Translations under genes and position numbers: made by a program | Assembly (NCBI GenBank): GCA_964510865.1 | Contig: CAZEDI010000001.1 | Span: 2,297 to 66,296 of the forward strand | Source: an uncultured Halobacteriales archaeon | GTDB lineage: Archaea; Halobacteriota; Halobacteria; Halobacteriales; Hikarchaeaceae | Length of the DNA: 64,000 nt | Direction of reading: 5' to 3' | The notes under the pieces: generated by a model | Databases searched by the model: none | Seen by the model: the letters and a program-made list of their open reading frames with translations, nothing else | What the model was told of the DNA's origin: nothing | Shown here: positions 1 through 64,000 of the stretch, piece by piece | How positions within the stretch are numbered: the first letter of the stretch is position 1 | How the letters are laid out: every line of letters starts with the position of its first letter

Positions 1-1
1 C

Positions 2-529
2 CGATCTGCGTCGGACGAAGAACCTCATGCGGTAGCTTTCGGAATCGGAGCGGCGATCGAGTTGTTCGAATCCGTATTGGCTACCCCAAACCGTGTCGGC
101 CTGGCGACAATCGGGCATGACGTGAGTTGGCTCAATCCTGGGGGAACACGGGAGCAGAGTCAACGTGCACGGCAGTTGCTCGCGACAGTCCCGGGACGTC
201 GTCCGTCGGACTGGGAGTCGGATTCGACTGCGTGTTTCACTGAGCTCAGGCGACGGCTGCCACCAAACGCACAGGTGGTCCTTGTCTCCCCGCTCCCTGA
301 CGGCAAAACGACCGAAGCAGCCTTCACGCTTGAAGCAGCCGGCCATGCAGTTGTTGTCGTTTCTCCCGATGTCAGCAATAGGGAGACGGTCGGTGCCCGG
401 TTGGCAACCGTGGAACGTTCACTACGCATCTCAAAACTTCGCGAGGCGGGAATCCCTGTAGTAGACTGGCACCCGGACTCGCCGCTAGGAACGGAGCTTC
501 TGGACGCAGAGGAGCGGTGGTCGGGGTGA
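2..529 (+). CDS. DUF58-family (vWA-like) MoxR partner protein, 5'-truncated by window edge
   Basis: Frame is open from nt 2. C-terminal VVLVSPL..D, VVVVSPD and G(I)PVVDW motifs are typical of haloarchaeal DUF58 proteins. MoxR lies nearby. Confidence 0.75.
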   Translation, partial: RSASDEEPHAVAFGIGAAIELFESVLATPNRVGLATIGHDVSWLNPGGTREQSQRARQLLATVPGRRPSDWESDSTACFTELRRRLPPNAQVVLVSPLPDGKTTEAAFTLEAAGHAVVVVSPDVSNRETVGARLATVERSLRISKLREAGIPVVDWHPDSPLGTELLDAEERWSG

Positions 530-1218
530 CCACGACACGTCCGACCCGGCTGAGTGCTGCACTGGCTGTCGGTATTGGCTGGCTCGCGGTGCTTCTCCTC
601 TCTCAGCATCCCATGCAACGAGTGGGGTTAGGCGTGCAACTCGTCGGACTCAGCATCCTTCTCGTCGGTGTCGGTGGGTGGGTATCGACAACCGGTCCTG
701 ATCATCCGATAATCGGCGCTATCATGGGTGCCATGAGTGCCGTTATCGTACTCGTCGGTGGCGGAATTGCGATCGCTGGCCACCCAACAATTAGTGCTGT
801 CGGTGAGTTTATCCCCGGATACGTCGGTGTCTTAGTACTCACCCTCGGCGTAGCACGTGTCCACCAGGGAACAGAGCGAGCTCTGGTGACCGCTGGAACA
901 TCGCTTATTCTTATTGGCATCGGGATGGGCGCAATATTCTATAGCTCGTCGGTCACGGCCCAGCTCGCGGCGGGTGTCGCTGCCATTGTCGCATGGGATC
1001 TCGGTGAACAAGCAGTTAACCTCGGCGAACACGTTGGCCGACAGCCGCAAACACACCAGGTGGAACTCGCACACTGCCTGGGGACACTTGCTGTCGGGAT
1101 ACTGGCAATATCCCTCGCTCTTGGCGTCCGAAGTTTCAATATAACCGATATCCCACTCGCGGCACTGCTCGTTCTCTTGGCAGCCGGGCTTACACTCGCT
1201 GTGTCGCTGTATAATTGA
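517..1218 (+). CDS. Multi-pass membrane protein of MoxR/DUF58 clusters
   Basis: 233 aa with about 7-8 hydrophobic segments and a WDLGEQAVNLGEHVG motif; overlaps the DUF58 stop. Confidence 0.7.
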   Translation: MVGVTTTRPTRLSAALAVGIGWLAVLLLSQHPMQRVGLGVQLVGLSILLVGVGGWVSTTGPDHPIIGAIMGAMSAVIVLVGGGIAIAGHPTISAVGEFIPGYVGVLVLTLGVARVHQGTERALVTAGTSLILIGIGMGAIFYSSSVTAQLAAGVAAIVAWDLGEQAVNLGEHVGRQPQTHQVELAHCLGTLAVGILAISLALGVRSFNITDIPLAALLVLLAAGLTLAVSLYN

Positions 1219-2161
1219 TAGTCGGCACTTCGATATCTTCGGTGAGATCGTGGATCACGTCTTTCTTCTCCACACCGTTCACTCGTGCGTCTGCGGTGAG
1301 CACGAGGCGGTGAGCCAAGACCGGTTGTGCGAGCCGCTTGACGTCCTCCGGAGCAACATAGTCCCTTCCCTGACTCGCAGCCTTGGCCCGGGCCGCCTCG
1401 AACAAGCGTTGTGTCCCCCGTGGGGAAACGCCACCTTCAACTCGTTCATCAGTGCGCGTCCTGCGTGTCAGGTCGATCAGATATTTCTTGATTTTGCGAT
1501 CCACGTAGACTGACTCAGGTGCGTTTCGAATCGTCTCAACGGTTTCGACCGAACAGATACGATCGACAGATGGCGTCCGTTCTGTTCGATCTGCCCGGGC
1601 ATCAAGTAACTCGAGTTCACCAGACTCGTCCGGAAACCCGAGCGACGTTTTTACCGCAAAGCGGTCTTTCTGTGCCTCAGGCAAGGGAAAGGTTCCCTCC
1701 TGTTCGATCGGGTTCTGCGTGGCCATCACGAAAAATGGATCGGGCAGTTCGTGTGTTTCCCCATCGACGGTCACTTGTCGTTCTTCCATCGCCTCGAGTA
1801 GTGCTGCCTGCGTCTTTGGTGAGGCCCGGTTGATCTCATCGGCTAGGACGACATTTGCAAAGATGGGTCCTGATTGGAACTCAAACTCGCCGGACCCTTC
1901 GTTAAAGACGTGAGTCCCCGTCACGTCGGAGGGAAGGAGATCTGGTGTAAACTGGATCCGTGAGTAGGAAAGTCCAAGCACAGTCGCGTAGCTCCTTGCT
2001 GTAAGCGTTTTCCCCGTTCCCGGGACGTCCTCCAATAGAACATGTCCCCGAGCCATAAATCCCACGAGGATCGTCCGCAACACCTCGGAATCGGTGATAA
2101 CCGCGCTTCCGACCTCAGCGAGGATTTCCTCACACCGTTCATATACCGCGTCGACGTCCAT
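1190..2161 (-). CDS. moxR: MoxR-family AAA+ ATPase
   Basis: Walker A EDVPGTGKT, RIQFTPDLLPSD, Walker B LADEINRA, ATQNPIEQEGTFPLPEAQ.DRF. Confidence 0.95.
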   Translation of the reverse strand: MDVDAVYERCEEILAEVGSAVITDSEVLRTILVGFMARGHVLLEDVPGTGKTLTARSYATVLGLSYSRIQFTPDLLPSDVTGTHVFNEGSGEFEFQSGPIFANVVLADEINRASPKTQAALLEAMEERQVTVDGETHELPDPFFVMATQNPIEQEGTFPLPEAQKDRFAVKTSLGFPDESGELELLDARADRTERTPSVDRICSVETVETIRNAPESVYVDRKIKKYLIDLTRRTRTDERVEGGVSPRGTQRLFEAARAKAASQGRDYVAPEDVKRLAQPVLAHRLVLTADARVNGVEKKDVIHDLTEDIEVPTINYTATQRV

Positions 2162-2320
2162 GGTGCCCTTCTCTGGTCGCTGCGCTTTGTTATCGGCCAG
2201 CTAACACGCCGACGGCATCCATGCCTGAACGCGCCCTCGATGAAAGGCATCTCCTTTAGCCATGGATCACCTGGAACCTTAGCACTCTGGTAATTATCTG
2301 TTTCCTCTTCGTACATACAC

Positions 2321-2668
2321 ATGGCTATGAGTAACGACCCGAACGATCGACAGACTCCCGAAAACGACGAATCAGCTGAAACCTCGTCACATCTTGATGA
2401 CGACACGAGGAGGGGGAGACATGAGTCAGAAGAACCGGCTGGGCTCGCCGGGTGGTTTAGCGAGACAGCTGTTCGGTTGATCCTTGCCTTCGTGGGGGTC
2501 ATCCTTGTGCTCCTCGCTATCGGACAACTTACGGGATACGAGGTGTATGCATGGATGGCTGAGTTCGTTTCGTCACCCCCGGGCCAGTGGGTTGCCGTCG
2601 CACTCATCGGTCTCGTACTCGTCATCGTGGCGAGTAAGCGATGGGGGCTGGCAGGCCACTCGCAATAA
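2321..2668 (+). CDS. Small membrane protein (acidic N-tail, two TM helices)
   Basis: 115 aa ATG ORF filling an intergenic gap, with two hydrophobic stretches. Confidence 0.7.
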   Translation: MAMSNDPNDRQTPENDESAETSSHLDDDTRRGRHESEEPAGLAGWFSETAVRLILAFVGVILVLLAIGQLTGYEVYAWMAEFVSSPPGQWVAVALIGLVLVIVASKRWGLAGHSQ

Positions 2669-2745
2669 CGTTCTTGCAGGTGACGGATATGGCCTTCTCC
2701 CCCGTTAACGACCGATTAAGCACGCCTGCGAAGGCCGACTTCGAC

Positions 2746-3207
2746 TTAGTCTGGTGGGAGTCGAACATGATCGAACCAAAATGTCGCAATAGACTTCGCG
2801 AGTTCAGTGACCGCGTCGGGATCGACGGGTTTTGTCAAGTAGGCATTGGCATGAAGGTCATAGCTTCTCTCCATGTCGCCCGTAGCACGGGAACTCGTCA
2901 ATACGAGCACCGGAGTAGACCGGAGGTCGTCATTACTCTTCATTACGGCGAGGACGTCGAAGCCGTCGCCCCTCTGTAAGTTCAAGTCTAGGAGAACGAG
3001 ATCTGGATCCGGAACCGAGTGGAATTCGTCCAAGTGCAGCAGGTACGACACCGCCTCTTCGGCGTTCCTGACGTCATGCAACGTCACGTCGTGGGACACC
3101 TCATCGAAAGCCTCCTTCATCAGCCTGACGTCGCCCGGGTTATCTTCGACCAGGAGTATATGAAACTGCTCCCGTGACCCGTCCTCTGTTTGCGGATTGT
3201 CAGCCAT
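2746..3207 (-). CDS. Stand-alone response regulator (receiver domain, Rcp1-like)
   Basis: ILLVEDNPGD, phosphoacceptor VLLDLNL, VLVLTSS, ANAYLTKP. Confidence 0.93.
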   Translation of the reverse strand: MADNPQTEDGSREQFHILLVEDNPGDVRLMKEAFDEVSHDVTLHDVRNAEEAVSYLLHLDEFHSVPDPDLVLLDLNLQRGDGFDVLAVMKSNDDLRSTPVLVLTSSRATGDMERSYDLHANAYLTKPVDPDAVTELAKSIATFWFDHVRLPPD

Positions 3208-3543
3208 CTACAACAACCCACAAATCAGGTGGTCCAGTGACGGCGTCAGTCAGGCCGGCACCTATGTAATTTTCAGCCACCTCCGGGACATGTATTCTGC
3301 AGGATACGGAAGAAGATTGTACACCTGCCATCGTGGGAGTGGCGATGGTTTTCACTATCTTCTGTAATTGGGATGGTTTGAGGACACACTCCCAACCGGT
3401 GATCCTCACTGGGGCTGCGAACAGGGAGGACGGAGTCATGAGCGTCTCGTTGTGAGATGTGTAAAACGACCGACGATGAGCCAATAATTATTCGGCGGGT
3501 AATCACAGACCAGGGATCAACCAGATTGAATACATATGGGCAG

Positions 3544-4350
3544 TTATCCCATTCTCGACACCGCCCATCGGCTGAATCGAACACAGACCAAACCGACGAA
3601 CATTCCAGCAATCACATCCACCCCCCAGTGAATACCGAGGTAAATCGTCGAAATCAGGACACCAAGAGTCAGTACAATCGTGATCGGTACCCAACGCGGA
3701 TAGTACTCACGCGTTGCCCATGCGAATGCTGCGACGGTCACCGAGAGCGAGGAGTGAAGCGAGGGAAATACGTTCGTGTTCGTATTTATCTGACTCGTTA
3801 GCACGTGAAATTCGGGATGGGCTATATAGAGTAACGGTTCGACCTGTCCCGGCAGGACGTTTCTTGGTCCATATGCGATGATGAACGTATACAGGACAAC
3901 CCCGATCACATAATTCGTCACGTAGGCGACCGTGAGCTGCTTGAATGGGCCATTATCGTCGAGTGCGAAGTACGCTACGAGCGGAAAGACGAGAAGAAAA
4001 ACATAGCCATATACGTAGAGAAATGAAAACACACCGGTGAGGGGAGGGCTAGCGACAGTCTGAATAAGCGCGACGAACTCTCGTTCCACATCGTAGATCG
4101 GTCCAGTAATGTTCCACCCGATCGTCCAGGAAAGCTCAGTACTCATCGTCCGAAGTGTTCGCGTCACTATGACGATGGCGCCGAGAAGGACCAGGTATGG
4201 GACCGTTTCGCGCACTCGCTGACCAAAGTTGGTATAGGTCAACCGAAGTCTATCTTTTCCGACGACGACAGCCGCCGCTGCTGCCGTCGCAATTCCGACA
4301 ACAGCGGCAATGTCAACCAGCAGCGAGACGATAACTGGTCCAGACGTCAT
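3544..4350 (-). CDS. PAP2-superfamily membrane phosphatase / IPC-synthase-like protein
   Basis: FPSLHSSLS and STIYLGIHWGVD motifs, multiple TM helices, ATGA overlap with the upstream gene. Confidence 0.85.
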   Translation of the reverse strand: MTSGPVIVSLLVDIAAVVGIATAAAAAVVVGKDRLRLTYTNFGQRVRETVPYLVLLGAIVIVTRTLRTMSTELSWTIGWNITGPIYDVEREFVALIQTVASPPLTGVFSFLYVYGYVFLLVFPLVAYFALDDNGPFKQLTVAYVTNYVIGVVLYTFIIAYGPRNVLPGQVEPLLYIAHPEFHVLTSQINTNTNVFPSLHSSLSVTVAAFAWATREYYPRWVPITIVLTLGVLISTIYLGIHWGVDVIAGMFVGLVCVRFSRWAVSRMG

Positions 4351-6278
4351 CGAACGAGAAGCTCACCGTCCTCGCCATACCGATAGCCAGCCCGCCGGAA
4401 GTGACCCCGAGCACGTGCCGGGTTTAGATCCCCGTCCTCGCCTGGAAACGGGAGTTCCGGGTCACGATCATCCCATCTTAGCCTGGTCGCCATCTCGTCG
4501 TGTCGAGCAAGGGGGCTCGACGCGGGTTGGGCATGCCCTTCAAAGGCGACCTCGACCAGGTATTCTTTGTCCAAAAGCCGAGCAACAGCACGACGAAACC
4601 GCGGGTTGCTCAGAGGTGATCGCCGTACGTTAAACCCCACGTGATAGAATCCAGTGGGGCGCTCCTTGATACACGTGATGGTGCTCAGTAGCGTCGATGG
4701 GACTTCTGATGGACGAACGGCCGAGGCTGTTCCGTCGACCGACCCATCGAGCGTGAGTGACACAGCCATTCGTGTACTGGGGACGACCTCGAATCTCAGC
4801 TGATCAACAGACGTAGAATTGTATGGTTCGAGGTGCGAATCACGAATTTCGCCATTGAGGAAGTGCTCCTCGTAGGAGACGAGCGTGAGGTTGACACCGG
4901 CGGTCCGATCACTGAACTGGAACGGCCCGCTTCCGACAGGTTGCGTATTCGGTGAGACGAGTGCTTCAGTCGCTGAAACATTCTCCGACAACCAGCGGGG
5001 GTCCGCAGGGCCTGTCCGTGATGCCCAGATATGCGCTGGGAGCACTGGCACGGTGAATGCATGTTGGGACACCCGGTCGGTGTTTCCCCCGAAGGAAAAC
5101 TCGACCATTTGATCGTCGACTGCTCGAACGTGGTTGACGAGCGAACTCCGACCACGGAATCGTGTTGCCGGCGTCGGCGTCTCGAGATCGCCGAGTGAGG
5201 TATCGGCGAGGAATCGATACGTGAACACAACGTCGTCTGCTGTGATCGGGGTGCCATCGTGCCAGGTAACACCGTCGCGAAGGCGAACACGTGCGGAGAG
5301 GGGCCCGTGTTCGGCGGACTCCCACCACCAGTCGGAAGCTAACCATGGGCGGACGGACCCTTCGATGACACGTCCTAATGGGTCATAGAGAAGCCCTGTG
5401 ACGTCATCGTCGTGGCGGTACTCGGCAGCGAGCGGATTCAGATTTCGCGTCATCCTGCTGTCAGTTGTTGCCATTCGAACTTCCCCCCTCTCCGCTCGTT
5501 CAGCCACGCTCGAAGCATTGCCTCGTTGTGATGTTGACGTCTCAGTACGCTCATCGGCTGGAATATGAATCTCCTCCCCCGTTTCCGATCCTATTGCGGT
5601 ATCATCCGTGCCGTCACGATCTGTGGGTTTGAGCGATAGATATCCTCGAGCAGTATCGACGCCATTTTTGTCCCATTCGCTAAACCGATCTATTCGACAT
5701 ACCCGATGGTCAGTCGGGAATGCGACAACGGAGAACGGTTGGTTGTTGACAATGGACGTTTGAATATTCCAGAGTGTAGTCGTACGGCGTACCTGATCCT
5801 GTCGTCGTTGCACGGCCAGGAGATCATCCATGTCGAGGTCCGCGTACCCAAACGGATTCTGCCAACCAGCTTCAGGACCGAATCCTGAATGGAGCATCGT
5901 CCGAAGGAAGTCCGGGTCGACGCGTCCGGGCCAGCGACCGACGTACACATCGAAATCGTGGTTCAAGAGAACGTCCCGACGCAACTCTTCTTTGCTAACA
6001 GGAAGAATCCCAACGTCGATACCGACGTCCGCGAGACAATCAGCGAGAAACCGTGCGATGTGAATGGCTTGACGGTCTGTGTCCGCTGGGAGTGTTTTGA
6101 TGGTGAGTGAGACGTGTTCGGGCGAGTCATCATCAAAAGCTGCACCCACCCATCCGACACACCCTGCAGTTGCAACAGAGGCAACGCCAGCCGTGCCTTC
6201 CAGCAACTGCCTTCGGGACGGTCCGGTTCTCACGTCGGACTGCGTGCGTCCTCCGTGGGGGCGGGCCTCGCGCGACAT
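4347..6278 (-). CDS. ABC transporter substrate-binding protein, family 5 (peptide/nickel), Tat lipoprotein
   Basis: SRRQLL twin-arginine signal, TAGC lipobox, WHDGTPITADDVVFTY, PVGSGPF, RFRRAVARLLD. Confidence 0.9.
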   Translation of the reverse strand: MSREARPHGGRTQSDVRTGPSRRQLLEGTAGVASVATAGCVGWVGAAFDDDSPEHVSLTIKTLPADTDRQAIHIARFLADCLADVGIDVGILPVSKEELRRDVLLNHDFDVYVGRWPGRVDPDFLRTMLHSGFGPEAGWQNPFGYADLDMDDLLAVQRRQDQVRRTTTLWNIQTSIVNNQPFSVVAFPTDHRVCRIDRFSEWDKNGVDTARGYLSLKPTDRDGTDDTAIGSETGEEIHIPADERTETSTSQRGNASSVAERAERGEVRMATTDSRMTRNLNPLAAEYRHDDDVTGLLYDPLGRVIEGSVRPWLASDWWWESAEHGPLSARVRLRDGVTWHDGTPITADDVVFTYRFLADTSLGDLETPTPATRFRGRSSLVNHVRAVDDQMVEFSFGGNTDRVSQHAFTVPVLPAHIWASRTGPADPRWLSENVSATEALVSPNTQPVGSGPFQFSDRTAGVNLTLVSYEEHFLNGEIRDSHLEPYNSTSVDQLRFEVVPSTRMAVSLTLDGSVDGTASAVRPSEVPSTLLSTITCIKERPTGFYHVGFNVRRSPLSNPRFRRAVARLLDKEYLVEVAFEGHAQPASSPLARHDEMATRLRWDDRDPELPFPGEDGDLNPARARGHFRRAGYRYGEDGELLVR

Positions 6279-6647
6279 ACTCCGAATCCTCAGGCTCCGT
6301 GGTAACGCCAGAGGTCGACGCGTCGACAGACCCCCGACACTGGAGTGGTTATTCGCGTAGTGAAGGGCCCTCCCGGGATTGTCCCGCAGCTAGTGACTCC
6401 GAGAGTCATCCCCGGGACCTACATGCCCGGAGGGCCTTTATTACGACGGCCATAAGGAACGCAGACATGACGATAGCAACATCATACATCCTTAAAACGG
6501 ATAATTGGTGAAGTGTCGTTGTGTACTGACTATCCTGGAACAGGTATCGGTTGATGTCTTCTGCCAATTTTATCCGCTATCGAGGCCGTGTTGTTCTCTT
6601 ACCGGGGGGATAGGAAAGTGGCTGCCCGGATCAAATTCGAGGAACGA

Positions 6648-8021
6648 ATGAACCGTCAACGGGCACTTCGGCTACTCTTTTCGCTCGTACTGGCGGGAGC
6701 ACTCGTCCTACTAGGGCATAGTGCGCTTGCTGCACCGGGAGAGACTCGGTTTGGCCATGAGCAGGGAATAGTTGCCCCGCCGACGGAGAACATAACCGTC
6801 ATAACGACCGACTCCAACTCCTGGCTCGGTCGTGCTGACGGAGGGACCCGCGCAAACGCCGAGATCGTTGCACTTGCCCCTGATGGCACTGTTCTATATT
6901 ACAATGATTCCCACACACGATATTGGGACGTGGATCCTGTCGATGGGTCGCCAATGACAGTCGAGTATGTTTACGCAGACCACGTGTATGCGTCTGACTG
7001 TGGCGATGATGTTTGTACAGAGAACGGGATCGAGCGTCTTAATCTGTCGACAGGGGAGGTGACCTCCGTCTTTTCCCGTGTTACGCCCGGGAAGCATTCG
7101 ACACGATGGCATGACGTCGATAGACTATCGGAGACCCGACTGCTCGTCGCGGATATCGCACAGGACCGGGTATTCGAGGTCGATCAGGAGACGGGTATCG
7201 TGACGTGGGCCTGGAGTGCCCAGAGTGCATTCTCCGTACGGAATTCCGGTGGACCGTACCCATCGGATTGGACACACATGAATGACGTCGAGCACCTCGA
7301 GGACGGAATCGTGATGGCGAGCGTCAGAAACCACGATCAGGTTGTGTTCATCGATCCTGAACACGGGCTTTTGGAGAATTGGACTCTCGGCGCAGACGAG
7401 CAGTATGAGACACTGTACGAGCAGCACAACCCAGACTATATCCCCCGTGAACAAGGCGGCCCTGCGGTTCTCGTGAGCGATTCAGAAAACAACCGGGTCG
7501 TCGAATACCAGCGTGAGGGTGGTGAGTGGACTCGATCGTGGGCATGGGGGAGTGGCAGGCTATCCTGGCCGCGGGACGCGGACAGGCTTCCCAACGGACA
7601 TACATTGATCACAGATTCGAACGGGGACCGCGTTCTCGAGGTCGCAACGAACGGAACTGTCGTCTGGAGTGTCGATATCGCTTTTCCATACGAAGCAGAA
7701 CGCCTCGAGACGGGGGACGAGAGCACAAACGGTCCGTCAGCGTCGAAAGCTGATTTGCGTTCTCGTGGCAGAACAACTGTCGGCATCACAGTGAAGGAGG
7801 ACCCGTCCCGTGTCTCGCTCTTCGGGAAGCTGGAGTCACAGTTGACCGGACGGATCCAGAATGCATTCAGGTATATCCTGCCCGCTTGGGTCGGGCTCCC
7901 CGAACTCCTGGCGGGATTCGCTGCTGTCGTGACCGGGATCATATGGATTGTTACCGAATGGAAGTGGTCCACCTGGTCCGCAACGTTCCAGTGGCCGATT
8001 ACACTCACCCGAAACAAGTAA
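6648..8021 (+). CDS. Arylsulfotransferase (ASST)-family beta-propeller protein, membrane-anchored
   Basis: DWTHMNDV, EQHNPD and WPRDADRLPNGHTLITD motifs; N-terminal signal and C-terminal TM. ATG at 6648 preferred over TTG at 6588. Confidence 0.85.
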   Translation: MNRQRALRLLFSLVLAGALVLLGHSALAAPGETRFGHEQGIVAPPTENITVITTDSNSWLGRADGGTRANAEIVALAPDGTVLYYNDSHTRYWDVDPVDGSPMTVEYVYADHVYASDCGDDVCTENGIERLNLSTGEVTSVFSRVTPGKHSTRWHDVDRLSETRLLVADIAQDRVFEVDQETGIVTWAWSAQSAFSVRNSGGPYPSDWTHMNDVEHLEDGIVMASVRNHDQVVFIDPEHGLLENWTLGADEQYETLYEQHNPDYIPREQGGPAVLVSDSENNRVVEYQREGGEWTRSWAWGSGRLSWPRDADRLPNGHTLITDSNGDRVLEVATNGTVVWSVDIAFPYEAERLETGDESTNGPSASKADLRSRGRTTVGITVKEDPSRVSLFGKLESQLTGRIQNAFRYILPAWVGLPELLAGFAAVVTGIIWIVTEWKWSTWSATFQWPITLTRNK

Positions 8022-8190
8022 CACCCTTACGAGATGGCGATTGATTCCCTCGGATGGATGCGTCGCGGAGTAAGCACCCGTCACTCGAGAGGGATGTCTG
8101 TTCGCGCCCTATATTACCTGATGTCGGAACGACGTGGACGCCACGGGACAGTATCGTCTTGGACGCAGACGACCGGCCACCGAGGTATCC

Positions 8191-9831
8191 ATGGCTGTTG
8201 ACGTGCGGGACGAGCTTCGACGGAGCATCACGCCACCATATGTCCTTCCGCGGAGCCACCTAGTCTGGCTCGGCTCTGGCTTGGTCGTTGGGGCCCTTGT
8301 CGGGGTCTCGTACCTTCTCACACATCCGTATCCCGCCTATGGAGCGGGCCTGTACCTCGAGATAGCTGAACAGATTCGTGTCCATGGATATAGACTGCCC
8401 CCACGGATCCCCCACTACACAGATGGAGGAATCCCGTTTGCCTATCCGCCACTCTTATTTTATGTCACGGCACTCATCCTGGACTCGACAGGAATCGGTG
8501 CCATCACATATGCACGTGTTGTCCCCGTGATTTTCACTGTCGTCTACCTCGTGCCATACTATTATGCGGCCAGGGAACTGCTCGGTTCTCGTCCGAAGGC
8601 CGGTGTCGCGACTATTATACTCGCGACGGCTCCACCAGCACTACAGTGGCACCTCTCGGCAGGTGGGATTATCCGGGCTGGTGCATTCCTGCTCGCTATC
8701 ACTGGCATCTATACTGGGACGAAGCTCTTCAGCAATGGTGAACGGATGTGGATCGTTCCCTCGGCAATTTTATTTGGTCTCACTATTCTTTCTCATCCTG
8801 TCTATGCCCTCTTCTTCGCGACAACATACCTCGTCCTGTACCTCGTGTTGGACCATTCGATCAAGGGATTTCTCTCGGGTGCAGTAGTCGCACTCGGAGG
8901 AGTACTTATCGCGTTGCCCTGGATCTTGCATGTCGGGCAGCTCCACGGGTTCGACGTGTTCACCGCTGCTGCAGGAACACACAGCGGAATTGGTGGCGGG
9001 TTCCAGGTCGAACAGGTGCGCTCGGCTCTCGATGCAGATCCGAAAATCATCTTGTATGCGATCGGCATTCTCGGTGGGGTCTACCTCTTCTACAAACGTC
9101 GACCACTCCTTCCAGTTTGGGTCGTAGTTCTCGTGTACGTCGTTGGGAAAGGCCGATTCTATGTCCTTCCGGGGGCGATGATGGCAGCAATCTTGCTCCT
9201 TGATGTAATCGCACCCAGGCTCAGGCATCAGTCTCTCCGAGGCCGGCATGTCGGACCCGTTCTTGCGGCAGGGGCGATCATGTTTGTTGCGCTCGCGGCA
9301 GGCACGGGTTTGTTATTCGCAACGGGAACACTCCAGACACACGGTTCGACTGCGACGCAACCATCGTTTATGGACGACGCGGATCGTGATGCCATGGTCT
9401 GGGTCCGACAGAACGTCGATTCCGGTGCGGATTTTGTCGTTCTCGGTGATGCGGCGGAGTGGTTTCCTCTCCTCGCCGAGCGAACGATCCTCCTTGGACC
9501 GTGGGGTGTGGAATGGGTCTCATCCGAGGCGTATTGGCAACAGCTAACCCGGTATCGGGCACTCTCGCACTGTGAAACAGCCACATGTATCACCCGAGGG
9601 CTGGCCGAAGCTGGCGTTTCACCGGATTACGTGTATGTCCCCACGGGGCGATACACGGTACGGGGGTTTGTCCGGCACCAAGCTTCAGGGATGAAAGCAT
9701 CTCTCCACCTGTCAGATCGGTACCGACTAGTCTTCCAAAACGAGGGTGTGCTCGTGTTCGAGGTTCTCGAGGAATCCTCACCCCCTGCGTCGGCACTCCT
9801 GCCTAGGTATCCTCTCGCGGCCGACTGCTGA
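8191..9831 (+). CDS. GT-C fold (ArnT/GT39-like) membrane glycosyltransferase
   Basis: Polytopic protein with IPFAYPPL and EWFP...RTILL.PWG.EW motifs. ATG at 8191 follows GAGGT. Confidence 0.7.
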   Translation: MAVDVRDELRRSITPPYVLPRSHLVWLGSGLVVGALVGVSYLLTHPYPAYGAGLYLEIAEQIRVHGYRLPPRIPHYTDGGIPFAYPPLLFYVTALILDSTGIGAITYARVVPVIFTVVYLVPYYYAARELLGSRPKAGVATIILATAPPALQWHLSAGGIIRAGAFLLAITGIYTGTKLFSNGERMWIVPSAILFGLTILSHPVYALFFATTYLVLYLVLDHSIKGFLSGAVVALGGVLIALPWILHVGQLHGFDVFTAAAGTHSGIGGGFQVEQVRSALDADPKIILYAIGILGGVYLFYKRRPLLPVWVVVLVYVVGKGRFYVLPGAMMAAILLLDVIAPRLRHQSLRGRHVGPVLAAGAIMFVALAAGTGLLFATGTLQTHGSTATQPSFMDDADRDAMVWVRQNVDSGADFVVLGDAAEWFPLLAERTILLGPWGVEWVSSEAYWQQLTRYRALSHCETATCITRGLAEAGVSPDYVYVPTGRYTVRGFVRHQASGMKASLHLSDRYRLVFQNEGVLVFEVLEESSPPASALLPRYPLAADC

Positions 9832-10360
9832 ATAGCGCCGACTGGGCTCCAGTGAGCCGTGAGATGAGTGGCCGTGGATTTCGTGAATGGGTTCGACAAA
9901 GGAACGTAACGGCAAGCGCGGCGACACCGGCACCAAATGCGACATAGTTTGGAGTAGGATCATGAGAAAGGACAAGCCCGAGAGTGACGTTCCACTCACC
10001 GATCGGCGTGAACGGCTTGATCCCCATCGGTGTCACGACGTCTCCCAGTAAATGCAAGAGGACACCGACTCCCCCGAGGAGCCCATACAGCCCACATCGC
10101 TGAAGATTGCCCCTCTGGCAGATGAGAACCCCAACTCCACCGCCACCAAGTACCCCGAACCCTGCTGCCCATACCGTGTGCGTGAGTCCTCGATGGGCGA
10201 AGACATCGACATACAGATCAATGTCGGGTGCAAGTGATCCCCCGAAGAGAAGCAATCCGCAGACGATTGCGTCACGGTACCGGTCGGCCCACCACAGCCA
10301 CCCAAGGATTGGGGCGAACACGACTGCTGTGATCCCTATATGGCCGAGCGAGTTCATCAC
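9803..10360 (-). CDS. YdjM-like membrane metal-dependent hydrolase
   Basis: GH, PDID, HRGLTHT and HLLGD.VTPMG motifs. Confidence 0.88.
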   Translation of the reverse strand: MMNSLGHIGITAVVFAPILGWLWWADRYRDAIVCGLLLFGGSLAPDIDLYVDVFAHRGLTHTVWAAGFGVLGGGGVGVLICQRGNLQRCGLYGLLGGVGVLLHLLGDVVTPMGIKPFTPIGEWNVTLGLVLSHDPTPNYVAFGAGVAALAVTFLCRTHSRNPRPLISRLTGAQSALFSSRPREDT

Positions 10361-10439
10361 CCCGAGACGGGTCTGCCCCCACCTAAAGTGTCAGCTAACC
10401 GTTTAGAAACCGCCTTAGGTTACTCCGGGGTTGGTGAGT

Positions 10440-11633
10440 TCACGTTAGCCTGTTGAGACTGTTTATTGCGTCAGAAACAGCAGCAATGGGAATATCCCGG
10501 TGCACTGGGAGTGTAAGAAGATGATCGGCGAGCCAGCGGGACGTCGCAAACTCATCGTCAGTCCTCACCTCGGTCGGCAGCGGTGGCCAGGTATGAACCC
10601 CTCCGACACCTGCAGCGTCAAGAGCCGTCACGGCAGATGCCGGATCTGAGGCCAGCATCGGACAGTACTGTGGACACACCGCATTGGGTAAGTCGCCGAA
10701 GACTGGTTCCATATCAGTAATGCCGTCGAGCCAAGCACGGTAAACCCGTCGCCGTGCATCGACAATTTTCTCGGCCGGTATGCGTTTGACCACGTGTGCG
10801 GAGAGCGCAGACATCGGCTGTTTTGCCTGTTCATACGTGTTTCGAGCTGTTTTCCATCCACCGGACTGCCCATTCGTCTGTCCCGTTGGAACGCTCTGGC
10901 GGACCCGTAGCGCATGCTCAGGGAGAGGGGCTGTGAGGTCGTTTCTACGGAGGAGTGAGGAAAGCACGTCAATGCTATCCCGTAGCGTGGGTGTGGATCG
11001 AATCCTCGCATACGTGGACGGCTCAATGGCGGACGCGACCTCGGAATCGAGGTAGAGAAATGCGCCATCGGGAACGGGAAATCCCTTCCTGAGACTCGTG
11101 AATCCAACGGATCCTCGGGTCCCCAGAAGTTGGCTTCCGTCCCGGCTCAACGGGGCATGTGCATTATCGTCGATAACGACAGCCCCCCAGTCTGATGCGA
11201 TCTCATGAATAGCGTCGAATGTGGACTGCGGGAACCCGAAGTAGTTGACGACCAGTATAGCAGCTGTCTTCTCGTCGATAGCCTCCTCGATATCCTCTAT
11301 CGTGGGAGTGAGGTCACGTTGAATGCAGTGGAGACGAGGTTCGGCTCCAAGCTCCCGTATTGGCTGGAGGACGCCGCGTGGAATATACGCAGGGAGGATG
11401 ACGTTTGATTCTGGGCCACAACCAACCGCTTCTAGACCATCCCTGAGGGCAGCTTTCCCTGACCCGTAGGGAAGCCACCATTCGGCACCTGCTGTAAGTC
11501 GACGCCACACTGAGTCCGCTGGGCGTCCCCAGAGGTACGCCGGCTTGACTGTCGGTGACCCCGGGACCGTCGATGAACTTCGATGGGTAGACCCATCGTC
11601 TGTCCCGTCTAAGTCGCGGCGCGTTGTCGACAT
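10440..11633 (-). CDS. DegT/DnrJ/EryC1/StrS-like PLP-dependent sugar aminotransferase
   Basis: VILPAYI, ILVVNYFGF, IDDNAH, FTSLRK (PLP lysine), LLTLPVH. Start at 11633 overlaps the GNAT stop (TGATG). Confidence 0.8.
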   Translation of the reverse strand: MSTTRRDLDGTDDGSTHRSSSTVPGSPTVKPAYLWGRPADSVWRRLTAGAEWWLPYGSGKAALRDGLEAVGCGPESNVILPAYIPRGVLQPIRELGAEPRLHCIQRDLTPTIEDIEEAIDEKTAAILVVNYFGFPQSTFDAIHEIASDWGAVVIDDNAHAPLSRDGSQLLGTRGSVGFTSLRKGFPVPDGAFLYLDSEVASAIEPSTYARIRSTPTLRDSIDVLSSLLRRNDLTAPLPEHALRVRQSVPTGQTNGQSGGWKTARNTYEQAKQPMSALSAHVVKRIPAEKIVDARRRVYRAWLDGITDMEPVFGDLPNAVCPQYCPMLASDPASAVTALDAAGVGGVHTWPPLPTEVRTDDEFATSRWLADHLLTLPVHRDIPIAAVSDAINSLNRLT

Positions 11634-12652
11634 CACATGACCTTGAGGCCGCCAGGAAGTCGATTGTAAATGGCCGATGCGGCGCGAATCCGGCTCGACC
11701 GCCACTGGGCGACATAGTATGCAACCGGTTCAGGATTGAACTTCGCCTTGTACCGGCAGAGATGGGGCAGGTTTGCGCCGACGAGATCATACCACTCCCG
11801 CCCTCGCTCCTTTGCGTCGGTCATGACATGCCAGTCGAGTAAATCGTTCACCGGTAGATCGACATCTGGTGTCGCTCCACCTTGCCACCGACGGATTACG
11901 TCGTCTGACTCGATTGTTACGATCCCGCCTGCCACATTCCCATCGACCGTGAGGGTGTATGCCCGCATCCTATCATCGGGTAGCTCCTCGTAGAGGCGAG
12001 CGACGAATGTCGAGTCGAGCGGGTATGCCCTCTCCTGCTCATTGTGGCGGTCTTCGATCTGTTCGACGATCGTTCGGACGCCATTGATGCCTCCGACGTC
12101 GACCTCATATCGAGTTTTATCCACGTTCCGTACATTGCGCCTGGCGTCGCTGCTAAAACCCTCGAGTATCGCCTCTCGAGGTGAGGTAAGATCGACGTGG
12201 TACGTGTAGGTCGGCGAGACGTCATATCCTCGCCAGGCGAATGGGCGAACGTCTCGGTACCCGGCGACGGTCCGGATGTCAACGTAGTCCGGAGCGAGCT
12301 CCGCTTCGACCCAGTCCAGGCAGCCATCCACGAATCCTCGATGTCGCCGTTCCCGCTTTCGTTGTGAAAGTTTCTCGAGATTCAAGAGTGCGGGTCCCAG
12401 GGTGAAAACCTCGAGTTCTGGTGGTGAACGGACAGACCGGAATGGACCACGTGTCGAGGAGAACAACGGGAGGATACCCACTGGCTCCTGCCCTTTGTAG
12501 CCAACTAAGGTATACAACGAGGTGTCGGACTGTCGGGCGAATAGGTCGAGTGCCTCGTGTCTGTGGAAGGTCGTCCCATGGACTGACTCCTCGACGTACT
12601 CGTTCCATGTATCTGACTCACCCTGATCGAAGCACGTGATCTCGACTGTCAT
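11633..12652 (-). CDS. GNAT/FemAB-like acyltransferase
   Basis: GTTFHR, FSSDARRNVR, WQGGA, YDLVGAN...YKAKFNP motifs. Confidence 0.85.
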   Translation of the reverse strand: MTVEITCFDQGESDTWNEYVEESVHGTTFHRHEALDLFARQSDTSLYTLVGYKGQEPVGILPLFSSTRGPFRSVRSPPELEVFTLGPALLNLEKLSQRKRERRHRGFVDGCLDWVEAELAPDYVDIRTVAGYRDVRPFAWRGYDVSPTYTYHVDLTSPREAILEGFSSDARRNVRNVDKTRYEVDVGGINGVRTIVEQIEDRHNEQERAYPLDSTFVARLYEELPDDRMRAYTLTVDGNVAGGIVTIESDDVIRRWQGGATPDVDLPVNDLLDWHVMTDAKERGREWYDLVGANLPHLCRYKAKFNPEPVAYYVAQWRSSRIRAASAIYNRLPGGLKVM

Positions 12653-12701
12653 GGTAGGTTCTCACTCGGGGTCATCCCAACCTCGAATTGGACCATCGAG
12701 C

Positions 12702-14291
12702 TCATTCGACGTACCCCAGGGTTTCTAATCGGGCCGCGATATCGTCGGTCGTCTGGCTCGATCGCTCCGCAGGCTCATATGGTGGATATGCCGTGGTCCC
12801 CTGGTCTTCAACGAACGGGAGTGGACTCCCATCCATGCGGTCAGGGGCTGCGATGCCAAACGTCGACAAGACTGTTGGTGCGATATCGAAAACCGTCGCA
12901 CCCTCGAGCCGGACAGCGTCGTCGAACGGATCACCGGTCGCAATCACTACTCCCTGTGGCTTGTGATTCCACGGTTGTCCCGGCTCTCCGAAGCGTGCCC
13001 CGTGTAGGCGCGTAGTGACAAAGTGGTCGTAGTCAGCTGGGATCGTCACGATGTCGACGGCCTCTTCGACAGCCGGCCCGTCAAAGAATGCCTCTCGACG
13101 GTCGACCGTCTCGAATACCTCTTCTCCGTCCGGCGTCGTGACGTCCGATAGTAGTTCGATGACCTCATCGCGCACCGTCTCATACGCATCACTGGGAACG
13201 ATGCCGTCGGGCTCACGTCCTACCAGATTGATCCGGACACCCAGTTCAATACGAGCCCGCGCATATGCGGTTGAAGCAGGAAAATCGACATGTCTGCTCC
13301 CTGCGGTCACCAGTGCCTCGGGCACGAGTCGCTCGACTGGTTCCCGGAGTCCGAGTCTGTCCAGTGCACGACCGATCCGCTCGGGTGTCACCCCTGCTGC
13401 AGTCGCCACGGTGACAATACTCGAGAGGGTGTGCCAGGCTGTATCCTCTGTCGGACGGGACGGATCACGTGCATGCCGTAATCGATTCTCCCTGATCGGC
13501 ACCCAGGAGGGCATGCCACCGCCTCGAGTCACCTCGACATACCCGTGCTCCGCAAGGAACTCGTTCACCCGGAATCCGTACCCCGTGTATTCGCCGATTC
13601 CGTGGTCGCTCACGATCAGGACGGCGTCCGGATCACCATCATCGAGAATGGCGGCAATCTGTTCGTCTACAGCTCGATACACAGATCGAACGCAGTCCCA
13701 GTCCCCAGGCTGTTCGTGGAACACGGTATCCGTTTGCTGAAACTGGACGAATCCAAAGTCTGGATCGACCCTGTCGACAAGATAGCGAAATGCATCGCCG
13801 CGCATCTGGACGAGACGTTCGTAGTCTGAGCTCGTATTCGGGTAGATTCTGTACTCTCCCACGTGTTCCTCCACCTCGGCGAGGAGCTCCGGGGGATGGA
13901 ACTCAGGTTGCTCGGGTGCGGCGTATCCAGGGATGAGTGCGCCGTCAAATGCACGCGGTGGATGACTGATCGGTGCGTTGACGATCACACTCGACCTTCC
14001 CTCGCGGTCGAGCAGTTCCCAGAGCGTGTATTCCCGTCTGTTCGTTGCGTCGACGATGTCCCAGTCATAGCCATCGAATGCGAGGAATCCGAAGATCCCG
14101 TGCATTCCAGGGTTAACCCCCGTATAGATCGACGTCCATGCGCTGGGTGTCCAGGGCGGAATGGACGACTCGAGCTGACCAGAGACCCCAACATCGATGA
14201 GGGAACGGAGGGTCGGTAGCTCCCCGGCCTCGAACAACGGATCGAGGACTCGATCACACGCCGCGTCGATACCAATGAGGAGCGTACGCAT
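12702..14291 (-). CDS. Alkaline phosphatase superfamily (nucleotide pyrophosphatase/phosphodiesterase-like) protein
   Basis: IGIDAA, PPWTPSAWTSIYTGVNPG.HG, VSDHG, WNHKPQG, DIAPT motifs. Confidence 0.9.
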   Translation of the reverse strand: MRTLLIGIDAACDRVLDPLFEAGELPTLRSLIDVGVSGQLESSIPPWTPSAWTSIYTGVNPGMHGIFGFLAFDGYDWDIVDATNRREYTLWELLDREGRSSVIVNAPISHPPRAFDGALIPGYAAPEQPEFHPPELLAEVEEHVGEYRIYPNTSSDYERLVQMRGDAFRYLVDRVDPDFGFVQFQQTDTVFHEQPGDWDCVRSVYRAVDEQIAAILDDGDPDAVLIVSDHGIGEYTGYGFRVNEFLAEHGYVEVTRGGGMPSWVPIRENRLRHARDPSRPTEDTAWHTLSSIVTVATAAGVTPERIGRALDRLGLREPVERLVPEALVTAGSRHVDFPASTAYARARIELGVRINLVGREPDGIVPSDAYETVRDEVIELLSDVTTPDGEEVFETVDRREAFFDGPAVEEAVDIVTIPADYDHFVTTRLHGARFGEPGQPWNHKPQGVVIATGDPFDDAVRLEGATVFDIAPTVLSTFGIAAPDRMDGSPLPFVEDQGTTAYPPYEPAERSSQTTDDIAARLETLGYVE

Positions 14292-14602
14292 GGTGACTCA
14301 CTCGAAACGTGGATAGTCCCTAAGTGCCGGAGCCTCTCCTCGATCCCGCGGACGAGACAACATGGTCGGCTTTCGCTTCGCCGATGAGGCCCGTTATTAT
14401 GAACGGGGTAAGGCCCTGCCACTAGGACGGTGTCACCTGGATGCTCGTTGCTCCTTCAGTGTGAGCGGTGGATCTCTCTGTGAGTGTGATATGCTCGCCG
14501 TCGTGGCTCATGCAGCCTGATGCCGGGAACACCCCTTGAATGGTTTCTCCCATGCGTTCCAGGTGGCCAAGATTGACGGTGACTGCGGTCGCGGGCATGG
14601 GT

Positions 14603-15661
14603 ATGACGTACGCCGCAGGTATCATCGGAACAGGCGGCGTGGCTGGGATGGGCATCTACGACGGGTCCGAGGACGACATCGGCGACGACCCCGAGCATGC
14701 GAGCCACGCCGGTGGATACGCCACGGTAGACGCGGTGGAACTTGAGGCGGTAGCGGACATCGAGCAGGACGCGCTCGATCGGTTTGGTACCGCGTGGGAC
14801 ATTCCGCCGGATAACCGATACATTGGACACGAGGCGATGCTGGACGTGGAGGACCTGGATATCATTTCCATCTGTACCCCCTCGCTCATGCATCGAGAGC
14901 ACGTCGAGGACGCGGCACGCATCGGAGATCCCGCGGTGATCTGGTGTGAGAAACCTATCGCGTGCTCTCTCTCTGATGCCGAAGCGATGGTCGAAACGTG
15001 TGCAGACGAAGACGTCGAACTCGTAATCAATCACTCTCAACGATTCCTCCGTCAACATTGGGCCCTCCGCGAGGCGATCCAAGACGGGTTTCTGGGAGAG
15101 GTTCGTTCAGTCTCGGCAGGAAGCCCGATGGAGCTTCTCCGTGTAGGCACTCACGCCATCGATCTCGTGCGGTACCTCTTAGCTGTCCGAGCCGATTTCG
15201 TTTCCGGGACCGTCACTGGCGAGAACGAGGCGAGCCAACACCTCACTGATCAACCCGTAGACGATGCGGGGACGGGTGGACACGTCGTCCTGGATGACGG
15301 GACCTTCCTCACGTATGATGGGACGACCCACCGTAACATCGGGACGTTCCATTACCGTTTCAACGGCACTGAGGGCCGTCTCGTTTCGGCCGAGGACGGG
15401 TGGCGATATTGGGACACAGCCGGCCGGGAATCCAGCCCACCGACCGGCGACTATGAAGATGATCACGAGCAGTCGTTCGCCAATGCTGTCTCACATGCTA
15501 TCGATCTAATCGAGAACGATGCCGAGAATATCTCCCCTGGCGCAGATGCGATTCACACACTCGAGATTCTCGTCGGCTTCTATGTCTCCCACTATACTAA
15601 CGGGCGAGTGTCGATCCCGGTGGATCGCCCGCTGAAAGACGTCACAATCACGTCGTGGTGA
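14603..15661 (+). CDS. Gfo/Idh/MocA family oxidoreductase
   Basis: GIIGTGGVA Rossmann motif, ISICTP...H, CEKP, GTHAID. Start moved to ATG 14603. Confidence 0.9.
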   Translation: MTYAAGIIGTGGVAGMGIYDGSEDDIGDDPEHASHAGGYATVDAVELEAVADIEQDALDRFGTAWDIPPDNRYIGHEAMLDVEDLDIISICTPSLMHREHVEDAARIGDPAVIWCEKPIACSLSDAEAMVETCADEDVELVINHSQRFLRQHWALREAIQDGFLGEVRSVSAGSPMELLRVGTHAIDLVRYLLAVRADFVSGTVTGENEASQHLTDQPVDDAGTGGHVVLDDGTFLTYDGTTHRNIGTFHYRFNGTEGRLVSAEDGWRYWDTAGRESSPPTGDYEDDHEQSFANAVSHAIDLIENDAENISPGADAIHTLEILVGFYVSHYTNGRVSIPVDRPLKDVTITSW

Positions 15662-15737
15662 GGGAGGCACGGATCGCTGGGATGATCGGATCCGAGGTAT
15701 GTCCAGCCACGTCGGTGTCAGTCTAGCCACCGCCCGC

Positions 15738-16955
15738 TCAGAATATCAGATCTTCACCGGGAAGGGCGTGCTCCGCGGCGACCTCCGGATCAATCTCGAT
15801 CCCGAGGCCGGGCCCCTCCGGCAGATCTACGGCACCATCGTCGATTATGTCGCCTGCCTCGCCGGTGCGCGAGACGAGGTCCTCCCACCAGGGGACGTCC
15901 CGTGCGTGGTACTCGAGCGCGATGAAATTCGGGACCGCGGCACCCGCGTGTGCCCCTGCAATCGTGCCGATGGGACTCTGAATGTTGTGTGCGGCGATAG
16001 GAATCCCCTCAAGGTCACAGAGATGGGCGATCTGCGTGAAATTGCGCAATCCCCCGCAGTTGTGTGGATCCGGCGCGGCGAAGTCCGTTCCCTCCGCGTC
16101 AAGGAGCTGTTTGAACTCCCCGGGCTCGGTTAAGTTCTCGCCAGTGAGCATCGGAACGGTCGTCGCCTCGCGGACCCGACGATGAGCATCGTACTTCCGA
16201 GGCGGTACCGGATCTTCGAGCCACGCGAGATCGTATTCCTCGAGCTTCGTCGCCAGCCTGGTCGCCGTCTCCACCGTGAAATTCCAATGTAGATCGAAGC
16301 CCAAATCGATGTCGTAGCCGATTTCCTCGCGAACCGCGTCGACGAGTGATACTTTGTGCTCGATTGCCTCGTTATCCAGACGCCGTGCTGCCGTGTCTAC
16401 GTCTCGATGGGTCCGGACGTCGAGATCGAACTTCAGGGCCTCGAACCCCTCGTTGACCACGTCTCGCGCAGCACGTGCGTAGGATTCGGGCGTGTACACC
16501 TCTCGCGGATCAACATCCGCCGATTGGGCCTCGCCGAGCGACTCGCCTGCATGCGTATCACAGTAGATTTGCACGCCGTCTCGATACTTTCCACCGAATA
16601 GTTCATAGACCGGAACATCGAGGACCTTCCCCTTGATGTCCCACAGTGCCATTTCGACTCCTGGATCAACGTGCATTCGACTATCGAGCAGCCGACCGAT
16701 GTCCAGCGGGTTCTCACCCTCGAGCCGTCCCGGACCATCGGGGCCCGATCCATGTGTCTCCCCGATTCCGTAGATATCGGTATCCGTCTCGACCTTGATA
16801 AGCCCCCAGGTGAAGTTGCCCTGGATCGTCATCGACCGGACGTCGGTGATCGCGATATCGCGCTCGGGTGGACGGTGATCCTCCCGCTGTGACATATCCA
16901 TCCAGGGGACACCGCCACCGGGAGGAATGACGTAGTCGGGTTGATCGTCTGTCAT
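15738..16955 (-). CDS. Mandelate racemase/enolase-superfamily sugar-acid dehydratase
   Basis: ALWDIKGK, ALKFDLD, DLHW, WLEDP, GEN, AAHN, EYH, PGLGIEID. Confidence 0.9.
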   Translation of the reverse strand: MTDDQPDYVIPPGGGVPWMDMSQREDHRPPERDIAITDVRSMTIQGNFTWGLIKVETDTDIYGIGETHGSGPDGPGRLEGENPLDIGRLLDSRMHVDPGVEMALWDIKGKVLDVPVYELFGGKYRDGVQIYCDTHAGESLGEAQSADVDPREVYTPESYARAARDVVNEGFEALKFDLDVRTHRDVDTAARRLDNEAIEHKVSLVDAVREEIGYDIDLGFDLHWNFTVETATRLATKLEEYDLAWLEDPVPPRKYDAHRRVREATTVPMLTGENLTEPGEFKQLLDAEGTDFAAPDPHNCGGLRNFTQIAHLCDLEGIPIAAHNIQSPIGTIAGAHAGAAVPNFIALEYHARDVPWWEDLVSRTGEAGDIIDDGAVDLPEGPGLGIEIDPEVAAEHALPGEDLIF

Positions 16956-17054
16956 AACCACGATGACGTCCAGATCGAAGTTTAACGTTGGCACTCCGGC
17001 AGCCCCGGGTCCCCGATCGACGGCATCGGGTATCGATAGCTCTACTGTGACTGA

Positions 17055-18644
17055 TTAGTGTCCGGCGTCGTGGGGGTTCAGCTCCGTCCCGTAGCGTTCC
17101 GCGTGGTCGGTATAGTCAATGAACCGCGGTGCGTCGGGGTCGAAGGGCCGTTTCAGCGCGTCGAACGCCTTCTTCTTGTCCCAGCTTTGCAACCCCCCGA
17201 TCGCACTCCGATCTTCGAGGTCGTGGTAGTCGAGATCGTCCTTCGTTTGCTCCCAGGCCTCTAACCCTTTCTCGGTTCGGATGATCACGGAGGAGTATTC
17301 GTCGCTCGAGCCGACGGAGCCGACTGTGAGATCTGCACAGTACCCGGTGAAGTCCGCACACTCATCACAGCCTTTGAGCGCAGCGACGTGGAAGTTCTCG
17401 ATGTCCTCATCGAGAATCAGCTCGAGGTCATGATTGAAGACCTTCATCTTGCCGTCGATAACGTCGAGTTTTCCGATGTCCTCTGGTGAGATGTCGCGCT
17501 TCTCCTCGAGCTGCTCGCCCATCAGCTTCTCGTAGTTGAAGTTCTTGGTACACATCAGCGCGATCGTATACTCGATCGACCGCACCCCGTCCTCGTGACT
17601 CGCGTAGTCCCACTCGAAATCCTGTAACGCGCGGATGCCTTCGATCTCGCAGGGCGTACCCACGAGGGCCAGGGACGCCTCCTCGAGTGGCACGTCGAGT
17701 TTGTGCTCCCACTGGCCGAGGTCGAGGTTGCCGAGCGCCATCGTCTGATTATAGAACGATCCAGCGTTCTCGATGAGTTCCGCTGGCGTGGTGGCGAGGA
17801 ACGACTCTGCCTTCCAGGATTCCTCGTCGTTCTCCGTGGCGATAACGGCGCCATCGATCTCGCCCGCCTCGAGTAGATGGATCAATACAGACGTGACGAG
17901 CCCACCGTCTTGTGCGTTCTCCCGCCAGTCATCAGTGACTCTGGCAGAGAACTCAGTGATCGGGTCGCCAGCACCGGAGACATTGTCGTCGCCGCCGGTG
18001 ATTTTCCACTGGCGCTCATAGCGGAGCCCGCCCCGAGGGCAGAAGTCCCAACAGAGCGAGCATCCCGTACACATCTTGACGAGTTTCGGGAGGTCGTCGT
18101 CGCCGATACCGATCGAATCCGAGGGGCAGGCGGCGACACAGGTGCCACATTGAATACACCGATCGTCCTCGATGACGGCCTCGTCGAGCTCCATAAACCA
18201 CGTCTTGTCGTCGGGCGTCTCGATGTCGTTCATCGCCTGTCGAATCTCGTATGACGGCGTGTCCAGCTCGAGCTCGTCCCCACCCGGCTTCTGTACCCGT
18301 TTATCCGCTGGCGTCTCGTAGACGTCTTGGCTCTTGCCCTCGGCCGGTTTCGTGAACTCTAGGTCGGTCAGCTCACCGTCGGGAGTGACATTCGTGGGCG
18401 CCGTCCCGCCGTCAGTGGCAGCCCTGGCGGATTTCGAGTCGCGATCCGGCGTCCCCCCGCTGCCATCACCGGTGTCGTACGCGTACTGCTGGTCGACAGG
18501 TCCCACCTGGTCGCCAGGAATGGTCCCTGATTCGGTCGCGGGGCGGTCGATTCCGACGCCGTTTGCCTTCGGAACGCTCTCTCCACCGTCCTCCGGAACA
18601 TCGGGAATGCCTGGCTGTCTGGCGTCCTCGGATTCGTCAGTCAC
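17055..18644 (-). CDS. F420H2-dehydrogenase FpoF/FrhB-like protein with 2x[4Fe-4S] ferredoxin domain
   Basis: CIQCGTCVAACP and CTGCSLCWDFCP, QDGGLVTS, VGTPCE, IALMCTKNF, CDECADF. GTG start at 18644 overlaps the reductase stop. Confidence 0.88.
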   Translation of the reverse strand: MTDESEDARQPGIPDVPEDGGESVPKANGVGIDRPATESGTIPGDQVGPVDQQYAYDTGDGSGGTPDRDSKSARAATDGGTAPTNVTPDGELTDLEFTKPAEGKSQDVYETPADKRVQKPGGDELELDTPSYEIRQAMNDIETPDDKTWFMELDEAVIEDDRCIQCGTCVAACPSDSIGIGDDDLPKLVKMCTGCSLCWDFCPRGGLRYERQWKITGGDDNVSGAGDPITEFSARVTDDWRENAQDGGLVTSVLIHLLEAGEIDGAVIATENDEESWKAESFLATTPAELIENAGSFYNQTMALGNLDLGQWEHKLDVPLEEASLALVGTPCEIEGIRALQDFEWDYASHEDGVRSIEYTIALMCTKNFNYEKLMGEQLEEKRDISPEDIGKLDVIDGKMKVFNHDLELILDEDIENFHVAALKGCDECADFTGYCADLTVGSVGSSDEYSSVIIRTEKGLEAWEQTKDDLDYHDLEDRSAIGGLQSWDKKKAFDALKRPFDPDAPRFIDYTDHAERYGTELNPHDAGH

Positions 18645-20343
18645 CGTGAGCCACCCCCGTCGAGACTGGCGCGTCCGCCTGTTGCATGACTGCCCGGAGA
18701 CGGTCGTTCCCGACCCGACGGCACCACTGGTAGAAGCGTTCTTCCTCTTCGCGCTCGTCCGTATAGACGGCGAACAGCTCTTCGAGGGCAGGTATGACCG
18801 CGTTTGCAGGGACCGCTGTTTCGACCCAGTCGAGGAACTCGTTATCGGCACCCAGCGCGCCCCCGAGACCGAAGTCCATCCCCTCGACGATGTTGTCACC
18901 TTCTTCGTTCGTGGTATTCTCCGGATCCTCGATTTTGACGGTCTCTCCCCGGAACCCGATATCGGCGATCTGGGGTTGTGCACACGATGCCGAACACCCC
19001 GACATGTGCATCCGGACAACTTCGAGATCGTCGGGCGTGTCGATCTCGCGATCGAGGGTTTTCGCCCAGCGACGGACACGCTTTTTGGTCTCAATGATGC
19101 CGTAGTTGCAGAATTCCGAGCCGGTGCAGCCTACGGCACCCCGTGAGAACGGCCCCGGGTCGACCCGATACTTCCGGGCAAAGGGCTCGTCGAGCAGATC
19201 TTCCATCTCGGAGGCGGGAACGTGTGAGATCACGAAATTCTGGTCCGTTGCCAACCGGAGCGTCGCGTCGTCGGTGCCGTATGTTTTTGCAGCGCGCGCG
19301 GCGTTTGCGAACTCGGTGCCGCTCATGCGCCCCGCAATCACGTTGAACCCGGCGTATTGGAGGTTCCCCTGTTTCTGGTTGTGGACACCGACATGATCGC
19401 CTCGGTAGCCTTCGGTCAGGTCCTCGCCCCGCTCACGCAGGTCGACCTCGCAACGATCGCGAATCGCTTCTTCGAACGTTTCCGGGCCCATCTGCTGGAC
19501 GAGGTACCGCATCCGGCAGACGCCCCGATTGTTTCGGTCGCCAAGTTCCTTGAACACCTGTGCGACGGCCCGACAGAATTCGACGGCATCTTCGGGCCGG
19601 ACGAACACGTCGAGCTCTGAGGCCATTCGAGGGCCATCGGAGAGGCCTCCCCCGACTTTGGCGTGAAAGCCGTAGTAGCCTTCCCCGCCAATCGTCTTCT
19701 TCGCCGGTGTCAGTCCCACGTCATTGATCTGGGACTGAGCGCAATCGTGGCGACAGCCCGTGATCGTCATTTTGAACTTCCGTGGGAGGTTCGCGTATTC
19801 GCGATTCTCCGTGAAGAAGTCCGAGACAGCGTCGACGACTGGCTGCGCATTGAAGCATTCGTGATTCGAGAGCCCGGCTGCTGGACACCCAAGCACGTTC
19901 CTGGCGGAGTCGCCACATCCTTGGATCGTCGTCAGGCCGACCTCGTCGTATTTCGCCCAGATATCTGGCACATCTTCGACTTCGATCCAGTGCATCTGGA
20001 TGTCCTGGCGTGTCGTAATGTCGAGGAAGGCATCCCCCCAGATCTCGTTTTGTTCCTCGCCACCATATGCCTCGGGAGCCGTGGCGTACTCGTCGGCCAC
20101 TTCGCCGATGACCTCCGCCTGCTCGGGCGTGAGTCGGCCCCCAGGCACCTTCGTCCGGAGCATAAAGTACCCTCGCTGGACACCGTGGGAGTAGAGTCCT
20201 GCCCACTTGAGACGTTCCCACTCACCATCCCCCGCACGCTCTTCGATTTCGTCGAAGGAGAGCCCCCCTTCCGCGTACTCCTTGACGTCCTCGATGACGT
20301 CGAGTGGGTGCTTCTCTTGTTTCCAGCGCTCGACTGTATTCAT
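18637..20343 (-). CDS. Siroheme/[4Fe-4S] assimilatory sulfite/nitrite reductase (Sir/NirA family)
   Basis: TTRQDIQ, NLPRKFK..TGC, siroheme/FeS ligands CTGSEFC and SGCSASC. Confidence 0.93.
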   Translation of the reverse strand: MNTVERWKQEKHPLDVIEDVKEYAEGGLSFDEIEERAGDGEWERLKWAGLYSHGVQRGYFMLRTKVPGGRLTPEQAEVIGEVADEYATAPEAYGGEEQNEIWGDAFLDITTRQDIQMHWIEVEDVPDIWAKYDEVGLTTIQGCGDSARNVLGCPAAGLSNHECFNAQPVVDAVSDFFTENREYANLPRKFKMTITGCRHDCAQSQINDVGLTPAKKTIGGEGYYGFHAKVGGGLSDGPRMASELDVFVRPEDAVEFCRAVAQVFKELGDRNNRGVCRMRYLVQQMGPETFEEAIRDRCEVDLRERGEDLTEGYRGDHVGVHNQKQGNLQYAGFNVIAGRMSGTEFANAARAAKTYGTDDATLRLATDQNFVISHVPASEMEDLLDEPFARKYRVDPGPFSRGAVGCTGSEFCNYGIIETKKRVRRWAKTLDREIDTPDDLEVVRMHMSGCSASCAQPQIADIGFRGETVKIEDPENTTNEEGDNIVEGMDFGLGGALGADNEFLDWVETAVPANAVIPALEELFAVYTDEREEEERFYQWCRRVGNDRLRAVMQQADAPVSTGVAHGD

Positions 20344-20698
20344 AGATAGTGGATTACTAGTCCCCTATGGTGCCCGGACCATTTACCTCCTCCTTGCGGT
20401 GAAAACTGACACACGTGGCCGGAGGGGGAGAGTTTTGCCGTCACCTGTGAGGCTCTACTGCAAGAACGTACGGGGGGTCATAAACATCCGGTCATTCGTA
20501 GCCAATCGCTACGGACGTTCTGCCATATACCGGCAACATTTTCCCCCGCGGACAAGCAACGGACAAGTTCGCCCGATAGGTGAGGGTAAAAGTGATCGGG
20601 GGTGTATCTCGGGTCAATGTCACATCAACTTGCGATGATCCAGGTGGCGCTGCGACGTGACCTGTTGCCGAACGGCACGACAACTCTACTATCGACAC

Positions 20699-20851
20699 AT
20701 GCCAGCTGAGATCGAGATGACCGAGCACGACGACGCGGAGACGGAGAAACGCGATGCCGAACACCTACAGGACATCGAAGACGGTGCGGGATGCACCGAG
20801 ATCTGGGAGCATCTCTCGAAACGCCGTACCGTCGAGGCAGACGACGACTGA
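20699..20851 (+). CDS. Small acidic protein with GAGCTEIWEHLS motif
   Basis: 50 aa, very acidic, stops 6 nt before cobA. Confidence 0.7.
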   Translation: MPAEIEMTEHDDAETEKRDAEHLQDIEDGAGCTEIWEHLSKRRTVEADDD

Positions 20852-20857
20852 CAGGGA

Positions 20858-21706
20858 ATGACTGCTACTCATGGAAAGGTGTTCCTCGTCGGGGCGGGCC
20901 CCGGCGATCCAGATCTCCTTACTGTCAAGGCTCGGCGAGTATTGGACCGGGCGGACGTTCTTCTCCACGACTCACTGACTAGGGATGCCGTGATCGAGTC
21001 TGTCCCTGCGACAACGGAGGTGATCGACGTCGGAAAGAAGCCGGGTCCGGACGGGAAGCGGACCACGCAAGCAGAGATCAACCATCTCATGGTCGATCGT
21101 GCGTGTGCTGGCGATACCGTCGTCCGGCTGAAAGGTGGAGACCCGACTGTCTTTGGCCGTGGAGGCGAAGAAGCCGAGCATCTTGCGGACCGCGAAATCC
21201 CCTTCGAGATTGTTCCCGGTGTCTCAAGCGTGCTCTCGACGGGCCTGACTGGCATCCCTCTCACCCATCGCGAGCACGCCTCGTCCCTGACTGTCATTAC
21301 GGGACACGAGGATCCAGCGAAGGACGAGAGTTCCCTCGACTGGGATGCGCTAGCCCGCACGATCGCGTCTGGGGGCACGCTCGTCGTCTTGATGGGAGTA
21401 CGCCGCCTCCCGGGTTATACCAGAGCCTTGTGTGAGCGCGGTATTTCCGAGGAGACACCCGTGGCAATGATCCAGCGTGCGAGTTGGACAGACGAACGAA
21501 CCGTCACCGGGACGCTCGAGACGATCGTCGAAACGCGGGACCAGGCAGGCATCGAACCCCCTGCGATCACGGTGATCGGGGACGTCGTCACGGTCCGCGA
21601 GTCAGTCGCCGAGTGGCTCCAGCGCTCTGACGCCCGTGGCGTCACGTTCGAGTCCGATGCCGTGCCCTTCTCCGGGCTGGCAAACGGGACCGGAGATGGT
21701 GACTAA
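20858..21706 (+). CDS. cobA: Uroporphyrinogen-III C-methyltransferase (SirA/CysG-A)
   Basis: LVGAGPGDPDLLT, RLKGGDP.VFGRGGEE, PGVSS, IPLTHR. Confidence 0.96.
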   Translation: MTATHGKVFLVGAGPGDPDLLTVKARRVLDRADVLLHDSLTRDAVIESVPATTEVIDVGKKPGPDGKRTTQAEINHLMVDRACAGDTVVRLKGGDPTVFGRGGEEAEHLADREIPFEIVPGVSSVLSTGLTGIPLTHREHASSLTVITGHEDPAKDESSLDWDALARTIASGGTLVVLMGVRRLPGYTRALCERGISEETPVAMIQRASWTDERTVTGTLETIVETRDQAGIEPPAITVIGDVVTVRESVAEWLQRSDARGVTFESDAVPFSGLANGTGDGD

Positions 21707-21766
21707 GCTCCCTCGATATTCGCATCGATCGCTAACCCTTTCGAGGATCATGCCGACACTCCAGCA

Positions 21767-22828
21767 ATGACACCCGACTGGACCCTGAAACAGCTGATGA
21801 CCGAGGTCATCGGCTCGGGCCCGAAGTCCGCCGCGGACATGAATCGCGAGCAAGCAGCCGTTGCCCTCGAGCGAATTTTTGCTGGTGAGCCGGATCCGAC
21901 AACGCTGGGCGCCTTCTTCCTCGCGAACCGCTGGAAGCGAAACACGCCCGAAGAGCTCGCAGCGTTCCTCGATGTGGTTCGTGAGCGTTCGGTCCGTTCC
22001 GCCAAGCCACGTGCCGATCCCGTTGACTGTGGTGCGAACTATGATGGCAAGAACGACACCGCTCTCCTAGGGGCCGCTGCAGGAATCGTTGCAGCAGCAG
22101 CGGGTACCCCGATCGTCGTTCACTCAGGCGATCGGGTTCCCACCCACGAGGCGACGGCCTACAAACACGTTCTCGACGAGTTGGGCGTCGAGACGAACCT
22201 GGAACCAGGTGAAAGCGCCGATATGGTTGACGAGACCGGGTTTGGGTTCTACTCCCAACCGCAGTTCAATCCCGAGATCCACGATCTTCTCGACCGCCGC
22301 CGGGCGATGGGTGTCCGAACGTTTCTCAACACCATCGAAACACTCGCGAACCCCGCACAGGCGCGGATCCACCTCGGGAGCTTTTACCACCTCGCATTCG
22401 CAAAGAAGCTCGCCGAAACGATGGCAGAAAGTCGACACGCAGGCTTCGAACGCGCCCTTTTCTTCCAGGGACTGGAAGGGTACGACGACATCCGCCCGGG
22501 CCACACGACCGTTGCAGAATGGAACGCCGGGTCGGATGACGACCTCGTGGACTACGAAATCCGAACGTCTGCATTTGGCGTGGATGTAACGGAAGAAGAC
22601 CTCGCTGTCGAGGACGTCGCAGTGGACTCAGCGCGACTCACTGAGACGGTCGTGGCGGGCAAACGAGACGACGGTATCGCCGATGCCGTTGCATTGAACG
22701 CGGCACTCCGAATCTACGCGGGAGACGATGTCGACTCGATCGAAGCAGGCCTAGACATGGCACGGAACGCGATCCACGATGGTACTGCAGCCTCCATCCT
22801 CGGAGACCTCCGGTCGTTCTCCGGGTGA
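21767..22828 (+). CDS. Anthranilate phosphoribosyltransferase-like protein (GT family 3, TrpD2/YbiB/CnaT type)
   Basis: TrpD fold with DCGANYDGK replacing the canonical GTGGD PRPP loop; VVHSGD..P; GFGF..Q..F.P. Confidence 0.8.
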   Translation: MTPDWTLKQLMTEVIGSGPKSAADMNREQAAVALERIFAGEPDPTTLGAFFLANRWKRNTPEELAAFLDVVRERSVRSAKPRADPVDCGANYDGKNDTALLGAAAGIVAAAAGTPIVVHSGDRVPTHEATAYKHVLDELGVETNLEPGESADMVDETGFGFYSQPQFNPEIHDLLDRRRAMGVRTFLNTIETLANPAQARIHLGSFYHLAFAKKLAETMAESRHAGFERALFFQGLEGYDDIRPGHTTVAEWNAGSDDDLVDYEIRTSAFGVDVTEEDLAVEDVAVDSARLTETVVAGKRDDGIADAVALNAALRIYAGDDVDSIEAGLDMARNAIHDGTAASILGDLRSFSG

Positions 22829-22889
22829 CCAGGTCCGATAGGACCACCGGGTTCGATACCTTAACCGTCCGCGTCACCCAGTCTCTCCC

Positions 22890-23666
22890 ATGGACGAGAC
22901 CGACGAAGGGACGGCAACACCCAGACTCCACCTTGTGACGCGGGGGGATGATGCGGGAGTCGTACCAAGCGCGAACGCGGCAATCCGTGACACCTTCCTG
23001 GACGGGATACTCAGGAACGCGAGTGTGATGGCCCCGACTCCAGCACTCGGGGATGCGGCAGACCGCCTAAGCGACCTCGACGGACTCTGTATTGGGATGC
23101 ATCTCACGCTCACCGCCGAGTGGGATACCCCGCGCTGGGGTCCAGTTCTTCCCTCGACGGAGGTCCCATCACTTCTTGACGGAGAGGGGTGTTTCCCCCC
23201 GACAGTCGAGAGGCTCGAAGAGACACTCGTCGTGGAGGACGCACTACGCGAGGCCGACGCACAACTCCAACAGCTCCGCGACAGTGGCTTTGACGTTTCC
23301 TACCTCGACACACACATGCTCGTCAGCCGGATCGACGGTCTGGACACGACGCTCGCCGAGTTCTGTGAGCGCGAGGGCTTGCTCTATGCCGACCGGGCGG
23401 TACCTGCATTCACCGTCGAAGAAACCGCCGGTTCACAGGCTACCCGAGTTGCGGAGCAATTGAGAGGGCTCGAACCCGGTGCGAACGCACTTGTAGGCCA
23501 TCCGTGCTACGACACACGGGACGCCCGAACGATCACGGGAATGGGTTTTGAGCCTGGCGAGGTCGCAACTGATCGTGATAGACAGCGGCGCTTGTTCGTC
23601 GATCCGGATATTACTGACGCAATCCGACGTGTCGGGGCCGTACCCATTCGATACACGGAGATATAA
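22890..23666 (+). CDS. ChbG/YdjC-family carbohydrate deacetylase
   Basis: TRGDDAG, NASVMA, GMHLTLTAEW, YLDTHM, GHP motifs. Confidence 0.88.
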   Translation: MDETDEGTATPRLHLVTRGDDAGVVPSANAAIRDTFLDGILRNASVMAPTPALGDAADRLSDLDGLCIGMHLTLTAEWDTPRWGPVLPSTEVPSLLDGEGCFPPTVERLEETLVVEDALREADAQLQQLRDSGFDVSYLDTHMLVSRIDGLDTTLAEFCEREGLLYADRAVPAFTVEETAGSQATRVAEQLRGLEPGANALVGHPCYDTRDARTITGMGFEPGEVATDRDRQRRLFVDPDITDAIRRVGAVPIRYTEI

Positions 23667-23675
23667 GAGACGAGA

Positions 23676-24017
23676 TCACCAATCAACGCTCACCGTTCCG
23701 TCCCCGTGAGGATCCGGCGCGATTTCCTCTCCGGTTCGCCGATCAATGACATGAATGACCCCATCTCCTTTCTTCGCTGGACATCGTTTTGCGGCATCAA
23801 TATTTTCCGCGAGTTCGTCCTCGCCGATGAAGAACGATTCGGGCCTGGCGATGCCGGTCCCGATATCGAGTGACCAGTTATCCGAGGCGGCTGCACACTT
23901 GCCCGTCCCGATGCACCGGTTCGCCTCGAAGATGATCTTATATGGCCGTTCTTCGATTGGTGGCCCTTCCGAGCCGATTTCGGCAGGGTCGAGGACGTCA
24001 TCCTCGGGATCACTCAT
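23676..24017 (-). CDS. Ferredoxin (monocluster type)
   Basis: CIGTGKC ... AAKRCP; start moved to ATG 24017. Confidence 0.8.
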   Translation of the reverse strand: MSDPEDDVLDPAEIGSEGPPIEERPYKIIFEANRCIGTGKCAAASDNWSLDIGTGIARPESFFIGEDELAENIDAAKRCPAKKGDGVIHVIDRRTGEEIAPDPHGDGTVSVDW

Positions 24018-24085
24018 CGGATGAACGAGAGGGGTGGACGGCCTTAGGCCTCCCGACAGTGATTCGTTCCGCGCGAAATCGCCTT

Positions 24086-25174
24086 TCACGCCCCGTCACT
24101 TGGTACGTCCGACTCATCGTCGAGAGCATTCTTCTCGACCTCCCTGTCCATGAATCGCTTGGCCCGTAAGTAGCGTACCCGGTATCTGTTTGCCGGGTCA
24201 TCGAAATCTGCTTCTCGAATGTCGTCGATCCGTCCGTCAGCGACGGCCTCGACAATCGCGTCAAGTTGTTCTTTCTCGCTCGGTGTCAACTCGAACTCGT
24301 ACGTCGTCGGCTCCTCACCCTCGAGCCTCGTCCAGGTGCGAGCCCCGGAGATGACGAGAGAGCACGGTTCCCGACAGGGGAACTGCCCATCACCGCCGTC
24401 GACATCGAGGTCGGTTTCGTCGTCGTATTCCCACTCTCGGCGTCGCAGGCACTGTGAATCTACACAGCACGCCTCCGCCACCCAGTTTACGTGCTCGTGA
24501 CCTTCTCCTCTGTCCCACGTTTGTACGACACCGTAGATTCCTGTTTGACGATCCACCGTCTCGCGCCAGTGGGCCACGTCGAGGTCTCCATTGTGTTCGA
24601 GGTGCCAGTTCTCGATCGTCGCTGGGTAAAAAAAGTCCACAGCGTCTACCAGCTCCACACCGGTGAGGTCGGGGAACGTCCACCCGGTTATGAGTGAGGG
24701 GGCTGTCTTCAATGGGCGATATCGGTCATCCGTGTCGAACTTCGTGATCTCCCGGGCGTCTAAGGGGTCGTCGTACCGATCGAGACTCCGGAGGTCAGTA
24801 CCAAGATCGTCCTCGTGACGGAGATCGTACCGACGATCACCGTCTTTCATCGTTACAGTGATCGCTAGTTGTCCCCACGTGCGGGTGATGCCCTCTCGGA
24901 GTGCGTCATACCGCTGCGGAACGCCGGACGTCTCCGCGTGTTCAACCCACCGAAGGAACGCTCGCCCAGCCTCGCCGGCCTCGAGGACATGCTCGAAGTA
25001 GTACCAATTCGAAACGTACTCGTCGTATTCCTGAGCGAGATCCTGCACGCCCGACTCGTTCAGCCCCTCTCTGGAAATCTCGGGAGTTTCGAAGAGGAAG
25101 CCGTCCTCTCGGTCTTCGATACGAAGCCCGTCGAAGTCAACGCCGTCAGTGAGTGGAACGTCGTCGGGAGTCAT
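24086..25174 (-). CDS. DR2241-family protein (CbiX-associated, Cys-rich C-terminus)
   Basis: WGQL.IT, YRPLKTAP.L..GW, FYPAT, CCVDSQCL...CREPC; ATGA overlap with cbiX. Confidence 0.8.
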   Translation of the reverse strand: MTPDDVPLTDGVDFDGLRIEDREDGFLFETPEISREGLNESGVQDLAQEYDEYVSNWYYFEHVLEAGEAGRAFLRWVEHAETSGVPQRYDALREGITRTWGQLAITVTMKDGDRRYDLRHEDDLGTDLRSLDRYDDPLDAREITKFDTDDRYRPLKTAPSLITGWTFPDLTGVELVDAVDFFYPATIENWHLEHNGDLDVAHWRETVDRQTGIYGVVQTWDRGEGHEHVNWVAEACCVDSQCLRRREWEYDDETDLDVDGGDGQFPCREPCSLVISGARTWTRLEGEEPTTYEFELTPSEKEQLDAIVEAVADGRIDDIREADFDDPANRYRVRYLRAKRFMDREVEKNALDDESDVPSDGA

Positions 25175-26058
25175 CGGTCCCCTACCTGCTTGGGTTCATT
25201 CTTTCCCTCTTGGGGTAACGTAGCGTCAACCGCGTCGGGATCGATCGGGGCACCGGCATCGGCAGCACGCTCAGCAATGACCCGCGCGAGCAGCGGTTCC
25301 GTCCCCACTGCACCAGCATACCATACCTTGTGACTATCAACCGTTGCAGGGACATCCCACCCGTCTCGGTAATCCGCCGTCAGACCGACATCTTCGGGGA
25401 TATCTTCCTGCGTGTGGTACCCGTCGGCGAGAAACAGTGGCACGAGGACGATGTCCTCGCTCTCGAAGTGATCGGTGAGGTCGTCGACCTCGGGATCCTC
25501 GTCCATGAACAACGCTCGAACGTCTGCGAACCGATTTCGCTCCCGTATCCGATCGGCATGGTACGTGACGGCCTTCGCCGAGTTCTCGTTGCGTTTGGTG
25601 CCGTGGCCAACGACTGCGAGACCGACCCCGCGTCCCACGGTCTCGTCCCCGGTCACAGACTCGGCTCGTCGAACGATGACATCACTCATTGCGTCGTGGG
25701 TTCCGATGGGGCCACAATAGTGCACTGTCTGTCCCGTATCACCGGCACGGAGCGTGGCGTGAGACGCGTCCGTGCCATCGGAATCCCACGTCGTCGGTGT
25801 CCACCCGCGGAGGCGGAGTTCGCGGGGGATTACCTGTTCGGTGAAGTAACCCTCGCTCATGAACACCGGGACGACAAAGACCTCGTCGCTCGTGACGGTC
25901 CGGAGGACCTCTCGTGGCGAAGGCTCCTCCTTCCAGAACGCCTCACGGACGTCGTCGAACGCGCCGGTCGCGCGGATGCGATCAGCGTGGTCGAATACTG
26001 GCTTATCGGAGTTAGGGTTCAGGTGGGACCCGTGTCCGACGACGACCAGGGAAGCCAT
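25171..26058 (-). CDS. cbiX: CbiX/SirB-type sirohydrochlorin chelatase (two CbiX domains)
   Basis: Twice VVGHGS/T, FWKEEP, VPVFMSEGYFT, VPLFLADGYHT. True start is MASLVVVGHG at 26058. Confidence 0.88.
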   Translation of the reverse strand: MASLVVVGHGSHLNPNSDKPVFDHADRIRATGAFDDVREAFWKEEPSPREVLRTVTSDEVFVVPVFMSEGYFTEQVIPRELRLRGWTPTTWDSDGTDASHATLRAGDTGQTVHYCGPIGTHDAMSDVIVRRAESVTGDETVGRGVGLAVVGHGTKRNENSAKAVTYHADRIRERNRFADVRALFMDEDPEVDDLTDHFESEDIVLVPLFLADGYHTQEDIPEDVGLTADYRDGWDVPATVDSHKVWYAGAVGTEPLLARVIAERAADAGAPIDPDAVDATLPQEGKNEPKQVGDR

Positions 26059-26504
26059 TTGCCTCCGTTTGGACAAGCGGCGGGTTAGGCCTTTCCGATG
26101 CTGTCGCACATAGTCGGTGCGCGTTGGGTCTATATGTGGATAGCCCGTCGAACCGGTATGACTCACTACACAGAACCCAGGCCCAACGGATTCGACGTCC
26201 TGGAGGTTCGACACGCCTGTCCACGAATCTGTGTCCACCGTACCCCGCGCGCCACGGCTCCGGGACTCGTTGTTTCTCTCCGTGGTCCCCGACCGGGTTG
26301 GGAAGTTCACACAGGGAACCGAGCAGACGACGCTGGTGTCTCCCGACCGACAGGTGACACCGCAACAGATCGCGGTCTCGATACGGATGTCATCGAACAG
26401 GTCACCCATATCTCACAGCGACGCTACGGTATCGCGGAACCGTCCATCAATCGGGAACGATTCGTGTGGAAGGGCACACACAACGCAACTCGGACCCGAG
26501 GCGA

Positions 26505-27143
26505 ATGATTCCACTGTTTCATGACTTCGATGGCGAGCGGGTTCTCGTATTCGGTGGCGGCTCTGTCGGTGCCCGGAAGGCCCGTCGCTTCGACCGGGAG
26601 GCCGAAGTCCGCGTTGTCGCCCCGGATTTCGTTGAGGAGGATTTCGGTGATGCGGCTCTCATCCGGGCCGAACCTGAACCCGTTGACGTCCCTCGATGGC
26701 TAGATGAGCACGCTCCAGCACTCGTCGTCGCAGCGACCGATGACCCCGCAGTCAATGCGGCCATCGAACGGGCTGCCCGTGACCGGGGTATCCTCGTGAA
26801 TCGTGCTGACCGTGCGGGAAGTCGGGAGGCGGGAAGCGTCGTCGTCCCAGCGATCGCCCGTGACGATCCGGTCGTCGTGGCGATTGCCACTGGGGGAAAT
26901 GCGCCAGTCCTGAGCAGTTACCTCCGAGAACAGGTGGACACCCTCATCGATGGGTCCGGCCGGATGGCCGAGCTCGTAGCCGATATCCGAACCGACCTCG
27001 ACAACCGCGCAGTTCCTATCCGACACCGACGCCAGGCCCTCCGTGAGATCGTCGAGTCATCCGAGGTCCGTATGGCCCTCAGCGATGGTGACGAAAACGG
27101 TGCTCGGGAAGCCGCCGAGGCAATCATTACTCGCTTCGAATAG
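26505..27143 (+). CDS. sirC: Precorrin-2 dehydrogenase (SirC/Met8p/CysG-N)
   Basis: MIPLFHDF...VLVFGGGSVGARKA, VVAATDD, LVNRAD, AIATGG.AP. Confidence 0.92.
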   Translation: MIPLFHDFDGERVLVFGGGSVGARKARRFDREAEVRVVAPDFVEEDFGDAALIRAEPEPVDVPRWLDEHAPALVVAATDDPAVNAAIERAARDRGILVNRADRAGSREAGSVVVPAIARDDPVVVAIATGGNAPVLSSYLREQVDTLIDGSGRMAELVADIRTDLDNRAVPIRHRRQALREIVESSEVRMALSDGDENGAREAAEAIITRFE

Positions 27144-27195
27144 CGGGGGTCCCTCGACGGGTGTCTTTTTGGTTCCCCGCATACCTCTCTCGATC

Positions 27196-27576
27196 ATGGC
27201 AGATCTGCGAGTAACCGTCGACGATCGTGCGTTCACCGCATCGTGGACAGGTGACAATCCAGAGACGAGAAAGGCGATCGAGGAGGCACTCCCCATCAAA
27301 GGTGATGCAACCCGTTGGGGAGATGAGCTCTATTTCGGGACACCTGTCGACGTTCCGCCAGAGGACGGGCAGGTTACGGTTCCCGAGGGAGCCATCGCGT
27401 ACTGGCCCCAGGGGAATGCCCTCTGCCTCTTCTGGGGACCGACGCCGGCAAGCCACGGCGACGAACCACGAGCCGCGTCATCGGTGAACCTCGTCGCGAT
27501 CCTCGACGACATAGCAGGGCTCTCTGATCTCACCGGTGGTGCCCGGATTCAGATCGAAACCACTACTGACACCTGA
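27196..27576 (+). CDS. Cyclophilin-like fold protein (DUF369/TM1367 type)
   Basis: ALPI.G.A.RWGDELYF, G.IAYWPQGNALCLFWGPTP. Confidence 0.85.
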   Translation: MADLRVTVDDRAFTASWTGDNPETRKAIEEALPIKGDATRWGDELYFGTPVDVPPEDGQVTVPEGAIAYWPQGNALCLFWGPTPASHGDEPRAASSVNLVAILDDIAGLSDLTGGARIQIETTTDT

Positions 27577-27751
27577 CGCAGTTCCACGCTGCTCACTCAG
27601 TTGATTCCTGCCCGTAGTACGACTATGTGAACGCATACATACCCTGTTGTTCGTCCCCGATAAACTGCGCCTCCGTCCCTGTGAAGCCCCCGATTTCTTC
27701 GGGTGTATCGGTGCGTTCAAATAGCTTCCACCAGTCCGTCCAAACCGTCAC

Positions 27752-28789
27752 ATGGAGCTGTCCAGGGACCTCAGACTGACTCTCCTGGGCTTCGGCACGG
27801 CGCTTGGTATTCTTGCCCTCCTGTTCTGGGTGATCGGCTTCGAGGATACATTGGCTGCACTGGCGCCAGCCGATCTCTCGCTGGTCGGTCTCGTCATTCT
27901 CATGGCGATCACCTGGCTGTTCACGTGGAGTCTCACGCTGTACATCGTCCTTCACACCCTCGACATCTCCGTCTCCGTGGTGACCGGGGCACTCATGTTC
28001 GCCTCGGCCCAATTCGCGAATAACGTTACTCCGTTCGGCCAAGCTGGTGGGGAGCCCCTTGCGGCACTTCTGATCTCCCGGACCGTCGATTCGGAATACG
28101 AGACGGGACTTGCCGCCATCGCGAGCGTCGATGCGATCAATCTTTTCCCGTCGATCGCACTGGCCGTCACCGGCTTGACGTACTATGCGGTCGCGTTCAC
28201 GCTCGGCCCACGACTCAGACAGGCGGGCCTCGTCGTACTCGCAATCCTCGTGATCGTGCCGACGCTTGCCTATCTCGGCTGGCGGTACCGTGACCTGGTG
28301 GCAACGCAGATCACACGCGGCATCGGCGTCCTCACCTCGGTGGTTGGTCGACTACTCCCCGGCAGAACTCCCCCCTCGAGTGAGTCAATTCGAGCCCGCG
28401 TCGAGAACTTTTATCGCGACCTCGAACGAGTCGCGTCTAATCGACGTGGCCTCCTTGCGGCACTCGCCTTTTCCGCGATTGGCTGGCTCTGTCTCGTCGG
28501 ATCGCTCTGGCTTTCGCTGCTTGCTCTTGACCACCGTGCCCCCGTCCCTGCGATCTTCGTGATCATCCCGCTCGCATCTATGGCGAGCGTCGCACCTCTG
28601 CCAGGCGGACTCGGGACGACAGATGCAATACTGGTTGTGTTGCTCGTGTCGATTACTGCGGTAACCCCTGCTACTGCCGCGGCAACGGTGGTCCTCCACC
28701 GATTCGCAACCTACTGGCTGCCAATCGGGATCGGCGGTGGCTCGGCACTTGCTCTGGGCTCGGAGATGCGACGGTCGTTCACCGACTAG
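27752..28789 (+). CDS. UPF0104 / MprF flippase-like membrane protein
   Basis: FANNVTPFGQAGGEP, PLPGGLG, HRFATYW; polytopic. Confidence 0.88.
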   Translation: MELSRDLRLTLLGFGTALGILALLFWVIGFEDTLAALAPADLSLVGLVILMAITWLFTWSLTLYIVLHTLDISVSVVTGALMFASAQFANNVTPFGQAGGEPLAALLISRTVDSEYETGLAAIASVDAINLFPSIALAVTGLTYYAVAFTLGPRLRQAGLVVLAILVIVPTLAYLGWRYRDLVATQITRGIGVLTSVVGRLLPGRTPPSSESIRARVENFYRDLERVASNRRGLLAALAFSAIGWLCLVGSLWLSLLALDHRAPVPAIFVIIPLASMASVAPLPGGLGTTDAILVVLLVSITAVTPATAAATVVLHRFATYWLPIGIGGGSALALGSEMRRSFTD

Positions 28790-28799
28790 GGCGTGGTCG

Positions 28800-29294
28800 C
28801 TATTTCTCGACCGCCAACAGACACACGCGCTCCACCACCAGGTCACAAAGCGTCGCGTTCGTGGCCCCCCGTTCCTCGTCCGTGATCCCGAAGAACTCCT
28901 GGATGATTGTCTCATCTCGACCCTCGTAATGAACATCGTCATGCCCGAAACGCGCGTCGACCGCCGCAGCTGCAGCGGATTCGTCGCCGCCGTCGAGCAC
29001 GACGACAACCGCGTTCTGGCCCTCATCGACTCCCATTTCGAGCGCCCGCTCGATCTGCCGCCTCCCCGCAGCGTAACAGAGGATCTCTACGGCTCGGTCC
29101 TCGGCGATTGCGTCACCACGCTCGAATGCACGGGTCGCACAGTCGACTGCGGCGGCTAGATGCGCCTGCCCTGCGATGTACCGCGCATCGAATGCCTGGA
29201 TCGTTGTTCCGTAGTCCTCACCGATCGACGCGAGATCCCCGAGAAATGCTTCGACATCCTGGATTGTTCGGACTCCCTCGACGATGCGCATCAA
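28800..29294 (-). CDS. cgi121: KEOPS complex subunit Cgi121
   Basis: [28 protein letters not shown]; ATGA overlap with hel308. Confidence 0.92.
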
Positions 29295-31558
29295 AAATCA
29301 CCGAGGTTGGCCTGTTCTTCCGTTCCGTCGTCCTCAGTTCGGTCCCTGGATGACTCCTCCTCGGACGAACCCTCTGTGGACGCTCGGCGCTCCGCCATCT
29401 CGACGCCTTCCATCGATGGGGTCGATCGACCAGCGTTTTCGAGAATCGTCTCTGCAGTCGCACGTCTTCCATCGAGTGCCCGAAGTATTACAGATTTCTC
29501 AGCCTCACGGAGGTCAGCGGGTGTTTCGACCCCCGCCTCGAAGAGCCGCCGGGCACGCTTGCGCCCGACCTGTTCGATCCTGACGAGCTCGAGGAGTTCC
29601 TCACGTACACCGTGCAGTACTCGCAGACGCGCCTCCGTGATGGGAGCTGTCGGAATGTCGAGTTCGTCAGCGAGCCGTTCGGCAGCGTTGAGCAGCCACT
29701 CCGCCGTCTCGACCTTCCCTCTCACGTCTCCCGGCCCGACACCATAGCGTTCAGTGATGCGATCCTCGTCAGTCTCAGCCGCCCAATCTTCGAGCAGCTT
29801 CGCCGTTTTGAGGGCCGATAGCCAGTCCTCCCACGCGTTTTCGAACTCCGAGGGCATTCTGCCCAGGAATTCCTCCTCGCGCTCGTATGCGATCTCGGTA
29901 TAGGTCTCTTGATCGCCGGAGCGCAAGTAGAGTTCGTACATGTCAGGCGTCCTCGAGACCAGATGATACATCCCGAGGGCAGTTGGTTCTCTCCCCTCGC
30001 GATCAGCGTGTGCGAGGCCATCGAGTATCTCCGCCGCACTCATCGGGTCGAGATAGAGCCGTGATACGGTGTGGCCGATAGCGGTGGCAGTGAGTCCATC
30101 GCCGTCACGTTCGAGGAAGTCGTTCGCTTCGAGATAGTCGAGCACGCCGTCCGAGACATCGGCGAGTCGTTGGGGATCACTGGTCTGTGCCGCATACAGC
30201 GTCTCGTCGAGGAACTCGAGGAGTGCCGACCGAGAGGTGGCAAACCCCGTGGCCACGGCCGCGAGTACGTGTGTCCTGAGCGCGGGTTCTGCCGCAAGTT
30301 TCGAGCGTACCGGCTCCGGCTCGGCGTAGAGATACCGATCGAATAATTCGTCGTACTCGTCGTGGCTCGAAGCCAAGAGTAGTGCTTCCCCATACGGATC
30401 GAGTCCCGGTCGGCCAGCCCGCCCCATCATCTGATGAACTTCTAGTGTGTCGAGTGGCGCCATGCCTCCTCGCGAGGCATCGTATCGACGCCAATCCCGG
30501 ACCACGACTCGTCGTGCCGGGGTGTTCACCCCTGCTGCCAGCGTCGGCGTCGCACAGATCACTCTGATCGCGCGCTCCCTGAACGCGTCCTCGACGAGTG
30601 AGCGGTGACGATTCGCCAATCCGGCATGGTGAAATGCTGCCCCACGTTCGACTGCGTCCGCCAGGTCCCGACTCGTCTCCGTATCGCTTACCTCCCGGAT
30701 CTCGTCTGCGATGGTCCCGAGTGCGTTTCGCTCGCCTGTGTCCAGGAATGGCTCGACGGCACTGGCGAGCCTGCCCGCGGCAGCCTCGGCGTTCCGCCGC
30801 GAGTTGACGAACACCAGCGTCGACCCGTCTTCAGAGAGCGTATCGCGCACGATCGCTTCCGTCTGTTTCCTGCCCTCCGTGGGGAGCTCGTGTTGCGAGC
30901 CGTCGGCGAACGTGATCGCCCCCCCATAGTGAACACCCCGCCGGAGCTCTATTGGTCGCCAGGTCGAATCGACGAGCGAGGCGTCGAGCCAGTCCGCGAT
31001 CTCGTCCGCGTTTCCAATCGTCGCCGAGAGCGCGACGACCTGTGGGTCCAGCCGCTCCCTGAGCTTTGCAAGTGTCACCTCCAACGTTGGCCCCCGCGTG
31101 GCATCGTCGACTAAGTGGACCTCGTCAGCGACAACACACGAAATCCGGTCGATCCAGGAGGCGTCGTTTCGGACGAGAGAATCGACCTTCTCGCTCGTCG
31201 CGACGACGATGTCCGTTGCCGCGAGCCAGTCGTCAGTACTCTCATAGTCACCCGTCGAGACTCCGACGTCGATCCCGAGTTCCTCGTACGCAGCGAACTC
31301 GCCTCGCTTTTCGCTTGCGAGCGCCCGGAGCGGGACGACGTAGAGAGCCATCCCACCGCGCTCGATCGCAGATAGCATGGCGAGCGTAGCGATCAGTGTC
31401 TTCCCACTCGCGGTTGGCACGCTGGCGACGAGGTTCTCGCCCGCTGTAACACCTGCATTGACTGCATCCGCTTGCGGTGGATACAACTCCTGGACTCCTT
31501 GCTCCTCGAGGAGCGTTGCCGTCCCGTCAGGGAGTCCCGGGACCGACGCAGGTTCCAT
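29291..31558 (-). CDS. hel308: Hel308 (Ski2-like SF2) DNA helicase
   Basis: [39 protein letters not shown], HhH tail. Confidence 0.95.
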
Positions 31559-31662
31559 CGTAACCAGGTAGCCGCCTCCCTGCGTTTAAAGTGTCGTTCT
31601 GTCGTGTTGAGATGTGTACCTGCACTCGCCACGTCTATGTCAGTCGACACGGTATCAGACGT

Positions 31663-31908
31663 ATGCGTATCGAGTACGACCGTGACGTATGCACGGGGAT
31701 GTTCCAGTGCGTCCACGAGTGGGACGCCTTTGAGGAGGATCGGGATGCCGGGAAAGCAATCCTCGACGGCGCGGACGAGGCCGGAGAGGACCTCTATATT
31801 CGCGAGGTTCCGGACGATGCCGAGTTCGACGCGAAAATGGCCGCCCGCGTTTGCCCGGTCGAAGCGATCACGGTCTACGATGACGACGGCGAACAACTCA
31901 TCCCTTGA
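31663..31908 (+). CDS. Ferredoxin (monocluster type)
   Basis: DRDVCTGMFQC ... AARVCPVEAI; start moved to ATG 31663. Confidence 0.88.
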   Translation: MRIEYDRDVCTGMFQCVHEWDAFEEDRDAGKAILDGADEAGEDLYIREVPDDAEFDAKMAARVCPVEAITVYDDDGEQLIP

Positions 31909-31936
31909 GTTTCACCCCGAGTAGAACGATACTCGT

Positions 31937-33322
31937 TCAGATCTCCCCGGGGTCCTTTTCGACGGAATACCATTCGCCCCGCCAGGAGAGGACATACTCG
32001 AAGAGTGCTTTGAGCGCCACGAGCCCATACAGCGGAAAGACGAATGGAACGATCACCCAGTGCCAGCTAACGTCGTCGATCCCTCCACTCTCATAATCGT
32101 GGAACTGGACGACGGCGGTCACGGTAAGGATGGTGAATACGGGCAAGAGGAGGACCGCGGACGACGCAATGGCGTAGTGTAGCGAGTACTCCGAGAACAC
32201 CGTGAGCGTGATCACCTCTTCAGCATTGACAAGGAGGAGGACAGCGAACTTCGACACGATCGAGAGCATCATCGCGGGACCCAACACGGCACCGAAGCAG
32301 ATGAGCGCGACGAGAATGGATCGATAATCCCTCGGATTGACACTCGCCATAATCCGGTGGCTCACTTGTGCATATCCAGTCATCCACCGTTTTCGCTGTC
32401 CCCACCAGTCACGGACAGTATGCGCGGCGTCTATCCTGGATGGATAGTCGAGGTACTCGGCCACGTCGAGGCGCTGCCGGTAGCACTCGCAGGCGAACTT
32501 GAAATCCTCGGTCAGCATGGTGGTGTCGTACCCACCGACAGCCTCGAAGGCTTCTCGCCGCATCACCATGGCTCGGCTCGCGGCCATCCGGAACCCTGTG
32601 AGAACGTAGAGAATCCGCCACCCAGCGAAGCTCAAGAGAACAGACTCGTAGTAGGCAAGTGATTCGATGAGACCCGTCGGTTGTGGCACAGTTCGGCCCT
32701 GTACAATGTCGTGATCCGCAAGGAGGGACGTGGCGTGCGGGAGGAAGTCAGGATCGACGATCTCATCGGCATCGAACACCGCGAGAAACGCACTCTCGGT
32801 GACCTCCGCGGCGTAATTGATCGCCCCGGCCTTGGAGCCGGGATACCGGGTATTCACGAGCTGACTAACGGCGTCGTGTCTCGATGCGAACTCGGTTGCT
32901 CGTTCGCGACTCGCACTGTCGTCTTCCTCAGTAACGATCACCACGTGGAGATCCTCGTATGCCGAAGCGAGGAGGCTTTCGACGCTCCTGTGGAGTACCT
33001 CGGCGTCACGGTAAACAGGGACAATAGCCGTTATCGAGCCGCCCGAGACACACGGGGTGACGTCCGGCTGTGAAAACCTGAGGTGATAGATGAAAATCGC
33101 GCTAGAGACGAGGAAGAAGAGAGCGAACATGACGTTCGAGAGAGTCGCTTCGAGGAGGGCGATAGCGACCAATCCAAAGGCCAGCTCGATCCGGAGCGTA
33201 AGCGCGACGAGACCCTGGAAAAACCCTGACAACAGGATGCTTCCCGAGAGCCCCACGAACCCAATCCTATCGAGCCATCGTCGTGCGTCCATGCTCTTCT
33301 CTCTCATAACGCCGTGCGTCAC
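31937..33322 (-). CDS. GT2-family processive-type glycosyltransferase (cellulose-synthase-like)
   Basis: IVPVYRD, KAGAIN, FDAD, TED, QRKRW motifs; TM helices at both ends. Exact start uncertain. Confidence 0.9.
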   Translation of the reverse strand: MTHGVMREKSMDARRWLDRIGFVGLSGSILLSGFFQGLVALTLRIELAFGLVAIALLEATLSNVMFALFFLVSSAIFIYHLRFSQPDVTPCVSGGSITAIVPVYRDAEVLHRSVESLLASAYEDLHVVIVTEEDDSASRERATEFASRHDAVSQLVNTRYPGSKAGAINYAAEVTESAFLAVFDADEIVDPDFLPHATSLLADHDIVQGRTVPQPTGLIESLAYYESVLLSFAGWRILYVLTGFRMAASRAMVMRREAFEAVGGYDTTMLTEDFKFACECYRQRLDVAEYLDYPSRIDAAHTVRDWWGQRKRWMTGYAQVSHRIMASVNPRDYRSILVALICFGAVLGPAMMLSIVSKFAVLLLVNAEEVITLTVFSEYSLHYAIASSAVLLLPVFTILTVTAVVQFHDYESGGIDDVSWHWVIVPFVFPLYGLVALKALFEYVLSWRGEWYSVEKDPGEI

Positions 33323-33603
33323 CTAAAAAAAGGCGACGGTTGGAATGATACTGATTTGTGTTTAATCTCCCCTTTCGTTCGATCTCGTCCGAGATAGTTC
33401 CACCAGGTGAGCAGAAATCCGCTCGTACTCGGGGCCGGATTCTCGACACTCGGCCACCCGTTACTCGGGACAATGATTAAGTAGGAATCGGGAGTATGCG
33501 CCCCCGAGATGACGCCCGAACATGACCGATCACGTGATCGAGATTCCCACGTACACGAGTGGGAACGGTGGATCCGTCGACGCGACCAGGGCGGCGAAGA
33601 CCG

Positions 33604-34518
33604 CTAGGCGATCGAGTCGTATTGTTCAGCGAGTTTCTCGGCAGCCGCATCGAGTCCGTCCTGCTCGGATTCTGTGAGGTCCCACTCGACGATTTCCTCG
33701 ACACCGCCGTTCCCGAGCTTCACTGGAACGCCGAGGGCGACCTCCTCGAGACCGAACTCTCCTTCGAGAGGCACGGACGCTGGAAGTACCTCTCCCGTGT
33801 CGCGGAGGACGGCCTCGACCATGTGTGCAACCCCGGTAGCCGGCCCCCACTCTGTCGCGCCTTTGCGCTCGATGACGTCCATTGCGGATTCCTGGAGTTC
33901 GCCCAGGATCTCCTCCCGCTCGTTCTCCGAGAACTCCGGGTCACGGCCATCGATGCGCACTTTCGAGAACACAGGTACCTGTGCGTCGCCGTGCTCACCG
34001 AGGATCGTCGCCTCCACATTCTTGACGCCCGTCTCGAATCGCTCTGAGAGGACGTATCGAAATCGTGCGGAATCCAATCGACCACCGAAGCCGATCACCT
34101 TCTCGCGCTCACGGGTTCCAGTCTCGTAGAGGTGACGGTTGAGAAGATCGACGGGATTAGAGGTCGTGATCGTCACGAAGTCGTCGTTGTGCTCGGCGAG
34201 AGACGAGCCGATGTCCTCCATTATCGGGGCGTTATCTCCGGCTAAGTCGATCCGCGTTTGGCCGGGAGAGCGCGGGATCCCCGCGGTAATGACGACGACA
34301 TCCGAGCCAGCGGTATCGGCGTACTCGCCTTTCCTCACTGCCGTGTTTGCATCATAGGCGACGCCATGATTCGTGTCTGCGGCCTGTCCGACGGTGACAT
34401 CTTCCTGCTCGGGAATATCGACGTACACGAGTTCGTCTGCCACGTCGCGCAATGCCAGGTTGTAGCCGGCGGCGGCGCCGACCGTGCCTGCCGCGCCGAC
34501 GATGCTGACTTTTACCAT
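33604..34518 (-). CDS. mdh: Malate dehydrogenase (LDH-like, haloarchaeal)
   Basis: [44 protein letters not shown]; 304 aa from ATG 34518. Confidence 0.96.
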
Positions 34519-34645
34519 TCCAGCTAGGACTGCCATGGCGCGCTCGTTAAATGCGTCGAAGTACGCCACCTCTGCCGCCCTCGGGTGATATGCCTCGCGA
34601 GTCCGACACATCACGTTTTTCGTGGTTCGTCCCATTGGCTCTACT

Positions 34646-35278
34646 ATGAGCGACACCGAGGATGGCGGCTTCGACAAGGAAGCCGAACGGGAAAAGCTCC
34701 GCGAGAAGCTGGAGGCCGAGGAAGAGTCACGTCGTGCTACCCAGCACATGAGTGAACTCCTCCTCAAAGGGGCGACAATGACGAATCGTCACTGCGATCG
34801 GTGCGGGGACCCGATCTTCCGCCAGGATGGGCAGGAATTCTGTCCGACGTGTGGGGAGACTGTCGGGGAACCAGAGGAGGGCACCGACCCGATTGACGTA
34901 GCGTCCGAGCCAGCGGATCCCAACGACGCGTCCACCGACCCTGCGTCGCCAGAACCACCCGATGCCCAGACGAGCACCGAACCAGCAGAGCCGGATCCCC
35001 AGACATCTGGCCCCGACGAAACCCAAACGGGGGAGGTATCTCCTTCCACGCAACCAGCCGGGTCCCGATCGATCGATCGGCCCGAGCAACCCTCACCCAC
35101 CTCTGCGGACGGAAGGTCGGATGATCTCACTGGGGCTCGGGAATCCCTCGTTCGGACGCTCGCGGACCTTTCGCGGCGTGCGGAGGCGTCGGAAGACATC
35201 CATAGAACTCGAGATTTCCTGGTGGCCGCACGCGAGGCAGCCGAGGCTATCGAGGCCCTCGACCGCGCCGAGCGGTAG
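34646..35278 (+). CDS. SSSCA1/autoantigen-p27-like Zn-ribbon protein
   Basis: [24 protein letters not shown]...FCPTC followed by a low-complexity linker. Confidence 0.85.
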
Positions 35279-35487
35279 GTTTCTGACAGAGCTGGTCTCT
35301 GTGACGTGGTAGGTTTCCGGGTCGTTTCTCCGGACTCGAGGACCCAGGCACGGGAATTCACGGTAGGACACCATTACCCGACACACCGTCCGCCGGGAAC
35401 TACCATCGTGAATGTAGAGACGGGGGGACCCCCGTCAACTCACATCAGCACCGGAATACCTATATTCAGCGATCAGGAGAACCCGGT

Positions 35488-36018
35488 ATGCCTCCGCACG
35501 AGTCTCTCGACGACGCGGCGGTCACTGAACTCATTGCGCAGTTAGGGACGGAAGAGTGGGAAGCTGCGTTCGAGCGAATCGAGACGCTCCTCGAAAACGC
35601 GGGGCCCGAACGGACAGAACATCTCCTTATAGCCATTGTAGAGGGATTCGATCACGAGGATCCGGACGTCCGAAAATGGTGTGTCGCGTTGATGGACCAT
35701 CACGCGACGCCAGCCTGTATTGATCCACTGATCGAGATGCTCGACGACCCACGAACCGCGGTCAGGCGACACGCCGTCCACAGTATCGGCTGCCAATCGT
35801 GCAAGGACGATCCGCTAGACATCGATATCGTCGGATTGCTTATCGAACGGGTCACTCAGGATACGAGTGTCCGAGTTCGCCGGGCCGCCGTCCACATGCT
35901 CGGGAACCAACCGCCCGATGAGCGAGCCGAACAATTCCTCACCAAGCTTCTCCACTCGGCAGGTGACGAGAAACTCCTGCGGAACGCCCAGTGGGCGCTT
36001 GACCAACAGACGCAATAG
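35488..36018 (+). CDS. HEAT-repeat protein
   Basis: Repeated D.DVR, VRRHAVH and VRRAAVH helical units. Confidence 0.8.
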   Translation: MPPHESLDDAAVTELIAQLGTEEWEAAFERIETLLENAGPERTEHLLIAIVEGFDHEDPDVRKWCVALMDHHATPACIDPLIEMLDDPRTAVRRHAVHSIGCQSCKDDPLDIDIVGLLIERVTQDTSVRVRRAAVHMLGNQPPDERAEQFLTKLLHSAGDEKLLRNAQWALDQQTQ

Positions 36019-36145
36019 TAACGGACATGGTCTAGTTCTTGCGTATTAGGTAGCTGCAACCATCGGTTTGCGACCCGACCTCAGTGCTACTTTCACGTAC
36101 GATCGTCCCCTGGGACTTAACCCGCGGGAAAGCGAGCGTGCTCGC

Positions 36146-36538
36146 ATGGACGTCCTGGTTCCGATCGACGGCTCCGAGCCGAGTGAACGGGCACTCCGGT
36201 TCGCAGCGGAGTTCTGTACACGGTTTGGCGGATCGATTCACGTCATACATATCACCGACGAGGAAACCGACGCGACGGAACAAATTCTCGAACGTGCCCG
36301 CGAGATCCTCGCGGACGAAGGAATCGAGGGGGAGCCCGAGGTAGCGATCGACGTCGACTTGGACTTCCGGACAGCTGACCAGGTCGGTGAGGACATCCTC
36401 GCGATGGTGGAGGCAGATGGATACGATCACGTGGTAATGGGCCATCACGGCACCGGCGTCGTGAATCGCGCCATCTTGGGAAGCGCGGCCGAGACGGTTG
36501 TTCGGGCAAACCGCGTCCCCGTCACGATCGTTCCTTGA
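36146..36538 (+). CDS. Universal stress protein
   Basis: VLVPIDGSEPSERAL, D.VVMGHHG, LGSAAE.VVR...PVTIVP. Confidence 0.92.
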   Translation: MDVLVPIDGSEPSERALRFAAEFCTRFGGSIHVIHITDEETDATEQILERAREILADEGIEGEPEVAIDVDLDFRTADQVGEDILAMVEADGYDHVVMGHHGTGVVNRAILGSAAETVVRANRVPVTIVP

Positions 36539-36546
36539 CTCCCTCG

Positions 36547-38325
36547 CTACCGAAGTGCGTTTAACCTGAACTCGAACGCGACGACTGGTACCTCGAGCCC
36601 ATGCTCGACGAGAACCTCGGGATGAATCTCGCCGATAACGCCCACGTGGGCACCGTCGATCACGATATCGGCGACACGTCCATCCAAGAACGTCGGGTGT
36701 TCGGACGCTGGAGTCTCGAGGTCTGCATCGAACCGCCGACAAAGGGCTTGCAAGCGTGCCTTCATATCCTCGTAGGATGCGTCGTGCCGTGCCAGCGCCG
36801 CTGCCACGGTCCGCCACTCGGCGACGTTCGTATTCTCCGTGTGATCCTCACGGGCCACGAGCCCAATCTCCGCAAGATCTTGCGGATAGGCACGATGGGT
36901 ATTGTTCGACAAGACGGTGAGAATCGATGGAAGTGCCCACGTCCTGACGATCTCATACTCCTCGGAGTAGGGTTCGGTGATCCTGACAGGCTTGCCCGTC
37001 CCGACAGTATCACCAGTACCCCAGGGTGGTCGGGTCGGCGTCCCATCATCCGGCGCGAGGCGCATCGTATCGAAGGTCCCGGCTTCGCTGACCAGGTGAA
37101 AGTTCAGCACGTCTTCGAAGCCAAGCCCCACGAGCAGCTCTCGGACCGCTCGCTCGTGGCGCGCGCGTTCGTGTCGACTACCGACGGTCGAGACGTCGGG
37201 ATAGCGCGGGTCCAGTTCGTTGAATCCGAATGCGCGCCCCACATCATCCACGAGGTCGACCGGGTGGAGGACATCTACGCGATATGGGGGAATGCGCACG
37301 TCATATGCGATCTCGTCATCGCCGACCTCCTTCGAGGTTGCATCAAGCCCCGAACGCTCGAAGAGGTCGATTGCGTCCTCTGGGTCGAGGTCAATTCCGA
37401 GGATAGTTTCGATGCTGCGATGGTCGACCGTTTTTTCATCCACGGACAGCTCAGGACGCTGCAGCTCATGGCCCTCGTCCGGGGAAATCGCGTCATCAGC
37501 GTACTGAACCTCGACAGCTTCGACCTGGCCACCACGGGCATCGAGAGCGTAACAGACGATCGTGAGCATCTTGTCGATCGTCCATTGATCGGTACCGGTC
37601 ATCTCGATGAAGAGGTCCCGCGAATCCGTCGAAACTTCGGTCCGGCGACCGTTGATCACTGGCGGGAAGGAGAAGAGCCCGAGGTCGTCATAAATCGCGG
37701 GAAGACGCTCATAGCCGGCCACAATCGGGGCGTACTCATCGCCTATCGGATGGCGTTCGAGAACCTCCCCCGGTGTCATCTCCTCGTCCGAATCGAGTGG
37801 GACGAACGTATCCTCGGAAGGCTCTAGCCCGGTATAGCGGATCGACTTCTCCCGTGCACCCTCCCCTGCACCTGGTGCTCCCTTGAGCATCGTCTGGTCG
37901 TGGACGCCGTTGGCGCCCTTCACCCGTGCTCTCCCCATCGTCGCATGCAGCTTCTCCTGGAGCTGGATCAACGACTCTAAACTCCGCTCGTCGAGGTCGA
38001 GCCCCCTGACAACCGCGCCCGTGACGTATGGACGCTGTGTGGGGACGGATTCGTCGACATATATCGTCCAGTCCGGGTCCGTGACCATGGGACGGTAGAC
38101 GCCTCGGTCGTCACCGTACTGGTAGCGAAGCGAGCGAGCCACTCCCTCGACGGAGAGGCGATCGAGCCTGTCCGGTTCGAACTCGAACTGGAGTTCGCCG
38201 TCCTCCGTGTCACCTTCGAACTCGAGTCCAAGGGCAAAGAGGTCGGACTTCAGCTGATCCTCACTCTTGTCCTCATGACCGATAAGCCGACGGAGTTCGT
38301 CCGGGTCGACGTCGACCGTCGGCAT
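36547..38325 (-). CDS. pheT: Phenylalanyl-tRNA synthetase beta subunit
   Basis: PDRLDRLSVEG.AR, LIQLQEKLH, FPPVIN, D.LHPVDL.DDV, GEIHPEVL. Confidence 0.97.
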   Translation of the reverse strand: MPTVDVDPDELRRLIGHEDKSEDQLKSDLFALGLEFEGDTEDGELQFEFEPDRLDRLSVEGVARSLRYQYGDDRGVYRPMVTDPDWTIYVDESVPTQRPYVTGAVVRGLDLDERSLESLIQLQEKLHATMGRARVKGANGVHDQTMLKGAPGAGEGAREKSIRYTGLEPSEDTFVPLDSDEEMTPGEVLERHPIGDEYAPIVAGYERLPAIYDDLGLFSFPPVINGRRTEVSTDSRDLFIEMTGTDQWTIDKMLTIVCYALDARGGQVEAVEVQYADDAISPDEGHELQRPELSVDEKTVDHRSIETILGIDLDPEDAIDLFERSGLDATSKEVGDDEIAYDVRIPPYRVDVLHPVDLVDDVGRAFGFNELDPRYPDVSTVGSRHERARHERAVRELLVGLGFEDVLNFHLVSEAGTFDTMRLAPDDGTPTRPPWGTGDTVGTGKPVRITEPYSEEYEIVRTWALPSILTVLSNNTHRAYPQDLAEIGLVAREDHTENTNVAEWRTVAAALARHDASYEDMKARLQALCRRFDADLETPASEHPTFLDGRVADIVIDGAHVGVIGEIHPEVLVEHGLEVPVVAFEFRLNALR

Positions 38326-39827
38326 TAGTACGTCACCTCCTCTGTCCGCAAATACTCGAGATCGACGAGCGTGCCATGGACGTCTCGGATGTCTTCTGCT
38401 CCAGTGACGAGCATCATGAGCCGTTCGAGGGCGAGCCCCCAGGCCATCACATCGGCATCGACGTCGAGCGGCTCTAGCATCTCCGGGCGAAAGATCCCCG
38501 AGTTCCCGACTTCGATCAGCTCGTCCGTCTCGGGGTGGGTCCCGAAGAGTTCAAAGCTCGGCTCCGTATAGGGATTATACGTCGGCTTGAACCGCAAGTC
38601 TGTAATGCCGAAGTGTTCGTAAAATTCGGTGAACGTTCCCATCAGATCACGGACTGAGAGGTCGTCAGCCATCACCCACCCTTCGATCTGGAAGAACTCG
38701 AGTAAGTGTGTCGCGTCGATCTCGTCGTTACGATAGGCTTTCTCGACGGAGAAGAATCGCCGAGGTGGCTCCAGCTCGCCGAGCGCCTCACCAGCGAGGT
38801 GGCGGGCAGATAGCGACGTCGTGTGACCCCTGAGATCGATCTGGCGGGCCATCTCTTCGCCCCACGGGGAGTGGTATCCATCGCCGTCAGGACCGACTCC
38901 CTCCCTATGCGCGGATTCGACCCGTTCGACCAGCCCTTCCGGGAGCTCCTGCATCCGGGGAACCTTGAGTGCGAACTGATCCCAGTGTGTCCGTGCAGGA
39001 TGGTCCTGGGGCATGAACAGGCAGTCGTTGATCCAGAATTCCGCGTCCGCGTGTGGACCCTCCATTTCCTCAAAACCCATGCCGACGAGAACGTCTTTCA
39101 CGCGTTCTGCCATCCGCCGGAGTGGATGGGTGCTCCCGCCGTGCATGATTTCGGCGTCCGCGGCGACATTATAGGCAGCGTAGTCTGTCGTGTCCCACGA
39201 GCCACTCGTTAGGGCCTCGGGAGTCACTCGGTCAACTTGCTCGCGAACTTCGATCCCTTCCATGAGTGCCGTCACACCGTCGTCGGTGAGGGTTGCGGAT
39301 CGAGTCGTTTGCTCGGTACGTTCGATAAGCTCGCGTCGCTCAACGTGCTCCAGGACGTCCTCGTCGGCGGGCTCACCGGAACGAACCGCCTCAAGGGCGC
39401 GTGCGTCTGGATCCTCGTCGGGATGTCTCTCTGGATTCGCGGTAATCTCGCCCCGCTCGATCTCCCCATACTCCTTTCGGGCGTAGTTCGCCAGTGCGAT
39501 GTCGACCTGATCACCGTCGAGTCCTGCCTCGTCGATAGCATCACCAAGGGGGACCGGCTCCGACTCCCCACCGAGTTCGAGCGTGGCCCGGTAGAGTCTA
39601 ACCTCGGGAAGCCCGGTTTCGGCGTATTCGGTACCCTCCCCCGTGAGTGAGATATCCAACGCGACCCCTTCTTGGAGTGCGATGAGGCCCGCTTCCTCCA
39701 GCGCGAAGAGTGCACCGGTGACTGTCTCGGGCGGGAGCTCCGTTTCGTCGGCGAGCTGTTCGACTGACATCGATTCGGTCGCGCTGGCCGTCTCGAGTAT
39801 GGCGGCCTGCGCCTGTGGGAGTTGCAT
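38325..39827 (-). CDS. pheS: Phenylalanyl-tRNA synthetase alpha subunit (archaeal)
   Basis: QDHPAR, LRGHTT, YRNDEIDATHL.EF.Q, YNPYTEPS, GNSG.FRPEM, WGLALERL. Confidence 0.97.
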   Translation of the reverse strand: MQLPQAQAAILETASATESMSVEQLADETELPPETVTGALFALEEAGLIALQEGVALDISLTGEGTEYAETGLPEVRLYRATLELGGESEPVPLGDAIDEAGLDGDQVDIALANYARKEYGEIERGEITANPERHPDEDPDARALEAVRSGEPADEDVLEHVERRELIERTEQTTRSATLTDDGVTALMEGIEVREQVDRVTPEALTSGSWDTTDYAAYNVAADAEIMHGGSTHPLRRMAERVKDVLVGMGFEEMEGPHADAEFWINDCLFMPQDHPARTHWDQFALKVPRMQELPEGLVERVESAHREGVGPDGDGYHSPWGEEMARQIDLRGHTTSLSARHLAGEALGELEPPRRFFSVEKAYRNDEIDATHLLEFFQIEGWVMADDLSVRDLMGTFTEFYEHFGITDLRFKPTYNPYTEPSFELFGTHPETDELIEVGNSGIFRPEMLEPLDVDADVMAWGLALERLMMLVTGAEDIRDVHGTLVDLEYLRTEEVTY

Positions 39828-39934
39828 AGGTTGTTGTCCGTGTTCGTGTCGTGACTGCAGTTAGCCCTTGCGAGTCCATAGCGCCAACGAAGGCGGTTTC
39901 ACCCTCCGACCGCCGGAGACGTCCACCGCCCGAT

Positions 39935-40021
39935 TCAGCTGAAAACGAAAAATCCGAATCCCAGAAAACACTCACGATCAGGCCCATCGACACAGCTCGC
40001 ATGGCGGGATTCGGGTGCCAT
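39935..40021 (-). CDS. Putative Phe-rich leader peptide (uORF) of pheST: MAPESRHASCVDGPDRECFLGFGFFVFS
   Basis: Hand-translated. ATG at 40021, TGA at 39937-39935, 5 Phe among the last 10 codons, ends 107 nt before the pheS ATG. Confidence 0.7.
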   Translation of the reverse strand: MAPESRHASCVDGPDRECFLGFGFFVFS

Positions 40022-40043
40022 ATCTCTCCAACCTGGTGACGAG

Positions 40044-40051
40044 AATAAAAA
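40044..40051 (-). promoter_or_regulatory. TATA-like box (TTTTTATT) of the Phe-leader/pheST transcript
   Basis: Lies at -30..-23 from the uORF ATG, the spacing expected for a leaderless haloarchaeal mRNA. Confidence 0.55.
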
Positions 40052-40077
40052 TGTACCGACAATTAGGTCACGCTGAC

Positions 40078-41376
40078 TCAAGCACCAGCTGTCGTGACCT
40101 GGACCGTAGTGCCGGTCACTTCGACGTCAATGAGGTTGTAGAACCCCTCGTTACCTGCCAGTATAACCGTCACATCGTCGGATATTCGTTCGATGGACAC
40201 TTCGAACTGGTCATCCACGGCATTGCGTTCCTCCGCATACGTTTCCATAGCGTTCATAAACTCATCCGCCTCACTGGGACTGTCCCATCGGTGGGCCCAC
40301 ACGACGCCCCGTGATTTGTTCTGGTAGAAGGACCTGAGGACCGCAATCTGATCAGTCCCCCACCCATCAGCTGCGGCTGCAGCCTCGTCGTCAGAGAGAT
40401 ACTCCTCCAAGACGAATCGGGTTCCGAGCTCGCCTCGCGGCCGCCGTGGATCCGGAAGCAAGGACGCAGCATGCCCGTCGATTTGCGGTTGGACGCGATA
40501 CCAATAGGATCCCGCCGTTATGTTCATCTCGAGCTCGAGCGGTTCGTCCGAGTTCTGGTGCAGGATCTGTTCCGTCGTCTGCACGGGGATGTCGCCCGAG
40601 AAGAAGTCAACGAGACCCGCGGGGGAATCCAAGGTTTCCTGGAAGTATTGCATACCTGGGCGTGATCGTTCTACGTTGTGCCATTTCTCCCAGACTGATG
40701 CATCGTCACTCCACTCGGGAGCGATATCGAGGTTCTCCCCTTCGTGATACTCCTGGGCATATGCCTGCTGGATGTAATTGACACTCCCACGAATCAGCGT
40801 ATTCGGCATGAACGCATCTTCATCTTCAGTTTCCGCGAGGGGGCCATCGATCCATCCGGTGTCGACGTTGAACGTCGTCCAGTTCTGCTGGTACATGTAC
40901 GCTCGGAAGAACTCCCCTGCGATCATGGACTGGAGTTCTGCATCGGATGCCGAATTGACGTATGAGATGTTGACGACGATTTCCTCTTCGAGCGAGTCAT
41001 ACATGTAGGGCGGCTCAACCATCGTAGATTGTGGAGAGGGAAGCGGACCGGTAAGCGCTCTGAGGAACAATCCCGACGCATTCGTGTTCCTGTTGAGGCC
41101 CGTCCCGCGATACACGACATCGATATCTGGGTACTCCGCATCGTCAATACCGGTCATCTCCTCGACGCGCTCATAGATCGTTACTGGCGAGACTGAGAGC
41201 TTAGAGGAGATCTCTTCAGATGCATCGACACTCGGACCACTGTCTCCCAGGAATGGCACTCCACTGCATCCTGCGAGAATCATAGAGAGGACCACCATTG
41301 ATACTAGTGAAATGGATCGAATTGTCTTCGGTCCCCCCGCCTGGTCATCACGTGCCGTGTCGTCAGTCACCCGCAT
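40078..41376 (-). CDS. Hvo_1808-like surface lipoprotein with degenerate zincin motif
   Basis: Lipobox ILAGC, RGELGT, AAAAADGWGTD, WAHRWDSPSEADEF. Start at ATG 41376 is uncertain. Confidence 0.7.
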   Translation of the reverse strand: MRVTDDTARDDQAGGPKTIRSISLVSMVVLSMILAGCSGVPFLGDSGPSVDASEEISSKLSVSPVTIYERVEEMTGIDDAEYPDIDVVYRGTGLNRNTNASGLFLRALTGPLPSPQSTMVEPPYMYDSLEEEIVVNISYVNSASDAELQSMIAGEFFRAYMYQQNWTTFNVDTGWIDGPLAETEDEDAFMPNTLIRGSVNYIQQAYAQEYHEGENLDIAPEWSDDASVWEKWHNVERSRPGMQYFQETLDSPAGLVDFFSGDIPVQTTEQILHQNSDEPLELEMNITAGSYWYRVQPQIDGHAASLLPDPRRPRGELGTRFVLEEYLSDDEAAAAADGWGTDQIAVLRSFYQNKSRGVVWAHRWDSPSEADEFMNAMETYAEERNAVDDQFEVSIERISDDVTVILAGNEGFYNLIDVEVTGTTVQVTTAGA

Positions 41377-41557
41377 GTCATCGTGAAAGGAGCACCCTCT
41401 TGTAAACATTTCTTTACCGCTTTCTCCGTGAAATTGCCAGTACATCGGGTTCGCTCCGCTTCACAAGTGATACCTTGCCGAAGCGGTCCCGGGTCCCAGT
41501 CTCGACAGGATTTCATGCCGACCTTCTCCCACAGCGTGGACGAAGGGGATATATCCG

Positions 41558-43138
41558 TCAACCCCGTCGTGTCGCCGCTACGTCCAGTTCAATATCGAGG
41601 TTCTCGAGCATCGCAGCCACGTCTTCTCGTTTTCCCTGGTGTTCTGCCAGGAACTCCTCCATCAGTTCTGCAGCTTGCTCCTTACACCCCCCACAGAGGC
41701 GATCACCACCGACACACTCGTCATAGACGCGTGTGGCAAACTCATCGTCGTCGCCTGCGAGCAAGTACGCGTACAACTCATAGACTGGACACTCGTCGGC
41801 CCGCCCACCGAGTTCGCGCTGGAGTTCCGCTGTCTCGCGACCGCCTGTCGTCGCGGCCAGTACCTTGTCATATCCTTCTTCGGGGTCGTCTAGCAAGCTG
41901 ATGTGGCTTGCGGGCACGGACGAGCTCATCTTTCCTCCCGTCAGTCCCGTCATGAATCGGTGATAAATGGACGAGGGCGCGTAGAATCCGTAGCCACCGT
42001 GTGCGACCTCTATTTCGCGGGCTAGCTCTTCGGCGTCGTCCCTGTCGAGGTCAAATGCGTCGACATGGGCTTCATATACCCGTTTTTCACCGTCGACTGA
42101 TTCGATCAACGCGGCAAATGCGTCCTCCGTTGCGTTGCGATCGAGGAAGCGAACGCGGGGACGGAGAGGTTCGTTGCCAGCGGCATCGAGCTTCGTCTCT
42201 ACTGACGACCGCACGGTCGACTCCTCGATGTTCGTTCGGAGCCAGTCTGCCGCTTCCTTACATCGAATCGGGTCCTCTGATTCACCCCGAAGCGTTTCGT
42301 ACGCCTCCGCGAGGAGGGTGCGCTCCGCGGGCTCGACTTCGAAACTCGCGTACGCCTCAGTGACACCGAAGTACCTCGTTCGAGCGGCGAGGTCGCGTGC
42401 CAGACGCATGTGCGGGTCCTGATCTGGTCCGACGGGAATCACCGTCGGCTTCGGCTCTTCGAGCTGGGGATACAGGATATCGGCCATCTGCGTGACGACG
42501 GACTGCATGTGCGCGACGTCCGTCTCGCCGTCAAAACCGTAGATTGCACCCAGCTCCGAGAAGTTTGCCTCGATGCCGAGCTCGAATGCCAGATCCTGCA
42601 CCTCTCTGTTTGTCGACTGACGGTACAGTTCGCCGGCCTCGGGATCGAACCCGAGTGCGAGGAGCGAGAGGAGGTAGTCCGTGGCATGCTGGTCGATCTC
42701 CTCCCAGGTGAGTCCCCGTGCAGCGTGCGCCTCGAGATCGGCGATCAGGCCGTAGGCCTCCGCACCCCGCTCCTGATGCCAGATGAGCTCGTCGAAGACG
42801 AGTTTGTGCCCGATATGGGGGTCGCCTGTGGGCATGAACCCCGATAACGTGGCGACGGGCTCGTCGTTCCGCATCGCATCAAGGACCCGTCTGTAGTCGC
42901 GATGTCCGAAAATGACGCCGCGGCGCATCAGGTAGTGTGGGTCCGGAACCTCGGGGAGGATCTCGTCGAACTCCCCAATGCCGAATTCGGTGAAGAGGTC
43001 CGCGTAGTCCCCAATCGTGGCCGAACCCCATGGATCCAAGACGACGTCGTCGGCACCTGTTGCCGTGCCGCCATCGGATCTAGGTTGCTCGTCGGCGGAT
43101 GCATCCAGTTCGTCCGTTGTATCGTGGTCGTGTGTCAT
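41558..43138 (-). CDS. trpS: Tryptophanyl-tRNA synthetase
   Basis: SGFMPTGDPHIGH (HIGH), VPVG.DQDPH-type motif PVGPDQDPH, GGKMSSS (KMSKS). Start at ATG 43138. Confidence 0.96.
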   Translation of the reverse strand: MTHDHDTTDELDASADEQPRSDGGTATGADDVVLDPWGSATIGDYADLFTEFGIGEFDEILPEVPDPHYLMRRGVIFGHRDYRRVLDAMRNDEPVATLSGFMPTGDPHIGHKLVFDELIWHQERGAEAYGLIADLEAHAARGLTWEEIDQHATDYLLSLLALGFDPEAGELYRQSTNREVQDLAFELGIEANFSELGAIYGFDGETDVAHMQSVVTQMADILYPQLEEPKPTVIPVGPDQDPHMRLARDLAARTRYFGVTEAYASFEVEPAERTLLAEAYETLRGESEDPIRCKEAADWLRTNIEESTVRSSVETKLDAAGNEPLRPRVRFLDRNATEDAFAALIESVDGEKRVYEAHVDAFDLDRDDAEELAREIEVAHGGYGFYAPSSIYHRFMTGLTGGKMSSSVPASHISLLDDPEEGYDKVLAATTGGRETAELQRELGGRADECPVYELYAYLLAGDDDEFATRVYDECVGGDRLCGGCKEQAAELMEEFLAEHQGKREDVAAMLENLDIELDVAATRRG

Positions 43139-43176
43139 TGGTCGTCGTGTCGGGTGCTCGGCAGGCGATTCGATCG

Positions 43177-43210
43177 AAAAAGCGGAGGGAGCATCGCGTT
43201 CCGGCCCCCT
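43177..43210 (-). terminator. Candidate attenuator: 7-bp hairpin plus U5 tract between the Trp uORF and trpS
   Basis: On the - strand, AGGGGGC (43210-43204) pairs with GCTCCCT (43192-43186), followed by CCGC and TTTTT (43181-43177). Confidence 0.45.
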
Positions 43211-43287
43211 TAGATCTGTCCGGCCAGAATCGCGAGACTGTCCACTTCCCGGTTCGCGTGCCAGGGCCAGGTGGAAGTGGACGGCAT
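43210..43287 (-). CDS. Putative Trp leader peptide (uORF) of trpS: MPSTSTWPWHANREVDSLAILAGQI
   Basis: Hand-translated. ATG at 43287, TGG at codons 7 and 9, TAA at 43212-43210, ends 71 nt before the trpS ATG. Confidence 0.65.
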   Translation of the reverse strand: MPSTSTWPWHANREVDSLAILAGQI

Positions 43288-43312
43288 ACCCACCCATATC
43301 GCCAGATGACGC

Positions 43313-43321
43313 TTATATTTT
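43313..43321 (-). promoter_or_regulatory. TATA-like box (AAAATATAA) of the Trp-leader/trpS transcript
   Basis: Lies at -34..-26 from the uORF ATG. Confidence 0.55.
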
Positions 43322-43459
43322 GCCCATTCGGCGGATCGGGGTGAGTGACCCTATATCAACTCCCCGAATATGTCGGTCGTTGAGGGTATCGTGGACGCAA
43401 CCCACAGACGAGATACGCGAAGATGCTGACCGATTGTGACAGGGCCGTCAGCGTGTCGG

Positions 43460-44482
43460 TCAGGGGGTAAGCCGGCCGACAGTGATCCACTCCACGTCAC
43501 CTCCATCACGGACGAGAGCAAACATGGCCTGCTTTCTAACGCCTCCAGCGAGCCTGATGTACAGTGCGAGTTCTCTGGGTTCGAACGCGTACTCGCCGGG
43601 CAATACCCAGACAAGCATTTCGGAGTGTCCGAGCTGGGAGACGGTCGTTATCTCCGCATACGTACGGAAATCCGCACCGAACTTGAACCCTGTTTTCGGG
43701 ACGACTCCCCCTGTCCGGAGTGCTTCGTAGACCGTCAATCGTCGATTGAAGCGCTCACCCTCGACAATTCGCCCGCGCTGGAGCACCTCGTCTCGCCCTT
43801 CGTCAATGGTTAGGACGTCGCGTGCAAGGTAGGCGGCCTCGAGGAGCGAAAGTTGGAGTGCGTCGGCCTCCTCACGACCCTGGAGCGGTTGCCCGTAGAA
43901 CCCTCGATCGTACAGTCCAGGTGGTGGGTCGGGGACGAGCACGCGGTCAGAGAGAAGAATACCCGCTGTCTGCGGGGGACTGAATGTGGTTGTCCCCTCT
44001 GGAGCTCCCCGTCCCGACTCGAAGTAGCTTACCTCACCTTCTTCGTCGACGACGGCGAGTGCGATATCACCGAGATTCCGGGCTGGAAGTGTCGTGCGCT
44101 CGCCGACCACGCGGAGCTGGTGTGCGACCGTTCCATCGGGGGGCGAGGCGCCACGCTCAAAGACGGTATAGTCAGCATTCGGATGCGGATCGGTCACCCA
44201 CCCCGCCCGTGCGGGGGCGAGATAGATCCCTCGAGAGCGGAGGTCCGCGTACGTCAGGAACCGGGCTCCTACACCCTGTTCCTGAATCGATTCGAAGAAC
44301 GCCACGAATCCGTCCCCGTCGACAGCCGTCAGATCTCCCCGAAAGAGCAGGTGGGCGGCCTCGACAGGGGCCAGTGCGATCTCGTTTCCCTCGAGTGGTC
44401 GCCCGTAGCCCCGTGCGTCGTGGAGCCGTTGTCTGGCATCACCTCCGACCACGACCACGTCTCCCCGTCGCTCGCCGTCCAT
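43460..44482 (-). CDS. endA: tRNA-splicing endonuclease (alpha2 type)
   Basis: Duplicated EndA fold, L.LSLLEAAYL, VPKTGFKFGADFRTY, H.E, AGGVRK. Start at ATG 44482. Confidence 0.95.
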   Translation of the reverse strand: MDGERRGDVVVVGGDARQRLHDARGYGRPLEGNEIALAPVEAAHLLFRGDLTAVDGDGFVAFFESIQEQGVGARFLTYADLRSRGIYLAPARAGWVTDPHPNADYTVFERGASPPDGTVAHQLRVVGERTTLPARNLGDIALAVVDEEGEVSYFESGRGAPEGTTTFSPPQTAGILLSDRVLVPDPPPGLYDRGFYGQPLQGREEADALQLSLLEAAYLARDVLTIDEGRDEVLQRGRIVEGERFNRRLTVYEALRTGGVVPKTGFKFGADFRTYAEITTVSQLGHSEMLVWVLPGEYAFEPRELALYIRLAGGVRKQAMFALVRDGGDVEWITVGRLTP

Positions 44483-44537
44483 GACCGGACTGACGCAGGG
44501 AGGGGGGAAATCACCTGCGCTCCAGGTACGAGAACCG

Positions 44538-45263
44538 TCACCCCGACGAACACGCGGCGTCCAGACATCGTGACTCTCCTCGGACGACGAAACGTGGGAG
44601 ACCGCAGTCGCACTGGTCATCGAGAACGCCAGCGGGGAGCGAGTATCCCGTCTCACAATCGGGATAGTGCTCACACCCAGCTATGAGTCCTCCTCGACGA
44701 AGGATGCGGAGGTCCCCGCCACAGTCGGGACAGGCCCACTCCCGATCGAATCGCGCTTTGACACGTTCGTCCAAGGATTCGCAGCGTCGATCGACACAGA
44801 CCTCGAACACCTCGCCACGAGTGACGCGCATGTGGGGGAGGTCACACGTCGTACAGCGTTCGTCGAGGATACTGGCGTCCCGTGGGACGACATGTCTAAC
44901 CTCGCAGTCCACACATCCGATCGCCCCTCGCTCATCGACGAGCACCCCGTCACACTCGGGGCAGGCACCTGCCGGAGATCCGGCGCGTGTCGTTCGATAG
45001 CTCCCGTTCCCGTGCTCGGCATGGCAGGTGATAATCAGCCGTCTGCCGTTGTCGACAGCGTCAAGGCGGCTATCACCGTCGTGCCAAGCCACCGACTCCG
45101 CGCGAGTCAGCCATGCGACTGGTCGGTAGCCGTCACTGTCGTGAACGAGGACTGTGCCATCGGGCTTTGCCACGACAATAACTGCCCCTCGCTCCTCTCG
45201 CGTTTCTTCTCCTTCGTATCGTACGGTGCAATCGCCAGCCAGTACGCGCGTTGCGTCTGACAT
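44538..45263 (-). CDS. NucS N-terminal-like domain fused to topoisomerase-type C4 zinc fingers
   Basis: GDCTVRYEG...KPDGTVLVHD.DGYRPVAW followed by four Cys clusters (e.g. CPDCGG...GCEHYPDC). Confidence 0.8.
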   Translation of the reverse strand: MSDATRVLAGDCTVRYEGEETREERGAVIVVAKPDGTVLVHDSDGYRPVAWLTRAESVAWHDGDSRLDAVDNGRRLIITCHAEHGNGSYRTTRAGSPAGACPECDGVLVDERGAIGCVDCEVRHVVPRDASILDERCTTCDLPHMRVTRGEVFEVCVDRRCESLDERVKARFDREWACPDCGGDLRILRRGGLIAGCEHYPDCETGYSLPAGVLDDQCDCGLPRFVVRGESRCLDAACSSG

Positions 45264-45309
45264 GGCCTCCCCTGGTTCGTTTCCCTCTATAAACCCTCTC
45301 TCCGTCGAC

Positions 45310-47649
45310 TTACGTCACCTGGACGGTTCGCGTTACACAGAACGTCTCCAACGGGAGGTCGGGGATGGTTACCTCAACCGCATAGTTGAGTTCGTCGTCG
45401 TCGGGCGGGCCGAACAGGGCGATCGGCACGGTGAGGCTCCCATCGAGGTATGCCTCTTTCGCGGTCATCTCCGTCCCATTTACCGTGACTCTCGCTTCGA
45501 CACGCGCCCGCCCACCGTTTGTCCGTACTGTCACCTCGCGGATGTCATTCTCCCCTCGGGCGATCGTCTCTGGGAAATCTCCCCATTTTACCTCGAGTAG
45601 AGGGAGCTCGCGCGCGTTCTCGAGAACGCGTTCGGCAACACCATCTGCAAGCCCAGCATCGACAAGCCCTGTGACACCAGCGTCCCGTACCGCATCGGGC
45701 GTTGTGATTCCCTGGTCTGCCAGTTGGTGGGCTCGTCCCGCGCCGACCCCATCGATCGCAGTAAGACCGACCTCATCTGCGGACACGCCGTGTTCGAGTC
45801 GGGCTTCGACTCGCGCGACGGCGTTTGCTGCCCGAGCGGATCCGAAACGAGCTGCGAATGCCCCGAGTGCGGCAAGCAACCTGAGGGCGTTTCGGCGAAT
45901 CACCCACGCATCGCTTTCGAGCTCGTCGGGGACGGACGCTCGAAGACTGCCACGGAGGATTGCGAGAACTTTCCGTGTCCCTTGATCGAGGTCGCGCTCG
46001 CCGATCACAGATCGGACTGCGTCCCGTTCGTGACTCCGGGCACTTACGCTGTCGAATTCGCTTGCCCGTGAAACGACCTCCAGAATCGCGTCGGTCTCCA
46101 GGGCGTCCGCATCGTCGACGAGCGCGTGGAATCGCTCGGCCGTATCGAGCCTGAGGTAGAATTTCGAGGCGAGTTGACCGAGCGAGGTCGCTTCCAATCC
46201 GAGGTCGTCGTTGGTTTCGACGAAGCCACGCGAGACGAGTGTCTCGAGTGTTGCGCGCACCCGATTTCGCAGATCACCGAAACCGTACTCGTCGGGTTTG
46301 CTCTGTGCACGGACGAAATAGAAGGTTGTCTCGAGCCAGTCCATCACGTCCTCGATGCCGCGGATCGTCCCCAGCGCGATCTCGGCGACGAGGTGTGAGT
46401 CCAATTCCTCGGCGAGTCGGGATTCGAGTGGCTTCCCCTCGCGGAGAAGGTCTCGGTACTTGTCGGCCTCCGCACCGTCACAGACGACCCAGCCATAGCC
46501 CACGTCGTCGTACTCCGGCCGCCCCGCCCGCCCGAGCATCTGGAGGACGTCGATCGGGCTCATGTCTACCTCTCCTTCGAGGGGATCGTGGAGCTTTGTA
46601 TCCCTGATCACCACACACCGCGCGGGCAGGTTCACCCCCCACGCGAGTGTCGAGGTCGAGAACATAACCGCGATCTTTCCCCCGCGGAACCACTCCTCGA
46701 TCAGGTCTTTGTCGTTTTTCGAGAGGCCGGCATGGTGGAATGCGACGCCATCAATAACCGACTGACGGAGGGTTGAATTCTGGAGCGCTTGGGTCGCCTC
46801 GTGAAAGTCGAAATCGCCACGTGATCCCACCGCGATGTCCCGTTCGCCGATCTCGTCTCTCGCTTTTTTGGCTGCCTGCACGGTATCCTGCCGCGAGGAG
46901 ACAAATACCAGGGCCTGTCCATCATCCCGTACGTGGGGATCGACGAGATCGAGTGCCCGGTAGAGCCGTCTGTACTTATCCGCGAACGCGTTCTCGCCGT
47001 GAGCGTATGTTTCCACGCCCGCGTGGAGGTCGACGGGTCGATACTCGTCGCCGAAGTCGAAGGTTGCCTCCGGAGGAGCGTCCAACCATTCAGCGACGTC
47101 GTCGACATTTTGCATCGTGGCAGACAAGGCAACAATACGAGGAGCGCAGAGCCGTCGCAATCGCGCAATCGTCACCTCGAGGACGGAGCCCCGTTTTTCC
47201 GAATCGAGCAAGTGGACCTCGTCGATGACACAGCAGTCGACATCGGTGATGAACTCGTATCTGCTCGAATCGTGCTTTCGGGTGGCGGAGTCGAGCTTTT
47301 CCGGCGTCATCACGAGCACGTCTGCACGTTCCGCTCGTCTCGGAGTGAGGTCACGCTCGCCCGTGACCACGTACACGGAGTGACCAATATCTTCGAAGCG
47401 ATCCCACTCCCGCTCTTTCTCGTTCGTCAGTGCTCGCATCGGGGCGACGAAGAGGGCAGTTCCTCCCTCGCGAAGCGTCTCACAAATGGCAAGTTCGGCA
47501 AGCGCGGTCTTCCCTGACGCGGTCGGGGCACTCGCCACGACATTCATATCGGCGTCGAGGATTGCAGGTAGCGCGACACGCTGCATCCTGTTAAATGAAT
47601 CAAACGGAAACGCCTCGGCGAATTCGGGGATGACCTCGGCAACCTCCAT
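45310..47649 (-). CDS. Second Ski2-like SF2 helicase with Sec63-like/HhH C-terminus
   Basis: PTASGKT, DEVH, ALSAT, FHHAGL, TLAWGVNLP, QMLGRAGRP. Confidence 0.92.
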   Translation of the reverse strand: MEVAEVIPEFAEAFPFDSFNRMQRVALPAILDADMNVVASAPTASGKTALAELAICETLREGGTALFVAPMRALTNEKEREWDRFEDIGHSVYVVTGERDLTPRRAERADVLVMTPEKLDSATRKHDSSRYEFITDVDCCVIDEVHLLDSEKRGSVLEVTIARLRRLCAPRIVALSATMQNVDDVAEWLDAPPEATFDFGDEYRPVDLHAGVETYAHGENAFADKYRRLYRALDLVDPHVRDDGQALVFVSSRQDTVQAAKKARDEIGERDIAVGSRGDFDFHEATQALQNSTLRQSVIDGVAFHHAGLSKNDKDLIEEWFRGGKIAVMFSTSTLAWGVNLPARCVVIRDTKLHDPLEGEVDMSPIDVLQMLGRAGRPEYDDVGYGWVVCDGAEADKYRDLLREGKPLESRLAEELDSHLVAEIALGTIRGIEDVMDWLETTFYFVRAQSKPDEYGFGDLRNRVRATLETLVSRGFVETNDDLGLEATSLGQLASKFYLRLDTAERFHALVDDADALETDAILEVVSRASEFDSVSARSHERDAVRSVIGERDLDQGTRKVLAILRGSLRASVPDELESDAWVIRRNALRLLAALGAFAARFGSARAANAVARVEARLEHGVSADEVGLTAIDGVGAGRAHQLADQGITTPDAVRDAGVTGLVDAGLADGVAERVLENARELPLLEVKWGDFPETIARGENDIREVTVRTNGGRARVEARVTVNGTEMTAKEAYLDGSLTVPIALFGPPDDDELNYAVEVTIPDLPLETFCVTRTVQVT

Positions 47650-47788
47650 CTACACGGAGGGAACGCGACCGGGGCCAAAGGCGTTTCTCTCTCGCCTCCG
47701 ACGGATACGGGCCACGTTTCGAGTGACGAGGAGTCACCTCGATCTGTCTCGTCCCGGACCTCGAAGCGACAGTGGAGTTCGCTCTCTG

Positions 47789-49378
47789 TTATTTCGGCCC
47801 GTTCAACGCGATGTGGGTAACGCTCGTGATTCGCTCGTCGGCGAGGAGGTCGTCCCGGACAGCCTCCGGCACGGGATCGTCGAGGTTGTAGACGGTGAGC
47901 GCTTCGCCACCGATGGTCTCGCGTCCGTTGAACATCCCCGCGATGTTCACGTCGTTTTCACCCAACACGGTGCCCACAAACCCGATGACACCCGGCTCGT
48001 CACGATTTCTCGCGATCAACATGTGACCGTGCGGAACTGCATCCACGCGATACCCGTCGATGCTGACGATCCGCGGATCGTGGTCGGCAAAGAGCGTCCC
48101 ACTGACTGCCAGAGATTCCGTGCCGTCGCTTACTTCGATCGTGACGAGGCTCTGGAAGTCCTCCGACTGTCTCGACTTCGACTCGGTCACGTCAACGCCA
48201 CGTTCCTCGGCGATCCGGGGCGCGTTAACGACGTTCACTTGGACGGACAACGGCGTGAAAATCCCGGTCAACGCACTCGCCGTGACGAGGTCGACTTGCT
48301 CCTCCGCGATATCGCCCGCATACGTCACTTCGACCTCGTCTACATGGCCATCGAAGAGCTGAACCGCAATCTCGCCGGCGGTTTCTGCGATTTCGAGGTA
48401 TGGCTCGATATGTGGGAAGGCGCTCGCATCGACGGAAGGAGCGTTCAACGCGTTGATCACCGGCTCGTCGTGGAACGCTGCCAGCACTTGTTCGGCAGTC
48501 GAGACGGCAACGTTTTCCTGGGCCGCTTCAGTACTTGCTCCCAGGTGCGGCGTGACGATCACGTTCTCCACATCGAGTAATGGATTATCAGGGGAAACGG
48601 GTTCCTCAGAGAAGACGTCGACTGCGGCTCCTTTTAACACCCCATCTTCGACTGCCTCGGCGAGTGCGGTCTCGTCGACAATACCTCCGCGAGCACAATT
48701 AATCACGTAGCCTCCTTCGAGCTGGGCAAGCTCTTCTTCACCGATCATCGCCTCTGTCTCGGGCGTCAGTGGCGTATGGATGGTAATGAAATCCGCTCGA
48801 TCGAGGCACGCGTCCAAGGAATCGACCAGTTCTGCGCCCAACTGCTCGGCTCGTTCCGCTGAAATATATGGGTCGTACGTGACGAGGTCCATCCCGAGAT
48901 TGCCGAGTCGTTTACCGACTTCCTGGCCGACACGACCAAATCCGACGATCCCGAGTGTTTTCCCGTTCACTTCCGTCCCGAGGAACTCACCCTTCGCCCA
49001 CTCCCCGTTGCGGAGACGTTGATGGGCTTGCGGGATCGATCGCGCGGCGGCAAAAGCCATTGCGACTGAATGTTCGGCTGCGGCACGAACGTTCCCTTGC
49101 GGGGCGTTTGCAACAATCACGCCGTGATCCGTCGCCGCCTCCTTATCGATGTTGTCGGTGCCGATCCCTGCTCGCCCCACGATCACGAGGTGGGGTGCCG
49201 CCTCGAATACCTCGCGGGTGACAGCCGTACCTGAGCGGACGATGAGCGCGTTCGCATCCGAAACTGCCTCGAGGAGGGCATCGCCCTCGACCTCGTAGGC
49301 TGTCTCTACCTCGTGGCCTGCCCCCCGGAGAACGTCCAGACCCGCGTCAGCAATCGGATCCGTGACGAGTACCTTCAT
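47789..49378 (-). CDS. serA: D-3-phosphoglycerate dehydrogenase (ASB+ACT type)
   Basis: GRAGIGTDN, GIVGFGRVG, NCARGG, TPHLGAST.EAQ, C-terminal ACT D.PGVIG. Confidence 0.96.
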   Translation of the reverse strand: MKVLVTDPIADAGLDVLRGAGHEVETAYEVEGDALLEAVSDANALIVRSGTAVTREVFEAAPHLVIVGRAGIGTDNIDKEAATDHGVIVANAPQGNVRAAAEHSVAMAFAAARSIPQAHQRLRNGEWAKGEFLGTEVNGKTLGIVGFGRVGQEVGKRLGNLGMDLVTYDPYISAERAEQLGAELVDSLDACLDRADFITIHTPLTPETEAMIGEEELAQLEGGYVINCARGGIVDETALAEAVEDGVLKGAAVDVFSEEPVSPDNPLLDVENVIVTPHLGASTEAAQENVAVSTAEQVLAAFHDEPVINALNAPSVDASAFPHIEPYLEIAETAGEIAVQLFDGHVDEVEVTYAGDIAEEQVDLVTASALTGIFTPLSVQVNVVNAPRIAEERGVDVTESKSRQSEDFQSLVTIEVSDGTESLAVSGTLFADHDPRIVSIDGYRVDAVPHGHMLIARNRDEPGVIGFVGTVLGENDVNIAGMFNGRETIGGEALTVYNLDDPVPEAVRDDLLADERITSVTHIALNGPK

Positions 49379-49511
49379 GGGGAGGAGAAGCAATGGCCCC
49401 GAGGTAACGCTTTCGTCATCGACGTGGGTTCGGATCGAGGTGACGTCTCATTATCCCGAGGGGAGCGCTCGAAACCGAACCCTTCACTTTCCGACCGACA
49501 AACCTCGAACT

Positions 49512-50153
49512 ATGCCGCTTGTGGCGTTCGACTTTGACGGAACGCTTTCTGACGACGAAATGATCGTACTCCTCGCCGAACGTGCCGGCTGTGCGGAGGA
49601 GGTCGCGGACGTGACTCGACGGGCGATGGAGGGGGAACTGAGCTACGCCGAGAGCCTCCGCCAGCGCGCCTCTCTGCTCGATGGGCTGTCGGAGGAGCAG
49701 GTCGCTGATGCATACGACGAGGTCGCTCTCAGGGAGAACGCGGCCGCTCTGCTAGCGGCACTTGATGAGGCAGACGTCCCCACGGCGATCCTCACTGGCG
49801 GGTTCGAGGCAGGTGTCGCACGTGCGCTGGAGCGTGAGGACGTGACCGTCGATTTGATCGTGGCGAATCGGCTTCCACTCGTCGACGGCTGTCTCACAGG
49901 CACGGTCGAAGGGCCGCTCATCGACGGCACAAAAGACGACGCTCTCCACGAGGCGACCGTCGCATTCGACGTTTCTATCGATGACACAGTGGCTATTGGT
50001 GACGGTGCCAACGACGTACCAATGCTCGACGAGGCGGGGACCGCAATCGGGTTTCGTCCGAAATCGGGCGTTGCGGATCACTGCGATGCGGTCGTCGAAA
50101 CGATGGTCGAACTCCGGAATGTGCTCGTCGAAGTTGATATCCTCGATGTATAA
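49512..50153 (+). CDS. serB: Phosphoserine phosphatase (HAD)
   Basis: AFDFDGTL, AMEGELSY.ESL, LTGGF, GDGAND; divergent from serA. Confidence 0.93.
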   Translation: MPLVAFDFDGTLSDDEMIVLLAERAGCAEEVADVTRRAMEGELSYAESLRQRASLLDGLSEEQVADAYDEVALRENAAALLAALDEADVPTAILTGGFEAGVARALEREDVTVDLIVANRLPLVDGCLTGTVEGPLIDGTKDDALHEATVAFDVSIDDTVAIGDGANDVPMLDEAGTAIGFRPKSGVADHCDAVVETMVELRNVLVEVDILDV

Positions 50154-50343
50154 GGCCGGACGGCATCCTGATCCCGGTGTTTAAGGTCTTCTTACCGACC
50201 GTTTCACGATGTCTGATGACGATTAACGACTAGTATAGCATCCCGCACGGGATCCGCTTCGAGGTATAACGTGTCGTTGGATCGGTTAAACGGTAGGGTA
50301 AGGTTAATAGTATGATCCGATCCTATCCACTCTCGCAACGATC

Positions 50344-50913
50344 ATGGCGAACGTGGCGACCGACGATCTCGACGCGGTCGAGATTCACGACGTCTTGAGC
50401 AATGAACGCCGACGGATGGTGCTCTCCCTGTTACGGGAGAACGGCGACCAGCTGTCGGCTCGCGAACTCTCTGAACGCATAGCCGAGCTCGAGACCGGGG
50501 AGTCACCGCCGCCACGCAACATTCGCCAGAGTGCATACGTGTCGCTCCACCAGACGCACTTGCCAAAACTCGACACCCTCGGGATCGTCGAGTATGACGA
50601 ATCCGCGAAAACCGTGACCCTCGAAGCTGCGGCAGAAAAGCAGGTCAGTGTGTATATGGAGGCCGTCCCAAAGTACGGGATCTCCTGGTCCGAGTACTAC
50701 GTGCTCGTTTCGTGGATCGGCCTACTCCTCGTCCTAGCAGCCCAGGTGAATGCCCCGCTGATCGGTGCCATCGACGGACTCCTTTGGGGGGTCGGTGTCC
50801 TGGTCCTCATTGCGCTCTCTGCCGTCTACCAGACCGTCCAGCAGGGCTCGTCTGTCCTCCATCGGCTTGCCAGCAGTGACGAGTCCGAGGAGGATACTGA
50901 GGAAACCGAGTGA
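50344..50913 (+). CDS. Haloarchaeal winged-helix protein with C-terminal TM helices
   Basis: VLSNERRR, YVSLHQTHLPKL...GIVEYD, then two TM segments. Confidence 0.85.
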   Translation: MANVATDDLDAVEIHDVLSNERRRMVLSLLRENGDQLSARELSERIAELETGESPPPRNIRQSAYVSLHQTHLPKLDTLGIVEYDESAKTVTLEAAAEKQVSVYMEAVPKYGISWSEYYVLVSWIGLLLVLAAQVNAPLIGAIDGLLWGVGVLVLIALSAVYQTVQQGSSVLHRLASSDESEEDTEETE

Positions 50914-50962
50914 GTCTGTCCGACTCCTTTAGCCTGGTACAGTCGCCTCGTACTGTATGTGC

Positions 50963-52180
50963 TCAATCCGAGAAGAGTCCCGTGTGGACGGGGGCGAAGT
51001 GATCTTCGTCCTCGGGATCGTGCGTGTCAGTGACGGCCCGACCCTCGACTCCATCAGCAAAGAAGTCAGCAAGTGGCGGCCCGACGTGCTCCGACTCGAC
51101 GAGGAACGCATCGTGGCCATAGTCCGAGTCAATGACGTGGTGAACGACGTCCGCGTTCGTCTCTCGGAACGCCCCTGCGAGTGCTTCGGATTGTGCAACG
51201 GTGAAGTGCCAGTCGCCGGTGAAGGACATGAGCATGACGTCTCCTTCAAACGCGGCGAGGGCATCGGCCTCTGAATCGTATCCCGCCGCCAGATCGTAGT
51301 TGTCCATCGCGGCAAGAAGATAGAGGTACGCGTTGGCGTCGAAGCGCTGGGTAAACTGCTCACCGTTGTAATCGAGGTAGGACTCGACCTCTCGATACGG
51401 GAAATACCCGCCGCCGAGGTCACGGAGCCCCTCCGGAGCGGTCTCGCGGTGGGCGTCTCGTCCGGCTGCCCGACGGCCAAACTTCGCCCCCATCGAGGCT
51501 TTCGAGAGGTACATCACGTGGCCGATCTGTCGGGCGACAGCCAACCCTGCATCGGGGTGGGCGTCCCCATAATATTCTCCGCCGTTCCAGTTCGGGTCCG
51601 AGGCAATAGCCCGTGCTGCAATCGCATCGAGTGCCAGACATTGTGCGTCCAGCCTAGCGGCGGCGGCGATAGGCGCGAGCCGATGGACGTCATCCGGATA
51701 GCGCTTTGCCCACTCGAGGACGTTCATGCCACCCACAGAACCGCCAGTAACGGCGTGGAGGCGTCCGATCCCGAGTTCGTCGAGAACGAGGCGTTGTGCG
51801 CGCGTCCAGTCTTCGACCGTCACGGGAGGGAAGTCCGTCCCGTATGGTTCACCAGTGTCTGGGTTTTCCGTCGGTGGGCCGGTCGAGCCATAACACGAAC
51901 CCGGGACGTTCACACAGACGACGTAGTATTCGTTGGTGTCGATGGCCTTGCCTGGTCCAACGATCGTCTTCCACCACGCCCGGGCCTGGCCCTCTGTGTC
52001 AGCACGATCACCGTCACCGGCGACGTGCGCGCTCCCGGTCAGGGCGTGACAAACCAGGACAGCGTTGTCCCCGTCGAATTCACCGTAGGCCTCATACGCG
52101 AGTTCGAGCTCCGGAATGGAGTCCCCGCATTCGAAAGTGAACTCGCCTACGCTCACGACACCGCGTTCAACGTCCATCAC
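50963..52180 (-). CDS. metX: Homoserine O-acetyltransferase
   Basis: VCHALTG, GGSVGG nucleophile elbow, RFDAN.YL, GHDAFL. Confidence 0.95.
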
Positions 52181-53502
52181 GACCCCTCCGCGTGCGTGAG
52201 TGCGATATCGATGTCCTCGATCACGTCTCCCGGGTCCTCGATCCCGACAGAAAGTCGGATCAGATCCGGGGTGACCCCCGACTCCAGTTGTTCCTCCTCC
52301 GTGAGCTGAGCGTGCGTCGTCGAAGCCGGGTGGATCACGAGTGTCTTCGCGTCGCCGATGTTCGCCAGGAAGGAGGCGAGTTCGACGGATTCACAGAACA
52401 CTTTCGCTGCCTCGTAGCCACCTGCAGGACCGAACGCGATCACCCCGCCAAATCCTCCGTCCAGATACGTGCTCGCCTCGTCGTGGGTAGGATGTGATTC
52501 GAGCCCCGGATAGGTGACCCAATCCACCAACGGATGGTCGTCGAGGAACTCCGCTACGGCCATCGCGTTCTCGCAGTGGCGTTCCATACGTAACGGGAGT
52601 GTCTCGATACCCTGGAGCGTCTGCCAGGCGTCGAATGGTGACTGACACGATCCGACTGACCGAACCCCTCGATGACGCGCAGCCATCGCGACCGCGCGGT
52701 CGCCGAACACCTCGGCGAAGTTTTTCTCGAATGCCGGGTTTACCTCTCCCATCTCGGGATACTTCTCGCCGTAATCCTTCCAGGGGAACGATCCGCCGTC
52801 CACCACCACACCCCCGATCGTCGTCCCGGCACCGTGGATCCATTTGGTCGTCGATTCCCAGACGAGGTCGGCCCCGTGTTCGAGTGGTCGACAGAGAGCT
52901 GGGGTCCCGAACGTATTGTCGACGAAGAGTGGCGTGTCGTTCTCGTGGGCGAGTTCCGCCACTCGCTCGAGATCAGGCGTCACCAGCGATGGATTGCCGA
53001 TAGTTTCGAGGTGGACAAAGGCGGTCTCGGTATCGATCGCGTGGTCGTAGGCGTCGTAGTCGAGCGTCTCGACGAAGCGTGCCTCGATCCCTCGCCGACG
53101 GGCGATGTGGCTGAAGTAGGATCGCGTCCCGCCGTAGATGTCTGCTGACGAGACGATGTTGTCGCCGGCCGACGCCAAAACGGTGGTCGCAGCATCGAGG
53201 GCACCGAGCCCACTGGCCGATGCGACGGCATCCGTTCCTCCTTCGAGGTCGGCCAGTCGCGCTTCGAGTCGTCTGACGGTTGGATTCGACACGCGCGAGT
53301 AGATATCACCCTCGGCGTCGAGTGCATAGAGATCCGCCGCTACGTCGGCATCCTCGAACACGAAGGACGTCGTCTGGTGGATGGGTGGCGCCCGAGCACC
53401 GGTCGCCTCGTCAGGCGTCCCCCCGGCGTGGACGGAGCGAGTATGGGGTCCGCGGCCTCCAGGATCGAGGCCGCTCTTGGACCCATCGTCGTCAGCGGTC
53501 AT
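52177..53502 (-). CDS. metY: O-acetylhomoserine sulfhydrylase
   Basis: [48 protein letters not shown]. Confidence 0.95.
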
Positions 53503-53634
53503 GTTTGTGACGTATAATACTCCAGATCCATATAACCCACAGTTACGGCAAGTATCTCCTGGCGATGTGCATCCAGAGTACGGTACGAAATACGGAGTGG
53601 GGCAGGTGGACGGCCGGATGAGACTCGACAGCCG

Positions 53635-54411
53635 TTATTCCCGGAGACCATACGTATTCTGCATCCACTCCTCGAGGAGGGCGACGAGGACCCGCGAGAA
53701 GTCCGTCCCGGAGCCCCAGATGGCCGTTTCCTGGGTCGCCTCGGGCAGGTAATCGGTATCGAGAACGGAAAGGAGGACGGCGTCCCTGTCGACGAGGAGG
53801 GCTCGTCCGGTACTGATCTCGGGCGTGAGGGCCTCCGGGACGCGAAAGGGTGTGAGTCCGTCGAGGCTTCGAAACCGGTCGTCGACCTCCTCATCGGCCG
53901 TCACCCCGATGACGTCGATCCCTTCTCCGGCGCGAGCTTCGAGTGCATCGGCGATCCGCGGATCCAGCCGTTCGGGGTCATCTGTCGCATAGATGATCCG
54001 GTGGGTCGCCTCACCGATGAGGTCGAGCACGCGATCCCTGATCGCGTCTCCGCCCTCGACAGTCCAGACTGATTCAGTCCCCGGCTCCGTGCCCTCGTGG
54101 GATCCCTGAACATCGGCGATGGACTCGATTGCGCGATCCATCTCGGTGCGCATCTCGCGGGAGAGTCGTCTACGGGCCTCCTCCAGTCCGACCGGCCGGT
54201 ACTTCGTCGGCGAGGACTGCTGGACCTCGACGAGACCACGCTCCTCCAGGCCTTCCGCCGCGCCGTACACTTGCGATCGGGGGACGTCCGCAATCTCGCT
54301 CACGTCGCTCGCGGTTCCCGTTCCGAGGCGGTGTAGAGCGACGAACACCCGGGCCTCGTACGTCCGCAGGCCGAGTCGTGACAGCGACTCGACCGCCTCG
54401 TCCTCGGTCAA
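53635..54411 (-). CDS. TrmB-family transcriptional regulator
   Basis: LGL..YEARV..AL, VPRSQVY...L..RGLV; TTG start overlapping the MMPL stop. Confidence 0.9.
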   Translation of the reverse strand: MTEDEAVESLSRLGLRTYEARVFVALHRLGTGTASDVSEIADVPRSQVYGAAEGLEERGLVEVQQSSPTKYRPVGLEEARRRLSREMRTEMDRAIESIADVQGSHEGTEPGTESVWTVEGGDAIRDRVLDLIGEATHRIIYATDDPERLDPRIADALEARAGEGIDVIGVTADEEVDDRFRSLDGLTPFRVPEALTPEISTGRALLVDRDAVLLSVLDTDYLPEATQETAIWGSGTDFSRVLVALLEEWMQNTYGLRE

Positions 54412-57400
54412 GTGCCTTCCTCTCCGTCCTCTGTCCCGGCCCCGTGATCTGAACTCCCTGTCCCATCGCCGCTGATCGAGCCATCCACGTCCGCCGCTGG
54501 GATTTCCCTACCGGAACCGTCGGGATCGACGTATCGGGTCCACAGGGCCAACAGGCTCGGAAGGACGAGTACGCTTGCCAGGAACGCGTAGATGATGGTG
54601 ATCCCCGTAATGAGGCCGAACTGTTGGAGCGGTGGCAAGATAGCGAAGACGAGGACGCCAAATCCGCCGACCGTTGTCGCCGCACTCCCGAGTAGTGCGC
54701 CCCCTGTGCCGGTCACCGTGGTATGCATCGCATCCCAACTCGACTCGTGGCGACTAAGCTCTTGGTTATACCGCTCGGAGATGTGAATCCCGTAGGCGAC
54801 ACCGAGTCCGACGGTGAGGCTCGTGATCGTCCCTGTGAGAACGTTGAACGGGATACCGAGTGCGTACATCGTCCCGAGGATCCACGCGACCGTCAGCGCA
54901 ACGGGGACGAGGGTGACGATCCCGAGTGTTCCACTCCCGTGTGTGATTCGATACGCCACCGTAAGAAACAGAAAGATGGCGATGAGCGTGATGAGGAGGC
55001 TTTCGATCACCGTTTCGAGGAGCTGATTCTGGACGACTTCGTTGAGGATCGCCCGCCCCGTTGCAGTCGCATCGAGGCCATCCCCGTCGAGCGAGTCGGC
55101 CACGTCGTCCATTTGTGTCGTGATAGCCTCGCCTGCAGCGCCACCTTTCACTGAGATCACGAGTCGAAGTGCGAGGTACTCGCCGCCCTGGGATCGGTGA
55201 ATGACGCTCTGGGCTTGCTCGGGTGCGACTGCGAACAGGGCGTCGTAGACACGGGCTATGTCTTGGTCGGGGATCCGATCGCCATCCCTATCAGAATTTT
55301 CCAACGTTACGTTGAAACTCTCGTTTTCCCTCGCGACCCGTCGCATCGTTCGGATCGGCCCAGTGATCGCGGGTTCGCCGTTTGACAGTCGGTGGGTGAC
55401 GTTCTTCTCCCCCGCGAGCGTTCCTGCAGTCGCTATCCGCTGGAGTGTCTCGGCATCCGTGACATTCCCCTCCACAAGTATCTGGGCTTTGGCGTCTTCG
55501 CGGACGAAATTGTCGTTGACGTAATCGAGGTCGTTTTTCGCGGTGTACTCGCCGGGTTTGAACGGTTCCGGAAGCTCAGTCATCCACTCTGGGGGTTGCT
55601 CTGCCAGGAAGTCCTCCTGTGCGAAACTGGTGTCAACCTGCATCCCCCCATACGCGCCCCCAGCCGTTACGACTAGTGTGACGAAGAGTACGACATACGG
55701 AGCCGTCCGGGCGAGATCGGCGCCAACACCGAGTACGCTACTGAATCGTCCCCCGCCGGTCCCGAATGCCTCCGCGCGTCTGTCGAGACCCACTCGCTCG
55801 AGCACGTCGTCGAGTTCGACTTTTACGGCGGGGACTAGTACCCCGAAGACCAGCAGCGCTGATACAATTCCGACCGCACTGACCACACCGAACTCCCTGA
55901 TCGGCGGAACCGGACTCGTGAGGTTAGAGAGAAACCCGATGACTGTCGTTGCCGTCACCCAGAGCAAGGCAATCCCGACGCCTGCCAGCGCAACTCTCAT
56001 TGCGCTCCCCGAACGTCCACCTTCGGTAGTACGTTCCTCCCGGTGTCGCATGAAGATGTGGATGGCGTAGTCGATGGAGAGCCCGATCAGGAGGACGGGC
56101 ACGGCGACGAAGAGCTGGTTGAAGGCGATGTCTGCCCATCCCATGAACCCGAACGTCCAGACGAGGACGAGGCCGATACCAACGACCCCCACTACGATAT
56201 CGAAGGGATCCCGATACGCGATCGCGAGTGCGACGAGGACGAAAAGGAGCGCGAGTGGTCCGACAATCGCGAGGCTATCGGACATCGAGGTGTCTATCTC
56301 GTGCGTAATCACGCCACCGCCGAACACGAGATAGGAAAGACCGGTTGCCCGTTCCTGGCCAATCTCGCGCATTGTGAGCTGCGAATCGACGATTCGCTGA
56401 CTCGATGCCCCCTGCACTGCAGTCCCTTGATCGGTCCGTTGGGTGGCGACGAGCATCGTCGCCGATGCCGTCGGTGATCTAGGCTGATAGCCAGTGGGCA
56501 TAAACGCGAACACCCGCTGGTCGCCGCCACCGTCCTCGGAAAGTACCCGTTCGATTATCCTCTCAACCGCCGAGTCGTTCATCGATTCGAGTTGGTCCAG
56601 CTTTTCTGCGTGACTCGGCGTACTCGCGTTTTGCAGATCGGATTGGAGCTGTTGGACCGTCGCTGCGAGTTCTTGGAGATCCGTAGCGCGTTCCTCCAGT
56701 TGATCCGCCCGCTCTTGGAGCGATGTGTACTCCTCTCGGAGGACTCCTCGCGTACCGAGCTGATACGCGTGCTCGAGTTCCTCGGAACTCTCTGCGGCTC
56801 GGATTGCTTCCGCTGCCTCGCGAAACGTCTCCTGTTGTACGTCACTGAGATCGATCGTCGTATTCCCCCGGACCGCTTCGAACGTAGAGGTGATATTCTC
56901 GTTTGGGTTCTGTCGGAGATAATCGAGTGCCCGCCGGAGAGCCGCCGCTGTGTCGTTTATGTTTGCTCTACGGTCGCGGAAGTCTCTCTGATCCGCTTCC
57001 AGTGCAGTTCGTCGCTGTTGGAGTGTCTCAGCGCGTGTTTGGAGCTCGCCCGCGGTCTCCTCGATGAGTGCTGTCGTCGCGATCACGTCCGCAATTCCCA
57101 CGACCGGATCCCCACTGGTCAGCGTGTCATTGATCGACCCATTCGCTCGGAGTGCCTGCTCGAACTCCATAATCCGAAGGAGCGACTCCCGGGAAAGCAC
57201 GTTTGTTCCGTCACCTCGAACGATGATCTGGGCCGTCGTCGTGTTCCTGTCCCCACTCGAGAAATTCGTCCGGATATAGTCCAATTTCGCCGAAACGTCC
57301 GAGTCCGTCTGGAACTGATCGAGCGAGGAGGCCTGCTCGACCTGTGGAGCACCTGCTCCAACCGCCAGCGTGAGGAGTACCATGGCGACGATCGCGAACT

Positions 57401-57446
57401 TGCTGTGGGTGACGACACCCGCCGCGATCCGACCAGCGAATTTCAC
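54408..57446 (-). CDS. MMPL/RND-superfamily transporter with coiled-coil insertion
   Basis: Two 6-TM repeats, GLSIDY.IH and GLGVAYGIH motifs, heptad-rich extracytoplasmic insert. Confidence 0.92.
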   Translation of the reverse strand: MKFAGRIAAGVVTHSKFAIVAMVLLTLAVGAGAPQVEQASSLDQFQTDSDVSAKLDYIRTNFSSGDRNTTTAQIIVRGDGTNVLSRESLLRIMEFEQALRANGSINDTLTSGDPVVGIADVIATTALIEETAGELQTRAETLQQRRTALEADQRDFRDRRANINDTAAALRRALDYLRQNPNENITSTFEAVRGNTTIDLSDVQQETFREAAEAIRAAESSEELEHAYQLGTRGVLREEYTSLQERADQLEERATDLQELAATVQQLQSDLQNASTPSHAEKLDQLESMNDSAVERIIERVLSEDGGGDQRVFAFMPTGYQPRSPTASATMLVATQRTDQGTAVQGASSQRIVDSQLTMREIGQERATGLSYLVFGGGVITHEIDTSMSDSLAIVGPLALLFVLVALAIAYRDPFDIVVGVVGIGLVLVWTFGFMGWADIAFNQLFVAVPVLLIGLSIDYAIHIFMRHREERTTEGGRSGSAMRVALAGVGIALLWVTATTVIGFLSNLTSPVPPIREFGVVSAVGIVSALLVFGVLVPAVKVELDDVLERVGLDRRAEAFGTGGGRFSSVLGVGADLARTAPYVVLFVTLVVTAGGAYGGMQVDTSFAQEDFLAEQPPEWMTELPEPFKPGEYTAKNDLDYVNDNFVREDAKAQILVEGNVTDAETLQRIATAGTLAGEKNVTHRLSNGEPAITGPIRTMRRVARENESFNVTLENSDRDGDRIPDQDIARVYDALFAVAPEQAQSVIHRSQGGEYLALRLVISVKGGAAGEAITTQMDDVADSLDGDGLDATATGRAILNEVVQNQLLETVIESLLITLIAIFLFLTVAYRITHGSGTLGIVTLVPVALTVAWILGTMYALGIPFNVLTGTITSLTVGLGVAYGIHISERYNQELSRHESSWDAMHTTVTGTGGALLGSAATTVGGFGVLVFAILPPLQQFGLITGITIIYAFLASVLVLPSLLALWTRYVDPDGSGREIPAADVDGSISGDGTGSSDHGAGTEDGEEGT

Positions 57447-57615
57447 GTCAGCGTCGTCCTCCTGGGCGCGGGAGATGTTTGTAGGAACATACTAACAGAT
57501 TATATTCAACCATCGACGGGGTCAGGACTTAACAACTGCGGACCGCATTTCATGGCCGATACTCTAGTGCTGACCACCCCCCGTGTTTACCCGGATCGGG
57601 ATCGTACCGTGACGT

Positions 57616-59025
57616 ATGCGGCAGACCCGACGACAGCTCCTCCGCCTCGGTACCGCGATCTCGATGGCAGGACTTGCTGGGTGTCCCGGGATTCCAGACG
57701 AGGCAGGGTCAACCCCGACCGACCAGACAGATCCGACACCAACAGCCCCCGATCATACGACGCCCTCGCCCACGGCCGGTTCACCGGCTACTGCGTCATC
57801 GAGCCCTACCGGGACAGGTACGGATTCTACGCCGGAAATCCCCGATATAGTGGGGCTGGAGACAGTTGCGTCGGGTTTCACCTCCCCTGTTGCATTCGTT
57901 GATTTATCCGAGGATCTGCACTACGTCGTCGACCAGCCAGGACTCCTCTATGCCGTAGATGGAGATGGAAGACAGGCGGATCCCGCACTTGATATACGCG
58001 ATTCTACCGTCGACGTGTCGGGCTACGACGAGCGCGGCCTCCTGGGAATTGCCCTCCATCCGGACTTCGGGTCAAACCGGAAGCTCTACCTCCGGTACAG
58101 TGCGCCTCGACGTGAAGGGACACCCGACAATTACTCGCATACGTTCGTGCTCTCGGAATTTCAAGCGAGCGAGAATGGGCGCAGCGTCGATCCCACCAGC
58201 GAACGTCCGGTACTCGAAATACCCGAGCCCCAGGCCAATCACAATGCTGGCGAGATCGCGTTCGGTCCCGACGGCTATCTCTACGTGGCTGTCGGTGATG
58301 GTGGTGGGGCTGATGACCAGGGTGCCGGTCACGTCGACGACTGGTACGATCAGGTCCCCGGTGGGAATGGGCAAGACATCGAGCAGAACCTCCTCGGAAG
58401 TATTCTTCGGATTGACCCGGATGCGCGCGAGGGCGGGAAACCATATGGCATCCCGGATGACAATCCCCTGGTCGGGGAGAGCGGTACCGACGAACACTAT
58501 GCCTGGGGCTTTCGAAACCCGTGGCGGTTCTCCTTCACCGGCGACGAGTTGTTTGTCGCTGACGTCGGCCAGAACCAGTATGAAGAGGTCGACCTCGTCG
58601 AGAAGGGGGGAAATTACGGCTGGAACGTCTATGAGGGTACACACTGTTTTGGTACGACCAATTGCCCTGACGAAACCCCGGATGGCACTCCACTCCGTGA
58701 TCCGATCATCGAATACGACCACGGTGGCGAGGAGCCGAATGGACAGGCTGTCATCGGTGGTTACCTCTATCAGGGCGAGACCATCCCTGGCTTCCAGGGG
58801 TCGTATGTCTTCGGTGACTGGCAGGCCGGCGGGGTGCTCTTCGTTGCGACTCGATCGGAGGAAGGAACCTGGCCTGTTGACGTCGTCGACGTCGAACCTG
58901 CCGACGCCATACAGCACTTGCTCGCTTTCGGCCGCGACCGCGAGGGGGAAGTATACGTGGCAACCACTGAACAGCAAACCGTCTCGGGGTCGACAGGGGC
59001 GCTACACCGGCTCGTCCCGGTATGA
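57616..59025 (+). CDS. PQQ-dependent glucose/sorbosone dehydrogenase-family Tat lipoprotein
   Basis: TRRQLL, LAGC, ERGLLG.ALHPDF, HNAG.IAFGPDG.LY, GFRNPWR, NYGW. Confidence 0.92.
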   Translation: MRQTRRQLLRLGTAISMAGLAGCPGIPDEAGSTPTDQTDPTPTAPDHTTPSPTAGSPATASSSPTGTGTDSTPEIPDIVGLETVASGFTSPVAFVDLSEDLHYVVDQPGLLYAVDGDGRQADPALDIRDSTVDVSGYDERGLLGIALHPDFGSNRKLYLRYSAPRREGTPDNYSHTFVLSEFQASENGRSVDPTSERPVLEIPEPQANHNAGEIAFGPDGYLYVAVGDGGGADDQGAGHVDDWYDQVPGGNGQDIEQNLLGSILRIDPDAREGGKPYGIPDDNPLVGESGTDEHYAWGFRNPWRFSFTGDELFVADVGQNQYEEVDLVEKGGNYGWNVYEGTHCFGTTNCPDETPDGTPLRDPIIEYDHGGEEPNGQAVIGGYLYQGETIPGFQGSYVFGDWQAGGVLFVATRSEEGTWPVDVVDVEPADAIQHLLAFGRDREGEVYVATTEQQTVSGSTGALHRLVPV

Positions 59026-59050
59026 GTCACCTGCTGAATTCGGTGTCAAC

Positions 59051-59773
59051 TCACCTGGTCCCATTTCTCGCGTCAGCAACCCAGGCGGGTCGCTCGACTG
59101 ACGTCACCTGGATCTGTCGCACGTCGAATTCGTATCGTACGTCATGTGTGCCGCTGTCGGTCACACGCGTGTAGTTCGCACTGAACCAGCGGACGACCCC
59201 CGATGGATCGATCTGTACCTCGGCAGATAAGTTACGGATGTCCTCGCGTGGACTTTCATTCGCCCTGAACACCGTGCACTGGCGTTCACCACAGTCGGTC
59301 ACGCCGGACACGCGGTACGGCCCGGCTGTCAGGAGGGCATTCAAGCGGCCGCGCTGTGTGAGCTGGTCGCTCGAAATGTCCTCTGCTGGGACCTGACTAT
59401 ACGTCGGATCCTGGTCATCACCCTGTCTGATGTACGCTGTTGTCGCATTTGCCCATGCAGCGAAGGTTGTTCCATTCAGCGGCTCGATAGTGTACCCGCT
59501 TCGATTGGCGCTGACAACATAGCGAGCTATGCTGTCATCGGAACGCACCTCACTTTCGAACCCATCGACGAGGAGTCCCGATTCGTGTGCATCGAGTAAT
59601 GCCGTCACGTTCGATAAAACACCGTTCGATGTCCAGGGGGCGAATGTAGGTGGAATAGACGGATCGGAGCCGGGGTTAGAGGAGGTCGGTGTTCCTCCGG
59701 GGCCGCCTCCAAAGCAGCCGGCGAGGACGACGAGACTGAGGAGGACAAGTGCGTGGCGGGAGCGTCGATTCAC
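59051..59773 (-). CDS. Hypothetical lipoprotein
   Basis: NRRSR...VVLAGC lipobox, LLDAH..L, P.WV C-terminus. GTG start at 59773 assumed. Confidence 0.7.
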   Translation of the reverse strand: MNRRSRHALVLLSLVVLAGCFGGGPGGTPTSSNPGSDPSIPPTFAPWTSNGVLSNVTALLDAHESGLLVDGFESEVRSDDSIARYVVSANRSGYTIEPLNGTTFAAWANATTAYIRQGDDQDPTYSQVPAEDISSDQLTQRGRLNALLTAGPYRVSGVTDCGERQCTVFRANESPREDIRNLSAEVQIDPSGVVRWFSANYTRVTDSGTHDVRYEFDVRQIQVTSVERPAWVADARNGTR

Positions 59774-60054
59774 GTTTCTACAGCCGGGCAAGCCTGGACA
59801 TAGCTCTTGTGACACAGAACAAGACCCGCGTGTTGTGTACCGAGTGAAGTATCATGATCGAAGACAGCAGATAGCCCACAACATCCTGGTTTCAGCTAGG
59901 TGTGTCTTCGTATCTTATCGAAAGGCTATGAAAATCCGATTATGTACATAAAATCCGCTGAAAACATTGCAATATTCTCCCATTCTTAAATCCAGCACTA
60001 TATATGTATTATCATACCCCGTATAATACTGCAAAACTCGTATAACCCCATCCG

Positions 60055-60654
60055 ATGCCCCCCAGACGAGGTAGGTCCCCGAAGAATTGGAAATTTTTCT
60101 TCGGCGTAGCCATCGGTGTCGCGCCCGTGGTCATACTAGGCGGTGTCGATGCGAGTGCGCTGGAGGTCGGAATACTCTTCGGAGACGAGCAGGATCCACC
60201 TGCCACGCTCGGAAACCCATTTTACATCGAATCTGACGATGTGGAGTATCTGAACCGAATCTTCAGCGAACGGACTCACGAGATTGGATACTGTATCTCT
60301 CTAGACGGCAATACGCTCTCGTTTTGGTTGGCGGATACGATGACAGCAGCCGAAGGATCGCTGAAAATGGAGGCGTCGAACTGTCCACCAGACATGCAAA
60401 CAGCAACCGCGCACACACATCCAAACGGAAGAATCGGTCTCTCGGAGCAGGATCAGTCGACCCTGGTCATGAGCGGCGGATGGATGATGTGCATTCACGC
60501 AGGGAGGCTTAACCGTGAGCCGGGGACCGAATTGAAGAACATTGCCTGCTATATGAAAACGGAGAACGGCGGCATAGCGCAGATACCCATCCGCGTTGCA
60601 GGCTCTGGAGAGGAGACACCACAAACTCTCGGAGGGTCTCAATGGGGCGCATAG
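60055..60654 (+). CDS. Membrane-anchored JAMM/MPN+ domain protein
   Basis: N-terminal hydrophobic helix, E (HEIGY) and HTHPNGRIGLSEQD, which fits H-x-H-x7-S-x2-D. Confidence 0.7.
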   Translation: MPPRRGRSPKNWKFFFGVAIGVAPVVILGGVDASALEVGILFGDEQDPPATLGNPFYIESDDVEYLNRIFSERTHEIGYCISLDGNTLSFWLADTMTAAEGSLKMEASNCPPDMQTATAHTHPNGRIGLSEQDQSTLVMSGGWMMCIHAGRLNREPGTELKNIACYMKTENGGIAQIPIRVAGSGEETPQTLGGSQWGA

Positions 60655-62043
60655 GAATCTATCGGCTCGGATGGTTGCTGTCTGCCCGTATCGAACGCTG
60701 GATGCCGAACCCGTTCAAGTTCGCTCTTCTCTTGACGTACATCGTGTTCGTCGCTGGACTTCTACTCGAGGACCAGACGACGGTACAGATGCTGTCGTTT
60801 TGGAACAAGGGGTTCTGGGGACTCCTCGAGTTCGGTATGCAGTGGTCCTGATCATCGGGACCGGGTACGCGCTAGCATTCCATCCTCGGGTTCAGGATGG
60901 TATCGGTTGGCTGGCGCAGTACCCCGCAAGTGGGGCCCAGGCGGCCGTAGTGATCGGGCTCGTGTCGATGGTGACGGCCTTGTTCCACTGGGGACTCAGC
61001 CTCATCTTGGGGGCAGTGTTCGCGCGCGAGCTTGGTCTTCGGCTCCACGATCGAGGGATCCCCGCCCATTATCCTCTCCTCTGTGTCGCCGGGTACCTGG
61101 GATTGGGCCTTCCTGGCACTGGGGATTGTCGGGCTCTGCACCCTTGCTCATGAACACCCCGAACAACCTCTTTATCGGACGCGGGCTCGTCGACGGCGTC
61201 CTTTCCCCGACCGTGACAATATTTCATTCATACACCCTCGCCCTCCTCGTCATAACGTCAGTCGCCGCGCTGGGTCTCCTCTACGTTCTCTCCCCACCAT
61301 CTTCCCAGGCGAGGGAGATCACCGAATACATCGATACGGATGCCCGGCCACTCGATCAGGTCAGTGGACGTGACAGGGGCGATTCGGCGTCGAATTCGGA
61401 GGATCGTGTTCCGGTCCCTGCCGACCGGATCGATCAGAGTAGAACTATCGGTGGCCTCGTCGCTCTCGGCGGCATTACAATGACGGGGCTGTCTTTCGCC
61501 CTCGAGGGACTGGGGGCATTGCGGATTAACACCATCAATTTCGGGCTTCTCTTCGTCGGACTCGCTCTCTACAGCCGCCCTGATGCGTACCAAGCAGAGT
61601 TCTATGATGCCGTCAGGTCAGCCGCGGGCGTCATTCTCCTCTTCCCGTTCTATGCAGGGATCATCGGGATGATGAACCTGTCCGGCCTCTCCTTGACGTT
61701 GGCGGAGTTCTTCCTGAGCGGAGCAACGGTACAAACGTTTCCGGCGGTCACCTGGCTCACGGCCTCGATTGGGAACGTGTTTGTCCCATCGGGTGGCGCC
61801 CAATGGACTCTCATGGGGGTCGAGATTGTGGATAGAGCGAACACGTTAGGGATACCACCGGGTCGAGCAGTTGTCGCATTCGGTGCCGGCGATGCATATA
61901 CGAACTTATTCCAGCCGTTTTGGGCGATCCCGCTCCTCGGGATCACGGGCATTCGGGCACGCCATCTCTTCGAGTACGCCATCACCGTGATGCTGCTCCT
62001 CGGGCCGGTTCTTGCCGTCGCACTCGTCGTGATCCCCTATTGA
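60642..62043 (+). pseudogene. atoE: AtoE/TIGR00366 short-chain fatty acid transporter, split by two 1-nt deletions (pseudogene or sequencing error)
   Basis: ERWMPNPF, FGMQ|(M)VLI, GL(x)WHWGLSGSAPL, QFPFYAGI-like LFPFYAGI, FVPSGG.QW, QPFWAIP spread over three frames; breaks at about 60843 and 61112. Confidence 0.85.
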
Positions 62044-62052
62044 TGTGACTCG

Positions 62053-63222
62053 TTATTGCAGTATCTCCCGTGCTGCCTCCACGCCGGCGTCCGTGTCGGC
62101 CTCTACGCCGACATCGTTCAGTGCCTCGCCGACGCTCCGCACGCCGCGGACGATTTGCTCCGCCGTGAGACTCCCCATGTTCGATACGCGGAAGATCGTT
62201 CCCCCGAGGTGAGCTTGCCCCCCGGAGATGGAGACGTTTCGCTCCGCCACTGCGTCGAAGAACTCCTCCGGGGCCTCCTGTACCGGGGCGGGAAGATCGA
62301 TTGCCGTCACGGTGTTGGAGAACGTGGTCGGCCCGTCGGCGTCCGGGAACATCTCCAAGCCCATCGCGGTGAATCCCTCCCGAAACGCTCTGGCCTGTGC
62401 ACGGTGCCGGTTGATTCGATCGGGCATCCCTTCCTCGCGAATACCGTCGAGTGCTGTCGCCATCCCTCGGAATAGTGGGACCGCACTCGTAAACGGCGTC
62501 TGGTGTTGCTCCGCCTTCCGGAGGTGCCAGTCGAGATCCGCATAGAACGGCGCCCGCTCACCGTCTATGTGGTCCTCGATCCCATCAGCGAGATACATCG
62601 CGGAGATGCCCGGCGGGGTCTCGAGTGCCTTCTGAGCGTCCGTCACGGCGATATCCACGTGCCACTCGTCGATGCGGAACTCGTCACCGCCGATGCAGGT
62701 TACCCCGTCTACGACGTACTGCGCGTCGTGAGCGGTGGCGATTTCGCCAATCTCGCCAGCGGGGTTCAATAGCCCCGTCGATGTCTCGTTGGAGACGAGT
62801 GTGACGACGTCCGTATCGTCGGTTATCGTCTCCCGGACCTCGTCCAGGTCGAAGGAGTTGCCCCACTCCACCTCGATGCGAGTACACGAGGCATGACGAT
62901 CGGCGATGCGGGCGAATCGGCGCCCGAACTTGCCGTTAACGAGCGAGACGACCTCCGAGTCGTCGTCGACGAGGTTGGCGATTGCGGCCTCCATCCCCAT
63001 CGTAGCCGTGCCGTTGAGGAGCAGACTGGTTCCCCCTGCACTCGTCGAGTCCCCGTCAGGCGTGGACCGCTCGAAAACGTAATCGAGACCGTCCTGGGCA
63101 CGCTCGTACACTGCTTCGAAATCGGCCGAGCGATGGGAAACCATCGGCTCCGCCATCGCCTCGCGCACCTCGCGCCGGACCGGGACCGGCCCCGGGTTCA
63201 ACAGGAGAAAATCCTCCGTCAT
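62053..63222 (-). CDS. Class V PLP aminotransferase (serine-pyruvate/AGAT-like)
   Basis: LNPGPVP, GTATMGMEAA, NETSTG, VDGV, DAQKAL..PPG, TPFT, FRVSNMG. Confidence 0.92.
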   Translation of the reverse strand: MTEDFLLLNPGPVPVRREVREAMAEPMVSHRSADFEAVYERAQDGLDYVFERSTPDGDSTSAGGTSLLLNGTATMGMEAAIANLVDDDSEVVSLVNGKFGRRFARIADRHASCTRIEVEWGNSFDLDEVRETITDDTDVVTLVSNETSTGLLNPAGEIGEIATAHDAQYVVDGVTCIGGDEFRIDEWHVDIAVTDAQKALETPPGISAMYLADGIEDHIDGERAPFYADLDWHLRKAEQHQTPFTSAVPLFRGMATALDGIREEGMPDRINRHRAQARAFREGFTAMGLEMFPDADGPTTFSNTVTAIDLPAPVQEAPEEFFDAVAERNVSISGGQAHLGGTIFRVSNMGSLTAEQIVRGVRSVGEALNDVGVEADTDAGVEAAREILQ

Positions 63223-63314
63223 GGGCGGTGAGTGTCTCGGACGAGTGATAAGCGCCGCGAAAGGACCGCGATCGTGTCATGTCTGTTACAGTAGAACCGT
63301 TGGTAGCTCTTACC

Positions 63315-63998
63315 CTATCTTTCCGGGTCGAATTCTGCCCCACATTCGGGACAGTGAGCGCCCTCGTGTCGGAGTTCGTTGCTCGCTTGCCGGACCTCTC
63401 GCATGACGTCAGAGATGCGGTCCTCTGATTCGAGCTCTTCCTCGACGGCGAGCTCCACTCCCTCGACCTCGAGGAGGAACTTCGCGATTTCCGTCACCTC
63501 GTACATCAGATCGTCGAGATCGTCCGCGGTAAAGAAGCCAGACATCGCTCCATACAGAAAGGTTGCGCCGGCCATCTGGACCTTCTCCTCGAACGCCGAG
63601 CGCGCTTGGTTGACTGCCTGTGGCGAGTATGTGTCGGTCATGAAGGGCACGAGATGTGGGAGGTTCTCGCCGATCTTCGTCATCTCTACGCCCGTTCCAG
63701 TGCGAAAGTCCGCACAGAGGCGGGCGATTGCCCACTCCCGGGCGGTGATATAGGTCCGATCGCGGAGGAACTCGTTAACCCGCTCATAGGAGGCACGGTC
63801 CATCTTCTGAAAGCGATCGTAGTTCCGGACGTCTGCCGGGACGTCGGGCGCTCCCGCTCCAGGATCGGGGTCGACCTCTCCCGGTTCCGGGACCGTGTAT
63901 GCCCCTTCCTCGGCCGTCTCATTCTCGGTGGAGGTGGCGTCGTTGCCTGGACGATCGGCTAATGAATCCCCTTCATCGCCACGGGTGCCTGTATTCGT
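63315..63998 (-). CDS. DUF5806-family protein, 5'-truncated by window edge
   Basis: RVNEFLRDRTYITAREWAIARLCADFRT..GVEMTKIGENLP; frame stays open to the window end. Confidence 0.8.
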   Translation of the reverse strand, partial: TNTGTRGDEGDSLADRPGNDATSTENETAEEGAYTVPEPGEVDPDPGAGAPDVPADVRNYDRFQKMDRASYERVNEFLRDRTYITAREWAIARLCADFRTGTGVEMTKIGENLPHLVPFMTDTYSPQAVNQARSAFEEKVQMAGATFLYGAMSGFFTADDLDDLMYEVTEIAKFLLEVEGVELAVEEELESEDRISDVMREVRQASNELRHEGAHCPECGAEFDPER

Positions 63999-64000
63999 GG

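Follow-up and report, generated by a model that had tools for sequence, protein, structure and literature searches.

The window, a 64-kb stretch of a contig from an uncultured archaeon of the Halobacteriales, encodes a tryptophan--tRNA ligase gene, trpS, on its minus strand (41558..43138; 526 aa). The product is a class I Trp/Tyr-type tRNA synthetase (Pfam PF00579, E 3.5e-42), and its closest relatives are all named tryptophan--tRNA ligase. We corrected the annotated start of trpS in this contig to the ATG at 43138, from which the protein begins MTHDHDTT...; across 64 loci and 120 proteins, N-termini begin MT(R/H/D)D... at the homologous place. The 579-aa enzyme that would begin at ATG 43297, the form listed in the protein database (P0001), is an over-extension; the upstream frame is closed in relatives.

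Upstream of trpS and on the same strand lies a short leader ORF (uORF, 43210..43287) of 25 sense codons and a TAA, with its ATG at 43287..43285 and its stop at 43212..43210; read from the sequence, its product is MPSTSTWPWHANREVDSLAILAGQI. The uORF ends 71 nt before the true start of trpS. TGG occurs at codons 7 and 9 (43269..43267 and 43263..43261), giving the putative regulatory codons TGG-CCC-TGG (Trp7, Pro8, Trp9; 43261..43269), which fall in the loop of a predicted RNA helix, P1. A TATA-like box, AAAATATAA (43313..43321, minus strand), occupies -34..-26 from the A of the uORF ATG, GATAT at 43300..43296 reads as a WW-type -10 element, and GGTGGGT occupies -7..-1, abutting the ATG. Because GGTGGGT is too close to the ATG for a Shine-Dalgarno site, the uORF start is better read as leaderless. 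An earlier, sequence-only reading of this DNA had quoted the leader ORF, the TATA-like box at this spacing and the GGTGGGT before the ATG, and all are present exactly, on the minus strand.

The promoter spacing invoked in that reading extends beyond the window: 19 of the 21 members of the family described below have an A/T-rich, TATA-like box at approximately -34..-26 from the uORF ATG, and a WW-type box near -12 could be read by eye in the family's upstream sequences. This geometry is consistent with published haloarchaeal promoter motifs, in which a TTWT TATA box and a CGAAA BRE are combined with WW at -10; leaderless mRNAs make up 72% in H. volcanii (PMC4983044). The window sequence has no A/T-rich box 24-34 nt upstream of the trpS ATG itself. 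We predict from these motifs that a haloarchaeal-type promoter puts the transcription start at, or a few nucleotides from, the uORF ATG, and that translation of the uORF would begin right at the start of a leaderless transcript. A scan for generic sigma-70 promoters and hairpin-T terminators is uninformative for an archaeon; its simple hairpin-plus-T search had no match.

Taken by itself, the Trp content of the window's uORF is barely above chance. Across the six frames of the whole window, 24 of 255 ATG-initiated ORFs of 15-40 codons (9%) contain at least two Trp codons and 3 (1%) contain WxW, which bears out the caution in the sequence-only reading that two Trp in 25 codons could be a chance occurrence. 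The case for the uORF goes beyond chance because it is conserved in orthologous leaders. We found the same element upstream of trpS at 20 further haloarchaeal loci (21 members with the window), with homologous leaders at 12 of 64 species-representative loci and at 8 of 12 loci reached via close TrpRS relatives. Cultured species that carry it are Halorientalis persicus, H. regularis and H. pallida. WxW, WxWxW or WxWxWxW is present in 19 of the 21 members, with up to four Trp, and each of the 49 TGG triplets that lie between the ATG and arm B, the downstream strand of P1, is in frame 0 (a count that omits 9 TGG made by ATG plus G, and one out-of-frame TGG in the divergent member L191). Conservation of TGG in orthologous leaders had been named beforehand as the comparison on which a Trp-containing leader peptide upstream of trpS would stand or fall; the homologous 5' ORFs uphold that proposal, with a response to Trp-tRNA presumed.

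Several features of the family point to the uORF being translated. At 18 other loci the homologous uORFs are 23-29 codons long. As long as the frame stays open, members differ in length only by multiples of three, and in all members with a uORF that continues through arm B the ATG lies 45, 48 or 51 nt from a GGACAG motif. The uORF of L191 has 16 codons and that of L190 only 9, with a stop directly after WRW. In L190 the distance from ATG to GGACAG is 44, which indicates that frame is lost once translation ends, and its cut ORF retains M...WRW and the RNA elements. Together with an ATG at leaderless distance from the promoter (19 of 21 members), the multiples-of-three length changes and the loss of frame after the L190 stop are in silico signs of translation. 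The middle codon between the Trp codons varies (CGC, CCC, CCG, CAC or TGC), and the peptide C-terminal of them is variable among members.

A regular expression for the core of arm B returned no more members among the collected trpS loci. A metagenome scan with the 17-nt core GGRAGYGGACAGTSTCG was set aside, the pattern being too short: 2 real fragments (L093 and L148) were present in 120 returned stretches, and the others were chance matches in contigs of soil or marine origin that had no trpS close by.

The RNA structure that the sequence-only reading invoked for the leader is present in silico, in the form of two mutually exclusive helices that share one strand. Arm A, GTCCACTTCC (43273..43282), comprises uORF codons 2-5 and is the 5' strand of P1. 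The shared strand, arm B, is GGAAGTGGAC (43240..43249), which in the window starts 10 nt past the last Trp codon and pairs either with A, forming P1 and enclosing the Trp codons, or with a downstream element D, burying a pyrimidine tract. Between B and D lies a hairpin, P2 (CGCGATTCTGGCC ... GGCCGGAACGCG; 43195..43234), with the uORF TAA in its apical loop. Element D, GCTCCCTCCGCTTTTTCG (43175..43192), is a pyrimidine tract with T5C, its T5 at 43181..43177. The spacer from D to the trpS start (43139..43174), which like the other features is on the minus strand, carries a weakly conserved CGAG(N)AGC box (CCGAGCAC in the window). Shuffled sequence pairs with D just as well as this box does (z about 0), and we assign the box no role.

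Evidence for P1 came from energy, compatibility and covariation. The A:B duplex has an energy of -18.5 kcal/mol in the window, with a z of -3.9 against shuffles and about -4 in most of the family, and the helix was recovered by RNAalifold. On the full MAFFT alignment RNAalifold gave P1 only; P2 was misaligned by length variation and was therefore assessed sequence by sequence, and A:B and B:D were assessed on an alignment with P2 cut out. Across 20 sequences P1 is 94.5% paired, compared with 31-48% in slid controls. It covaries through AU/GC exchange, with 2 pairs changed on both sides in 11 cells, and its covariation score is reached by 0 of 500 shuffles. The compensating changes swap amino acids (Thr/Ala and Val/Ala), indicating that it is the RNA pairing that is kept and not the peptide sequence. 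P1 starts 5 nt past the uORF ATG and may itself hinder leaderless initiation.

The alternative helix, B:D, is 94.1% paired across 20 sequences and 42-60% when slid, but two-sided covariation is almost nil (1 pair and 2 cells, with the score reached by 11 of 500 shuffles). Clear covariation is thus confined to P1, and covariation supports B:D weakly. Shuffling the downstream sequence gives B:D duplex energies as good as the real one (z about 0), and we dropped the energy as evidence; the support for B:D consists of its conserved position and its 94% compatibility. P2 is a stable hairpin in all 20 members assessed (-16 to -42 kcal/mol, mean z -2.65) and was also seen in folds of single leaders, with the stop codon unpaired in its loop in 15 of the 20. 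When the stretch under a ribosome stalled at Trp was blocked, modelled as the first Trp codon plus 13 nt, the predicted minimum-energy fold flipped from P1 to B-P2-D in most members; in three, the window among them, the unconstrained minimum-energy fold already contains B:D. These models suggest mutually exclusive helices between which ribosome position would choose, as a leader-peptide attenuator requires.

Element D is conserved in alignments A1 to A3. It contains a T4-T6 run in 13 of 20 members and CTTCTCC-type tracts with no T run in the other 7, which rules out a U-tract terminator as the universal output. Runs of T5 or longer are rare, with only 9 on the minus strand of the 64 kb. In 14 of 20 members B:D extends 2-3 bp past the pyrimidine run, so that the tract would be buried and would not form a free tail. 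T/U tracts are used in archaeal termination, and the factor aCPSF1/FttA binds U-tracts of nascent RNA. Intrinsic oligo-T termination takes place with the U tract still within the polymerase, so B:D could act only on a step that follows its emergence, which is an assumption of the model below. An H. volcanii reporter showed 95% termination at a T stretch, in a study that also classes T5C as a strong terminator (PMC7237163), and U-tracts of terminators are bound by the KH domains of aCPSF1 (PMC8716108). We regard D as a candidate termination or cleavage signal.

Based on these observations, we conclude that the element is probably a leader-peptide attenuator acting in cis on trpS, with ribosome speed as its gauge of charged tRNA-Trp; its output step and polarity we infer. 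The leaderless uORF would be read at the 5' end of the transcript, with the Trp codons in the P1 loop and the stop codon in the P2 loop. With Trp-tRNA plentiful, or with the uORF untranslated, A would pair with B and leave D single-stranded, and the free D would act as a termination or cleavage signal, so that few transcripts would reach trpS. With Trp-tRNA scarce, a ribosome waiting at Trp7/Trp9 would cover arm A and leave arm B free, 10 nt past the last Trp codon, to pair with D on its emergence. With D buried in B:D, transcripts would continue into trpS and TrpRS would rise, closing a negative feedback loop. We assign the ON state to the stall on a physiological argument, because an essential synthetase needs negative and not positive feedback.

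Some of the same observations would also fit a switch acting after transcription, on trpS translation initiation or mRNA stability, in the manner of the translational attenuation of ermC and cat. For example, while B is held by A, D could mask an SD-like box (CGAGGAGCG or CGGAGA) located 12-25 nt upstream of the trpS AUG. In Halorientalis and in L057, L029, L021 and L186, a GGAG-containing box is paired with D in the P1-state fold and freed in the stalled-state fold, and the start region of most Halorientalis members becomes more accessible, going from about 0.5 to about 0.7. Such a switch would also account for the members with no T run. Against it, the accessibility change is inconsistent outside Halorientalis, and the window's version of the box (CCGAGCAC) is degenerate and too distant from the AUG for a classical SD. 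Duplexes of D with the box (E) are at the level of shuffled sequences (z about 0), and for that reason the main model does not have D masking the SD-like box or the trpS start. We consider a post-transcriptional output unlikely.

The same leader peptide and RNA switch could also work with reversed polarity. Judged by bacterial rules, B-P2-D with the U5 that follows it resembles a hairpin terminator, and P1 would then be the anti-terminator: a stall at the Trp codons would lead to termination, and smooth translation, or a ribosome escorting the polymerase, to read-through. In the predicted folds the stalled-state stem ends just 5' of the U run, which is the geometry of a bacterial terminator, and 31-38 nt separate the uORF stop from the end of the T run further downstream, about the minimal ribosome-to-polymerase spacing. 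Hairpins also lie upstream of 503 H. volcanii termination sites, and one hairpin alone gave 59% termination (PMC7237163). This polarity would nevertheless make expression of an essential gene drop along with Trp-tRNA, a positive feedback towards collapse. Escort of the polymerase would be impossible in L190, where the ribosome would leave the RNA about 60 nt before D, and neither the 14 of 20 members in which B:D runs past the U run nor the seven with no U run fit a hairpin-U terminator. We therefore judge reversed polarity to be quite improbable.

A structured cis-regulatory RNA in which the ORF is incidental would bind a factor directly, such as tRNA-Trp (T-box-like, via UGG), TrpRS or a TRAP-like protein on the UGG repeats. 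The UGG triplets are regularly spaced in a hairpin loop, the covariation is in RNA pairing and not in peptide sequence, and L190 keeps its RNA elements despite a 9-codon ORF, all of which such an RNA would explain. It would leave unexplained why every one of the 49 TGG is in frame with an ATG at leaderless promoter distance, why indels keep to multiples of three only as long as the ORF stays open, and why even the cut L190 ORF keeps M...WRW. A conserved CCA anticodon mimic is not evident in the aligned leaders, and Rfam returned no matches, to the T-box or otherwise, in the whole window at gathering thresholds or at E up to 10 in 39800..43400, which spans the Trp leader and a Phe leader described below. 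This reading seems very improbable to us. That no regulatory element exists, and that the uORF is a chance ORF in a long intergenic region (9% of small window ORFs do have at least two Trp) or part of the 579-aa extended TrpRS from the gene-caller start at 43297 (a frame that is open into trpS in the window and is in the protein database), is a reading with almost nothing left to it, since the comparison gave 21 conserved loci with coding and structural signatures, the extension (MGGYAVHF...) is basic, non-halophilic in composition, not conserved and closed in relatives, and ATG 43297 lies only 15 nt past the TATA box, probably upstream of the transcription start.

The parallel Phe leader to which the sequence-only reading had also appealed is real, and it counts in favor of the attenuator reading of trpS. 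It lies upstream of pheS on the minus strand (39828..40051) and consists of a T-rich TATA box (40051..40044), a leaderless uORF (40021..39935) with the product MAPESRHASCVDGPDRECFLGFGFFVFS, and a structured spacer of 107 nt that separates the uORF from pheS (ATG 39827). A Phe-rich leader of pheS is kept across several haloarchaeal families, far more widely than the Trp leader. As a tentative wider proposal, plausible without being probable, ribosome-mediated attenuation may exist in Archaea in a form tied to the archaeal way of ending transcripts, in which a leaderless sensor ORF would either expose a single-stranded U/C-rich tract to hairpin-independent termination or cleavage by aCPSF1/FttA or sequester the tract within a helix ("terminator hiding"). 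On that view, haloarchaea would have a wider set of amino-acid-sensing leaders, of which the trpS Trp leader and the pheST Phe leader, present Halobacteria-wide, would be the first two members.

Leader-peptide attenuation is a textbook bacterial mechanism that needs coupled transcription and translation, and we found no description of it in any archaeon in the searchable literature. As judged from sequence, the clustered cognate codons in a 5' ORF that mark a leader-peptide attenuator are present here. The classical case is the E. coli trp operon attenuator with its trpL leader peptide (Yanofsky 1981, as summarized in PMC4007540). Like it, the archaeal leader has a short ORF with clustered Trp codons, exclusive helices of which one would be controlled by the ribosome, and a T/U tract before the regulated gene, and it would sense charged tRNA-Trp via ribosome speed. 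It differs in its archaeal host, in regulating a synthetase gene and not a biosynthetic operon, and in having a leaderless, SD-free leader ORF. A, B and D, three strands that exchange partners, together with a constant P2 take the place of the four segments of E. coli trp, and the Trp codons are in the loop of the first hairpin. The archaeal stalled-state helix contains the U tract, whereas its counterpart in E. coli trp competes with the terminator hairpin. The Rfam searches gave no sequence or covariance-model similarity between the two.

Closer in regulated gene are two bacterial synthetase systems. The E. coli pheST operon is controlled by an attenuator with the pheM leader peptide, and Streptomyces coelicolor trpRS1 is reportedly governed by a ribosome-mediated attenuator, in work credited to Vecchione and Sello in 2010. 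In both, an aminoacyl-tRNA synthetase gene is under a leader peptide enriched in its cognate amino acid, and the window has the corresponding pair, with trpS preceded by a Trp leader and pheS-pheT by a Phe leader. The E. coli and Streptomyces systems are bacterial, their leader ORFs are SD-led and their intrinsic terminators are of the hairpin type, and our searches do not suggest homology. In the bacterium Deinococcus deserti, fourteen leaderless leader peptides have been predicted, including a Cys-containing one before cysS (de Groot et al. 2014, PMC4007540). They share with the haloarchaeal leaders a sensor ORF that would be translated leaderless, but they operate with a bacterial polymerase and bacterial terminators, and they were predicted from transcription start maps, compared with the comparison of 21 loci used here.

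Two other Trp-responsive devices have features in common with the haloarchaeal leader. In Firmicutes, trpS is preceded by a T-box riboswitch, to which uncharged tRNA binds directly, with no need for translation. The riboswitch shares with the archaeal leader the regulated gene, the signal (tRNA-Trp charging) and a UGG in a loop, but the archaeal frame, start and stop signatures indicate translation and Rfam gave no T-box match to E 10; we do not assign the leader to the T-box class. In the E. coli tna operon, tnaC senses free Trp via a conserved nascent peptide (W12, D16 and P24) that stalls at the stop codon. The result is control of Rho-dependent termination, in which a Trp leader peptide of about 24 residues governs access of a factor to the RNA past its stop. 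The combination of a Trp leader peptide with a factor-access step is also what we propose here, for aCPSF1/FttA. Unlike TnaC, the archaeal peptide past the Trp codons is not conserved as protein, and L190 stops right after WRW; the variable C-terminus, the residue-altering compensatory changes and uORFs of 9-29 codons do not agree with arrest of the TnaC type.

Structured 5' leaders have been considered untypical of haloarchaea (PMC4983044). If confirmed, the trpS leader would offer a compact natural system for reading out how transcription and translation are coupled, and how premature termination is regulated, in Archaea, and would show a leaderless ORF serving as a sensor. It would also supply a Trp- or Phe-responsive part for haloarchaeal genetics, and it would explain how an aminoacyl-tRNA synthetase is placed under feedback control in the carrier organisms.

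On the minus strand of the window, the tRNA-splicing endonuclease gene endA (stop at 43460) is followed by a 321-nt gap, trpS, a 455-aa ORF (41445..40078), pheS (39827..38325) and pheT. At E up to 1e-3, the 455-aa ORF matches no Pfam family; its place is occupied in relatives by PQQ-type beta-propeller, TspO or VapBC pairs, and these different genes indicate that the slot between trpS and the Phe leader is variable. TrpRS from 64 genomes and 120 database relatives starts with MT(R/H/D)D... at the equivalent position, and on these homologues the true trpS start is ATG 43138 (MTHDHDTT..., 526 aa, PF00579). Judged the same way, the database protein P0001, a 579-aa form read from ATG 43297, is over-extended by 53 codons; the extension is basic and non-halophilic, its frame is closed in relatives, and it crosses the entire Trp leader (43297..43139, minus strand) in another frame. 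The nearest TrpRS relatives are just 76 to 79% identical to the window protein, suggesting that the host is an undescribed haloarchaeal lineage.

The Trp-containing ORF that a sequence-only reading had placed upstream of trpS is found exactly as quoted, on the minus strand (ATG 43287, TAA 43212..43210). It encodes the peptide MPSTSTWPWHANREVDSLAILAGQI, with TGG as codons 7 and 9. Both upstream signals that had been claimed are also present, namely, the TATA-like box AAAATATAA (43321..43313, minus strand; −34 to −26 from the ORF ATG) and GGTGGGT abutting the ATG. No A/T-rich box occurs 24 to 34 nt upstream of the trpS ATG in the window, so trpS probably relies on the leader ORF promoter or on read-through from endA. 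The earlier caution about chance was warranted: taken singly, this ORF is a weak case, given that 24 of 255 ATG-ORFs of 15 to 40 codons (six frames, whole window) contain at least two Trp and 3 contain WxW.

We therefore rest the case on comparison of trpS loci from 64 species-representative genomes, with the small ORFs upstream of each listed. A homologous ORF precedes trpS in 12 of these loci, from seven Halorientalis and five uncultured Halobacteriales/Haloarculaceae (for example, MAASVGWRWRWQNSPEADSLATPALQ); endA overlaps or abuts trpS in 24, leaving no space for a leader. Eight of 12 further contigs reached via close TrpRS relatives carry the leader (L185-L190, L193, and the divergent L191), which is missing in L192, Halomicrobium (L194), and a Haloarculaceae isolate (L195), the latter two with an endA-trpS gap of only 64 to 84 nt. 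A core regular expression run over the collected loci yielded no additional member. Across the loci compared, the Trp leader thus appears patchy and confined to one part of the Halobacteria. In two metagenome-assembled genomes (L021:2884-3010 and L026:2806-2995), the leader precedes an MTRRDD.../MPAND... start, and ∼100 to 190 nt further on, in frame, come a promoter-like box (AAACGAACGGTTTTTGCG) and another start, of the MTDD/MTRD type; the 5' end appears to be duplicated, with one regulated and one unregulated start.

Conservation of a Trp-containing ORF before haloarchaeal trpS, proposed as a check on the sequence-only reading, is borne out: WxW, WxWxW or WxWxWxW is kept in 19 of 21 leaders, and L023 and the fragment L093 have a single Trp. 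Every one of the 49 TGG triplets from the ATG to arm B of the RNA helix P1 is in frame 0, a count that leaves out nine TGG formed by ATG plus G and one out-of-frame TGG in L191. The inter-Trp codon varies freely (CGC, CCC, CCG, CAC, or TGC), and the ATG lies 45, 48, or 51 nt from an invariant GGACAG wherever the ORF crosses arm B. The L190 ORF (1366-1395; MASTSRWRW, then stop) ends straight after WRW, and its spacing is 44 nt, suggesting that the frame constraint is gone once translation ends. Arms A and B, P2, and D are kept in this natural truncation and the downstream frame is lost by 1 nt, so translation is probably needed solely for the start-to-Trp part. An A/T-rich TATA-like box at −34 to −26 (19 of 21 members) and a WW-type box near −12, read in the same upstream sequences, match promoter motifs described for haloarchaea in PMC4983044, which also puts the leaderless share of H. 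volcanii mRNAs at 72%. Together, the Trp motif, frame, spacing, variable codon, and promoter geometry point to an ORF that would be translated starting at the transcript 5' end.

The appeal of the sequence-only reading to RNA structure also held up. Arm A (43282..43273, minus strand; codons 2 to 5) pairs with arm B (GGAAGTGGAC; 43249..43240, minus strand) in P1, which encloses the Trp codons, is recovered by RNAalifold, and has a duplex z of about −4 versus shuffles. P1 is 94.5% paired over 20 sequences (slid controls, 31 to 48%), with two pairs exchanged on both sides (AU 9, GC 8, GU 2; UA 15, CG 3, UG 2) and a covariation score reached by 0 of 500 shuffles. Because the compensating changes alter amino acids, the constraint is on the RNA and not the peptide. 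The P2 hairpin (43234..43195, minus strand) is stable in 20 of 20 members (mean z, −2.65); its apical loop holds the stop codon in 15 of 20 and may be merely a place that tolerates UGA or UAA. On the 3' side of P2 is a conserved pyrimidine tract, D (GCTCCCTCCGCTTTTTCG; 43192..43175, minus strand), with which B is predicted to pair in place of A, spanning the P2 base. This B:D helix is 94.1% paired versus 42 to 60% in slid controls, with just one pair changed on both sides and a duplex energy no better than that of shuffled sequence. In most members, blocking the nucleotides that a ribosome at the first Trp codon would cover converts the minimum free energy fold from P1 plus P2 to B-P2-D; the window's arm B starts 10 nt past the last Trp codon, just outside such a footprint. 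The divergent L191 copy (1192-1300; MRVPLATDRWRWLSAL, then stop, 258 nt upstream of trpS) has an architecture unlike other family members, with the B-complementary arm 3' of the Trp codons and a TTAAC promoter-like box between leader and trpS.

D carries T5C in the window, where the minus strand has only nine runs of five or more T in 64 kb. T4 to T6 occurs in D of 13 of 20 members, and CTTCTCC-type tracts, still pairing with B, occur in the other seven. In an H. volcanii reporter, a T stretch gave 95% termination; the study behind it also ranks T5C as a strong terminator and hairpins and AGATC motifs as weaker signals (PMC7237163). The termination factor aCPSF1 binds U-tracts via its KH domains (PMC8716108). 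B:D runs 2 to 3 bp past the pyrimidine run in 14 of 20 members, so that the tract would be buried rather than left as a tail. AGATC, reported as a weak termination motif in H. volcanii coding regions (PMC7237163), overlaps the final codons of the window ORF (CAG ATC TAA; 43217..43213, minus strand), is unconserved across the family, and is probably there by coincidence. Species without the leader share a promoter-like box, AAGCGAAC(G/C)NTTTTTGCG, ∼30 to 40 nt upstream of the trpS ATG (L192:1440-1500, L006, L021, L026, and L064); its core, CGCTTTTT, is similar to the D core, CCGCTTTTTCG, and D may be the descendant of an old TATA box or may also serve as one.

The comparison supports a Trp leader peptide upstream of trpS; its regulatory output and polarity are inferred. 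What the sequences show is the conserved Trp-codon ORF (predicted leaderless), P1, P2, and an alternative helix, B:D, that is likewise conserved. With ample Trp-tRNA, or no translation, A:B would form and leave D exposed, leading to transcript termination or cleavage ahead of trpS. If a ribosome paused at the Trp codons, it would cover A; B would then capture D, transcription would continue, and TrpRS would rise. We chose this polarity because an essential synthetase needs negative feedback. Intrinsic oligo-T termination occurs with the tract still within the polymerase, so hiding D would presumably act only after emergence, on factor binding or cleavage. Under reversed polarity, B-P2-D followed by U5 would be a terminator hairpin, as its bacterial terminator geometry suggests, but this implies positive feedback and is unworkable in L190, where the ribosome is off the RNA ∼60 nt before D. 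Folds from Halorientalis plus a few further lineages suggest translational control via a GGAG-type box, but this is not statistically supported. The frame, start, and stop signatures, together with zero Rfam matches even at E up to 10, count against a factor- or tRNA-binding RNA in place of a translated leader. A chance ORF or an N-terminal TrpRS extension is excluded by the locus comparison.

The parallel Phe leader cited with the Trp ORF is likewise present, as an element (40051..39828, minus strand) upstream of pheS-pheT, with a T-rich TATA box (40051..40044) and a predicted leaderless ORF (40021..39935; MAPESRHASCVDGPDRECFLGFGFFVFS). The same kind of ORF, with the consensus MASEP...(P/A)GFGFFFA(A/G) and then stop, lies upstream of pheS in at least 23 of 31 other loci compared (L001, L003, L005, L006, L010, L011, L016, L017, L022, L023, L025, L026, L031, L032, L037, L040, L049, L053, L056, L058, L059, L061, and L062), spanning several families with Halobellus, Halorientalis, Natrialba, Halostagnicola, Haladaptatus, Salinarchaeum, Halostella, and others. 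Among the loci compared, the Phe leader has a much broader distribution than its Trp counterpart. Many copies contain TTC TTC TTC and no T run longer than 2, so the Phe run is no disguised T tract. Codons 3 to 5 (UCCGAACCC) pair with GGG-UUC-GG of the Phe cluster (first Phe codon) in a helix that covaries (GAACCC/GGGUUC versus GGACCC/GGGUCC), and a conserved hairpin, GGCGG...CGAAACCGCC, follows the stop; the Phe leader has no Rfam match. Between Phe leader and pheS, most loci (e.g., L005, L010, L011, L031, and L049) have the strongly conserved box GGAACCG(C/T)TAACTG(A/G)C, 30 to 45 nt before the pheS ATG (window copy CAAGGGCTAACTGCAG, about 39872..39857, minus strand); it may serve as a second promoter (BRE/TATA-like GTTAAC) or as an RNA motif. 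When the whole window was scanned for small ORFs that lie close to a promoter and carry residue clusters, only the Trp and Phe leaders were convincing.

The Trp leader shares its logic with bacterial leader-peptide attenuators (trpL and pheM-pheST) and is nearest in form to the leaderless leader peptides predicted upstream of aminoacyl-tRNA synthetase genes in the bacterium Deinococcus deserti (PMC4007540). It differs in its archaeal host, its predicted leaderless sensor ORF, its three strands around a constant hairpin, and, likely, its output via archaeal termination signals. No Rfam model resembles it, and the full-text literature searched yielded no account of archaeal leaders of this kind, which does not prove them unreported elsewhere; H. 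volcanii Ribo-seq papers call some 5'-UTR small ORFs reminiscent of leader peptides, no more. On this comparative evidence, we conclude that the Trp leader is real, with a proposed output and polarity, and that it is a known kind of regulator, differing in form, in a domain for which we found no description of one.

What the first reader, a model, noticed from the sequence alone, without database searches (positions are those of the whole stretch)
43177..43282. Mutually exclusive hairpins and a U5 tract in the trpS leader resemble a 1:2 / 2:3 / 3:4 attenuator
Seen (- strand): GTCCACTTCC (43282-43273) pairs perfectly over 10 bp with GGAAGTGGAC (43249-43240), putting both Trp codons in the loop. 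TCGCG-A-TTCTGGCC (43235-43222) pairs with GGCCGGAA-CGCGA (43206-43194) over 13 bp, with the stop codon in the loop. That stem overlaps and excludes AGGGGGC/GCTCCCT (43210-43204 / 43192-43186), which is followed by TTTTT (43181-43177). Inference: stalling at W7/W9 frees the 13-bp stem as an antiterminator, while completing the peptide favours termination near the U-tract.
Basis: partly seen in the sequence, partly recalled or inferred. Interest (0 to 1): 0.72.

Follow-up and report, generated by a model that had tools for sequence, protein, structure and literature searches.

The report
Trp-codon leader switch before archaeal trpS

Summary
Alone they are not beyond chance: the fold z-score is -0.98, and perfect 10-bp inverted repeats are as frequent in shuffled sequence.

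Comparison makes the element real. A covariance model finds it upstream of a TrpRS gene in 38 haloarchaeal loci, in front of both the long and the short TrpRS paralogue, including Haloferax volcanii HVO_A0127. There its 23-aa uORF was already listed from dRNA-seq in 2016 but was not interpreted.

Conserved parts:
- a TATA-like box about 30 nt before a probably leaderless 13-28-codon ORF with W-x-W(-x-W)
- helix A:B, with compensatory changes
- a strong hairpin C:D, usually with the leader stop codon in its apical loop
- segment E, which contains a T-stretch followed by C, the haloarchaeal terminator motif

A:B and the 13-bp stem do not compete, and its "3:4" hairpin is not conserved. The real alternative is B pairing with A or with E.

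Best model: a ribosome stalled at the Trp codons masks A, B then sequesters E, and transcription reads into trpS. The direction and the termination step are inferred, not shown.

A Phe-rich leader precedes pheST in the same window.

The parts
43312..43321 (-). TATA-like box (AAAATATAAG; TATAA lies at -30..-26 from the leader ATG). This is the putative promoter of a leaderless or near-leaderless leader transcript.
   Evidence: Sequence. An A/T-rich hexamer starts 29-34 nt upstream of the leader start codon in 22 of the 25 members with upstream sequence. This matches the haloarchaeal promoter geometry and the leaderless norm reported for Hfx. volcanii (PMC4983044). The transcription start site itself is inferred, not shown.
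43210..43287 (-). Leader ORF: ATG 43287 to TAA 43212-43210, 25 codons, MPSTSTWPWHANREVDSLAILAGQI.
   Evidence: In 24 of 24 members that have an ATG, the last ATG before the Trp cluster is in frame with it. The ATG-to-Trp spacing takes the values 18, 21, 24, 27 and 30 nt, always a multiple of 3. The Hfx. volcanii homologue is the 23-aa uORF listed by Babski 2016.
43273..43282 (-). Segment A (GTCCACTTCC), the 5' arm of helix A:B. It lies at codons 2-5 of the leader.
   Evidence: A:B is paired in 91% of cells, with AU21<->GC10 and UA19<->CG9 double changes.
43261..43269 (-). Regulatory Trp codons: TGG 43269-43267 (W7) and TGG 43263-43261 (W9), in the loop of A:B.
   Evidence: W-x-W(-x-W) occurs in 24 of the first 26 members and a single W in 2. 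The last W codon lies 7-16 nt (mostly 10 or 13) before B.
43240..43250 (-). Segment B (GGGAAGTGGAC), the shared switch segment. It pairs either with A or with E.
   Evidence: B column 59 is U or C. It covaries strictly with A (A or G) and stays paired to an almost invariant G in E (UG20, CG10, UA1).
43194..43239 (-). Hairpin C:D with its closing AGU:GCU pairs: AGT 43239-37, C arm 43235-43222, loop carrying the leader stop codon, D arm 43206-43194. The GCT partner lies at 43192-43190.
   Evidence: C:D is -21.6 kcal/mol; every one of 32 members has a hairpin here (-22 to -44 kcal/mol), and in 26 of 32 the stop codon is in the unpaired apical loop; the outer CGC:GCG pairs are nearly invariant.
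43176..43192 (-). Segment E (GCTCCCTCCGCTTTTT) plus C 43176. Its 3' part TCCGCTTTTT pairs with B, and TTTTTC is a T5C terminator-type motif.
   Evidence: B:E is paired in 90% of cells against 39-55% when slid. T4-6 in 14 of 32 members and TTTCTY in 11 of 32. PMC7237163: T5C gave 95% termination in Hfx. volcanii, and intergenic termination sites are a T-stretch ending at C.
41558..43138 (-). trpS, the long haloarchaeal TrpRS (526 aa, starting MTHDHD...). This is the regulated gene.
   Evidence: NF008928, 982 bits against a cut-off of 891. M1 is invariant in the 28-sequence alignment; best relatives are 76-79% identical Halobacteriales TrpRS. No TATA-like box lies between E and the ATG.

Best explanation
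This is a cis-acting, ribosome-sensed leader (an attenuator-like switch) that couples trpS expression to the supply of charged tRNA-Trp.

Proposed sequence of events:
1. Transcription starts about 27 nt after a TATA-like box, at or next to the AUG of a 25-codon leader ORF.
2. Segment A (codons 2-5) and segment B form a 10-bp helix that holds the two Trp codons in its loop. Because A and B are transcribed first, and A:B is stronger than B:E, A:B is the default state.
3. Downstream lies a strong hairpin C:D with the leader stop codon in its apical loop, then segment E, a pyrimidine-rich stretch ending in T5C.
4. If Trp-tRNA is plentiful, the ribosome runs to the stop codon inside C:D. A:B re-forms behind it and E stays single-stranded. 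E then acts as an archaeal terminator signal: a T-stretch, probably recognised as RNA by the termination factor aCPSF1/FttA. Most transcripts would end about 112 nt from the start, near 43176.
5. If Trp-tRNA is scarce, the ribosome stalls on W7/W9. It covers A and ends just short of B. B then extends the C:D hairpin by pairing with E, the U-tract is sequestered, and RNA polymerase reads on into trpS.

Shown:
- the conserved ORF, the helices and their covariation
- the exclusive association with TrpRS genes
- the lack of a proximal promoter

Inferred:
- translation of the ORF
- termination at E
- involvement of aCPSF1/FttA
- the direction (starvation turns trpS ON)
For: Family and association:
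- 38 members were found by pattern and by covariance model R1. They are the window; 14 of 80 species-representative trpS loci (34-133 bits, next best 22 bits); 11 metagenome loci; 6 of the 8 nearest TrpRS relatives, none used to train the model (47-100 bits); and 6 of 7 plasmid-borne short TrpRS paralogues, including Hfx. volcanii HVO_A0127.
- Every member is directly upstream of a TrpRS gene, of two different paralogue families: NF008928 and NF008927.
- The window holds only one copy.

Coding signature:
- The ATG is in frame with the Trp codons in 24 of 24 members that have an ATG.
- All five spacing classes are multiples of 3.
- A TATA-like box starts 29-34 nt upstream of the start codon in 22 of the 25 members with upstream sequence.
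- In two members (L033, L024) segment A lies after the Trp codons rather than before them, yet would still be covered by a ribosome stalled there.
- The stop codon is in the apical loop of C:D in 26 of 32 members.

RNA switch:
- A:B is paired in 91.4% of cells with four doubly changed pairs; 0 of 500 shuffles reach this.
- B:E is paired in 90.0% of cells against 39-55% when slid; 0 of 500 shuffles reach this. Doubly changed pairs include GC->AU in L033/L024.
- RNAalifold independently returns B:E plus AGU:GCU plus CGC:GCG.
- Free RNAs split about evenly between A:B and B:E as the minimum-energy fold. Masking up to +12 nt from the last Trp codon gives B:E in 25 of 26.
- In the window A:B is -16.4 kcal/mol, while B:E adds about -9.

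Dependence on read-through:
- 55 of 65 leader-less trpS loci have a canonical CGAA-N-TTTTTG promoter motif close to the gene, against 1 of 14 leader loci.
- In Hfx. volcanii, dRNA-seq gave a 150-250-nt 5'UTR with this exact 23-aa uORF (MW 2743, pI 5.4) and no second transcription start site at the main ORF.

Terminator context from the literature:
- T5C terminates at 95% in Hfx. volcanii (PMC7237163).
- aCPSF1 binds U-tract RNA through its KH domains (PMC8716108).
- FttA needs U-rich single-stranded RNA 30-36 nt behind the 3' end (PMC11616081). This leaves time for B:E to form.

Logic of the direction:
- Only 'stall turns trpS ON' gives stable feedback for an essential or back-up synthetase.
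- In Natrinema zhouii and Hfx. volcanii the leader sits on the auxiliary TrpRS, while the main trpS has an ordinary promoter.

Parallel case:
- A Phe-rich leaderless uORF precedes pheST in the same window and in at least 35 of 45 loci.
Against: - There is no transcript, termination-site or ribosome-footprint data for this organism.
- The held Term-seq tables for Hfx. volcanii list no 3' end near the homologous site on pHV4. One file was truncated when stored and expression may be low, so this is weak evidence.
- The T-stretch is not universal. 7 of 32 members have only interrupted pyrimidine runs, and the Hfx. volcanii version reads CTTCTTC.
- Support for B:E is mostly wobble-compatible changes on one side. 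Doubly changed cells are few, and L211 changes B without compensation in E.
- If termination at the T-stretch is purely intrinsic, E is still inside the polymerase when the decision is made, so B:E could not act. The model therefore needs factor-dependent or delayed termination.
- The same structures are compatible with the opposite polarity.
- The window's fold is not more stable than shuffles.
- Four members (L009, L066, L213, L214) start with GTG, which is inefficient on leaderless mRNAs.
Confidence: 0.6

Rival explanations
1. Same element, opposite polarity. B freed by a stalled ribosome extends C:D into a long hairpin that abuts the U-tract and acts as a bacterial-style terminator. A:B, or a ribosome sitting at the stop codon inside the C:D loop, prevents that hairpin. 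Translation of the leader would then permit read-through, and Trp starvation would shut trpS off.
For: - The extended helix (GUGGA.AGU + C:D + GCU..UCCGC) ends immediately before the U run. In L033 it is flanked by AAAA/UUUU like a classical intrinsic terminator.
- The stop codon lies in the apical loop of C:D in 26 of 32 members. A terminating ribosome would melt this hairpin.
- A hairpin alone gave 59% termination in Hfx. volcanii (PMC7237163).
Against: - This would be positive feedback on an aminoacyl-tRNA synthetase: less TrpRS gives more stalling, which gives still less TrpRS. It is also senseless for an auxiliary TrpRS.
- Archaeal T-stretch terminators do not need a hairpin, and T5C alone terminates at 95%. 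The E-free state should therefore terminate, not read through.
- All known synthetase leaders (pheST, Streptomyces trpS, T-boxes) switch ON when the amino acid is scarce (PMC1262725).
Confidence: 0.08
2. The ribosome-controlled A:B / B:E switch is real, but its output is post-transcriptional. Free E would be a cleavage or decay entry site, or would affect initiation at the trpS AUG 31-45 nt downstream. Transcription termination would not be involved.
For: - No 3' end is listed at the homologous site in the Hfx. volcanii Term-seq tables.
- 7 of 32 members lack a real T-stretch.
- The distance from E to the start codon is short and fairly constant: 31-36 nt in the short-paralogue group and 39 nt in the window.
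Against: - E carries the haloarchaeal terminator signature (a T-stretch ending in C) in 25 of 32 members.
- No Shine-Dalgarno-like or start-codon-complementary sequence was seen in B or E.
- The start codon lies well outside either helix.
Confidence: 0.12
3. The leader is not translated. The UGG repeats and helices would form an RNA sensor bound directly by tRNA-Trp (T-box-like: UGG matches both the CCA anticodon and the 3' CCA end) or by a Trp-activated RNA-binding protein that recognises spaced triplets (TRAP-like).
For: - UGG-NNN-UGG(-NNN-UGG) is a spaced triplet repeat displayed in a hairpin loop in most members.
- The sequences encoding 'STS' and 'EVDSLA' are conserved as RNA rather than as peptide: members with an early stop keep them untranslated.
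Against: - A start codon sits at a fixed distance from the TATA box and is always in frame with the UGGs. All indels between them are multiples of 3.
- In L033 and L024 the UGGs lie outside the A:B loop but are still placed so that a ribosome on them covers A.
- No T-box or other Rfam family matches, even at E<=10.
- The parallel pheS leader uses Phe codons in the same arrangement.
- Hfx. volcanii mRNAs are mostly leaderless, so a 5'-terminal AUG is the normal initiation signal.
Confidence: 0.07
4. The 10-bp stem is 1:2, the 13-bp stem is an antiterminator 2:3, and AGGGGGC/GCTCCCT plus U5 is a bacterial-type 3:4 terminator.
For: All three pairings exist in the window. The last two overlap by 3 nt, and the last is 4 nt from the U run.
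Against: - The 10-bp and 13-bp stems share no base, so a stall cannot switch between them.
- The 3:4 hairpin is paired in only 56% of cells, has no covariation and is no better than slid controls.
- It is -10.1 kcal/mol against -21.6 for the stem it must beat. Its 5' arm would also be covered by a ribosome at the stop codon.
Confidence: 0.03
5. There is no regulatory switch. The conserved block would be an independent small gene or sRNA with its own terminator, or E would be a remnant or working TATA element of a proximal trpS promoter. The Trp codons would be incidental.
For: - The T-stretch of E lies 31-45 nt before the TrpRS start. In leader-less loci the canonical promoter T-stretch lies about 33-36 nt before it.
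- L066 has both the leader and a proximal promoter motif.
- Babski 2016 raised the stand-alone small-gene option for such uORFs.
Against: - The element is linked only to TrpRS genes of two paralogue families, in different genomic neighbourhoods.
- Beyond the RNA-constrained parts, only the Trp codons of the peptide are conserved, and its length varies from 13 to 28 aa.
- E has no purine-rich BRE, and in most members it reads TTTCTC.
- No second transcription start site is seen at HVO_A0127.
- Covariation shows selection on RNA pairing.
Confidence: 0.05

Closest known systems
E. coli trp operon attenuator (trpL leader peptide, segments 1-4)
   Same: - A short leader ORF with neighbouring Trp codons.
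- A stalled ribosome masks the first segment, so the second segment pairs with a downstream partner instead.
- A U-run lies just before the regulated gene.
   Different: - The host is an archaeon with a Pol II-like polymerase.
- The leader mRNA is probably leaderless.
- There are five segments, not four: A:B, an independent hairpin C:D, and E.
- The switch segment pairs with the U-tract region itself. It does not form an antiterminator that competes with a terminator hairpin.
- No conserved hairpin-plus-U terminator is present.
- The regulated gene is a synthetase, not a biosynthetic operon.
E. coli pheST attenuator (pheM leader) and the predicted Streptomyces trpS / leuS attenuators (PMC1262725)
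   Same: An aminoacyl-tRNA synthetase gene is controlled by a leader peptide rich in codons for the cognate amino acid. The Streptomyces case is also a TrpRS gene, a second copy (trpS2), like the plasmid-borne short TrpRS genes here.
   Different: Those are bacterial, use Rho-independent terminator hairpins, and share no sequence or structure with this element. The archaeal leaders form their own family (covariance model R1; nothing in Rfam).
Leaderless polycysteine uORF attenuators of mycobacteria (bioRxiv 10.1101/834739)
   Same: The sensing ORF starts at the 5' end of a leaderless transcript, is rich in one amino acid's codons and controls downstream genes in cis.
   Different: It is bacterial, senses Cys rather than Trp, and regulates different genes. 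Its output mechanism is not tied to a conserved A/B/E switch.
E. coli tnaC-tnaA (factor-dependent attenuation) and riboswitch control of Rho access
   Same: Read-through is proposed to depend on whether a termination factor can reach an unstructured stretch of nascent RNA after the leader ORF.
   Different: Here the factor would be aCPSF1/FttA, the site is U/C-rich, and it would be hidden by RNA pairing rather than by the stalled ribosome itself. None of this has been tested.
T-box leaders of Firmicute trpS
   Same: They have the same regulatory goal: to induce TrpRS when charged tRNA-Trp is low.
   Different: T-boxes bind tRNA directly and have no ORF. There is no T-box match, and the ORF signature argues for sensing by the ribosome.
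[quoted passage not shown] 2016 (PMC4983044)
   Same: Entry 12 is a member of this family: 23 aa, MW 2743, pI 5.4, identical to MESTSYVNCWRWHASREVDSISV upstream of HVO_A0127. Entry 13 (26 aa, pheS) fits the size of the Phe-rich leader family.
   Different: The paper only lists them as uORFs or possible small proteins. The section read does not mention cognate codons, RNA structures or attenuation.

Membership tests
Classical ribosome-mediated (leader-peptide) transcription attenuator | A short translated leader ORF on the same transcript, upstream of the regulated gene | tested here: inconclusive
   The ORF is conserved in all 38 members. The ATG is in frame in 24 of 24 members that have one, all spacings are multiples of 3, and the TATA box lies at a fixed distance. 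A shared transcript is shown for Hfx. volcanii by transcription-start mapping. Translation itself was not observed.
Classical ribosome-mediated (leader-peptide) transcription attenuator | A cluster of codons for the cognate amino acid in the leader | tested here: met
   W-x-W(-x-W) occurs in 24 of the first 26 members, and at least one W in all. The element is found only before TrpRS genes.
Classical ribosome-mediated (leader-peptide) transcription attenuator | Mutually exclusive RNA helices that share one segment, positioned so that a ribosome stalled at the regulatory codons selects between them | tested here: met
   A:B competes with B:E. A:B shows covariation and B:E is 90% paired. Masking the ribosome footprint gives B:E in 25 of 26. 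The distance from the last W codon to B is 7-16 nt.
Classical ribosome-mediated (leader-peptide) transcription attenuator | A conserved GC-rich terminator hairpin immediately followed by a U-run (3:4) | tested here: not met
The conserved hairpin C:D, with its closing AGU:GCU pairs, ends 8 nt before the T-stretch (12 nt from the D arm alone). A T-stretch followed by C is present instead.
Classical ribosome-mediated (leader-peptide) transcription attenuator | Premature termination that responds to charged tRNA | not testable with these tools
   This needs Northern blots, Term-seq or reporter assays with and without Trp.
Haloarchaeal T-stretch terminator (aCPSF1/FttA-assisted) | A run of T ending at C in an intergenic position, exposed as single-stranded U-rich RNA | tested here: inconclusive
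   The window has T5C, the motif that gave 95% termination in Hfx. volcanii. T4-6 occurs in 14 of 32 members, TTTCTY in 11 of 32, and weaker runs in 7 of 32. Function was not tested, and no 3' end is listed at the Hfx. volcanii homologue.
T-box riboswitch | Stem I specifier loop plus the conserved T-box sequence (Rfam RF00230) | tested here: not met
   A permissive Rfam scan (E<=10) of 42500-44000 returned only two chance hits, Pab19 and P10, both far below their gathering scores.
Any curated RNA family (Rfam 15) | A match at or near the family's gathering score | tested here: not met
   the best hits were 17.8 and 14 bits, against cut-offs of 55 and 37.

The most novel reading that the evidence does not exclude
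Haloarchaea would use true ribosome-mediated attenuation. Leaderless mini-ORFs rich in cognate codons (Trp before trpS, Phe before pheST) would read the charging level of a tRNA. Through a three-way RNA switch they would hide or expose a U-rich terminator signal from the archaeal termination machinery (aCPSF1/FttA). This would be the first leader-peptide attenuator class in Archaea and direct evidence that transcription-translation coupling is used for gene regulation there.
Probability: 0.5. Interest if true: 0.9.

Novelty: new variant of a known kind. Interest (0 to 1): 0.82.

Why it matters
Leader-peptide attenuation is a textbook bacterial mechanism. I found no report of it in Archaea in ten full-text searches, and the element matches no Rfam family.

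Archaea couple transcription and translation but use a eukaryote-like polymerase and a CPSF73-type termination factor. Whether that coupling is exploited for regulation is an open question.

This element makes the question testable:
- It exists in the genetically tractable Hfx. volcanii (HVO_A0127), where its uORF and long 5'UTR are already mapped.
- It has clear mutational targets: the UGG codons, the AUG, and segments A, B and E.
- Its logic differs from the bacterial design, because the switch segment pairs with the terminator's U-tract itself.

The parallel Phe-codon leader before pheST suggests a wider class covering several synthetase genes.

It also corrects annotation. Gene callers merge the leader into trpS: the database call for this window is 579 aa instead of 526 aa.

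Tried and rejected
- **Rfam scan at E<=10:** only chance hits.
- **Fold z-score of the window leader:** not significant. The count of 10-bp inverted repeats against shuffles is not enriched either. The window alone therefore proves nothing.
not conserved.
- **Inner part of C:D scored by alignment columns:** poorly paired because loop lengths differ. I replaced this with per-sequence folding.
- **Metagenome pattern GGACAGTNTCG...GCTCNCTYCG:** too loose. 
- **Covariance-model search for further copies:** none in the window, and none among the other 66 trpS loci.
- **E as a promoter or TATA element:** rejected as the main reading (no BRE, TTTCTC in most members, no second start site in Hfx. volcanii), but kept as a possible evolutionary origin.
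- **A termination site at the Hfx. volcanii homologue:** none in the held Term-seq supplement text.
- **The exact transcription start coordinate and Ribo-seq evidence:** the supplements are not held.
- **tRNA genes in the window:** none.
- **Halobaculum and Haladaptatus plasmid TrpRS genes:** no leader.
Full report
**1. What is in the window**

- The ORF runs from ATG 43287 to TAA 43212-43210 and encodes MPSTSTWPWHANREVDSLAILAGQI.
- GTCCACTTCC (43282-43273, segment A here) pairs perfectly with GGAAGTGGAC (43249-43240, segment B). Both TGG codons are in the loop.
- TCGCGATTCTGGCC (C) pairs with GGCCGGAACGCGA (D), with the stop codon in the loop.
- TTTTT (43181-43177) is followed by C.

Taken alone this is not remarkable. 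The MFE z-score is -0.98. Perfect 10-bp inverted repeats are as common in shuffled sequence: 3 observed against 3.5 +/- 1.9. The first two stems share no nucleotide and coexist in the predicted fold, so they are not a 1:2 / 2:3 pair.

**2. Context**

- The window is from an uncultured member of the Halobacteriales. It is 59.7% G+C, and the best TrpRS relatives are 76-79% identical.
- The downstream gene is the long haloarchaeal TrpRS (NF008928, 982 bits). Its true start is ATG 43138, since M1 is invariant among 28 homologues.
- The database gene call of 579 aa starts at ATG 43297 and swallows the leader.
- Upstream lies endA, the tRNA splicing endonuclease. Further upstream are a protein with a NucS-N domain and zinc ribbons, and a Ski2-like helicase.
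- In Hfx. volcanii, endA and trpS1 overlap by 4 nt and the trpS1 promoters lie inside endA (PMC7714728). In the window they are separated by about 320 nt, and that gap holds the element.

**3. A family**

Members were collected from five sources.
- *Species-representative genomes.* Among 80 trpS loci, a small upstream ORF with W-x-W plus the DNA motifs GGACAGTNTCG and TGCTCNCTYCGYTTT appeared in 14.
- *Metagenomes.* A pattern scan added 11 true cases among many chance hits. All are followed by a TrpRS gene: in 9 the conserved DPWG motif of the long TrpRS was found downstream, L088's contig ends after the first codons of the gene, and L149's is the short paralogue NF008927.
- *Covariance model.* Model R1, built from 26 sequences, recovers exactly these members. 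There is a clear gap between 34 bits or more and 22 bits or less, no further hits in the other 66 loci, and one hit in the window.
- *Nearest TrpRS relatives.* R1 finds the element in 6 of 8, none of them used to train the model (47-100 bits). The two without it have overlapping endA and trpS.
- *Plasmid-borne short TrpRS genes.* R1 finds it upstream of 6 of 7. These are Hfx. volcanii HVO_A0127, Hfx. mediterranei, Hfx. larsenii, Natronorubrum aibiense, Natrinema zhouii and Haloprofundus.

The total is 38 members, always directly before a TrpRS gene.

**4. The ORF looks translated**

- An A/T-rich hexamer starts 29-34 nt before the start codon in 22 of the 25 members with upstream sequence. This is the geometry of leaderless haloarchaeal mRNAs (PMC4983044).
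- In 24 of 24 members with an ATG, the last ATG before the Trp cluster is in frame with it. The spacing is 18, 21, 24, 27 or 30 nt.
- Peptides are 13-28 aa long.
- Apart from the Trp codons, the conserved 'STS' and 'EVDSLA' are the translations of segments A and B. Members whose ORF stops right after WRWR (L009, L066, L024) keep these sequences untranslated.
- In L033 and L024 segment A lies just after the Trp codons instead of before them. It would still be inside the footprint of a ribosome stalled there.
- The stop codon lies in the unpaired apical loop of hairpin C:D in 26 of 32 members.

**5. The RNA switch**

- *A:B.* 91.4% of cells are paired. Doubly changed pairs include AU21<->GC10 and UA19<->CG9. 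No shuffle out of 500 reaches the observed values, and slid controls give 30-48%.
- *C:D.* Every member folds a hairpin of -22 to -44 kcal/mol, closed by nearly invariant CGC:GCG and AGU:GCU pairs.
- *B:E.* B is instead complementary to E (TCCGCTTTTT in the window). 90.0% of cells are paired against 39-55% when slid, and 0 of 500 shuffles reach this. Pair 59-127 reads UG20, CG10, UA1 with none unpaired. Doubly changed pairs include GC->AU in L033/L024 and AU->GC in L149.
- *Dual constraint on B.* Column 59 of B covaries strictly with A, while an almost invariant G in E tolerates both states. This is the pattern expected for a segment with two partners.
- *Independent prediction.* RNAalifold returns B:E plus AGU:GCU plus CGC:GCG as the consensus.
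- *Energetics.* In the window A:B is worth -16.4 kcal/mol, C:D -21.6, and B:E adds about -9. Across the family the free RNA folds into A:B in about half of the members and B:E in the rest. Masking up to 12 nt past the last Trp codon gives B:E in 25 of 26.
- *Spacing.* The last Trp codon lies 7-16 nt (mostly 10 or 13) before B. A ribosome stalled there would cover A and stop at the edge of B.

**6. Promoter and terminator context**

- 55 of 65 leader-less trpS loci carry a canonical CGAA-N(2-4)-TTTT(T)G promoter-like motif close to the gene, often inside the 3' end of endA. Only 1 of 14 leader loci does.
- In the window no TATA-like box lies between E and the trpS ATG. trpS therefore appears to depend on read-through from the leader promoter.
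- For Hfx. volcanii this is supported experimentally. Babski et al. list a 23-aa uORF (MW 2743, pI 5.4) in a 150-250-nt 5'UTR of A0127 'tryptophan--tRNA ligase', with no second transcription start site. The peptide I read upstream of HVO_A0127, MESTSYVNCWRWHASREVDSISV, has exactly those values.
- E ends in a T-stretch followed by C: T4-6 in 14 of 32 members, TTTCTY in 11 of 32, weaker runs in 7 of 32.
- In Hfx. volcanii, intergenic termination sites are T-stretches ending at C, and T5C alone terminated 95% of transcripts (PMC7237163).

**7. Mechanism**

Shown: a conserved leader ORF with Trp codons, and a segment B that can pair with A or with the terminator-bearing E.

Inferred:
- When Trp-tRNA is plentiful, the ribosome runs to the stop codon in the C:D loop, A:B re-forms and E stays single-stranded. 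Transcription then ends near 43176, giving an RNA of about 112 nt.
- When the ribosome stalls on W7/W9, A is covered and B extends C:D by pairing with E. The U-tract is hidden and polymerase continues into trpS.

There is a timing objection. If termination were purely intrinsic, E would still be inside the polymerase when the decision is made. Archaeal termination in vivo relies largely on aCPSF1/FttA. Its KH domains bind the U-tract as RNA (PMC8716108), and its site spans up to 36 nt behind the 3' end, with U-rich RNA at -30 to -36 (PMC11616081). That places the polymerase about at the trpS start codon when the decision falls, which leaves time for B:E to form.

The direction (starvation turns trpS ON) rests on three arguments:
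- feedback logic, since the opposite would be a vicious circle for a synthetase
- the element's presence on auxiliary TrpRS genes in species whose main trpS has an ordinary promoter (Natrinema zhouii L026 against L213, and Hfx. volcanii)
- the expectation that an exposed T5C terminates by default

**8. Rivals**

- *Opposite polarity*, with the extended hairpin acting as the terminator. It fits the structures and the stop-in-loop feature but fails on regulatory logic.
- *A post-transcriptional output.* This cannot be excluded. The held Hfx. volcanii Term-seq tables show no 3' end at the homologous site, and some members lack a real T-stretch.
- *A non-translated tRNA or protein sensor.* This is disfavoured by the frame and indel signature, by the L033/L024 architecture and by the lack of any T-box match.
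- *E as a promoter remnant.* This may be its evolutionary origin, but it has no BRE and there is no second start site in Hfx. volcanii.

**9. Comparison with what is known**

The element works like the leader-peptide attenuators of E. coli trp and pheST, and like the predicted Streptomyces trpS attenuators (PMC1262725). In having a leaderless sensing ORF it also resembles the mycobacterial Cys uORFs.

It is not a member of those families. It shares no sequence or structure with them, it has no conserved hairpin-plus-U terminator, and the polymerase and termination machinery are different.

No Rfam family matches. None of ten full-text searches found a description of leader-peptide attenuation in Archaea. 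The only prior trace I found is the uninterpreted uORF listing of 2016.

**10. A second leader in the same window**

A simple scan for leaderless mini-ORFs with a TATA-like box, clustered rare residues and a T-stretch returned ten candidates. Among them were the trpS leader and an ORF at 40021-39935 on the - strand.
- It encodes MAPESRHASCVDGPDRECFLGFGFFVFS, with five Phe in its last ten residues.
- TTTTTATT lies at -30..-23 from its ATG.
- It sits 107 nt upstream of pheS (38325-39827) and pheT.
- A uORF of the form MA[SP]E[PS]H...GFGFFFA precedes pheS in at least 35 of 45 loci across many genera.
- Its codons 3-5 are complementary to the G-F-G codons, with covarying GAACCC/GGGTTC and GAATCC/GGATTC.
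- Babski's entry 13 (26 aa, pheS) fits by size.

Two synthetase genes, each preceded by a leader rich in its own amino acid's codons, strengthen the ribosome-sensing reading.

**11. Limits**

- Everything about translation, termination, the factor involved and the polarity is inference from sequence.
- The covariation counts are not corrected for phylogeny.
- No expression data exist for the window's organism.

Noticed in passing
window 39935-40021 (- strand), upstream of pheS 38325-39827 and pheT 36547-38325: A Phe-rich, probably leaderless mini-ORF, MAPESRHASCVDGPDRECFLGFGFFVFS. TTTTTATT lies at 40051-40044, and the Phe codons themselves create T-stretches. A conserved uORF of the form MA[SP]E[PS]H..GFGFFFA precedes pheS in at least 35 of 45 haloarchaeal loci. 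Its 5' codons are complementary to the G-F-G codons, and a conserved GGCGGTGGAC...GACGAAACCGCC block follows. It is probably the 26-aa pheS uORF of Babski 2016, Table 2, entry 13. It looks like an archaeal counterpart of the pheM leader.
   Followed up: partly
window 43138-43297 (- strand): The database gene call for trpS (P0001, 579 aa) starts at ATG 43297 and reads through the whole leader in the trpS frame. Homologues start at MT(R/H)D, which is ATG 43138 (526 aa). Several other long calls among the hits (for example 580-590 aa) may be the same artefact.
   Followed up: partly
L002-L080 (trpS loci without the leader), 30-240 nt upstream of the TrpRS match: A strongly conserved promoter-like motif (G)AAGCGAA-N-TTTTTGCGC occurs in 55 of 65 loci. 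It is often embedded in the last codons of endA (VRKRMVFAL), which fits the trpS1 promoters mapped inside endA in Hfx. volcanii. It is almost mutually exclusive with the leader (1 of 14). Its T-stretch sits at about the same distance from the ATG as segment E, and B-C (GGAAGCGGACAGTCTCGCG) resembles it. The leader may have evolved around the old promoter.
   Followed up: partly
L066:2756-2885 and about 40 nt before its trpS: One member has both the leader, with a degenerate E that lacks a T-stretch, and a canonical proximal promoter motif. It may be an element in decay.
   Followed up: no
L026 (chromosome) and L213 (plasmid) of Natrinema zhouii; Hfx. volcanii HVO_2951 and HVO_A0127: Within a single species the main long trpS has an ordinary promoter, while the plasmid-borne short TrpRS carries the Trp leader. 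This parallels the attenuator predicted upstream of trpS2, a second TrpRS gene, in Streptomyces avermitilis.
   Followed up: partly
window 43214-43218 (- strand, in the C:D loop, CAGATCTAA): AGATC, the weak coding-region termination motif reported for Hfx. volcanii, overlaps the leader stop codon. It is not conserved in the family and is probably coincidence.
   Followed up: no
window 48284-48340 and 56294-56334: These are the two other perfect 10-bp inverted repeats with short loops in the window. I did not examine them.
   Followed up: no
L033 and L024, 100-300 nt downstream of the leader: In Candidatus Chewarchaeum and a related MAG the leader lies about 260 nt from trpS. The spacer holds a conserved CAAGGTTAACGACCG..., which could be a second promoter or a further RNA element.
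   Followed up: no
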